Shown here in pieces: positions 1 to 37,505 of a stretch of 37,505 nucleotides of DNA; within the stretch, counting starts at the first letter, position 1; each line of letters begins with the position of its first letter. The DNA comes from a virus (Duplodnaviria > Heunggongvirae > Uroviricota > Caudoviricetes). A model generated the notes under the pieces. The model was not told where the DNA came from and searched no databases. It was given only the letters and a program-made list of their open reading frames with translations. The stretch lies in IMG/VR virus record IMGVR_UViG_2721755658_000003; one strand, 5' to 3'. Position numbers and translations under genes: made by a program.

Positions 1-258
1 ATGCAAACCGTTATTTTTGGTCGTTCGGGTTGCCCTTACTGTGTGCGTGCAAAAGATCTGGCTGAGAAATTGAGCAATGAACGCGATGATTTTCAGTATC
101 AGTATGTAGATATTCGTGCGGAAGGGATCACTAAAGAAGATCTACAACAAAAGGCAGGTAAACCCGTAGAAACCGTGCCGCAGATTTTTGTCGATCAGCA
201 ACATATCGGCGGCTATACCGATTTTGCTGCATGGGTGAAAGAAAATCTGGACGCCTGA
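1..258 (+). CDS. grxA: glutaredoxin 1
   Basis: 85-aa ORF with CPYC redox motif (SGCPYCVRAK); matches E. coli GrxA from memory over its full length. Confidence 0.9.
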   Translation: MQTVIFGRSGCPYCVRAKDLAEKLSNERDDFQYQYVDIRAEGITKEDLQQKAGKPVETVPQIFVDQQHIGGYTDFAAWVKENLDA

Positions 259-267
259 TCGTCTGAC

Positions 268-300
268 AAGCCCTCGCGTTGAGGGCTTTACTGATTTTTT
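268..300. terminator. bidirectional rho-independent terminator between convergent grxA and ybjM
   Basis: Stem AAGCCCTC / GAGGGCTT with short loop, followed by a T-run (ctgatttttt); overlaps the 3' end of ybjM. Confidence 0.45.
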
Positions 301-665
301 CTGTGCTGTGGTTTAAACAAACTACTGATAAATAAGAAACACAGTGCCCCCAGCGCACACCAGAACACCGCGCTTAGTAACCATGCCAGCTCTTGCCAGA
401 ATGAGCGCGTCGGTGAAAAAAACAGCCGCATAATGAGCATCGAACAGGGTGCCGCCAGCATTGCGCCAAACAGAGGTTTCAGGACTTCTCTACGCTGTGA
501 AAAGAAGCTGGCGACTGCTCCAGGAAGAATGAAAAATAGCAAGCCGATTTCAGGATGCCCGGCAGCCCGAAAAGCGCCTTTCATGTGCGTCGCCAGAAAA
601 AGGCACACCACAATGAAGAGGACAAAACAGCAGATTGCCCCCGCCCAACGTTGTTTATGTTTCAC
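288..665 (-). CDS. ybjM: inner membrane protein YbjM
   Basis: 125-aa hydrophobic ORF convergent with grxA; sequence and length match YbjM from memory. Confidence 0.75.
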   Translation of the reverse strand: MKHKQRWAGAICCFVLFIVVCLFLATHMKGAFRAAGHPEIGLLFFILPGAVASFFSQRREVLKPLFGAMLAAPCSMLIMRLFFSPTRSFWQELAWLLSAVFWCALGALCFLFISSLFKPQHRKNQ

Positions 666-934
666 TCGTTCCTCCTGACACTGCGTCTATCGAACACATT
701 TTTCGCCAGTGTGGCGTTCAGTAAGATAAAGCCGCTTCGCATTCCATGCTAATATAGGCCAACGCAATTCATATAGCCGTTGATACCTAATGTGATTACA
801 CTAGTAAAATATATTGTTACTTTACTATCGTTTAGGTGCGCTGAATGAATCTGCGCCCTGAATTCTGGTAAAAAACATTATCGTAAATTACCATTTCTTT
901 CAACAGCTTACTAGTAAACAAGAAGTTAGCCTCC

Positions 935-2620
935 GTGAATATAAACGTCGCCGAATTGTTAAATGGGAATTACATTCTGTTATTATTTGTGGTCCTCGCG
1001 CTTGGGCTATGTCTCGGAAAGTTACGACTTGGTTCGATCCAACTGGGTAATTCCATTGGCGTTTTAGTCGTATCGCTGTTATTAGGCCAACAACATTTCA
1101 GCATTAACACCGATGCGCTTAATCTTGGCTTTATGCTGTTTATTTTCTGCGTCGGGGTCGAAGCCGGACCGAACTTTTTTTCCATTTTTTTTCGCGATGG
1201 GAAAAATTACCTAATGTTAGCACTGGTGATGGTTGGCAGTGCGCTGGTGATCGCCTTAGGGTTAGGTAAGCTGTTTGGCTGGGATATTGGCCTGACGGCC
1301 GGTATGTTAGCAGGCTCTATGACGTCGACACCGGTTCTGGTCGGTGCTGGCGATACACTGCGTCATTCCGGCATGGAAAGCAGGCAGCTCTCACTGGCAC
1401 TGGATAATCTGAGCCTCGGGTATGCCTTAACCTATTTAATCGGTCTGGTGAGTTTGATTGTTGGTGCGCGTTACTTGCCGAAATTGCAGCATCAGGACTT
1501 ACAGACCAGCGCCCAGCAAATCGCCCGCGAACGTGGCCTGGACACTGATGCCAACCGTAAGGTTTATTTACCGGTGATCCGCGCCTATCGCGTCGGCCCG
1601 GAACTGGTGGCCTGGACCGACGGCAAAAATCTGCGTGAACTGGGTATTTATCGACAAACCGGCTGCTACATTGAACGTATTCGACGTAACGGGATTCTGG
1701 CAAATCCAGACGGTGATGCCGTGCTACAAATGGGCGATGAAATAGCGTTGGTAGGCTATCCCGACGCCCATGCCCGACTCGATCCCAGCTTCCGTAACGG
1801 TAAAGAAGTTTTCGATCGTGACCTTCTCGACATGCGTATCGTCACTGAAGAAGTGGTCGTTAAAAACCATAACGCTGTAGGTAAACGTCTCGCACAACTG
1901 AAGTTGACCGATCACGGTTGCTTCCTTAACCGCGTCATTCGTAGCCAGATTGAGATGCCGATAGATGACAACGTCGTGCTTAACAAAGGTGACGTTTTAC
2001 AAGTCAGCGGCGATGCCCGCCGCGTAAAAACCATCGCCGATCGCATCGGCTTTATCTCGATTCACAGCCAGGTCACTGACCTGCTGGCATTCTGCGCCTT
2101 CTTTGTTATTGGGCTGATGATCGGGATGATCACCTTCCAGTTCAGCACATTCAGTTTCGGCATGGGGAACGCTGCCGGGTTGTTATTCGCCGGAATTATG
2201 CTGGGCTTTATGCGTGCTAACCACCCGACCTTCGGTTACATTCCGCAGGGTGCATTAAGCATGGTGAAAGAGTTCGGCTTGATGGTGTTTATGGCAGGCG
2301 TTGGTCTGAGCGCCGGTAGCGGTATTAATAACGGCCTGGGCGCGATTGGCGGTCAGATGTTGATTGCCGGATTGATTGTCAGTCTGGTGCCCGTGGTTAT
2401 CTGTTTCTTGTTCGGTGCTTATGTATTGCGAATGAACCGCGCGCTGTTGTTCGGCGCAATGATGGGCGCACGTACCTGCGCGCCGGCAATGGAGATCATC
2501 AGTGATACAGCTCGCAGTAACATCCCGGCGCTGGGCTATGCGGGCACCTATGCAATCGCCAACGTCCTGCTGACGCTGGCAGGGACAATCATCGTCATGG
2601 TATGGCCAGGATTAGGATAA
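935..2620 (+). CDS. ybjL: putative AAE-family transporter YbjL
   Basis: 561-aa ORF with hydrophobic N- and C-terminal membrane domains flanking a soluble middle; matches E. coli YbjL from memory; apparent GTG start at 935. Confidence 0.85.
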
Positions 2621-2732
2621 AACTGAAGTTGCCCTGAAAATGAAATTTTTTTGCACAACCGCAGAACTTTTCCGCAGGGCATCAGTCTTAATTAGTGCCA
2701 CTGCTTTTCTTTGATGTCCCCATTTTGTGGAG

Positions 2733-2776
2733 CCCATCAACCCCGCCATTTCGGTTCAAGGTTGATGGGTTTTTTG
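2733..2776 (+). terminator. rho-independent terminator downstream of ybjL, near the prophage junction
   Basis: Stem CCCATCAACC ... GGTTGATGGG followed by TTTTTTGTTG. Confidence 0.45.
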
Positions 2777-2855
2777 TTGCCTGAAATTTATGCCTTTTAA
2801 AATCATGATGTTAGAAGCACTGTTTTTTATCGATGGCGACAAAATGGCGGCAGCG

Positions 2856-3074
2856 TCAAAGAGAGAGCGCCACCTGTCCTGATTTCATTGGATGCGGCTG
2901 AACCGGATTTGACTCTTTTGGCGTTGCAATCGAACGAACAAAAGTTTCATGGGTAACAAAAGTATGGCTGCAGTTAATATTCTGGCACTGGTTGTAACGC
3001 TCTTTGGTCAATGAAGATACCTGAAAACTGCTGCGAGTATGGGCGGCACTTCCACACAGTGGGCAAATCATCAT
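2856..3074 (-). CDS. ogr: Ogr/B-family zinc-finger late transcription activator
   Basis: ORF with CPLCG...CQN.NC zinc-finger pattern resembling P2 Ogr; start chosen at internal Met (MMICPLCG) to give ~72 aa; start is approximate. Confidence 0.7.
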   Translation of the reverse strand: MMICPLCGSAAHTRSSFQVSSLTKERYNQCQNINCSHTFVTHETFVRSIATPKESNPVQPHPMKSGQVALSL

Positions 3075-3164
3075 TTTTCGAGTTCTCCCCATTTTTGCTA
3101 AATTCACAATAATGATACCGCATTATTCCATTTTGCAAACTTAAAAGTTCTCCATTGCGAAGAA

Positions 3165-4265
3165 TCATTCCATTTCGAAATCATCAATCCTCACTTCAAG
3201 CTCCAGACTGGTCGTAAAACCGTTATCCGGGCTGACGGTATGCGTCAGAGTCGTAATGGTCCATTCCGCATCATCTATCGGCTGTTTAAAGCCACTGACT
3301 TTCACTGGCATTTCCGTGTAGAGATCTGCCCGACCTTCCGCCAGTTGTAGCGAGAATGACGCAACGCCGCGTTGCAGGCGTTCCCACTGCATTTTCGCCG
3401 CTCGTTCGGCGTTGCTCCGGTTGGCATAAGTGCGATTAAGTACCAGCACGTTTTCATCCGTACCCACCAGGTAATCGCCCTGCTTCGCTTCCGGCTCTTT
3501 CTTCTGCTTCTTAGTCCTGCGCTTACGCTTCACCGTGGTGCTTTCTTTCTTCGAGGGTTCGCGAGTATGCAACCAGCTGGCAATTACGCCCGTGTAAGCT
3601 CCGCGATCTGCCAGGGTAAAGCGGTGACTGTCGCCGTCCTTACGTGTGATAGTGATCACCGGCAGTGGTTTACCGCTGGCACTTTTACCCTGTCCCAGTC
3701 GGATGAATAACAGATTGCCATTTTTCACTGACGCGATAGCACCGTACTGGCGCGCCAGCCGCATCAGAAAACTGCCGTCACTCTCATTAGTCTGGTCTAT
3801 ATGTTCCACGGGCTTATCCGACAGGTCTTTACCCAGTGCCATCTTCAGCTTGTGACGCGCGGCTATTTCCTTGACCACTTCCCCGACAGTGGTCTTGTGC
3901 CACGACTTTTCACGGCGGGTATTCAGCGTTTCACGAAAATCAGCACTTCGCGCCCGAATAGTCAGGCGGTCCGGTGCGCCAGTGTGTTCAATCTCGTCCA
4001 CCGTGAATGCCCCTTTCGGGAAAAGCGGCTGCCCCTTCCAGCCCAGCGCCAGCGTAATGACCGCACCACGGCGCGGCAGCACGATTTTTCCGTCAGCGTC
4101 GTCCAGCTCCAGATCAAGCTGGTCCGCTTCAAAGCCCCGGTTATCCGTCAGCGTAAGCCCCATCAGGCGGTTGTCCAGCACAGTGGTTATATCCCTGCCC
4201 TCAATACTGATGCTGAATGCGGGAGTTTTGTTGCCTTTGTTAAGCAGTTCAGAGCTGAAATTCAC
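3165..4265 (-). CDS. tail protein D (late control gene D)
   Basis: 366-aa ORF at the P2 gene D position downstream of U; size and position consistent. Confidence 0.8.
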   Translation of the reverse strand: MNFSSELLNKGNKTPAFSISIEGRDITTVLDNRLMGLTLTDNRGFEADQLDLELDDADGKIVLPRRGAVITLALGWKGQPLFPKGAFTVDEIEHTGAPDRLTIRARSADFRETLNTRREKSWHKTTVGEVVKEIAARHKLKMALGKDLSDKPVEHIDQTNESDGSFLMRLARQYGAIASVKNGNLLFIRLGQGKSASGKPLPVITITRKDGDSHRFTLADRGAYTGVIASWLHTREPSKKESTTVKRKRRTKKQKKEPEAKQGDYLVGTDENVLVLNRTYANRSNAERAAKMQWERLQRGVASFSLQLAEGRADLYTEMPVKVSGFKQPIDDAEWTITTLTHTVSPDNGFTTSLELEVRIDDFEME

Positions 4266-4747
4266 GACAGCAGCCCTCCCACCGTTTTACTGATATCGCT
4301 TAAAGCAGATGTTGCCGTTTCCTGCAGATTATTCAGTTGCGCACTGAGATCACCGAACATATCGGACAGGGATTCATCCACCCGTTTGAGCGACAGGGTG
4401 AACTCAATCCGGCGCGGCATACCGTCGCGGAAAAACTCCGTTTTAGTCTGATTCAGTCCCTCAATCACATACATGCCGTAAATCGTGCCGCTGCCTTCAA
4501 TCAGGGGCCATGCTTTCCCCTGTTCTGCCATCTGCTCCAGTGCCAGCAACGACAGCCTGCCGCCTGTTATCTCCGGCATAAGAACACCGGAAAGCGTCAG
4601 CATGTCGTTTTCCGGTCCCAGAAACTGCGTGGACGGACGTCGGTTTACCCGGCTGTTTGCCGCATGTCGCCAGCTGCGTTGATACTGCAGTTCCTGATAC
4701 GGCACGGTGCGCAGCATAAACACGTACAATCCTAGCACCATCATCAT
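4262..4747 (-). CDS. tail protein U
   Basis: 161-aa ORF with 4-nt overlap to D, immediately downstream of the tape measure gene, as in P2. Confidence 0.75.
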   Translation of the reverse strand: MMMVLGLYVFMLRTVPYQELQYQRSWRHAANSRVNRRPSTQFLGPENDMLTLSGVLMPEITGGRLSLLALEQMAEQGKAWPLIEGSGTIYGMYVIEGLNQTKTEFFRDGMPRRIEFTLSLKRVDESLSDMFGDLSAQLNNLQETATSALSDISKTVGGLLS

Positions 4748-7700
4748 GCGTCGTATCCCCCCTGATCGCTGTAGTTACTCCTGGCTTTTGCCTTCAGCCT
4801 GCGTTCACGTTCATCAAGCTGGCGTGCCACCTCCCGCGCAATATCCTGCGCACTTTGTCCTGGCTGCGTCTGAATGATGATCTGCGTCGGTGCCTCAATC
4901 CGTTGAACGGGCGGCACAGTTGCTGCACGACTCACCATCGCTTCGCCGCCTTTCGCGGGAAGTGCCAAAGGATGCAACGGTGGAAGCTCTGCAGGCGCGG
5001 CAGCAACCCCCATCATTCCGGCAACAACAGCAGCCAGTGCAGCTGTATTTCTCCGGCTGGTCACGTTTGCCGGGCCGTTAACAATTTCCGGCCCGTTTTC
5101 ACCGACGATGCCAAACTGCCCGCGCGGGATATAGCCGCCGCTGTCATACATCCCCGCAAAGCCATATCCCCATGACGGAAAACCACCCGATGGCATCATC
5201 ACTTTACCGTCGGCATTCACCGTCGCAGGTTGCTCACGCGTCACGCTTTCCGGCAGTTTTGCCTTTGCAGCCTCTTTACTGACAATGCCGAGTTTTTCCA
5301 GCAACCAGGAAACGCCGGATTTCAGGGAGTCCAGCGGATGCATAACCATATTCAGCCCTTCCGCCAGTGCCTCCCCGAATCGTCGCCCCATTGCCGCTGC
5401 GCTCTGCAGTTCGGCAGAGGTCGACTTAACGGGCATCAGCAGATCAGTAAACCAGCCCCACAACGCCTGCACTTTGTCGCCAATCCACTGAAACACAGGC
5501 TTAAGTGGTTCGAATGCTGCACTGATGGGACCTGCCGCCGCTTTGAATCCTTCCACCACACCAGCGAGAAATGCGGTGATGGGTTGCCAGTATTTCCAGA
5601 CAACCAGCGCCACGCCCGCCAGTGCAGTAACCACAAGACCTATCGGACTGAGCAGAGCACCTAACAGACCAGATATGGCATACAGGGCAACGCGCAGCAT
5701 CGCCAGCGGACCGGATGCCAGTACTCGCAGCACCGCGTCTGCGGCAGCCAGTCCACCGCGTAGTGCTGCCAGTGGATTCATAAACATCACAGCAACAGCA
5801 CGTAAACCGGATAATCCAGACCGCAACAGTGCAACCGGCACACCTGCTACAGTTTTCAGGACATTCCCCGTCAGTGATGCCGTGCGGCGCAAAGACGACA
5901 ACGGCGCAGTAAGTAAACCCGCTGCGTTGCCCGATGAAGCAAGCCCGCGTCGCAGCAGTGCCAGTGGAGCGTGAGCTAACCAGGATAACGCGCTGCTGGT
6001 TCGTGTTACTGCTGCCGTAACGGAAGGTAACGTTTTGATACCCAGCACAGAGAATCCCAGACGGATGACTGCCAGCGGCCCCAGCACAGCAGCCAACACC
6101 ACAGCCAGGGTGCCGAGGCCCACAGTAACAGCAGCCACAACCGCGGCTACTTTCATCAGTGTGCCCGTCAGTTCAGGGTTAGCTTCCACCCAGCGACGCA
6201 ACGCCCCCGTGATGCTTTTCACCGTGTACAGAATATCCATCAGCGGCTGGCGCAGCGTTTCGCCCAGGCTGCTGAAGGTGTTCTGCGCTCCGGTTTTGAC
6301 CAGCAACCACTGCGCAGAAAGTGAGTCCTTGTTAATGTCGGATTCTTTCTGCATCGAACCGAGCGCATCATTGCCCGCTGTCAGTTTTAGCTGGCGCTGC
6401 AGTTCCGGCAGGTTGTTTGCCAGTTTCGCCGCATCATCGCCAAACTCTTTACCAAACAACATGGTCATGGCAGACAGGCGCTTATCCTGCGGCAGTGCGT
6501 TCACCTTCTCCAGTACGCGCTGGATAGTTCCCATCGCATCCTTCGTCATCTGCTTTTCAATCACTTCAGGATTGAGTTTCAGCAGATTCATTCCTTCAAA
6601 GAAACTCTTGCTTTGCATGGTCGCAATGGACAATTCACGCACCATCGCGTTGGCAGCACTGGCAGCGACCTCCGGCGCAGCCCCCAGTGTCAGGAAGGTG
6701 GAACCCAGCGCCGCCGCTTTACGATAATCCAGACGATCAGCCACACCGCCCAGGCGTTGCATGACATCAATGATGTCTGCCCCTTTCGACATAGCGTTAT
6801 CATCCAGATAGTTCAGCGCATCACCGAGCTGTTCAATATTGCGGGTTGGTATTTTGTAGAGCTGGGCGATTTTCCCCAGACTTTCTGACAGTTCATCCGC
6901 TGGCAGCTCAAAGGCTGTTGCCGCCTTTGCTGCCGTACTGGCGAAGGCCAGCAGGTCACGTTTCTGGTCCTCCCAGCTGTCGTCAGGGTTTGCCACATTC
7001 ATGCGCGCACCACCTTCAACCAGTGCGGCGAAGTCCACAGCACCGTTTTCCATTGGCAGCTGTTCACTGGCAGCTTTGATGGCATCCTGCATTTCGTAAA
7101 AACGCGCAGTGCGGTTGCCATTATCGTCACGCAGACCATTGACCTGCTTTGCCACACCTTTCATGGCATCTTCCATGCTGGTATAGCTTTTTACCGCCGC
7201 CATCACTGGCGCGCCCATTGCCAGCCCTGCAGCCGTGGTGGTGGCTCCGGCTCCTGCGATGCGATCGCGCACTTCAAGCCGTCTTGAGTATTGTTCTCTG
7301 GCAGCGTTCATCCGTGCCTGTTGTTCACCCAGACGTTTAAGTGCTTTTTGCTGGCCCTCCAGTGCCTGACGAGTTTCTTCGGCATTTTTCTTAAGTTCTC
7401 GCTGGGCACTACTGAGTTGTCTGGTATCAATCCCTGATTCTTTAAGTGCCTGACGTTGTCTCTGGACCGCCCCCAACAAGCCGTTATAGGTCTGCTGAAG
7501 TTCCTGTACTCGTGTTTTGGCCTGACTGAATAACTTTGCCTGCGCGGCGGTTGGCCTGTTAGTGGCAGCAAATTGTGTGGCGAGTTTTGCCGCCTCTTCG
7601 CGGGCTGCGTTCAGGTTGTTGGCTGTTATGGCTAGTTGCGAGCGCGTCTTGCGAAATTCATCAATTCTGCCAGCCTGCTTATTCAGTTCTTTGAGGCTGT

Positions 7701-7821
7701 TTCGGGTATTCTGAATTGCGCCAGCCAGCTCTTTCGAACTGGCCTGTGCAGCACGGAATGGGCGGGTGAGTTTGTCAACCGCATTAAGAATGACCTGCAG
7801 GCGCAGGTTATTATCACTCAT
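4744..7821 (-). CDS. tail tape measure protein (gpT)
   Basis: 1025-aa ORF, coiled-coil-rich N-terminus and Ala/Leu/Gly-rich hydrophobic central region typical of tape measure proteins; follows E/E'. Confidence 0.85.
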   Translation of the reverse strand: MSDNNLRLQVILNAVDKLTRPFRAAQASSKELAGAIQNTRNSLKELNKQAGRIDEFRKTRSQLAITANNLNAAREEAAKLATQFAATNRPTAAQAKLFSQAKTRVQELQQTYNGLLGAVQRQRQALKESGIDTRQLSSAQRELKKNAEETRQALEGQQKALKRLGEQQARMNAAREQYSRRLEVRDRIAGAGATTTAAGLAMGAPVMAAVKSYTSMEDAMKGVAKQVNGLRDDNGNRTARFYEMQDAIKAASEQLPMENGAVDFAALVEGGARMNVANPDDSWEDQKRDLLAFASTAAKAATAFELPADELSESLGKIAQLYKIPTRNIEQLGDALNYLDDNAMSKGADIIDVMQRLGGVADRLDYRKAAALGSTFLTLGAAPEVAASAANAMVRELSIATMQSKSFFEGMNLLKLNPEVIEKQMTKDAMGTIQRVLEKVNALPQDKRLSAMTMLFGKEFGDDAAKLANNLPELQRQLKLTAGNDALGSMQKESDINKDSLSAQWLLVKTGAQNTFSSLGETLRQPLMDILYTVKSITGALRRWVEANPELTGTLMKVAAVVAAVTVGLGTLAVVLAAVLGPLAVIRLGFSVLGIKTLPSVTAAVTRTSSALSWLAHAPLALLRRGLASSGNAAGLLTAPLSSLRRTASLTGNVLKTVAGVPVALLRSGLSGLRAVAVMFMNPLAALRGGLAAADAVLRVLASGPLAMLRVALYAISGLLGALLSPIGLVVTALAGVALVVWKYWQPITAFLAGVVEGFKAAAGPISAAFEPLKPVFQWIGDKVQALWGWFTDLLMPVKSTSAELQSAAAMGRRFGEALAEGLNMVMHPLDSLKSGVSWLLEKLGIVSKEAAKAKLPESVTREQPATVNADGKVMMPSGGFPSWGYGFAGMYDSGGYIPRGQFGIVGENGPEIVNGPANVTSRRNTAALAAVVAGMMGVAAAPAELPPLHPLALPAKGGEAMVSRAATVPPVQRIEAPTQIIIQTQPGQSAQDIAREVARQLDERERRLKAKARSNYSDQGGYDA

Positions 7822-7991
7822 CGTTGGCCCCGCTTCTCTGAATCGCTTTATACCGCCATTCCAGCACTTCGGTCAGCGGCATAACGTCAGTAACGGATGG
7901 CGGCCAGTGAAAGATGGTGGCGATATCAGCCACCAGATCGTCAACCGTCAGGCTGTCGGTAAACCGGCAAGCACCGACTTCTTCAACAAAA
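7814..7991 (-). CDS. E' extension of tail assembly chaperone E+E' (programmed -1 frameshift product)
   Basis: Slippery heptamer TTTTTTG on the minus strand (plus coords 7985-7991) inside the end of gene E; the -1 frame stays open for ~56 codons and stops at a TGA overlapping the tape-measure ATG (hand-translated). Confidence 0.6.
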
Positions 7992-8250
7992 AAGTGACAA
8001 CCTCAACCGACATGGCAGTGAGATCTGCCGGGTCCATCTCTGCAATTTCCTGTGCAGTCAGTGCCGGACTGGAGATGCGGGGGATCACGGTCATCATCGC
8101 GTTCACATCCATATCCATAATGGCCTGCAGGCGTGTACCGCGCAGCGCACCGGACTGCGGTTTACGCAGCACAATTTCGGTGATTTCTGTTTTACCGCGC
8201 TTGATGGGGGTATCCAGTTGAATAGTCTTTTCAGTCTGCTTATCGCTCAT
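7948..8250 (-). CDS. tail assembly chaperone gpE
   Basis: 100-aa ORF between the tail tube and tape measure genes; P2 E-like position and size. Confidence 0.75.
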   Translation of the reverse strand: MSDKQTEKTIQLDTPIKRGKTEITEIVLRKPQSGALRGTRLQAIMDMDVNAMMTVIPRISSPALTAQEIAEMDPADLTAMSVEVVTFLLKKSVLAGLPTA

Positions 8251-8304
8251 TTTGCTGTCCTGTAAATTGGGTTCTGGCGCGGTATCCCGCGCCGTTCAGA
8301 TACA

Positions 8305-8820
8305 TCAGAGGCCGAGGGCGTTGCGGTGCGCTTCCATCAGGTCCACACCGTCCACAATTTCCACCATGTTGATAAGGTCCACTTCATAGAGCACCTCACC
8401 ATTTATAGTCAGCTTCGCGTAGCTGTTGGTACTGGTCACTTTGGTAGTGTTGCTTTCGCCCGTCTTCCACTCGCCGGAATCCACTTCTTTGTGACGTCCA
8501 CGCACCACAAGCTCCACGGCCTGCACTTCCCCGGTATCGTCACGCTGGATAGAGCCGGTAAAGCGCAACTGGATACCATCCACCGTGGCTTTGCCCATCT
8601 GCTTAAACAGCAGCAGTTCAGTACCACCAATGGAAAATTCCGTATCCAGTGCGCCGTCATCCAGCCCCAGATCCACATCCACTGCACCCGGCATTCCGCC
8701 GCCGCGATACTTCTCATATTTGCGGGTAAATTTCGGCAGCGTCAGCGACTCAACGATCCCCTGCCAGTTGTTCCCGTCATTAAACAGGTTCAGGTGTTTT
8801 AATTTGCGTGGTAAAGCCAT
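8305..8820 (-). CDS. major tail tube protein (gpFII)
   Basis: 171-aa ORF downstream of the sheath gene; P2 FII size and position. Confidence 0.8.
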   Translation of the reverse strand: MALPRKLKHLNLFNDGNNWQGIVESLTLPKFTRKYEKYRGGGMPGAVDVDLGLDDGALDTEFSIGGTELLLFKQMGKATVDGIQLRFTGSIQRDDTGEVQAVELVVRGRHKEVDSGEWKTGESNTTKVTSTNSYAKLTINGEVLYEVDLINMVEIVDGVDLMEAHRNALGL

Positions 8821-8829
8821 GTTGTCCCC

Positions 8830-10002
8830 TTACGCGCTGACCTGGCTGGAGAAATTCACCAGGTACTGATCGGTGATGCGCTGACGCAGCATCAGGTTTT
8901 CAAGTGGCGGCACTGGCGTGTAGTCGTAGTCGATGGTGAGTTTTCCGGCTTTCAGCGTGTCTTTGTCGTTCACCGACTCATCCAGCCAGCAATCACCACC
9001 AATGAGATAGCCCTGACTGACCAGGCTGCGCATTTTGGCGCGGATACCCTCGATAATGTCGCGGGCCAGCGACGGATTCAGCGGTTTATCCACCGCCCAC
9101 ATGTGCGCTTCTGCCATCGTGTCCGTCAGCACCTGCGCCGTGCGGGTGTAGTTTTCGAAGGCAAAGAGCGGGTCATCACTCAGGCAGCGGGAACCCCAGA
9201 AGCGAAAACCGTCTTTGCGGATAAGGGTGGTGACGTCGTTCTGGTTCAGCAGTCCCGCATCGGTTGCCGGGTCCTGCAGATCCCAGAACACATCAGCAGA
9301 AATTCCGGTGACACCGTTAACGCCCACGTTGGACAGGCTTTTGTGCCATCCGGTCTGCTCGTCAATTTTGGCGCGCAGACCAAGCGCACGGGCGGTGGCA
9401 TAAGCCGTTGCTTCGGCATTCAGCACCGTGTCCCAGCCAGTAAAGTCGGGCCAGATCAGCATTCCTTCACGCTGACTGAAGTTTTCACGGTAAGTGATTG
9501 CTTCCTGCACTGTCTTGCAACCATACGCTGACAGGTAAGCAAATCCACGCAGGCTTTGCGCCACGCTCAGCAACTCAGTAGCTACCGCCTTCGTGTCGTG
9601 ACCTGGCACGCCGAGAATGCGCGGTTTAACGCCGAGCTGTGACTGGGCAGATAACAGGGCTTTCATGCCTGTTTTTTTACCTTCAGCGGTCACTGCTCCG
9701 ATGATATTGGTCGTGGTTTCTTCTTCCGTTTCACCCTGCGGCACACGCACAACAACGGTCACGGGTTTTGCCTGGTCAGCGATGGCATCCAGCGAACGAG
9801 CCAGCGTGCCTGACTCACCCGCTTTACCGCTGGCAGTCAGCACATCAGTGATCAGCACGGGTTTATTAAGAGGAAACATTTTTGCATCGGCATCATCGCC
9901 CGTGCAGACCATACCCACGATGGCGGTGCTCACCGTGGTAATGGATCGGGTGCCTTCGTTGACTTCAACAACGCGCACCCCGTGGTGGTAATCCTGAGCC
10001 AT
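8830..10002 (-). CDS. tail sheath protein (gpFI)
   Basis: 390-aa ORF; P2 FI size and position. Confidence 0.85.
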
Positions 10003-10077
10003 AGTGGCGAACCTCCTGATTGGATTAGGCTTCGCCCTATGTTGAAGTGATTGTGCCTGACAAACAGCTAAGCGCAG

Positions 10078-10098
10078 TTGTACCGTTATTCACACAAA
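10078..10098 (-). promoter_or_regulatory. candidate Ogr-dependent late promoter element upstream of FI (P_F-like)
   Basis: TTGTACCGTTATTCACACAAA, a TGT-N12-ACA dyad ~85 bp upstream of the FI start; arms TTGTACCG / CACACAAA identical to the site at 24179-24199. Confidence 0.5.
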
Positions 10099-10144
10099 AT
10101 AACGGTATTTGTCCGCTTGCAGGAAAAATCAAAATAATGCTGAT

Positions 10145-10711
10145 TCAGGGCGATTCATTGCTCTCATTCGCCGGAAATTTTCTATAAATTGTGGAAACAC
10201 CTACATCAAAAATCAGTGCAATACGCTGTCTTGATTCTCCGGCCTCGAGTAAACGTCCAATCTGTGCCCACTGTTCGGTGGTCAACTTAGGACGGCGTCC
10301 ACCTACTCTGCCTTTGGCGCGAGCTGCAGCAAGCCCCGCCCTGGTACGTTCAACTATCAGTTCGCGCTCCATTTCAGCCAGGGCCCCCATGACATGAAAA
10401 AAGAAACGGCCCATTGGGGTACTGGTATCAATACTGTCAGTCAGGCTTCGGAAATTCACGCCACGCTGGCGCAGCTCTTCTATCAGCGTAACGAGATGCC
10501 GCATACTGCGCCCCAACCTGTCCAGCTTCCAGACAACCAGAGTGTCACCTGCCGATAATGTCCTGAGCAGTTTTTTCAGTCCCGGTCTGTCGGACTTAGT
10601 GCCACTGATTTTGTCCTCAAAAATCCGCTCACATCCCGCGCAGTTCAGTGCATTACGTTGCAAATCGGTGTTCTGGTCATTTGTTGACACGCGTACATAG
10701 CCAATAAGCAT
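10145..10711 (-). CDS. serine DNA invertase, Gin/Pin/Cin/Hin family
   Basis: N-terminus MLIGYVRVSTNDQNTDLQRNAL with catalytic Ser context and C-terminal HTH; very close to Mu Gin / e14 Pin by recall; adjacent to the inversion site. Confidence 0.9.
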   Translation of the reverse strand: MLIGYVRVSTNDQNTDLQRNALNCAGCERIFEDKISGTKSDRPGLKKLLRTLSAGDTLVVWKLDRLGRSMRHLVTLIEELRQRGVNFRSLTDSIDTSTPMGRFFFHVMGALAEMERELIVERTRAGLAAARAKGRVGGRRPKLTTEQWAQIGRLLEAGESRQRIALIFDVGVSTIYRKFPANESNESP

Positions 10712-10766
10712 GATCAATCCCCTGAATAAAAACCGGGGATGATGCCAGTTAGCCGTTATCTCTGCA

Positions 10767-10792
10767 TTTTCATAAACGTTGGTTTGGGAGAA
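10767..10792. repeat. inversion crossover site 1 (gix/cix-like 26-bp site)
   Basis: TTTTCATAAACGTTGGTTTGGGAGAA; its 3' 13 bp TGGTTTGGGAGAA are an exact inverted repeat of 12679-12691, and it matches the reverse complement of 12679-12704 at 20 of 26 positions. Confidence 0.65.
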
Positions 10793-11152
10793 GCAGCGAA
10801 ACGGGGTGTGGGAACAGGGGAAAATCAGATACCGGACATGGCTTCTTTTGCCAGTGGTGATGGGTGGATGAAATTACCCAACGGGAAAATCCTGCAATAT
10901 GGTCGTGGTGCGGTTACGCCGACATTATCGACGCAAACAATGAGAATTACATTCAGCATCCCTTTTCCTAAAAAAGTGGACTGCGCCATGCTTACTCATT
11001 CTGGTGATGGTGGTGCGCCTTTAGGTGCTGGGCGGGGATTCGTGATGACCGCAGAAGGCCCAACATTAACCGGTTTTAATTCCGCTTACAGAACTGCATC
11101 AACCAGTTCCACAGTATCGATGAATTACAGTTGGTGGGCTGTTGGTGAGTAA
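10779..11152 (+). CDS. silent alternative tail-fibre C-terminal segment (Sv'-like); no own N-terminus in this orientation
   Basis: Plus-strand ORF begins at the crossover site and encodes the same GLGE junction peptide as H; would fuse to the constant part of H after inversion. Confidence 0.5.
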
Positions 11153-11163
11153 TTTTATTCAGG

Positions 11164-11616
11164 GTGATTTATATGAACGAATATGTTTATAGCGCAAGGC
11201 ATAATGCTTTTTTCCCTGTGGATATGATTGATAAATATAAATCAGAGGGATGGGATTTATCAGACGCTAAGGAAGTAAATCAAAATATTATCAGTGAGTT
11301 TATGGCTGAACCGCCACAAGGAAAAATCCGTATTGCCGGAGATGATGGGCTGCCTGCGTGGGCAGATATTCCTCCACCCACGCATGAAGAACTTATTGAA
11401 ATTACTGAATCAGAAAGACAGCTACTAATTAACCAAGCCAACGAATACATGAACAGTAAGCAATGGCCCGGTAAAGCCGCTATTGGTCGTCTGAAAGATG
11501 ATGAACTGGCGCAATATAATTTGTGGCTGGATTATCTGGACGCACTGGAACTGGTTGATTCCTCCAGTGCGCCAGATATTGAATGGCCTACGCCTCCGGC
11601 AGTTCAGGCCAGATGA
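11164..11616 (+). CDS. alternative tail fibre assembly protein (U'-like)
   Basis: 150-aa ORF inside the invertible segment, convergent with and overlapping the 3' end of the minus-strand assembly gene; true start may be the Met at 11173. Confidence 0.7.
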   Translation: MIYMNEYVYSARHNAFFPVDMIDKYKSEGWDLSDAKEVNQNIISEFMAEPPQGKIRIAGDDGLPAWADIPPPTHEELIEITESERQLLINQANEYMNSKQWPGKAAIGRLKDDELAQYNLWLDYLDALELVDSSSAPDIEWPTPPAVQAR

Positions 11617-12190
11617 CATCCGGCGCGGTGCTGGTATCTGTTGCCGTCACCGCGTCAATGTAATCCAGCACAGCGTTAAGTCGGGTGGTTTCTGCCTGCG
11701 TCAGCTTCCGTCCGGCCTGTAGTTTCAGTTGAATCAGACTGATGGAAGCCATTGCTGCATCAATCAGTGACTGGCGCAGTGCTTCTGCCGCGTCTACTGC
11801 GGCATTATGCTGTGCCTCAGTATCTGTCACCCATTTCTCACCATCCCATTCATCGTATGGCGTTAACGGGGCAATAGTGGTCGTATTTTCAGGATAATCA
11901 CCCGGACCTGTGATTTCTTTCGATTCTCCTGTTTCGGTGCTATAAACGTTTTCACCGCGATGGTCTGGCACATATTCCCATGAGTTAAAATCTGCAGAAC
12001 GGCAAATTGCATAACCAGCTTTATATGAGCCAGGAGCATCTAAACAGGAATATGCAGGGATACCGACACCCACAGCAAGATATTCAGTTGATGCAGAAAT
12101 ATACTCCCGTGTTTCACCATCATAGTTATAGACAGTAATATTCCCCGCCTTCGTGGCAATAAGCTCGCCATTTAATACAGCGTTATCCAT
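11588..12190 (-). CDS. tail fibre assembly protein (gpG-like), active orientation
   Basis: 200-aa ORF immediately downstream of H with 1-nt overlap. Confidence 0.8.
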   Translation of the reverse strand: MDNAVLNGELIATKAGNITVYNYDGETREYISASTEYLAVGVGIPAYSCLDAPGSYKAGYAICRSADFNSWEYVPDHRGENVYSTETGESKEITGPGDYPENTTTIAPLTPYDEWDGEKWVTDTEAQHNAAVDAAEALRQSLIDAAMASISLIQLKLQAGRKLTQAETTRLNAVLDYIDAVTATDTSTAPDVIWPELPEA

Positions 12191-13740
12191 TATGCAGCCC
12201 TCACGATATAGTTAAATGCAATATTCCGTGGACGAGTTTCATTTATCCCATATGCTGTTGTTCTCTGATTCCCGACAAAATATCCATTTGGATTCGAAGA
12301 TACAGAGTAATCATCAAAATCAAGTGGACTATCAGCGCCCGGAGTCAGACTGGCAATATATCCTCTACCCATAACTTCTGATGCTGGTATTTCTTTTGTA
12401 CGATAATCACTGACTCTGAATATCTGCCCCTGATGAGTATGTAATTCTACCCCTCCATTCTGAATACTTAGCAGCGTACGTTCTGCATCAATGCCGCGCC
12501 CATCATCCCAGCCACGAATGAACTCACCACGTAAATCAGGCAATTTATTTGTCGGGTAAGCCTTTGCCAGTTCCGGGTATTCTTCAGCAGAAAAAGCCGC
12601 ACCGTTGCATTTCAGCCAGCCTGTTGGCGGAGTGGCGGAAGGCCACGGAACAGGAACACCAACGGGTAATGCCGAACCTTCTCCCAAACCAAGGTATGCG
12701 AGAAGACCAGCAACATCCTTTCCACTCAAATTGGTAAGCGTATTGTCCAGCGGTTGTTTACCTGCCAGCGCATTAAGCATTGTCGTGGCAAAGTTCGGAT
12801 CATTCCCCAGTGCCGCCGCCAGTTCGTTCAGTGTATCCAGTGCCGCAGGTGCAGAACCCACCATTGCTGCAATCGCTGATTTCACAAAAGCTGTAGTGGC
12901 AATCTGTGTATTGTTGACCGACTGTGCCGCAGTAGGTGCTGTTGGCGTTCCGGTGAGTGCCGGACTCGACAGCGGTGCTTTTAGTGCCAGCGCATTGTTA
13001 ATGGTGATACTGAATTTCGGGTCATTGTTAATGGCTGCGGCAATTTCTTTCAGTGTGTCCAGCGTGGCTGGCGCACCGTTAATCAGAGCAGTAATAGCGG
13101 CCTGAACAAACTCAGTGGTCGCAATCCGCGTGGTGTTATTTCCTGCTGCAGGCGTCGGCGCTTTTGGTTCTCCGGTAAATGTCGGATTATGTTTCTGCGC
13201 ATACTGGGTATGAGGATCTTGTGCGGCAATGTGGTTTCTCATCTGGTCATCCACATACAGCTTTAATTCCAGGACTTCATCATCCACGTATTTACGGGTT
13301 GCCAGCACTACAGCAGGGTCGATTTTCAGGGTGATATTGTCCGTACTGCTGGTAATCAGCACCATGCGCACGGTCTGGGTACGCCCGCTGCCTTCAGCCA
13401 GTTGCGGCTTATAGCTTTCCGGGCAGTTGCCCACGGCAATCAATGCCCCGGATTCATCAAACAGGCCTACTTCACGTATCCACCAACCACCCTCGTTTTC
13501 AGGGATCACCTGTTCAGCAATAATCTGACTGCTATTCTGCGGGTCGATATAGAGCATATTCAGCGCAGCCCGGCGTTTCTCATTTACCAGTGCCGTCTGC
13601 TTTGCGTCCGGCGCTGGCAATGTTCCGCCGCCATCGCCGACCGCCATATGGGTAATTTTTACAGGCACACCGAGCGCGGCGGCGCTGGCAAGTTTCGCCG
13701 CGCCAATATCCGTCAGCAGGGTATAAAATTTTGTGCTCAT
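12190..13740 (-). CDS. tail fibre protein (gpH-like)
   Basis: 516-aa ORF; conserved N-terminal region resembling P2 H and repeated tail-fibre motifs (NDPNFATTMLNALAGKQP); C-terminal third lies inside the invertible segment. Confidence 0.85.
   Translation of the reverse strand: MSTKFYTLLTDIGAAKLASAAALGVPVKITHMAVGDGGGTLPAPDAKQTALVNEKRRAALNMLYIDPQNSSQIIAEQVIPENEGGWWIREVGLFDESGALIAVGNCPESYKPQLAEGSGRTQTVRMVLITSSTDNITLKIDPAVVLATRKYVDDEVLELKLYVDDQMRNHIAAQDPHTQYAQKHNPTFTGEPKAPTPAAGNNTTRIATTEFVQAAITALINGAPATLDTLKEIAAAINNDPKFSITINNALALKAPLSSPALTGTPTAPTAAQSVNNTQIATTAFVKSAIAAMVGSAPAALDTLNELAAALGNDPNFATTMLNALAGKQPLDNTLTNLSGKDVAGLLAYLGLGEGSALPVGVPVPWPSATPPTGWLKCNGAAFSAEEYPELAKAYPTNKLPDLRGEFIRGWDDGRGIDAERTLLSIQNGGVELHTHQGQIFRVSDYRTKEIPASEVMGRGYIASLTPGADSPLDFDDYSVSSNPNGYFVGNQRTTAYGINETRPRNIAFNYIVRAA
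12679..12704. repeat. inversion crossover site 2 (gix/cix-like), inside tail fibre gene H
   Basis: TTCTCCCAAACCAAGGTATGCGAGAA, itself an imperfect dyad; inverted repeat of site 1; encodes AYLGLGEG in the H frame. Confidence 0.65.
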
Positions 13741-14342
13741 GGATTCACTCTCATTGTGTCAATAACATGGACCGCCCCGCCTTCATGCGCGGTGCCGCTG
13801 GAAATAATTGTTTCGTTGATATACGGATAGATCGTGATTTCTTCGCCAAGATAACTGGCGGCTCCCACCCAATGCGGGCCGCTGGTCTGCAGATTGATGG
13901 ACATGCCGATCATGTGACGGCTGCATGGTTTGGCATCGCTTATCAGCCGCTCAAGTTCCAGATAGGTATCTTCAGTGATGCCCTGGTCCTGCACACCAAT
14001 GTCCAGGCGAAACGTGCCCGGTGTTTCTCCGGTCTGCCACCACTCAATAATGCGGATCAGGAAGCCGAACGGCTCCACCACCCGCCGCACAGCACTGGTG
14101 GTTCCTTTATGCTGATGTATATAAAAAGCATCCTTTACCACCTGGCGTTTGACGCTTTCCGTCCAGCCCTCGTCCCATCGATCCACAGAGAACGCCCAGG
14201 CGAGATAAGGCAGGAAACTGACCGGACATGTTGCCGGATCCCACAAGTCACGCAGCGGCACCTGCAAATCAGAAATTCCGCTGCAGGTTTGCGCCAGTCG
14301 GCGCTCCAGTGGCGTTGAACCCGGTGGTAGCAGACTATTCAT
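13737..14342 (-). CDS. baseplate assembly protein (gpI-like)
   Basis: 201-aa ORF with N-terminus LLPPGSTPLERRLAQ resembling P2 I. Confidence 0.8.
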   Translation of the reverse strand: MNSLLPPGSTPLERRLAQTCSGISDLQVPLRDLWDPATCPVSFLPYLAWAFSVDRWDEGWTESVKRQVVKDAFYIHQHKGTTSAVRRVVEPFGFLIRIIEWWQTGETPGTFRLDIGVQDQGITEDTYLELERLISDAKPCSRHMIGMSINLQTSGPHWVGAASYLGEEITIYPYINETIISSGTAHEGGAVHVIDTMRVNP

Positions 14343-15243
14343 CCGTTCCCCCGTTGGTCACGTTCCACTGCGTACATGATGCCGCCTGCGTTTTGTTCAG
14401 GACCACATCCGCCTGCGGGGAAGCCAGTTCCACACGTTGAACACCCTCAACATGCAGGGCGGCAAAGATGGCACTACGGCGAATATCCCGACCAAGCCGC
14501 GTCTGACTGGCGATGTACTTCTGCAGGCTGGCTTTTGCCGCTGCCATTACCGGCTCTGCTTCCGGTCCCGGATAGAGAAAAATGGTGGCATCCACCCGGT
14601 ACGGGATGATTTCTGCGCTGCGAACCGTCAGACGGTCAGCCACCGGGCGGACGTTCTCACTGTTCAGGGCTTTTTCCACCACATCCAGTAGATCTTTTTC
14701 TGCTGTTCCGTCGCCTTCGCGGCTAAGGACAGTCAGCACCACCTGTGCAGGTGCCGGACTGGTTGCACTGGCATCCGCCACCCGACCGTCGGCGCTTCGG
14801 GCATGAAATTCATAAGCGGCAGTTGGCCCCGCAACTGAAAGCCCTTCAAAGGCTGCAGGCACACGCAGGCGTAACGCTTCATCACTTTCCATCACAGCCG
14901 CAACGGGCGGCACAGCGTCATCATCAGCAGGTGTCACCGTCAGTCGTTTCACGTTGTAATTGGCGGCGAGCTGGTCCAGATCGCCCCCTATGGCATAAGC
15001 CACCATCACCGCCTGTGCGGCTTCGTTAATGCGCTGTCGCAGAAGCAACTCACGGTAAGCGTTTTCCTGCAACAATTTAGTGACGGGTTCAGATTCCAGT
15101 TCCAGCGTACGCATCACAGCTTCCTGTTCATCTTTCGGATGAAGCGCCACAAATTCTGCCTTGCGTTCGGCAAGCAGCATCTCAAAGTCCGGCACATCCA
15201 CAATCTGCGGCGCAGGCAACTGCGAAAGGTCAATCACTGCCAT
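14335..15243 (-). CDS. baseplate assembly protein (gpJ-like)
   Basis: Start placed at MAVIDLSQLPAP, matching the P2 J N-terminus by recall; ORF track extends 13 codons further upstream. Confidence 0.8.
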   Translation of the reverse strand: MAVIDLSQLPAPQIVDVPDFEMLLAERKAEFVALHPKDEQEAVMRTLELESEPVTKLLQENAYRELLLRQRINEAAQAVMVAYAIGGDLDQLAANYNVKRLTVTPADDDAVPPVAAVMESDEALRLRVPAAFEGLSVAGPTAAYEFHARSADGRVADASATSPAPAQVVLTVLSREGDGTAEKDLLDVVEKALNSENVRPVADRLTVRSAEIIPYRVDATIFLYPGPEAEPVMAAAKASLQKYIASQTRLGRDIRRSAIFAALHVEGVQRVELASPQADVVLNKTQAASCTQWNVTNGGTDE

Positions 15244-15589
15244 TCTCTGCTCCTGTTGATACGGAAAGGGAAACAGGCACACCGTTATTACGCCGCCCGG
15301 TCAGCTCCACCACCATTGAACCGTCAAAATTACTGTTGATGGTGATGGAATCCAGCGTCAGCCGTGGCTCCCAGCGATTCAGCGCCACATACACTGCCGA
15401 CATGACCTGCAGGCGTAATGCCGGATTTTGTGGCTGGTCTATCAGTGCCGACAGCAGAGAACCATATTCACGACGGGCAATGCGGCTACCCTGCGGTGTC
15501 AGCAGAATGTCCCGCACCGACTGGCGCAGATGGTCAATATCAGTAATGGCTTTACCGCTGGTATTGTTCATCCCGCTATAAAGCGTCAT
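15230..15589 (-). CDS. baseplate protein (gpW-like)
   Basis: 119-aa ORF between V and J; P2 W-like size and sequence. Confidence 0.8.
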   Translation of the reverse strand: MTLYSGMNNTSGKAITDIDHLRQSVRDILLTPQGSRIARREYGSLLSALIDQPQNPALRLQVMSAVYVALNRWEPRLTLDSITINSNFDGSMVVELTGRRNNGVPVSLSVSTGAENGSD

Positions 15590-16164
15590 ACCGGGCCTCC
15601 GGTTGTGTCGCCACCTTTCAGGACGCCAGTATGCTGATGTGCATCAACCACAATTCCGTTAGAACTCATTGCACCGCCGCCCTGGGTAACGCCACCATTG
15701 ATCACTACTTCGCTGTTAATACGCGTGCGGTCAGCCTCCAGTACAAACTCACTGGTTTTCATGGTGATGTTGTCAGCGGCCTCAATGACCATTGATTTGA
15801 TGCCCCTGACATACCAGCGCCCGGTGGCGGGTTCGTATTCAAACCAGCCGCCGTCCGGGTATTCCGTCACGTTGCCGTCCTCAGAGCCTGAAGGTGGCGG
15901 AAACTGGTTTGAGTAGACCGCAGGCAGGGCAAACGCGGTTTCCAGATTGCCGCCAAGGCTGAACAGCACAACCTGCTCACCCACAGACGGTTTCCACCAG
16001 GTGCGCGATTTGCCCGCGCGCAGTGTCAGCCAGTTAATCCAGTTGGTTTCGAGGTCGCCAGTTTTCACCCGACACAGCCAGTTTGCCCTGTCCACTTCGG
16101 TGACTACACCTGTGCGGATCAGGTTGGTGATAAGGCGCATGATTTCGGTTAATTGTGCGTTCAT
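15586..16164 (-). CDS. baseplate spike/assembly protein (gpV-like)
   Basis: 192-aa ORF with conserved RAGKSRTWWKPSVGEQV segment resembling P2 V. Confidence 0.8.
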   Translation of the reverse strand: MNAQLTEIMRLITNLIRTGVVTEVDRANWLCRVKTGDLETNWINWLTLRAGKSRTWWKPSVGEQVVLFSLGGNLETAFALPAVYSNQFPPPSGSEDGNVTEYPDGGWFEYEPATGRWYVRGIKSMVIEAADNITMKTSEFVLEADRTRINSEVVINGGVTQGGGAMSSNGIVVDAHQHTGVLKGGDTTGGPV

Positions 16165-16209
16165 AGGGAAAGGTTGCCATCAATAGCAAGCAGTAGACAG
16201 CCTTTGTAA

Positions 16210-16230
16210 TTGTATTAGACATAGAACAAA
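16210..16230 (-). promoter_or_regulatory. possible late promoter element upstream of V (P_V-like)
   Basis: TTGTATTAGACATAGAACAAA fits TTGT-N12-ACAAA, but the spacing to the V start differs from the other two sites. Confidence 0.25.
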
Positions 16231-16384
16231 TGCCTTTCAATGGTCTGCGTTAGAGCATTAATACGTTGCAAAAGGTCGAATGACGTTGCGCAAGTTAAGA
16301 AGTTCAATGCTCTTAAAAAAGCACTTGAAAGCAACGCCTTTAATTATTAAAAGCCAATTAATTTAGGCGGTTACTATGTTATCT

Positions 16385-16418
16385 TTGACACAAAAGATGT
16401 TTATTGACAATATATAAG
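16385..16418 (+). promoter_or_regulatory. putative sigma70 promoter of the accessory gene
   Basis: TTGACA at 16385-16390 and a second TTGACA at 16404-16409 followed by TATATAAG; AT-rich region just upstream of the RBS AGGAG (16431-16435). Confidence 0.35.
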
Positions 16419-16442
16419 TTCAATCTAACAAGGAGAAAAATT

Positions 16443-18218
16443 ATGCCAAATGAAAATCTTGATATTGACTCAAGGACTACCGAGCAATTATACGAATGGT
16501 ATTTGCAAGGAAATTTGATAGTCAATAGACGTTATCAAAGGAAACTTGTATGGTCTCTAGAAGAAAAGACTTCTTTAATATCTTCTATGCTGCAACAATA
16601 TCCTATTCCGTTATTATTATTTGTTACCATCAATGAACAAAGAGAAATATTGGATGGAATGCAAAGATTAGAAGCAATTATGAGCTTCATCGAACAGAGA
16701 TTTTCATTAGATGGACAATATTTTGATTTGGACTCTATAGCTTTAACAAAACAACTTAAAGATAATGGAACTTTAATTCAGAAAGAACCAATCCTTTCCC
16801 GTGATTCTTCAGCAATTATTGCACGTTATCGATTTGCAATATCAGAATATAGCTCCACAAATGAAAATATTGACGAAGTATTCAGACGAATAAACTCAAA
16901 CGGGAAGATTTTATCCAAACAAGAATTACGTAGTGCAGGAACAGTTAGTAACTTCTCTGAACTGGTCAGATCGATATCAACATCGATCAGAGGTGATACT
17001 AGCCATTCTGACATTATGAATCTCCAGCAAATGCACAAAATTTCAATCAGTAACGATAGATTGGAGTACGGGGTAAATATCGATAACCACTTTTATATAA
17101 AACATCATATTTTAACAAGACGAAGTATTCGTGATTCTGATGACGAGGAATTGATAGCCAATATCCTTGCATATATCAGTCTAGAAGAAAAACCCACATC
17201 TGGGTCAACTTCTCTCGACACATTCTATGGTCAAGGAAACTCCTCTCATGCTCATGGTGTCAGACAGCAATTAGAGTCTTTCATTCAAACCAATAACGCT
17301 GCCACTATTAAGCAGAATTTCATAGCTGTATATGAATTAATTACAAGCCTATATGACGGAAAAAATGATACTTTTAGAAGCCATATTTTAGGGGAGGATA
17401 ATTCATCTCAAGAATGCCCTCGTTATTATCAAGCTGTGTTTTTGTCTATTTATGAACTTCTTTTCAACCAAAATATGCAATTAATTGATAAAGAAGGTTT
17501 ATTCTCGCAATTAAAAAACACTGGCAATACCATAATTATGGTTACCGATGGTGGCCGCTGGGCTGCAAGCACTCGTGAAAAAAGTGTTAATGATCTTGTT
17601 GCATTAATAAGTCGTTACTTCCAACCTGCTCCTCAAAAGTATGTGAATCATGCTTGGGTAACTGAAATTCGCAATCTATTAACAAATTCTAGAACTGAAC
17701 AACCAAGTTATGATTTCAAACAAGGGTTCTTTAATTTATCAGGTAAAAATGAATTTGATGATGAATGTTTAAAAGGAATATTACAAACTTGCGTAGCAAT
17801 AAATAATATTGGAAAAAGCGCAAAAGGCTATATTTTAGTTGGTATTGCCGAAAATAAATTAACCGCAGATAGAATTCAACATTTATATGGAGTAAATTCA
17901 ATTGAGTTCAATGGGTTCTATATAAACGGAATTGATCATGAAGCAATGTTAGTCTCTGGTAGCATTGATGATTACTTTATGTTAATAAAACAAAAAATAC
18001 AAGGATACAATTTCACTGAAACTCTAAAACAGCAGATACTTAAGAATATTGAGTTTTGCTCTTACAATGGCTTACACATACTCAAGATAACTATTCAGAG
18101 CACAGGTCAAATTTGCGACTTTGAGAATATGTTTTATATCAGACAAGGCTCATCGACTGATCCAGTTACGGATACACAAAACATCTCAGCTCTATTTAAC
18201 TCTTACATGAACAGCTAA
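16443..18218 (+). CDS. accessory protein: DUF262 (ParB-like/GmrS N-terminal) domain fused to an AlbA_2/Schlafen-like C-terminal domain; candidate anti-phage defence protein
   Basis: ATG at 16443 with SD AGGAG 7 nt upstream (ORF track uses an upstream TTG at 16404); N-terminal motif RRYQRKLVWSLEEK...DGMQRLEAI typical of DUF262; C-terminal DFKQG...ILQTCVAINNIGKSAKGYILVGIAENK resembles the AlbA_2 core; AT-rich, opposite strand to flanking tail genes. Confidence 0.7.
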   Translation: MPNENLDIDSRTTEQLYEWYLQGNLIVNRRYQRKLVWSLEEKTSLISSMLQQYPIPLLLFVTINEQREILDGMQRLEAIMSFIEQRFSLDGQYFDLDSIALTKQLKDNGTLIQKEPILSRDSSAIIARYRFAISEYSSTNENIDEVFRRINSNGKILSKQELRSAGTVSNFSELVRSISTSIRGDTSHSDIMNLQQMHKISISNDRLEYGVNIDNHFYIKHHILTRRSIRDSDDEELIANILAYISLEEKPTSGSTSLDTFYGQGNSSHAHGVRQQLESFIQTNNAATIKQNFIAVYELITSLYDGKNDTFRSHILGEDNSSQECPRYYQAVFLSIYELLFNQNMQLIDKEGLFSQLKNTGNTIIMVTDGGRWAASTREKSVNDLVALISRYFQPAPQKYVNHAWVTEIRNLLTNSRTEQPSYDFKQGFFNLSGKNEFDDECLKGILQTCVAINNIGKSAKGYILVGIAENKLTADRIQHLYGVNSIEFNGFYINGIDHEAMLVSGSIDDYFMLIKQKIQGYNFTETLKQQILKNIEFCSYNGLHILKITIQSTGQICDFENMFYIRQGSSTDPVTDTQNISALFNSYMNS

Positions 18219-18260
18219 TCAATCGCCATCTCCACAGGAGCTGGCTTATGGATAAAAACA

Positions 18261-18295
18261 AAAGACGAGAGGGTTATTTAAACCTCCTCGTCTTT
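18261..18295. terminator. bidirectional terminator between the accessory gene and gene S
   Basis: Hairpin AAAGACGAGAGG ... CCTCCTCGTCTTT with T/A-rich flanks on both sides. Confidence 0.5.
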
Positions 18296-18740
18296 ATTTT
18301 GATAGTTCCTCCTTTATGCTCATAATAATATTTTCTTCTGTTTTATAAGATAAGCCCAATAAAGTACGTTGCGGATATTTCGCGATTAAACCTTTTTTAT
18401 TTACGCGATCACGCAGACCGTAGTGATGAACACGGGCAATGCGCTGTACCTTGCCTTCAAACTGCACGCTGGCAGAGTCGGCGCTGGCGGAAGTTTTCAG
18501 GTATTTTGTGGTGCACAGCTTTGCAAACATCTGACGTTTGATACGGCCTTTTTTACTGCGTGCTGTTACCCGTCGCGGTTCATAACTGCTGCCATCTGGA
18601 TTGCGCTGCATTCTGATATTTTGCTGCTGTGTCCGGCGTAGTTCCTGCGCCAGCTGGCGCATCATGCGGCTTCTTGCGGCTGGCTCCAGATTAGCCAGCA
18701 AGGCACTCAGCCAGTCGTCCACTTTCTGCAGTTCAGCCAC
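18294..18740 (-). CDS. tail completion protein (gpS-like)
   Basis: 148-aa ORF; LMRQLAQELRRTQQ region resembles P2 S. Confidence 0.75.
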   Translation of the reverse strand: MAELQKVDDWLSALLANLEPAARSRMMRQLAQELRRTQQQNIRMQRNPDGSSYEPRRVTARSKKGRIKRQMFAKLCTTKYLKTSASADSASVQFEGKVQRIARVHHYGLRDRVNKKGLIAKYPQRTLLGLSYKTEENIIMSIKEELSK

Positions 18741-19164
18741 GTTTCACCGTCCACATTTCTTCAGGTTCATCAGGTTCCTCTATAGCTTCAACGCTCGACA
18801 CACTGCCGTCAGTGCTGACCAGCACACGCTCCGTCAGTTGCAGGTTGAGGCTGATATCACAGACATCGTTGCGCAGAATATCCACCTCAAAGGTGAATAG
18901 CTTTTCCCGTAACGCCGGGTTATTGATGGCATCGGGCTGGTTATCACTCAGCCACAGCAAAACCGGGGCCATCAGCAGATTCTGGTCGCCGCTGAAATCC
19001 TCAATCACCACGTTCAGGGTGTAGCGGTACTCCCATGACATGGAGCTGGCCCCCGTGGCAACCAGCGAACCGTTATCCACAAACAGATGCAGTTTGTCCG
19101 GGTTATTGCGGACATAAGGCACCGCTTTATTGAGGGCGTGGCGCAGGGATTGTGGTTTGTTCAC
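18733..19164 (-). CDS. tail completion protein (gpR-like)
   Basis: P2 R-like sequence (FVDNGS, RYTLNVVI); start probably the GTG at 19164 preceded by AGGAG rather than the ATG at 19185. Confidence 0.7.
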   Translation of the reverse strand: MNKPQSLRHALNKAVPYVRNNPDKLHLFVDNGSLVATGASSMSWEYRYTLNVVIEDFSGDQNLLMAPVLLWLSDNQPDAINNPALREKLFTFEVDILRNDVCDISLNLQLTERVLVSTDGSVSSVEAIEEPDEPEEMWTVKRG

Positions 19165-19417
19165 TGTTTCGCTCCTGACACGCAATAATCATGTCCACTT
19201 TGTCTGCACAGACCGCCCAGGCGGCCTCCGTTTCATCCAGCAACGCATTCAGATCACCGTTAGTGCGCGGTGCTGCCTGCTCCAGCCGACACGGCGTCAC
19301 TCGCGGACAACCACTGACGGTAAGCTGCACCTCCGGTGAGTGCCGGACGTTCCCGCAGCCGGATAATGTCAGCAGGCAAAGGAGTATCAGCCCAGTGGCG
19401 TAAATCCTCGTTCTCAC
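19127..19417 (-). CDS. LysC-like o-spanin (Rz1-type lipoprotein) embedded in lysB
   Basis: 96-aa ORF in an alternate frame of lysB with lipoprotein signal and lipobox (LLTLSGC); P2 lysC is also 96 aa and overlaps R. Confidence 0.65.
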   Translation of the reverse strand: MRTRIYATGLILLCLLTLSGCGNVRHSPEVQLTVSGCPRVTPCRLEQAAPRTNGDLNALLDETEAAWAVCADKVDMIIACQERNSEQTTIPAPRPQ

Positions 19418-19688
19418 GTTTCAGTTCCTCGATCCGGCGTTGTCGTTGTCTCAGCTGTGCGCTGGTCTGTTCTGCTTCGGCATAGAGCCGCGCCTGCTCC
19501 CGGTTATTGGTTTCAGTCAGAATGGACAGGCTGATAAGCTGGCTGTTGCTCTTTGCCAGTGCCTGGCTTTTGCTCTGCAGCTCGTTTGCCTGCGTGCTGA
19601 TGGTCTGGCTGGCATCAGCCAGCCGCCACGTCTGCCAGCCCAGCGCCGCCAGTAATAACGCCAGCACAACCAGCAGCAACCGGTTCAT
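19260..19688 (-). CDS. LysB-like i-spanin (Rz-type)
   Basis: 142-aa ORF with N-terminal transmembrane segment and coiled-coil remainder. Confidence 0.7.
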   Translation of the reverse strand: MNRLLLVVLALLLAALGWQTWRLADASQTISTQANELQSKSQALAKSNSQLISLSILTETNNREQARLYAEAEQTSAQLRQRQRRIEELKRENEDLRHWADTPLPADIIRLRERPALTGGAAYRQWLSASDAVSAGAGSTAH

Positions 19689-19696
19689 GCTGCTAC

Positions 19697-20062
19697 CTAT
19701 TGCGCCATCTGATTACGGGTGATCCAGAAGGCAATAACGGTCAGTAGATAAAAGACCAGGGTAATAGCCCACCCCGTCCATGCGAGACTTACAACAATCA
19801 GCAATCGCATCACCCAACTGATAAATACGTATTCTTTTCGGGTAATTGTCTTCAGCAAAGATGCCCTTAACTCCTGCCAGAGCGGGCCATTCTGAATTAA
19901 CGCAGCCAGTGCTACCGGAATTACCGCCCATGTCAGCAAACAGGCTACCCAAACGCCGGACGCTGCCAGTACCGGAAAGATCCCCTGCGGATACACCATT
20001 GCTGCGATTAACAGCGCCATCCATAACATCAGAAACAGTCCGCTGATTAATTTCTTTTTCAT
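19697..20062 (-). CDS. LysA-like membrane protein (lysis timing)
   Basis: Start at MKKKLISGLF (ATG 20062, just past the K stop); multiple predicted TM helices. Confidence 0.6.
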   Translation of the reverse strand: MKKKLISGLFLMLWMALLIAAMVYPQGIFPVLAASGVWVACLLTWAVIPVALAALIQNGPLWQELRASLLKTITRKEYVFISWVMRLLIVVSLAWTGWAITLVFYLLTVIAFWITRNQMAQ

Positions 20063-20063
20063 T

Positions 20064-20576
20064 TCAGTTTGCTCCCTGTAAACACCAGGCCATCTCCCGC
20101 GCACGGCGGTTATCCAGCCCCTGATTAAACACACCTTTTACATAAACCCAGCGCGGCAACTGTCGGCACGCATCCGCCCAGCGCCGCTGATTGAGCAATT
20201 TCACCAGCGTGGAACTACAGGCATTGCCCGTCCCCACGTTGAAGGCAAACGACACCGTAGCGTCATACACCTTCTGTGGTGGCTGTTGCTTCACACACCT
20301 TTCCAGTGCCCGCTCCACACGCAGCACGTTGGAGATCAGCCCTTCTGCTGCCTGTCGTTCCGTGATTGTTTTGCCGGGAATGACGCCCGATGTATTACCA
20401 ATGCCGTCGGTCCAGACACCCGCGCTGCACTGATACGGCTGCAGACGACAGCCTTCGTAATCGGCAATCAGTTTCAGTCCCTCCACGGAGGTGTGAAGCT
20501 GCTGAAAACCCGGCAGCGTGGCAGCAATAGCCAGCACGACCCCGACAAGGCAGCGTTTAACGATTGATGGATTCAT
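20064..20576 (-). CDS. endolysin (gpK-like lysozyme), possibly signal-anchor-release type
   Basis: 170-aa ORF with hydrophobic N-terminus (CLVGVVLAIAATLPG) and a lysozyme-like body; follows the holin. Confidence 0.75.
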   Translation of the reverse strand: MNPSIVKRCLVGVVLAIAATLPGFQQLHTSVEGLKLIADYEGCRLQPYQCSAGVWTDGIGNTSGVIPGKTITERQAAEGLISNVLRVERALERCVKQQPPQKVYDATVSFAFNVGTGNACSSTLVKLLNQRRWADACRQLPRWVYVKGVFNQGLDNRRAREMAWCLQGAN

Positions 20577-20772
20577 AGTCCTCCCGCGTGATCTGCCCGT
20601 CGCGCAGAAGCTGGTAGGCTTTGTGTTTGTAGTACCAGTTGATAGCCAGCATCAGCACACCGATCATCAGGCCGCCCAGCGTTGAGGCATCCTTGATGGA
20701 CAAATCGCCCAGCCAGGCCAGCACGACGGCGATGCAATACGTGATAAAGGCGCTGATTCGCTCAAGCGTCAT
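20557..20772 (-). CDS. holin (gpY-like)
   Basis: 71-aa ORF with two hydrophobic helices and a charged C-terminus, directly upstream of the endolysin. Confidence 0.65.
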   Translation of the reverse strand: MTLERISAFITYCIAVVLAWLGDLSIKDASTLGGLMIGVLMLAINWYYKHKAYQLLRDGQITREDYESINR

Positions 20773-20775
20773 AAT

Positions 20776-20979
20776 TCAGTCCCATAGCTGGACGGTCTGC
20801 ACGGTGGTGGTTGTCGGAATGTCCGGCAGCTCCACCTGCAGCCCGTGAGGTAAAAAGGGGCCGTATTCGGCAAGCCCCGGATTTGCCTTCAGTACCTGCT
20901 CCGTGACACCCTGCGTGCGCCCGTAATGACGCCAGCAAAGCGCGTCCACCGTGTCATACTGATGCGCACGCACTTTCAT
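20776..20979 (-). CDS. tail protein X
   Basis: 67-aa ORF, same size and position as P2 X. Confidence 0.7.
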   Translation of the reverse strand: MKVRAHQYDTVDALCWRHYGRTQGVTEQVLKANPGLAEYGPFLPHGLQVELPDIPTTTTVQTVQLWD

Positions 20980-21443
20980 CAGATAAGCTCCACAGTGCAG
21001 TGCGGCGCATCCTGTACCCGGCTGATGGCCCAGCGGGCGTCACGCCATAAATCACCGCTGGCTTCCGCCAGTTCCTCGCCCCGCTTCACACCGGATGCCG
21101 TGGCGTCATAGTCCTGGTAACGTTCGTTGAGCATGGCGCGTGCCCAGCAGTAAACCGCGTTGAAATAGTGCTGAATGCGCTCACTTTTCCCATCCAGCTG
21201 TTCTGCCGGAACCTCTGCCAGCGAGGCATATCCCAGCATCTGCTGGCGTCTGCGAAACTCATACAGCTCTGCGTTGACCTCCGAAATTGCCGACAGGGCA
21301 ACCTGTTTTAAACGCGGCTGCGTCACCGTGCCGTCAGTGCGCATCACACTGCGAAACTCCGACAGGTCCACATCAGGCCAGAACGGCGTATTTCTGATGA
21401 TTTCCGCTTGTTCCGGTGCCTGTTCTGGCGCAACAAACTTCAT
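20979..21443 (-). CDS. head completion/stabilisation protein (gpL-like)
   Basis: Start at MKFVAPEQ (ATG 21443, SD AGGAGA upstream); NAELYEF...DLWRDARWA resembles P2 L. Confidence 0.75.
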   Translation of the reverse strand: MKFVAPEQAPEQAEIIRNTPFWPDVDLSEFRSVMRTDGTVTQPRLKQVALSAISEVNAELYEFRRRQQMLGYASLAEVPAEQLDGKSERIQHYFNAVYCWARAMLNERYQDYDATASGVKRGEELAEASGDLWRDARWAISRVQDAPHCTVELI

Positions 21444-21538
21444 GCTGCTTTCTCCTGAAATAGAGGGCGGTGGACGGGGTTTTGATGTGGCAGTGCCTTT
21501 CGCCACCCCGTGCCGCCCGTGCGCAGGGGCACGTTCTG

Positions 21539-22189
21539 TCAGCGGCTGTCATTGCGCAGTCTGCGCTCCAGCTGCTGTTTGTCTTTTTTCACGCCACAGC
21601 GGGGATCGAGCTGTAACGCATGGTTGAGATGATTAAGGGCGGAAGCCGGATTGCTTTCACTCAGGACAGCGCCAATCGCTTTATGCAGACGCGCCCGTGA
21701 CTGGTCCGGCATATCCAGACCGTCTGTCAGCTCCAGCGTCTGCAGCAACAGATCGACATCGAAGCCGGTGGCGGCAAGCATTGCGCTCTGCGCCGCGTCT
21801 GCCATTTCCTCTGCCAGCACGGTCTGCACGTTGCGGTTACCCAGCGGCATCACCCAGCCATGACGCAGGGCATGACGCCCGATCTCCAGCGCCCCGGCAT
21901 AATCTCCGGCATCAATGCGCCACAGCATCACGTACATCAGCACGTCATCCTGTTGAGCGCCTCCGGCAGCCAGGACACCCTCCGCCCAGGCGGCGTACTT
22001 CGGCAGCAGCTCCACCTTGATTTCCGCTTTTTTGACCGTGGACTGAACGCCCTTGAGACGGCGGCGGTCTTCCGCCAGTTGCAGCAGCATCAGGTCATAG
22101 CCCGACGCGTGGCGAACACTGCCGCCCTCACGGGCGGCCTGTTCAGCCTGAACGCGCAGGCGATGCTGCCGTGCGGGACTCAGGCTCAT
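21539..22189 (-). CDS. terminase small/endonuclease subunit (gpM-like)
   Basis: 216-aa ORF at the P2 M position downstream of N. Confidence 0.75.
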   Translation of the reverse strand: MSLSPARQHRLRVQAEQAAREGGSVRHASGYDLMLLQLAEDRRRLKGVQSTVKKAEIKVELLPKYAAWAEGVLAAGGAQQDDVLMYVMLWRIDAGDYAGALEIGRHALRHGWVMPLGNRNVQTVLAEEMADAAQSAMLAATGFDVDLLLQTLELTDGLDMPDQSRARLHKAIGAVLSESNPASALNHLNHALQLDPRCGVKKDKQQLERRLRNDSR

Positions 22190-22192
22190 GAA

Positions 22193-23251
22193 TTACGCTC
22201 CGGCTTCTGCTGCAGCGGCGCTGAAATCGCCAATCTGGATGTTTTCCACCAGTGCGGCGCAGCGGTAGTCCTCAACCACATAGGCTTCGTTAACGGATTC
22301 AAAGTTTTCAATCCGGTCACGTTTCGGGTTGTCGATAACTGAACGGCGGCGGGTGTCTTCCTGCCAGTAGATGGACAGGTTATCCAGACGGGTGATCAGC
22401 AGCGCATTCGGCGGGAAGAACGGCGCACGCACGGCCTGCAGGCCCCCCATGCGTTTCTGACTGATGATCATATCGGCAGCCAGTTTTTCACTGTTTTCCT
22501 GCTCTTTGTTGACCAGCGGGAAATACTTGTCAGACAACAGTTCACGACCGCAAATCACCACCAGATCGTCATCGTCCTGGTAAACCACGTCGATAAGCTC
22601 ATTGACCGCATCCATCACCACAGCGTCCAGGTTGGCATATTCGCCACCTTTCCCGACTTTCACCGCACCCGGTGTGGTTTCACCGCCCGTGGTGGTACTG
22701 CCCATGACGTGATCCGGTGCATCCTCACGGATTTTCTGCAGCCAGCCTTTGTTCACATCCTGCAGCAGCGGGTTTTCGCTACGGTTGGAGGTTTTCGCAC
22801 GCTTCACGCCGTTAAAGCCGATCATGATGCGGTCCAGTGCCTGACGTTTCACGATGGCGTTACGGATACGCACCTGGAAATCCTGAAACTTCGCCCACAG
22901 GTCCAGCTTCGCGTAGGTCAGCACCGTGTCAAAGTTGGTCTGCTCGCATTTATATTCCACATCGACCATCAGCGTCGGATCGACAGGCTCACGCTCTTTT
23001 GCGGTGGTATCAGTGGTTCCGGCAATGGTGCTGCCAACTCCCAACCCCAGCAACTGCCCAGACTGCTCAGTCACTGGCGTGACGTTAATCAGCGTCAGGA
23101 AAGCGGCGGACTGCTGGATCTGGTCTTCCAGCGTCTGCTGTACAGACGGCTCCACGGTGAACTTGCTGGACAGTTCTTCAACTGCCACACCGTTCAGACG
23201 CGCCAGCTGCTGCAGGTAAGCGTTAAAAGCAAAGCGGGTATTCTTCTTCAT
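22193..23251 (-). CDS. major capsid protein (gpN-like)
   Basis: 352-aa ORF; size and position of P2 N. Confidence 0.85.
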   Translation of the reverse strand: MKKNTRFAFNAYLQQLARLNGVAVEELSSKFTVEPSVQQTLEDQIQQSAAFLTLINVTPVTEQSGQLLGLGVGSTIAGTTDTTAKEREPVDPTLMVDVEYKCEQTNFDTVLTYAKLDLWAKFQDFQVRIRNAIVKRQALDRIMIGFNGVKRAKTSNRSENPLLQDVNKGWLQKIREDAPDHVMGSTTTGGETTPGAVKVGKGGEYANLDAVVMDAVNELIDVVYQDDDDLVVICGRELLSDKYFPLVNKEQENSEKLAADMIISQKRMGGLQAVRAPFFPPNALLITRLDNLSIYWQEDTRRRSVIDNPKRDRIENFESVNEAYVVEDYRCAALVENIQIGDFSAAAAEAGA

Positions 23252-23267
23252 CAGGTTTTGTGCTCCA

Positions 23268-24101
23268 TCAGCAATTGGTCAGAGTGTCAGCGGGGGCGTT
23301 ACCGCCTGTTGCACGCTGGCGGTAGTCCTGGCGGCTGTCTTCATGGCTCAGCTTATTCACCAGTTCGTTAAAGGCGGTTTGCTGCTCCTGCAGAGCAGTC
23401 TCCAGCTCAGACAGGCGTTCTTCCTGCTCAGACAGGGATTTTTCGGTGCGTGCGCTCAGGTTCTGCTGCTCAGTGGCGACCAGCTCCACGGCTTTATGCA
23501 CATCAGAGAACCGGGCATCGTCTGACTGCTCTTTTTTGGTGAACAGCGCCGTGACGCGGGCAAACAGGGACGGTTTGTCATCCTGGATTTCTTCCAGTTC
23601 GATCACCGTTTCCTCTGCAGCGGTAAAGAGATTGGCGGGATTCTGCTTGCGGTTTGCCAGCGGGTTATGGGCTGCACTGGCGCTGAATGTCAGCATTTCC
23701 GTACCCAGACTGGCGGGATCATCAGTGGCAGCCAGGCCAACCAGGTAGGCTTTGCCCGTATCAGCGAACTTCGGGCTGACTTCCATAGAGGTGAATAATT
23801 TCTGGCCTTTTTTCACCAGTTCCACCAGGGATTCCGTTGGCTCAACGTCGGCATACAGCGCCATCTTGCCAGCCAGCGGACCTTCCGTGATTTCTTCAGC
23901 AAACAGCGCCGTCACCTTGCCGTAGCGGTTAAAGGTGCTGTCCGGCAGATAAGACTTGATATGCTCAAGGTTAATCAGCGCGGTATACACCGCCGGGTTG
24001 TAGCTGGCTGCCATCTGTTCCAGCCATTCACGCTGGATTTCGCGTCCGTCGGTAGTGGCACCTTCCACCCCGATGCGAAAACGCTTTGCTTTCACTGTCA
24101 T
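23268..24101 (-). CDS. capsid scaffolding protein (gpO-like)
   Basis: 277-aa ORF with coiled-coil C-terminus, first gene of the head operon, divergent from P. Confidence 0.8.
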   Translation of the reverse strand: MTVKAKRFRIGVEGATTDGREIQREWLEQMAASYNPAVYTALINLEHIKSYLPDSTFNRYGKVTALFAEEITEGPLAGKMALYADVEPTESLVELVKKGQKLFTSMEVSPKFADTGKAYLVGLAATDDPASLGTEMLTFSASAAHNPLANRKQNPANLFTAAEETVIELEEIQDDKPSLFARVTALFTKKEQSDDARFSDVHKAVELVATEQQNLSARTEKSLSEQEERLSELETALQEQQTAFNELVNKLSHEDSRQDYRQRATGGNAPADTLTNC

Positions 24102-24178
24102 GAGCCGTGCTCCGTTAGAAAAAACTTACTGGAGCCTTATGGTTGCGGTGATGGGGGCAGTGAAACAATGCGCGGTAT

Positions 24179-24199
24179 TTGTACCGACAACCACACAAA
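24179..24199. promoter_or_regulatory. Ogr-type late activator binding site in the O/P divergent promoter region
   Basis: TTGTACCGACAACCACACAAA, a TGT-N12-ACA dyad ~85 bp upstream of the O start; arms identical to the site upstream of FI. Confidence 0.5.
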
Positions 24200-24243
24200 C
24201 CGCAGGCGGGGAAAGCCGTCATTCAAGGCTGTAGGTTTGTGCC

Positions 24244-26022
24244 ATGAACACCACACTGACACCCGCAGATCTCGATCCCCGTCGGCAGGCCATGCTGCTG
24301 TACTTTCAGGGATACCGCGTAGCCCGCATTGCTGAAATGCTGGGCGAGAAAGTTGCAACCGTTCACAGCTGGAAAAAACGCGACAAGTGGGGTGACTATG
24401 GGCCGCTGGATCAGATGCAGCTCACCACCGCCGCACGCTACTGCCAGCTCATTATGAAGGAGCACAAAGAAGGGAAAGATTTCAAAGAGATTGACCTGCT
24501 GGCGCGCCAGTCTGAGCGCCACGCGCGGATCGGCAAGTTTAACAATGGCGGCAACGAAGCCGACTTAAACCCTAACGTCGCCAACCGCAACAAAGGCCCG
24601 CGCCGTCAGCCGGAAAAGAATGTTTTCACCGATGAACAAATTGAGAAGCTGGAAGAAATTTTCCATTCCTCCATGTTCAACTACCAGCGCCACTGGTGGG
24701 AAGCCGGAAAAACCAACCGCATCCGCAACCTGCTAAAGTCACGCCAGATCGGCGCGACCTTCTATTTTGCCCGTGAAGCCCTGATTGACGCCCTGCTTAC
24801 CGGACGTAACCAGATTTTCCTTTCTGCCAGTAAGGCACAGGCTCACGTCTTTAAGCAGTACATCATCGATTTCGCCAAAGAAGTCGAGGTGGAGCTGAAA
24901 GGTGATCCGATGGTGCTTCCTAACGGGGCCACGCTTTACTTCCTCGGCACCAATGCCCGCACGGCCCAGAGTTACCACGGCAACCTGTATCTGGATGAAT
25001 ATTTCTGGATACCGAAATTCCAGGAGCTGCGCAAAGTGGCTTCCGGTATGGCTATTCACAAAAAATGGCGACAGACCTATTTTTCCACACCATCCAGTCT
25101 GACACACAGTGCTTATCCGTTCTGGTCCGGTGCGCTGTTCAACCGAGGGCGCAACAAAGCCGATAAGGTGGACATCGACCTGTCCCACAGCAATCTGGCC
25201 CCCGGCCTGCTGTGTGCAGACGGGCAGTACCGCCAGATAGTCACCGTGGAAGATGCGGTGCGGGGCGGCTGTAACCTGTTCGACCTCGACCAGTTGCGCA
25301 TGGAGTACAGCCCGGACGAATACCAGAACCTGCTGATGTGTGAGTTTGTGGACGATCTCGCGTCCGTGTTCCCGCTCAGCGAGCTGCAAGCGTGCATGGT
25401 GGACAGCTGGGAAGTCTGGACCGACTTTCATGCACTGGCCCTGCGCCCGTTTGGCTGGCGCGAAGTGTGGATCGGTTATGACCCGGCAAAAGGTACGCAG
25501 AACGGCGACAGTGCCGGATGCGTGGTGGTGGCACCGCCAGCCGTGCCGGGTGGTAAGTTCCGCATTCTTGAGCGTCACCAGTGGCGCGGGATGGACTTCC
25601 GCGCCCAGGCTGACGCCATCAAAAAACTGACCGAGCAGTACAACGTGACCTACATCGGCATCGACTCGACAGGTGTCGGCCACGGGGTTTACGAGAACGT
25701 GAAAGCGTTTTTTCCAGCCGTCCGGGAGTTTGTCTACAACCCCAACGTTAAAAACGCCCTGGTACTCAAGGCCTACGACATTATCAGTCACCATCGTCTG
25801 GAGTTTGACGCCGGACACACCGACATTGCGCAGTCATTCATGGCAATCCGTCGCGCAACCACCGCCAGCGGCAACCGCCCGACCTATGAAGCCAGCCGCA
25901 GCGAAGAAGCCAGCCACGCCGATCTGGCCTGGGCAACGATGCACGCATTGTTTAACGAACCGCTGCAGGGCGAATCCGCCAATACCAGCAATATTGTGGA
26001 GATTTTTGATGGGAAAGAGTAA
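24244..26022 (+). CDS. terminase large subunit, ATPase (gpP-like)
   Basis: 592-aa ORF divergent from O; size matches P2 P; overlaps the Q start. Confidence 0.85.
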   Translation: MNTTLTPADLDPRRQAMLLYFQGYRVARIAEMLGEKVATVHSWKKRDKWGDYGPLDQMQLTTAARYCQLIMKEHKEGKDFKEIDLLARQSERHARIGKFNNGGNEADLNPNVANRNKGPRRQPEKNVFTDEQIEKLEEIFHSSMFNYQRHWWEAGKTNRIRNLLKSRQIGATFYFAREALIDALLTGRNQIFLSASKAQAHVFKQYIIDFAKEVEVELKGDPMVLPNGATLYFLGTNARTAQSYHGNLYLDEYFWIPKFQELRKVASGMAIHKKWRQTYFSTPSSLTHSAYPFWSGALFNRGRNKADKVDIDLSHSNLAPGLLCADGQYRQIVTVEDAVRGGCNLFDLDQLRMEYSPDEYQNLLMCEFVDDLASVFPLSELQACMVDSWEVWTDFHALALRPFGWREVWIGYDPAKGTQNGDSAGCVVVAPPAVPGGKFRILERHQWRGMDFRAQADAIKKLTEQYNVTYIGIDSTGVGHGVYENVKAFFPAVREFVYNPNVKNALVLKAYDIISHHRLEFDAGHTDIAQSFMAIRRATTASGNRPTYEASRSEEASHADLAWATMHALFNEPLQGESANTSNIVEIFDGKE

Positions 26023-27043
26023 GAAGAACCGCGCTGCGGCGACGAAACAGATCCAGCTTAAAAGCCAGACTACAGCCGAAGCATTCAGCTTCGGCGATCC
26101 CGTTCCTGTTCTGGACCGCCGAGAATTACTGGACTATGTGGAATGCGTACAGATGGACCGTTGGTATGAGCCGCCCGTCAGCTTTGACGGACTGGCGCGC
26201 ACCTTCCGCGCTGCAGTGCATCACAGTTCCCCGATTGCAGTAAAGTGCAACATTCTGACCAGTACCTACATCCCTCACCCGCTGCTCAGCCAGCAGGCTT
26301 TTTCACGTTTTGTGCAGGACTATCTGGTATTTGGTAACGCCTACCTGGAGAAACGCACGAACCGATTCGGTGAAGTTATCGCCCTTGAGCCTGCGCTGGC
26401 AAAATACACCCGACGCGGGTTAGACCTGGATACCTACTGGTTTGTGCAATACGGCATGACTACACAGCCGTATCAGTTCACGAAAGGCAGCATTTTTCAC
26501 CTGATGGAACCGGATATCAACCAGGAGATCTACGGCCTGCCCGGTTATCTTTCTGCCATTCCGTCAGCCCTGCTCAACGAGTCCGCCACGCTGTTCCGCC
26601 GCAAGTATTACATTAACGGCAGCCACGCAGGCTTCATCATGTACATGACCGACGCCGCGCAGAACCAGGAGGATGTAAACAACCTCCGTAACGCGATGAA
26701 AAGCGCCAAAGGACCAGGCAACTTCCGTAACCTGTTTATGTACTCGCCGAACGGCAAAAAGGACGGGCTTCAGATCATCCCATTGTCTGAAGTCGCGGCA
26801 AAGGATGAGTTTCTGAATATCAAAAATGTTAGTCGCGATGACATGATGGCGGCACACCGCGTGCCGCCGCAAATGATGGGGATTATGCCTAATAATGTTG
26901 GGGGGTTTGGGGATGTGGAGAAAGCGAGCCTCGTCTTTGTCCGCAATGAGCTGATGCCATTGCAGAAACGACTGCAGGAACTGAATGATTGGGCCGGAGA
27001 TGAAATTATTTCATTCGCACCATATGTTTTAGGGACATATTAA
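26009..27043 (+). CDS. portal protein (gpQ-like)
   Basis: Start at ATG 26009 (MGKSKKNR), overlapping the P stop; 344 aa as in P2 Q; the ORF track's upstream extension to 25730 lies inside P. Confidence 0.8.
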   Translation: MGKSKKNRAAATKQIQLKSQTTAEAFSFGDPVPVLDRRELLDYVECVQMDRWYEPPVSFDGLARTFRAAVHHSSPIAVKCNILTSTYIPHPLLSQQAFSRFVQDYLVFGNAYLEKRTNRFGEVIALEPALAKYTRRGLDLDTYWFVQYGMTTQPYQFTKGSIFHLMEPDINQEIYGLPGYLSAIPSALLNESATLFRRKYYINGSHAGFIMYMTDAAQNQEDVNNLRNAMKSAKGPGNFRNLFMYSPNGKKDGLQIIPLSEVAAKDEFLNIKNVSRDDMMAAHRVPPQMMGIMPNNVGGFGDVEKASLVFVRNELMPLQKRLQELNDWAGDEIISFAPYVLGTY

Positions 27044-27047
27044 TACT

Positions 27048-27069
27048 AAGCCGCTCTTGAGAGCGGCTT
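27048..27069. terminator. bidirectional hairpin between convergent Q and the SEFIR-like gene
   Basis: Stem AAGCCGCTC / GAGCGGCTT with 4-nt loop, in the 29-bp gap between the two stop codons. Confidence 0.4.
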
Positions 27070-27072
27070 GCA

Positions 27073-28512
27073 TCATTTTATAGAATCAAGGTTATCGGCG
27101 TTCATCATACTTTCAAAACCAGTTCCCATACGTCCATATCTAACCCCTGAATTATGCATACTCTGAGCGCCGGCCTTAACCTTCAATTTGATCTCTTGCG
27201 CTGACGCTATCCCAGCAATCATTGCTAAATATTCAAAATACTTATGCTGTGTCGCTCTTAAAAATAGTTCAGGTCTATAATTATAACTCGCATAATAAAT
27301 AGTGCATGGATACCAATAGACACCATCATTACAAAATGAATAAAAAAGAACTAGCACATCAGCCTGCATAAGATCAGAAAAGGTAATATCTTCCCTATCT
27401 GCATTTCTTTTAATTAGCTCTGCAACTGGAGAGTAATACCTTATATCTTCTTCAAAACCTGCCTGTAGCGTTTCAGAATCAGCTAAGAAAGCGCTAATTG
27501 ACACGAGTCTATGTTCCGGTGGTAACTGCCTATCACCAGAAAGGAATCTGGCAGATAAAATCGCACGTACTAATTGAAACTTCTCTAATCTAATCAATAT
27601 AGCAACTGAATATAAGAAAATTTCGTATGCAAATACCTTTTGTGCATCATACCAGTTTAATTGCCATGAACTGACATCGCTAGGAGCTTCGGTTAGTAAC
27701 AGAACTTTTTCAAAGAACTTTACTAGTTCTGTTGAAAATTCATCCTGCATCGTAAACTCTGCCTCAAGAGTTATCCATTCACACACATAATCCCTGATAG
27801 GCTTCATGGCAGCAACGTCGCTAATTATTTTCCTACCCATGCTTTGCAAATCATTTTGCTCTGGGCGAGCTCGGATTCTCATCCCGTCAAGGTACTTGAC
27901 TACTGAATCAACGAAATCACGCCGATAATAACTAACACCTGCCCTATTTTGCAAAACAGCTTGTTTCAAGCTATTAAATTTTGCGTGTGGTTCACTCACC
28001 GGATCATATTGCCCACTATCTAAATAACTGGGTCTTTTTCCAAGCTTAGGTTTTATATCTGCTGGTTTTCCATTAAGCAGCCTTACTAACCGTTCCCAAT
28101 TTTGATTTTCTTTTTCTGGTGTTGAAAGGTCAATCCATATTAACGAACTCATAAAAACAGGAAGACAAGGTTCTGAATTCTCATCAAATTCACAAACAAT
28201 AGGTATAAATTTTGATTGTTCGACTTTTGTGTAGACTTGTTGAGAGATGATCTGGGATTCTGTGCCAACCCCACTTTGTTTGTTATCAGCTTTTTTTGCG
28301 TAAACTGAATCACACATCACAAGCACATTGGTGATACTTTTATCAACAATCATTTTTTCCATGAATGCGTTTTTATCATTGCCCTCCTTCAAATCATATA
28401 TGTCAATGACAACATCCACTCCATCACTCAAAAGTCTATCAGCTATTGCTTTAACTCTTTCCTTATGAGCTGGGCTACTCCAACTATATGATATAAAAAC
28501 TTTTGGCGTCAT
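27073..28512 (-). CDS. accessory protein with N-terminal SEFIR/TIR-like domain and uncharacterised C-terminal region; candidate defence protein
   Basis: N-terminus MTPKVFISYSWSSPAHKERVKAIADRLLSDGVDVVIDIYDL matches the SEFIR/TIR_2 signature; AT-rich; lies between cos and the portal gene. Confidence 0.65.
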   Translation of the reverse strand: MTPKVFISYSWSSPAHKERVKAIADRLLSDGVDVVIDIYDLKEGNDKNAFMEKMIVDKSITNVLVMCDSVYAKKADNKQSGVGTESQIISQQVYTKVEQSKFIPIVCEFDENSEPCLPVFMSSLIWIDLSTPEKENQNWERLVRLLNGKPADIKPKLGKRPSYLDSGQYDPVSEPHAKFNSLKQAVLQNRAGVSYYRRDFVDSVVKYLDGMRIRARPEQNDLQSMGRKIISDVAAMKPIRDYVCEWITLEAEFTMQDEFSTELVKFFEKVLLLTEAPSDVSSWQLNWYDAQKVFAYEIFLYSVAILIRLEKFQLVRAILSARFLSGDRQLPPEHRLVSISAFLADSETLQAGFEEDIRYYSPVAELIKRNADREDITFSDLMQADVLVLFYSFCNDGVYWYPCTIYYASYNYRPELFLRATQHKYFEYLAMIAGIASAQEIKLKVKAGAQSMHNSGVRYGRMGTGFESMMNADNLDSIK

Positions 28513-28723
28513 ACTCAGTCCTTATCGAATTTATTAGGTACTTGAGCACAAGTTACTGCTCACAGAGTTTTTCAGCAAGTTCTGTTCGCATCGGCAACAC
28601 CTGCGCTATTAGCTGCTCAGCAGCATTCTGCAGAGTGCTCTCCTTTTACCTGCAATTTAGACAGAAGTTGTCAACGTACCGGAGATTGCGCCGGATTTTC
28701 GCCATTTAACCCCGTTGCGCGCG

Positions 28724-28742
28724 CTCGTATCCCCGCCACGCC
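28724..28742 (-). other. cos-like cohesive-end site
   Basis: Minus-strand GGCGTGGCGGGGATACGAG followed by CGCGCGC resembles the P2 cohesive end GGCGAGGCGGGGAAAGCAC...GCGCGC as recalled from memory. Confidence 0.5.
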
Positions 28743-28782
28743 TGCCCGCTTTATGTAGTGGTTTTCATGCACCTGCATGATC

Positions 28783-28811
28783 TACGCAAAAGCCCGCCAG
28801 AACTGGCGGGC
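28783..28811 (-). terminator. terminator-like hairpin downstream of the lipoprotein gene
   Basis: Stem GCCCGCCAG / CTGGCGGGC followed on the minus strand by TTTTG. Confidence 0.35.
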
Positions 28812-28915
28812 CTTAACACAAAAGATCCTCAAACGATCATGCGATCTCATGCAGCATAGACATGCGCGTTTATGCAGAATGTGCAAAATCGTAACATACT
28901 CAGCAAGCGTGAAAC

Positions 28916-29593
28916 CTAGAACGTGACAGCCTTGTCAAAGCCAGAAATAATTGTATAAGAAATAGACGAGTTATCAGCCTTGTTCACTTTGAACTTGGCA
29001 CCTTTGTAAGCGATAACGTCACTTCCCTTAGAATCTACAGAAAAATCTGTTGTAAATGCTGCACGAGCCATATCGTTTGCAAATTCACGATAGGTGAACT
29101 TCATTACACCGCCTGCATTTCCATTGTATTCGATAGTCTTAACCAATGAGTTACTAACTCGACACAGCCCATCAGGAACACGTTTGATAGAAATTTCTGA
29201 TGCAGTATAAGAAGTACCATTTGGCGGTGATATCTCATTTTTTGCAGCATCGTAACTAACATAATCAACATAGTTACCGATTTGCCCATAGAGATTTTTT
29301 AACGCAACAGCTTGAGGGTTATGATAATTGCGGTAAATTCCATTCCCCTCACTGCAATATGTACCAGCAGCGATAGAAGACAATGCACCATTAGCCGCAC
29401 CAAGTTCTAGTACGTCCGTTTTAAATCCAGTAGCAGATGTGATAATGGGATCGCCCATGTAGGCGGTAGCACTTTGCCCAATAGCAGGCTTCACCACTTC
29501 AATAGCAGTGATATTTCGGTTAGAAGCATGTGGCACGCAACCAGTTAGGATTACAGCAAGAGATATTGGTAACGCTACATTATTAATTTTCAT
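28916..29593 (-). CDS. accessory lipoprotein of unknown function
   Basis: Start at MKINNVALPISLAVILTGC (ATG 29593) giving signal peptide plus lipobox LTGC; C-terminal aromatic residue; AT-rich. Confidence 0.6.
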   Translation of the reverse strand: MKINNVALPISLAVILTGCVPHASNRNITAIEVVKPAIGQSATAYMGDPIITSATGFKTDVLELGAANGALSSIAAGTYCSEGNGIYRNYHNPQAVALKNLYGQIGNYVDYVSYDAAKNEISPPNGTSYTASEISIKRVPDGLCRVSNSLVKTIEYNGNAGGVMKFTYREFANDMARAAFTTDFSVDSKGSDVIAYKGAKFKVNKADNSSISYTIISGFDKAVTF

Positions 29594-29616
29594 TTTTAGC
29601 CTATTATTCTTTTCTT

Positions 29617-29651
29617 GACAAAAAACAAGGCGATATCTGATTGACATCGCC
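29617..29651 (-). terminator. rho-independent terminator after the DinI-like gene
   Basis: Minus-strand hairpin GGCGATGTC...GATATCGCC followed by TTGTTTTTTG. Confidence 0.45.
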
Positions 29652-29706
29652 TCTCACTCATATGTAACCCTTTTTGATTAGTAAAAACAAGCGTCTATTG
29701 ACAAAA

Positions 29707-29940
29707 TCAATGCAGCCAGCTGTCGTCTTCCCACACCTTCTGCATAATTTTCATCACTTGTTTTCTTTCTTCGTCCAGTTGCAGTCCGGTCAGTTCCACA
29801 CCGTTAGAGCTACCTTTACGGATACGGATTACCGTTTTGGGATACAGGGGGCGCAGATTGCGGTAAAGCTCGGATTCAAGGGCGTCCAGGGTAGACTGGC
29901 TAATCTTCTGCTCTTTATCGATCATTATTTCAATGCGCAT
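29707..29940 (-). CDS. DinI-like protein
   Basis: Start at MRIEIMIDKEQ with SD GAGGTGA 5 nt upstream; resembles E. coli DinI (MRIEVTIAK...QETWE) in length and pattern. Confidence 0.65.
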   Translation of the reverse strand: MRIEIMIDKEQKISQSTLDALESELYRNLRPLYPKTVIRIRKGSSNGVELTGLQLDEERKQVMKIMQKVWEDDSWLH

Positions 29941-29950
29941 AAAAGTCACC

Positions 29951-30139
29951 TCAGTTGATGACATCCATTGAGCGGTTGTATTCGTGGCTTCTGATTTTTG
30001 CCATGAGTTCATCAGTCAATTCAGAAACCCACTGCAGAGCCAGCCCCTTCTCTTCATCACTACACTCACTAGCCGCTACAAGCTTAAGAAAAAAATCAAT
30101 GCGCTGGAGCTTCAAAGACTCCAAAAAATAGTCCTGCAT
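29951..30139 (-). CDS. small SOS-controlled hypothetical protein, first gene of the LexA-box operon
   Basis: 62-aa ORF with strong SD (AGGAGGAAAG) and a LexA box 43 bp upstream. Confidence 0.5.
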   Translation of the reverse strand: MQDYFLESLKLQRIDFFLKLVAASECSDEEKGLALQWVSELTDELMAKIRSHEYNRSMDVIN

Positions 30140-30181
30140 CTTTCCTCCTATGACACCACACGCAATACTGTATGTATAACC

Positions 30182-30199
30182 ACTGTTTATATTTACAGT
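30182..30199 (-). promoter_or_regulatory. LexA (SOS) box overlapping the promoter of the small-ORF/DinI-like operon
   Basis: ACTGTTTATATTTACAGT has a perfect CTGT-N8-ACAG core; overlaps a -10-like TATACT and a TTTACA -35 on the minus strand; a second degenerate box overlaps at 30166-30185. Confidence 0.7.
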
Positions 30200-30292
30200 A
30201 TATAATAATCTTACTGATGTAAAACGTTTTTTTACGCTTATCAGCCTGATATGCCTGGTATTATTAAGAGCACGAATTGTTAACCAGCGTAA

Positions 30293-32707
30293 TTAATACA
30301 GGTTCCGCCACTTATCATCTTCCTGCAAACGCTGGTTCCGATAGAAGATACGCAGGCCTGCTCCTGACGGAATACTGCCGCCGCGAAGGAGTAAATCGAC
30401 CTCTTTCTCGCTGCCATCAAATCCTCTGGATTTCAGTTCATAGACGAGCTGCTGTCGTTGATGGTCTGTAATTCGCTGTTTGTAGTCTCTACGCCGTTTC
30501 GGTTTCACCAGACGTAACCTTGCAGCCAGTTCCCGGCGCTCCTTTTTGTTCATACTGTGCAGGTAATCGTGCAACACCTTGTCATCCATGCGGGTAATGT
30601 CCGTTCTGGGGTCCCCATCAGCTGATTTATCTTTCTCCTGTTGGTTCAAATTTTCAGCAAGGGGACAGTTATTGCCACGAGTCCAAGGGGCGCAAGCGCC
30701 CTGGTCGGCTGCCGCCTCCTGAACGTCAACGGCTTTACGAACCATTTTCCACTTCACTGCATGAGTGCAGATCTTGCCCTCTGCAATGGGTGACCAGATG
30801 CCATAAATACGAATGCCGTGATCGCCATAGGCGGTCGGCTCTTCGTTGATTTCATAAGCGGTTCTGATGAGGTGATATTTACGGGGAACCAGTACGCCGC
30901 CCTGCTTCATGATGTAGGTGGCAAAACAACCAGCATCAGCAGCAGCCAGGATGGCATCAAGGCGCGGGTTATCCAGTACCGGCGCACCTGCTTTTTTGTC
31001 CCCCTTTTGCCTTGCCGCCTGACCAGCCAGCAATCGCAGTTCACGGTAAGCCTGACGCCCCGGAATGCCAAAGAAGCGGAATTGCTGAACACGATGCAGA
31101 GACGCCCAGGCATTCACGTATTCAGCGTTATCACGCAGAGATTTACCCGTTTCCTTGCTGATCTCGCCAGCCAGACCACGCCCGTCAATGTTCTTACTGA
31201 TGTATTTCGCTATGTAGCTTGTCGGCGTTCCTTTGCGCGGGTTAATCAGCTCAGACTTAAAGCGCGGCCCCGTGTTATTGCCCAGCTCCTCGCGGTCTTC
31301 ACGGATAGCAAACTTACGCAACAATGCTGTAATGGCGCGGCGGTCTTTTTTGCGCATGAAACACAACAGGTGCCAGTGAACGGTGCCGTCGTGATGCGGC
31401 TCAGCCACCCGCACGCCATACCAGCGCAACCCGGCTTTGTGCATCGCCTTACGAAATGCAGCAAACATACCGACCAGATAATCGCTGCTTTGTCTTACCG
31501 TCGCATTTGTCCAGATCGGGTTGGGCCTGCCGTTATTTAGCGTGGAATGGAAACGTGACGGACAGGTGATGGTGTAGAAAACGGCGCAGTCACCGCGCAT
31601 TTCCGCGATAAGCTCCAGACCTTTAACACAGGCCATCATCTCATTGCGGCGATGCGCAGGGTTGCTGCTGCTGGCGTTTACCACATCCTCCATGTCTAGC
31701 GTGTCGCCGTCTTCGTTCACCAGTTCATGAGAACGGAAAAACTCCAGCGACTTACGGCGCTGCTCACGTTTATGCAACACGGCTTCATAGCTGACATAGG
31801 GAGATGCTTTTTTGCTGACAAGGCAGACAGCACGCAACTGCTCTTCCCGCCATTCGCAACGCATCTTCCATAATTTCCGATACCACCAGTCGGCGCACAA
31901 CATACGCGCCAGCGAACCCGGAATGAGTTCATAGGGCACGGGTTTACGGCGGTTTCTTTTCCGACGGAGTTGCTCAAACGCAGGCGGGATGACATCCAGA
32001 CGCAGGGTTTCCGCTGCCACCCTTTCCCATGTATTGCGGATTTCTTCTGGCTTAACGTCATCGGTGGCATACAAATCGCCACAAGCGGCATCAAGGCACA
32101 TACTCATATGCGCAGCTACCAGGGTGGACAGGCGTTTCACCTGATCCTGACTCATTTCAGGCAGGATCAGCAGGCCGTCCAGCCCTTCATGGCTTGCCAT
32201 AAAGCGAAAAGATGCAGATAGCTGACTGTCGCGTACATGCTCCAGTCGTTCCAGACATGGCTTAATCGTCTCACGTAAATAGCGGGAATAAGCCTTTGGC
32301 CTGCCCAGGCTGCTGAAGTATTCAATACGTTGCATCAGCGGCTTGCTGATATGGGAAGGCTGGGCGTTGACGTCCGCCAGAATGACCATATCCGGATTAA
32401 AACGCTGCTGCTCATGCGCCAGCTTTGCCCGACTAATGAGCTTATCCTGTTCCATTTCGCGCTGGACAGGATCACGGGATTCATTAAAGAAATAACGCTC
32501 CCAGACCTGATCACTCAGCGCCTCACGGCGCAGCTGTTCCTGCTCGTTATCGGCAGCGTACAGAGTGATCAGGTTTGAAAGCGTAGAAACCGGCGCAACT
32601 TCCGCCGGGTCCAGATAAGGGTTAATGGCCTTTTTCGAGCTGTTCCATGAGAACGATGCGGCAGCTTCGTTAAAGCCGCAGCAGTTGTTCATATCGGCAT
32701 GACTCAT
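30293..32707 (-). CDS. replication initiation endonuclease (gpA-like, rolling-circle initiator)
   Basis: 804-aa ORF with [15 protein letters not shown] motif typical of P2 A-family initiators. Confidence 0.85.
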
Positions 32708-33561
32708 GCACGTACTCCGTACACGGCAGAACTATCCACGCCACGCGAATAATCAAATCCCACCCAGCAGCGCGGCCCGGAAACAGCAATGATTTCTGTT
32801 GCTGATTTACCCTCGCCAGCTGCCACACCGATGCTGCGTTTTGCCTTGATGTAGTGGTGAGTAAAATTGCGATACAGCGAACGGATCAGGGATGTGTCAC
32901 TGTTAGAAACAATGACCGGATGTCCTTCTGATGACCGATGTTCAAGAACAGATGCCAGGTGATACTGGTCATCTTCAGTGAAGCCGTCAGTGTGATAGCC
33001 GAAAAACGTACCGTCATACGGCGGATCGCAATACACCACATCCCCCGCCTTCAACATCGCCAGCGTTTCATCAAAGCTGGCGCAGATAAACGTTGCTCGC
33101 TGGGCCTTTTCTGCAAATGCGCGAATTTCTTTTTCAGGGAAATACGGATTTTTATAATTACCGTAGGGAATGTTGAAATGCCCGCTCTTGTTATAGCGAC
33201 ATAAACCACGGTAACCGTGACGATTGAGATACAGGAAATATACCGCTTTCATGAAATCAGTAATTTCAGTTGAGTAATTAAACTCCTGCCTTATGTTGTA
33301 ATAAGCCACCTCCCTGTTTGCGTTCTCAAATAAAACTCTGGCGCGAGATATAAACGATTCACAATCAGCGGCAACCTTTTTATAGAGGTTGATTAAATCA
33401 GGATTAATATCCGCAACCAGATAGCTGGGATAATCCGTCTCCATCATCACAGCACAGGAACCCGCGAAAGGTTCAACCAGTCGCGGGCCAGCAGGAAGAT
33501 GTTTTTTCAGTTCGGACATTATGGCAGTTTTATTTCCCGCCCATTTCAGGATGGTGCTCAT
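32704..33561 (-). CDS. dam: DNA adenine methyltransferase (Dam family)
   Basis: Start at [11 protein letters not shown]; DPPY catalytic motif and SAM-binding FAGS motif present. Confidence 0.8.
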
Positions 33562-33785
33562 ACAGCACCTCCGTTGTAATGTTTGCCTTTCAGCTCTGCG
33601 ATTTCCTGACAGGTAATGCAAAGCTGCACACCCGGAATGGCACGGCGGCGTGCTGGCGGAATTGGCGCTTCACACTCAATGCAAAGCACGCGGGACACGC
33701 CCGGCGTTTTGGCACGGGCAGCACGGATATGGCGTTGGCGTTCTTCTTCAACGCGCTGCTGTACGAGATCCATTGCATCAGCCAT
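33558..33785 (-). CDS. TraR/DksA-family C4 zinc-finger protein
   Basis: 75-aa ORF with CIECEAPIPPARRRAIPGVQLCITCQ four-cysteine motif. Confidence 0.7.
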   Translation of the reverse strand: MADAMDLVQQRVEEERQRHIRAARAKTPGVSRVLCIECEAPIPPARRRAIPGVQLCITCQEIAELKGKHYNGGAV

Positions 33786-34024
33786 TAGTGGATCTCCTGC
33801 GCTTCGTTCTGGATTGCTTCAGCAGTCACACGAAGCAGTTCTGCCGCTTCGACGTGGGTTAGCTGGCGGGATGTGATATGACACGCCAGGCTATCAAGGC
33901 GAGCTGCCATTGCTTCAGCCCTTGCCCGGCGTTCTTCCAGACGAGCCTCTGTCAGTAAAATATTAAGCCCTGCGTCATCCGGTCCGGTTTTGGTCGAGAG
34001 GGTTTCAATATTACGCATAATCAA
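33785..34024 (-). CDS. hypothetical early-region protein
   Basis: 79-aa ORF tightly packed in the early operon; no family recognised. Confidence 0.45.
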   Translation of the reverse strand: MIMRNIETLSTKTGPDDAGLNILLTEARLEERRARAEAMAARLDSLACHITSRQLTHVEAAELLRVTAEAIQNEAQEIH

Positions 34025-34085
34025 TTCTCCTGAATTTAGATAAAGGGATGCCCGGCGGGTTTACGCCATTAATTTCATTAGTTGG

Positions 34086-34427
34086 TTAATTCGGCATGGT
34101 TAGCCGTCTGGGAAATAAGCTCACCACTGCACGAAAATGATTCATTGCTTTAATCAACTCCCGCTTTTCGTCAGTGGTCAGCTCATTAATGCTGATGCTA
34201 TGACGTTCAGCTGGAATTTTTGCCATAAAGAATATGGCAGCCAGTGCCCGTTTATTTTGTTCGCTATTAATATCCCGTGAATCACGCATATCTTTAATAA
34301 ACCGCTCAAGCTCTGACTCAATATTCAGGCCAAAAACTTTCGCCCTTAACTCCGCAATGTGATTAAGTCCATTCAGGCGTTCACCGGGGCTTAATGGAAC
34401 AGTCGCCGCAGTGCCTTCAATAGCCAT
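34086..34427 (-). CDS. hypothetical early-region protein
   Basis: 113-aa ORF in the early operon; no family recognised. Confidence 0.45.
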   Translation of the reverse strand: MAIEGTAATVPLSPGERLNGLNHIAELRAKVFGLNIESELERFIKDMRDSRDINSEQNKRALAAIFFMAKIPAERHSISINELTTDEKRELIKAMNHFRAVVSLFPRRLTMPN

Positions 34428-34591
34428 TTGTTCCCCCGTTTTTTCGTAGATAGTTCTGCCAGCAATTCATCTTGTGAACGGCACGGATGCCAGCGTTTAC
34501 CATCCTCCCCCATGATCCAGCCGTGACCGTAATGCATTGCCGGGCTTTGTTTAACCAGCAGCGATGCAAATGATGGTTCTTTCGTCAGCAT
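34391..34591 (-). CDS. hypothetical small early protein (gene call uncertain)
   Basis: ORF directly after cII with start at MLTKEPS; overlaps the next ORF by 37 nt in another frame. Confidence 0.3.
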   Translation of the reverse strand: MLTKEPSFASLLVKQSPAMHYGHGWIMGEDGKRWHPCRSQDELLAELSTKKRGNKWLLKALRRLFH

Positions 34592-34598
34592 AAGCACC

Positions 34599-35108
34599 TC
34601 ACAGCAAACCAAATGAAGCACCGAGGCCAGTCACGGTATCAACTGCACTCGCCATCGCAGGATTAGCCTGTAAACGGGCCTGCAATGAAACAGCCGCCAG
34701 CGCCATCAGTCGTGTTACAGAGTTAATGCTGCTGATAGCATCACGACGACCGGCACAGGTTTTTACATCGCCAGACACCGCACCTGCAGCAACACGCCCG
34801 ATCTCTGCGGTTGCACTCATGACGTAATGTGGCAGTTTCTCTTTTGCCACCTCATTAATCGGTACACATGGCAGACAATGAATCTGTGCCAGAAAACCAT
34901 CTACCAGCGTTGAATCTTCAGTCAGATCGGTAAGCAGCCAGATTTCTGGTGCGGTTAATAAATGAGGCTGAGCTGGGTTCAGCTTGTTCCGCAGAATCTG
35001 CACATTCATGCCTGCACGTTCTGCCAGTTGCACCAGATTGTGGCGCAGTGCAAATGCACGACAGGCTTCATCAAAATGTGGATGTTTGGAAACTTGGTAA
35101 TCAAACAT
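34599..35108 (-). CDS. cII: CII-like transcriptional activator (phage 186 CII type)
   Basis: Near-identical to 186 CII as recalled ([11 protein letters not shown]...AGMNVQ.LRNKLNP...[25 protein letters not shown]...GASFGL). Confidence 0.85.
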
Positions 35109-35140
35109 GGTCAATGCCTCTGATGTATTTCAGAATCGAA

Positions 35141-35362
35141 CTAATTAAGGTTTAGATTGCATTCTGAAAGCGCATCAACGGTCATTGCTGCTATGTTGAT
35201 CATCACTTTTTCGCGTTTTTTATCTTTGCGCAGACGGTGACGGATAAGGCGTCCATCAGCCAACATGTCATTGATGGTATCGATGGATAGCCCTGTCAGC
35301 TCGCTATAGCGTTCAATAGTCACATGAGGCGTGGTAAGAGTGATTGAAATGTTAGGTCTCAT
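35141..35362 (-). CDS. apl: Apl/Cox-like excisionase and transcriptional regulator
   Basis: 73-aa ORF, first gene of the early operon divergent from cI; HTH-like [18 protein letters not shown]. Confidence 0.65.
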
Positions 35363-35434
35363 GATGCAACATTCCTCGTTTAATGATGATTAATCAGGAC
35401 GAATACGGATCGTTTGTATTTTGTGAACACCATA

Positions 35435-35463
35435 AACATACGATCGCACGGTGAAATCGTCAA
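35435..35463 (-). promoter_or_regulatory. candidate early lytic promoter (pR-like) in the immunity switch region
   Basis: Minus-strand -35 TTGACG, 17-bp spacer, -10 TATGTT, about 65 bp upstream of the apl start. Confidence 0.4.
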
Positions 35464-35487
35464 GATAAAAGTTCACTTGGAGTGACC

Positions 35488-36057
35488 ATGAATTTGGAGA
35501 AAGGCGGACGAGGCGCCATAGAGCGCATGGTAGAAGCTTATGGATTCAAGACTCGACAGGCGTTGTGCGATCATTTAGGAATCTCTAAAAGTACACTCGC
35601 CACACGCTACATGCGTGACTCATTCCCAGCAGAATGGGTAATCCAGTGCGCCCTTGAAACAGGCACCTCGCTTAATTGGCTCACAACCGGGCATGGTTCA
35701 AAGCAAACTTCAGGTAATACAAATACTATGGAAGTTGCTAAATATGTATTATCTGATGGGGCCTTGTGTGAAGACGGTTTTTATATTTTCGATAGAGAAT
35801 TTCTACCGTCGGCATTCAAGAATCTTTTTGTAATCACAGATAATAATTCTGAATTTATTTGTGATAAGGAATTTGATGATATACGTGATGGTAAATGGGT
35901 AATAAGTATTGATGGCGAAATAACGATCCGTGACATTACTCGTTTACCCGGTGGAAGAATCTTCGTCGAGGGTGGAAACAGAGCCTTTGAATGTAAGATA
36001 GAAGACATTGAAATAATTGGTAAAATTATAAGTTTAACAGTCAAGTATGTTAAATAG
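35488..36057 (+). CDS. cI: CI immunity repressor (phage 186 CI type)
   Basis: ATG at 35488 with SD GGAG 5 nt upstream (ORF track uses GTG at 35482); resembles 186 CI (EAYGF, CALETG..L.WL.TG, C-terminal RLPGG..FVEGG). Confidence 0.8.
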   Translation: MNLEKGGRGAIERMVEAYGFKTRQALCDHLGISKSTLATRYMRDSFPAEWVIQCALETGTSLNWLTTGHGSKQTSGNTNTMEVAKYVLSDGALCEDGFYIFDREFLPSAFKNLFVITDNNSEFICDKEFDDIRDGKWVISIDGEITIRDITRLPGGRIFVEGGNRAFECKIEDIEIIGKIISLTVKYVK

Positions 36058-36072
36058 TACCGGGAGGAAATT

Positions 36073-36264
36073 ATGCTTGGTAAGGTATTTTTTGTGGTTT
36101 TGTCATGTTCTTTGTTATTAAACCCACTAGCTACCTATGCTAGAAATTATCCCTGCTCAGGGAAAAAGGGAGGTGTTTCTCACTGTACCTCTGATGGCAA
36201 ATTCGTTTGCAATGATGGAACTATTAGTAAATCCAAAAAAATCTGTACTAAAAACTCACGATAA
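36073..36264 (+). CDS. small secreted cysteine-rich protein, unknown function
   Basis: 63-aa ORF with SD GGGAGG, signal-peptide-like N-terminus and four Cys in the mature part; between cI and int. Confidence 0.5.
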
Positions 36265-36403
36265 CTTTTGCTTTTATATCTGCACCTAAAATAAAAATGA
36301 GCCACAGGTTAACCGCAAAAGTTACATGATCACATAGCAAAAAGAATAGCCTACTTCATTATGGCTTCAGTGAGATGTATGGTCGCAGGATTTCATACAT
36401 TGA

Positions 36404-36423
36404 CACTGGTTATACATACAGTA
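36404..36423. promoter_or_regulatory. LexA-box-like motif upstream of int
   Basis: CACTGGTTATACATACAGTA, a CTGG-N8-ACAG with one core mismatch; 18 of 20 positions identical to the reverse complement of 30166-30185. Confidence 0.3.
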
Positions 36424-36452
36424 AAAATGCTCTCTATTGGAGGGCATTTTTT

Positions 36453-37505
36453 ATGGCTGTACGAAAACTCACCACAGGAAAATGGCTTTGCGAATGTTAC
36501 CCCGCCGGACGTAGTGGGCGTCGTGTGCGTAAACAATTCGCCACCAAAGGCGAAGCACTGGCTTTTGAGCGTCACACGATGGAAGAAACCGAAGCAAAGC
36601 CCTGGCTAGGTGAATCAGTGGATCGTCGAACACTGAAAGACGTGGTTGAGCTATGGTTCAAACTACATGGTAAATCACTGACTGCTGGGCAGCATGTCTA
36701 TGACAAATTGCTGCTGATGGTTGACGCTCTGGGCAATCCCCTTGCAACTGATCTAACCTCTAAAATGTTTGCCCACTATCGAGATAAACGCCTGACAGGT
36801 GAGATCTACTTCAGCGAGAAATGGAAGAAAGGAGCAAGCCCGGTCACCATTAACCTGGAGCAAAGCTATCTAAGTAGTGTTTTTAGCGAACTATCCCGCC
36901 TGGGCGAATGGTCGTATCCGAACCCACTGGAGAACATGCGAAAATTCACCATCGCAGAAAAAGAGATGGCATGGCTTACCCATGAGCAGATTGTTGAATT
37001 ACTGGCTGATTGCAAACGTCAGGACCCAATTCTGGCACTGGTAGTTAAGATATGCTTAAGCACAGGCGCACGCTGGCGAGAAGCCGTAAATCTTACTCGT
37101 TCACAGGTGACCAAATACCGAATTACCTTTGTAAGAACGAAGGGGAAGAAAAACAGAAGCATCCCTATCAGTAAAGAGCTTTACGAAGAGATCATGGCGC
37201 TTGATGGGTTCAATTTCTTCACAGACTGCTATTTTCAATTTTTATCCGTGATGGAAAAAACGTCTATCGTGCTCCCTCGCGGTCAACTCACACACGTTCT
37301 GCGCCATACGTTTGCGGCGCACTTCATGATGTCGGGTGGAAACATTCTGGCCTTACAAAAAATTCTCGGACACCACGATATAAAAATGACTATGCGTTAC
37401 GCACATCTGGCACCGGATCATCTGGAAACGGCGCTCCGTTTCAATCCTCTGGCAACGCTGCCAAGTGGCGACAAAGTGGCGGCAGCGGTTGGCATTACCC
37501 CGTAA
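36453..37505 (+). CDS. int: tyrosine integrase (P2 Int family)
   Basis: Start at MAVRKLTTGKW; conserved CLSTGARWREA and HVLRHTFAAHFMMSGG...Y motifs as in P2 Int; stop codon is the last three bases of the window. Confidence 0.85.
   Translation: MAVRKLTTGKWLCECYPAGRSGRRVRKQFATKGEALAFERHTMEETEAKPWLGESVDRRTLKDVVELWFKLHGKSLTAGQHVYDKLLLMVDALGNPLATDLTSKMFAHYRDKRLTGEIYFSEKWKKGASPVTINLEQSYLSSVFSELSRLGEWSYPNPLENMRKFTIAEKEMAWLTHEQIVELLADCKRQDPILALVVKICLSTGARWREAVNLTRSQVTKYRITFVRTKGKKNRSIPISKELYEEIMALDGFNFFTDCYFQFLSVMEKTSIVLPRGQLTHVLRHTFAAHFMMSGGNILALQKILGHHDIKMTMRYAHLAPDHLETALRFNPLATLPSGDKVAAAVGITP

What the first reader, a model, noticed from the sequence alone, without database searches (positions are those of the whole stretch)
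36265..36452. LexA-box-like 20-mer upstream of int that repeats the sequence next to the SOS operon box
CACTGGTTATACATACAGTA at 36404-36423, 30 bp upstream of the int start, is 18 of 20 identical to the reverse complement of 30166-30185, which abuts the perfect LexA box. Both resemble LexA operators with one or two core mismatches. Either int expression is partly SOS-responsive or this shared sequence is the operator for another phage regulator such as a Tum, CI or Apl target. P2-type phages are classically non-inducible, so SOS wiring of both an antirepressor module and the int region would be notable.
Basis: seen in the sequence. Interest (0 to 1): 0.4.

Follow-up and report, generated by a model that had tools for sequence, protein, structure and literature searches.

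The report
SOS-controlled integrase promoter in a 186-like prophage
The repeated 20-mer is a LexA (DNA-damage repressor) binding site inside a dedicated promoter for the prophage integrase gene, which also carries a site for the phage's lysogeny activator CII, so integrase synthesis appears tied to both DNA damage and the lysogeny decision.

Summary
36404-36423 and the reverse complement of 30166-30185 match at 19 of 20 bases, not 18, and none is expected by chance.

Both sequences are LexA operators. No other regulator's site is needed to explain them.
- **Site at 30166-30185:** it is the promoter-proximal box of a colicin-type double SOS box in front of the Fels-2-type SOS operon. It shares one core base with the perfect box.
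- **Site at 36404-36423:** it is an intact CTG-N10-CAG box and the best LexA-like site in the window. It fills the spacer of a near-consensus promoter, TTGACA-17-AAAAAT, 29 nt upstream of int.

Forty of about 69 full-length related loci, from about 19 enterobacterial genera, keep this box at the same position. CTG and CAG stay fixed while the spacer varies.

The 19/20 identity itself is not conserved. It falls to 12-17/20 in relatives.

- A dyad, ATGTATG-N12-CATACAT, abuts the -35. It matches the phage 186 CII operator and the window's own pE site.
- A covarying hairpin holds the ribosome-binding site, and the predicted transcription start falls inside its 5' arm.

Phages 186 and Fels-2 themselves lack this module, because their int is fused to cI. 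All functional claims are computational. No published description was found.

The parts
36375..36400 (+). Dyad ATGTATG-N12-CATACAT, a putative CII activator site abutting the -35 of the int promoter
   Evidence: It is one of only two matches to ATGTWTG-N12/13-CAWACAT in the window, with 0 expected by chance. The other match is the pE-type site at the start of cII. The 186 record annotates G-ATGTTTG-N13-CAAACAT as 'CII; activate pE'. In about 1.3 Mb of related loci the dyad occurs almost only at these two positions.
36400..36405 (+). -35 hexamer TTGACA of the int promoter (P_int)
   Evidence: The promoter scan finds TTGACA-17-AAAAAT with 10/12 matches. TTGAC or TTTAC is conserved in relatives.
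36404..36423 (+). LexA operator (SOS box) CACTGGTTATACATACAGTA, core CTG-N10-CAG at 36406-36421, filling the -35/-10 spacer
   Evidence: Its HI-like score is 4.19, the best in the window; the next non-SOS site scores 15.4. A degenerate SOS-box pattern finds only this site and the two SOS-operon boxes, with 0.01 expected. It is conserved at 27-35 nt from the int ATG in 40 genome loci plus phages KP12, 4LV2017, 813R9 and ESSI2_ev129.
36423..36428 (+). -10 hexamer AAAAAT of P_int
   Evidence: Found by the promoter scan. The bases after the box, (T/A)AAAT, remain conserved although the hairpin sequence that follows differs between lineages.
36423..36452 (+). Hairpin AAAAATGCTCTC-tattg-GAGGGCATTTTT followed by a T run. 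The core stem is 36429-36445, and the Shine-Dalgarno GGAGGG (36439-36444) lies in the 3' arm. It resembles both a terminator and a ribosome-binding-site-sequestering structure.
   Evidence: The tested stretch 36418-36460 folds at -18.3 kcal/mol, z = -5.7; that structure also pairs a few flanking bases beyond this hairpin. A hairpin with an unrelated stem sequence is present in 25 of 28 lineages. The TSS predicted 7 nt after the -10 falls inside the 5' arm in 23 of 25 lineages.
36453..37505 (+). int, a P2/186-family tyrosine integrase of 350 aa; the window ends at its stop codon
   Evidence: Pfam Int_N and Phage_integrase. It is 100% identical to the integrase of phage vB_EcoM-813R9 and 54% to those of Fels-2 and PSP3.
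30181..30200 (-). SOS-operon LexA box 1 (perfect CTGT-N8-ACAG at 30183-30198). Its left half, TACTGT (30200-30195), serves as the -10 of a p95-type promoter whose -35 is TTTACA (30223-30218).
   Evidence: HI-like score 4.29. The layout is the same as the annotated 186 p95, where the -10 TACTGT lies inside the LexA site.
30166..30185 (-). SOS-operon LexA box 2 (CAGTGGTTATACATACAGTA), the promoter-proximal box of a double SOS operator; its core shares one base with box 1
   Evidence: HI-like score 8.68. The tandem arrangement is conserved in Fels-2, 4LV2017, KP12, L005, L010, L048, L050, L051, L056, L057, L059 and L081. Colicin and klebicin plasmids carry the same architecture, TACTGTATATAAAACCAGTGGTTATATGTACAGTA, upstream of the bacteriocin gene.
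29707..30139 (-). SOS operon: orf62 (29951-30139, the position of the Fels-2/PSP3 antirepressor half of Tum) and a DinI-like gene (29707-30012, probable start near 29940)
   Evidence: Pfam DinI. The DinI-like protein is 41% identical to the C-terminal half of 186 Tum. The region is 97% identical to Fels-2. The antirepressor role of orf62 is inferred from position and from PMC3121763; BLASTP shows no similarity to 186 Tum.
35082..35108 (+). pE-type CII site ATGTTTG-N13-CAAACAT at the 5' end of cII, pointing towards cI; its -10-like CAGAAT (35131-35136) starts 23 nt after the proximal half-site, the same offset as in P_int
   Evidence: It is the same sequence as the annotated 186 CII site.
34599..35114 (-). 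cII, the 186-type lysogeny activator and the presumed ligand of the dyad
   Evidence: Pfam Phage_CP76, E = 4e-42.
35482..36264 (+). cI (35482-36057, 186-type repressor) and the cargo ORF orf63 (36073-36264), which separate the lysogenic promoter from int
   Evidence: Pfam Phage_CI_repr and Phage_CI_C; orf63 has no Pfam family. In relatives this slot holds different genes.

Best explanation
The window is a Fels-2/186-like (P2-family) prophage. In it, int is not co-transcribed with cI as it is in phage 186. It has its own promoter, P_int.

**The two copies of the 20-mer.** The 20-mer at 36404-36423 is a LexA operator occupying the spacer between the -35 (TTGACA) and the -10 (AAAAAT). LexA bound there should block RNA polymerase in the undamaged lysogen. 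RecA-stimulated LexA cleavage should release int transcription at the same time as the Tum-type antirepressor operon. The copy at 30166-30185 is the second, promoter-proximal box of a colicin-type double LexA operator on that SOS operon. The near-identity of the two 20-mers is incidental: they are two good LexA sites in one genome, and it has no function of its own.

**What is shown here.**
- The sequence match.
- The LexA-like quality of both sites.
- The position of the int box inside a promoter-like site.
- Conservation of the LexA-critical bases, but not the spacer, across many genera.

**What is inferred.**
- Actual LexA binding and SOS induction.
- That the dyad ATGTATG-N12-CATACAT immediately upstream is a CII site. 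This would make P_int a second pE-type promoter, the functional analogue of lambda pI, so that Int is also made when lysogeny is established and is boosted after derepression.
- That the hairpin between the -10 and the ATG terminates or translationally silences read-through transcripts from cI and the cargo gene, while transcripts started at P_int begin inside its 5' arm and escape.
For: **Match and chance**
- 19/20 identity (20/21 when extended), with none expected by chance.

**LexA-like quality**
- HI-like scores are 4.19 for the int box, 4.29 for SOS box 1 and 8.68 for SOS box 2. The next best site in 37.5 kb scores 15.4.
- The same matrix gives values close to published HI values for recA, umuDC, lexA and colicin E1 (PMC2994835, Table 3).
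- A degenerate SOS-box pattern hits only these three sites, with 0.01 expected.

**Promoter**
- TTGACA-17-AAAAAT, 10/12 matches.

**Conservation**
- 45 loci (40 distinct sequences) keep the box 27-35 nt from the int ATG. CTG and CAG are invariant, and the spacer is variable but A/T-rich. The information profile correlates with known LexA sites at r = 0.75.
- Across 77 loci, LexA-like sites occur almost only upstream of the tum-like operon and upstream of int.
- Loci where int directly follows cI (186, Fels-2, L049-L061, L081) lack the box.

**Near-identity is not conserved**
- It is 17/20 in L005, 16 in 4LV2017, 14 in KP12, 14 in L010 and 12 in L048. The int box is also 15-17/20 identical to box 1.

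**Double box**
- The same architecture sits in front of colicin and klebicin genes on plasmids. PMC2994835 describes colicin genes as having two overlapping SOS boxes.

**CII dyad**
-.
- CII is encoded in the window.

**Hairpin**
-.
Against: - No experiment supports this. No binding, transcription-start or expression data were available.
- The LexA matrix was built from E. coli sites recalled from memory. It was cross-checked only against a few published HI values and against colicin plasmid sequences.
- The -10 is only 4/6, and an alternative -10 (TACAGT inside the box) would place the hairpin inside the P_int transcript.
- A LexA site in the spacer of a CII-dependent promoter raises a problem. 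It is unclear how Int would be made on infection of an undamaged cell, where LexA is intact. CII may outcompete LexA, but this is untested.
- The P_int dyad differs from the pE site by one base per half-site and has N12 instead of N13. Whether 186-type CII tolerates this is unknown.
- Some relatives have weak boxes, for example CCCTGTCCAAACATACAGTT with a score of 11.4.
Confidence: 0.75

Rival explanations
1. The shared 20-mer is the operator of a phage-encoded regulator (CI, Apl or another protein) that co-regulates the SOS operon and int, and is not a LexA site.
For: The 19/20 identity exceeds what two unrelated LexA sites usually share. Both sites lie in phage regulatory regions.
Against: - No related sequence occurs in the pR/pL switch region or anywhere else in the window, even with 3 mismatches allowed.
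- In relatives the two sites are only 12-17/20 identical, and what stays fixed is exactly the LexA core.
- The box is kept in phages whose CI is 41-60% identical to the window's, and in Rahnella and Pantoea elements with no CI or Apl homologue within 9 kb.
- The SOS-operon tandem is the same as in colicin plasmids that encode no phage regulator.
Confidence: 0.04
2. The int-proximal box is a sequence relic or a chance palindrome with no regulatory role. On this reading int is expressed only by read-through from pL/pE, as in phage 186.
For: In 186, Fels-2 and PSP3, int has no promoter of its own. No expression data are available for this phage.
Against: - The box, the -35, the -10-like AAAT, the dyad and the hairpin are all kept at fixed spacing in 40 distinct sequences from about 19 genera, while flanking and spacer sequence diverges.
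- In the Rahnella and Pantoea group the same module precedes int in a different genomic context, after tail gene D and an ogr-like gene, where read-through from cI is impossible.
- A terminator-like hairpin lies between the upstream genes and int.
Confidence: 0.06
3. P_int is chiefly a CII-dependent establishment promoter, a pI analogue. On this reading the LexA box only trims basal activity or links integration to host state. SOS induction of int is not needed for excision, because CII made after derepression suffices.
For: - The dyad matches the 186 CII site in sequence, spacing and distance to the -10.
- CII is produced from pR after Tum inactivates CI (PMC7708051).
Against: - The -35 is consensus (TTGACA), unlike typical activator-dependent promoters, so the promoter should fire once LexA leaves.
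- LexA-core conservation is as strong as dyad conservation.
- This rival differs from the best explanation in emphasis, not in anatomy.
Confidence: 0.15

Closest known systems
Phage 186 p95 / Fels-2 and PSP3 SOS operon (LexA-repressed Tum antirepressor)
   Same: - The window carries this operon at the same place, just after replication gene A.
- The LexA box overlaps a TACTGT -10, and a DinI-like gene equals the C-terminal half of Tum.
- Literature: PMC3121763 and PMC7708051.
   Different: - 186 has a single box, whereas the window and Fels-2 have a double box.
- 186 and Fels-2 have no LexA box at int, because cI and int are contiguous.
Colicin-type double (overlapping) SOS boxes
   Same: The SOS-operon operator TACTGTAAATATAAACAGTGGTTATACATACAGTA has the same two-box layout as colicin and klebicin promoters, TACTGTATATAAAACCAGTGGTTATATGTACAGTA. 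The layout shares one core base and has a GTGG start for box 2 (PMC2994835).
   Different: Here it controls a phage antirepressor operon and not a bacteriocin. Cooperative binding of two LexA dimers was not tested.
LexA-repressed integron integrase promoters (intI; Guerin et al. 2009, as cited in PMC3323433)
   Same: A LexA box overlaps the promoter of a tyrosine recombinase gene, so recombination is licensed by DNA damage.
   Different: - The recombinase clade and type of element differ.
- Here the recombinase excises a prophage together with an excisionase (Apl).
- Here the promoter also carries an activator dyad.
Phage lambda pI (CII-activated int promoter)
   Same: It is a dedicated int promoter that responds to the lysogeny-establishment activator and is separate from the repressor operon (PMC7708051, introduction).
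   Different: - Lambda CII and 186-type CII are unrelated proteins with different sites.
- pI has no LexA operator.
- This is a functional analogy only.
Phage 186 pE (CII-activated establishment promoter)
   Same: - Seven-base inverted half-sites, ATGTTTG/CAAACAT, lie about two helical turns apart and abut the -35 region.
- The distance from the proximal half-site to the -10 is the same as at the window's own pE.
   Different: - P_int has ATGTATG/CATACAT and N12 in this window; relatives have ATGTTTG with N12 or N13.
- P_int has a consensus -35, a LexA box in the spacer, and drives int, not cI.
IS10/IS50 'fold-back inhibition' of transposase translation from external transcripts (own knowledge; Davis, Simons and Kleckner 1985)
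   Same: Transcripts entering from outside contain a 5' segment that pairs with the ribosome-binding site. Transcripts from the element's own promoter start inside that segment and stay translatable. This is the geometry predicted.
   Different: - It is purely predicted here.
- In many lineages the hairpin also has a U run and may terminate transcription, not only block translation.

Membership tests
LexA operator (E. coli-type SOS box) | Palindromic CTG-N10-CAG core with an A/T-rich spacer (consensus TACTGTATATATATACAGTA) | tested here: met
   The int box is CACTGGTTATACATACAGTA, with an intact CTG-N10-CAG core. SOS box 1 is perfect. SOS box 2 has CAC for CAG, as does the proximal box of colicin operators.
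LexA operator (E. coli-type SOS box) | Heterology-index-type score in the range of validated sites | tested here: met
   HI-like scores are 4.19 (int), 4.29 and 8.68, against 2.0-12.7 for the 23 training sites and 15.4 or more for the rest of the window. Caveat: the training sites came from memory. The matrix roughly reproduces published HI values.
LexA operator (E. coli-type SOS box) | Overlaps the promoter of the regulated gene | tested here: met
   The box lies in the -35/-10 spacer of TTGACA-17-AAAAAT. The promoter itself is predicted and has not been mapped.
LexA operator (E. coli-type SOS box) | LexA-contact positions conserved in orthologous promoters while other positions drift | tested here: met
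   In 40 distinct sequences the CTG and CAG columns carry 1.8-2.0 bits and the spacer columns 0.75-1.25 bits; r = 0.75 with the profile of known sites.
LexA operator (E. coli-type SOS box) | LexA binds in vitro or in vivo, and the gene is derepressed by DNA damage or in lexA(Def) | not testable with these tools
   No binding or expression data were available, and no paper reporting it was found.
Colicin-type double SOS operator | Two SOS boxes offset by 15 bp whose 16-bp cores share one base | tested here: met
   The cores are at 30168-30183 and 30183-30198. The layout is identical in bacteriocin plasmids and conserved in Fels-2-type relatives.
Colicin-type double SOS operator | Cooperative occupancy by two LexA dimers giving tight repression | not testable with these tools
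   This needs footprinting or reporter assays.
186-type CII-activated promoter (pE class) | Inverted 7-bp half-sites ATGTTTG/CAAACAT about 20 bp apart centre to centre | tested here: met
   36375-36400 is ATGTATG-N12-CATACAT. It has one symmetric substitution per half-site and a centre-to-centre distance of 19 bp. Relatives have ATGTTTG with N12 or N13. The reference site comes from the 186 record.
186-type CII-activated promoter (pE class) | Proximal half-site abuts or overlaps the -35 region at a fixed distance from the -10 | tested here: met
   The -10 starts 23 nt after the proximal half-site both at the window's pE (CAGAAT, 35131) and at P_int (AAAAAT, 36423). The -38/-58 positions quoted for 186 pE are from memory.
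186-type CII-activated promoter (pE class) | A CII (Phage_CP76) protein is encoded by the same element | tested here: met
   In the window, cII at 34599-35114 matches PF06892 at 4e-42. For the Rahnella and Pantoea group this could not be checked, because the rest of the prophage lies outside the fetched loci.
186-type CII-activated promoter (pE class) | Transcription is activated by CII | not testable with these tools
   This needs a reporter assay with CII supplied in trans.
Phage 186-type lysogenic operon (pL-cI-int co-transcription) | int directly follows or overlaps cI and has no promoter of its own | tested here: not met
   In the window cI ends at 36057 and int starts at 36453, with orf63, a promoter and a terminator-like hairpin between them. 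In 186 and Fels-2 the two genes are contiguous.

The most novel reading that the evidence does not exclude
A large clade of 186-like prophages has replaced cI-int co-transcription with a self-contained three-part int control cassette. Matches to this upstream region occur in about one in five complete E. coli genomes.

- **Promoter:** activated by CII for integration and repressed by LexA, so Int for excision is made only on DNA damage.
- **Hairpin:** overlaps the transcription start and kills read-through transcripts from upstream.
- **Consequence:** the cassette makes int independent of its neighbours. That would explain why it is found both behind a variable cargo slot after cI and, in the Rahnella and Pantoea group, behind the late gene ogr.
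Probability: 0.4. Interest if true: 0.65.

Novelty: new variant of a known kind. Interest (0 to 1): 0.5.

Why it matters
In phage 186, the model for this family, Int is made continuously from the lysogenic promoter together with CI, and only the antirepressor Tum is under SOS control.

If P_int works as predicted, many natural relatives use a different logic. Int would be silent in the lysogen and switched on directly by LexA cleavage, and probably by CII. This has three consequences.
- **Excision and curing:** it changes how excision timing and prophage curing should be modelled for a very common group of enterobacterial prophages. Matches occur in 1100 of 5426 complete E. coli genomes.
- **Cargo slot:** it explains how a slot for cargo genes between cI and int can be tolerated.
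- **SOS regulon:** it adds a phage integrase to the set of recombinases licensed by the SOS response, alongside integron integrases.

It is also directly testable with simple reporter and gel-shift experiments.

Tried and rejected
- **Rfam:** a scan of 36000-36700 found no family. The only hit was a chance mir-153 match at E = 0.18 over the 36254-36331 hairpin.
- **Literature:** searches for a LexA- or CII-controlled int promoter in P2/186-like phages found nothing.
- **Papers examined that do not mention it:** PMC3448106, PMC3121763, PMC7067206, PMC8072944, PMC12527982 and PMC3323433.
- **Papers not held:** Bunny et al. 2002 (PMC151935), Murchland et al. 2014 (PMC4231686) and Gillor et al. 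2008 (PMC2729051). An existing description in those or in subscription journals therefore cannot be excluded.
- **orf62 versus 186 Tum:** BLASTP found no similarity, so its antirepressor role rests on position and on the Fels-2/PSP3 literature.
- **IMG/VR pattern scan** (AACATTNANNCTGKN8ACAGT): 80 of the 86 stretches returned could be analysed. Of these, 33 had int directly downstream and one more (L094) carried the module on the opposite strand. The rest were chance matches in unrelated genes.
- **Failed runs:** one degenerate pattern was mis-specified and found nothing (corrected). Two literature calls failed on term length.
- **Hairpin covariation:** a multiple alignment was not used, because the stems of different lineages are not alignable. 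Each lineage was folded on its own instead.
- **Recombination-junction idea:** rejected. Homology to the Klebsiella phages starts near 36393, but the box lies inside the conserved module and not at its edge.

Full report
**1. The observation**

The 20-mer at 36404-36423 reads CACTGGTTATACATACAGTA. The reverse complement of 30166-30185 reads CAGTGGTTATACATACAGTA. In 100 dinucleotide-preserving shuffles, no match with up to 3 mismatches was expected. The only third hit in the window is the adjacent perfect LexA box at 30181-30200. The int ATG is at 36453, 29 nt after the box.

**2. What the window is**

The gene order from 29.7 kb to the end of the window is as follows:

| Feature | Coordinates | Strand |
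|---|---|---|
| DinI-like gene and orf62 | 29707-30139 | - |
| Replication gene A | 30293-32707 | - |
| cII (Pfam Phage_CP76) | 34599-35114 | - |
| apl-like gene | 35141-35362 | - |
| 186-type cI | 35482-36057 | + |
| Small ORF (orf63) | 36073-36264 | + |
| int | 36453-37505 | + |

- The SOS-operon region is 97-98% identical to Fels-2 and to many Klebsiella P2-like phages.
- The closest genome locus is from Escherichia sp. MOD1-EC7003 (L005).
- This is a 186/Fels-2-type phage. SOS control of an antirepressor operon is already known for that group: the 186 record annotates p95 with a LexA site, and PMC3121763 and PMC7708051 describe it.
- The DinI-like protein is 41% identical to the C-terminal half of 186 Tum.
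- orf62 has no BLASTP similarity to Tum. It occupies the place of the Fels-2/PSP3 antirepressor half described in PMC3121763.

**3. The copy at 30166-30185 is the second box of a double SOS operator**

Read in the direction of the operon, the sequence is TTTACA-17 nt-TACTGTAAATATAAACAGTGGTTATACATACAGTA-...-GGAGG-ATG.
- The -10 (TACTGT) is the left half of box 1, exactly as in the annotated 186 p95.
- Box 2 starts 15 bp after box 1, and the two 16-bp cores share one base.
- The same arrangement stands in front of colicin-like and klebicin-like genes on small plasmids: TACTGTATATAAAACCAGTGGTTATATGTACAGTA.
- Fels-2 has TACTGTAAATATAAACAGTGGTTATATGTACAGTA.
- The tandem is present in every relative with a Fels-2-type orf62.

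**4. The copy at 36404-36423 is a LexA operator inside a promoter**

I scored every 20-mer in the window with a heterology-index-type matrix. The matrix was built from 23 E. coli LexA sites that I recalled from memory, which is a caveat.

| Site | HI-like score |
|---|---|
| int box | 4.19 (best in the window) |
| SOS box 1 | 4.29 |
| SOS box 2 | 8.68 |
| Next best site in the window | 15.4 |

- The matrix gives values close to published HI values for recA, umuDC, lexA and colicin E1 (Table 3 of PMC2994835).
- A degenerate SOS-box pattern run with the search tool finds only these three sites, with 0.01 expected.
- The promoter scan places the box in the spacer of TTGACA (36400-36405)-17-AAAAAT (36423-36428), with 10/12 matches.

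**5. Comparative evidence**

A scan of one genome per species with the Int protein returned 77 loci.
- In 40 of the roughly 69 loci with an intact int 5' end, a LexA-like site (score 2.0-11.4) lies 27-35 nt upstream of the ATG. In the others the best site in 150 nt scores 16 or more.
- The positive loci come from about 19 genera of Enterobacteriaceae, Yersiniaceae, Erwiniaceae and Pectobacteriaceae.
- Phages KP12, 4LV2017, vB_EcoM-813R9 and ESSI2_ev129 have the box too.
- In 40 distinct sequences, CTG and CAG are invariant or nearly so (1.8-2.0 bits). The spacer carries 0.75-1.25 bits and stays A/T-rich. The information profile correlates with that of known LexA sites (r = 0.75).
- Across all loci, LexA-like sites occur almost exclusively at two places: just downstream of gene A, in front of the tum-like operon, and in front of int.
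- Phages 186, Fels-2 and PSP3, and the loci where int follows cI directly, have no such box.

**6. The near-identity of the two copies is incidental**

Identity between the int box and SOS box 2 in phages that have both is shown below.

| Phage or locus | Identity of int box to SOS box 2 |
|---|---|
| Window | 19/20 |
| L005 (its closest relative) | 17/20 |
| 4LV2017 | 16/20 |
| KP12 | 14/20 |
| L010 | 14/20 |
| L048 | 12/20 |

The int box is also 15-17/20 identical to box 1. Two good LexA sites in these phages therefore share about three quarters of their bases in any case.

Nothing resembling the 20-mer occurs in the pR/pL switch region. The box is kept in phages with very different CI proteins, or with none detectable nearby. 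This rules out a CI, Apl or Tum operator. Tum in any case acts on the CI protein (PMC7708051).

**7.

Immediately upstream of the -35 lies ATGTATG-N12-CATACAT (36375-36400).
- The pattern ATGTWTG-N12/13-CAWACAT occurs twice in the window, with 0 expected. The other copy (35082-35108, ATGTTTG-N13-CAAACAT) sits at the 5' end of cII and points towards cI.
- That second copy is the sequence annotated in the 186 record as 'CII; activate pE'.
- In about 1.3 Mb of related loci, the dyad (up to 1 mismatch) is found almost only at the start of cII and about 80 nt upstream of int.
- The -10-like hexamers of the window's pE (CAGAAT) and of P_int (AAAAAT) both start 23 nt after the proximal half-site.

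I infer that P_int is a second CII-activated promoter, the functional counterpart of lambda pI. This is less certain than the LexA assignment, because the half-sites differ by one base and the spacing by one base pair in this window.

**8. A hairpin holding the ribosome-binding site**

- The stretch 36418-36460, which contains the hairpin at 36423-36452, folds at -18.3 kcal/mol (z = -5.7). The GGAGGG Shine-Dalgarno sequence lies in the 3' arm, and a T run precedes the ATG.
- Hairpins with unrelated stem sequences occupy the same place in 25 of 28 lineages.
- If transcription starts 7 nt after the -10, the start falls inside the 5' arm in 23 of 25 lineages. The resulting transcript then has almost no structure (0 to -3.5 kcal/mol, against -5 to -18 for read-through RNA).

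I infer that the hairpin terminates or translationally silences transcripts coming from cI and the cargo gene, while P_int transcripts escape. This resembles the fold-back inhibition described for IS10 (own knowledge). It depends entirely on the predicted -10.

**9. Context of the module**

- In the window's group, cI and int are separated by 0.1-3.3 kb of variable genes.
- In ESSI2_ev129-type phages, the module fits into a 78-110-bp gap after cI.
- In the Rahnella and Pantoea group, it follows tail gene D and an ogr-like gene.

The module therefore travels with int and does not depend on what lies upstream. Matches to 36265-36560 occur in 1100 of 5426 complete E. coli genomes.

**10. Proposed mechanism**

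- **In the lysogen:** LexA occupies the spacer of P_int and both boxes of the SOS operon. CI keeps pR off, so no CII is made. Any read-through from pL ends at the hairpin, so Int is not made.
- **On DNA damage:** LexA cleavage frees both promoters. The antirepressor inactivates CI, pR fires, and Apl and CII appear. CII may further raise P_int. Int together with Apl then excises the prophage.
- **On infection:** CII would activate pE and P_int together. How it copes with bound LexA is the main open point.

The anatomy and its conservation are shown here. Every binding and expression step is inferred.

**11. Novelty**

LexA-controlled recombinase genes are known (integron intI, cited in PMC3323433), and so are CII-activated int promoters (lambda pI). 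The SOS operon and its double box are ordinary.

I found no description of a LexA- or CII-controlled int promoter in P2/186-like phages in the searchable library. Three key papers could not be read.

I rate it a new variant of a known kind, of moderate interest.

Noticed in passing
window 27073-28512 (-): A 479-aa protein has an N-terminal TIR/SEFIR domain (Pfam E about 5e-15). It lies in the variable region next to the SOS operon and is a candidate anti-phage defence cargo gene. The neighbouring 243-aa ORF (28916-29647, -) has a lipoprotein-like N-terminus and no Pfam family.
   Followed up: partly
window 36073-36264 (+): orf63 is a 63-aa Cys-rich protein with a signal-peptide-like N-terminus and no Pfam family, sitting between cI and int. 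The same slot holds unrelated genes in relatives: a 1.7-kb 'chromosome segregation ATPase' in KP12 and 813R9, a 1-kb gene in 4LV2017, and DUF2511 in PSP3. The cI-int junction therefore behaves as a cargo hotspot.
   Followed up: partly
L039 8576-8602, L034 8575, L032 8575, L036 2964, L031 8099, L029 7681: In Rahnella-group elements a second dyad, ATGTATG-N13-CATACAA, lies upstream of int. In L039, the one locus whose ORFs were listed, it sits just upstream of the ogr-like zinc-finger gene that precedes int. It may mean that a CII-like protein also acts on the late activator gene there.
   Followed up: no
L028-L036, L038-L040, L047, L080 (e.g. L039 3845-10044): In L039 (Rahnella) and L033 (Pantoea), the two loci whose ORFs were listed, int lies directly after tail genes and an ogr-like gene, in the same orientation. 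The other loci of this group show no cI, cII or apl homologue within 9 kb upstream. This gene order differs from both P2 and 186, yet the int promoter module is the same.
   Followed up: partly
window 36254-36331: An imperfect long hairpin, with arms TAACTTTTGC/GCAAAAGTTA 43 nt apart, lies just after the orf63 stop codon. It folds at -15.1 kcal/mol, z = -2.8. It may be the end of the orf63 transcript. Its only Rfam hit is a chance one.
   Followed up: partly
L082 (PSP3), about 90 nt upstream of int, inside the DUF2511 ORF: A weak LexA-like site, TGCTGTTTGGAAAGACAGTC (HI-like score 11.3), is present although PSP3 lacks the P_int module. It is probably chance.
   Followed up: no
L006 and L070 (records titled 'MAG: Bacillota bacterium'): These contigs carry enterobacterial 186-like prophage DNA. 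L006 encodes an Int 99% identical to the window's. This suggests mis-binned or contaminant contigs in those MAGs.
   Followed up: no
L001 / OM835953.1 (Klebsiella phage KP12): The record's taxonomy line says Vequintavirinae, although the sequence is a P2/186-like phage with cII, cI, int, ogr and tail genes. The record appears to be mislabelled or chimeric.
   Followed up: no
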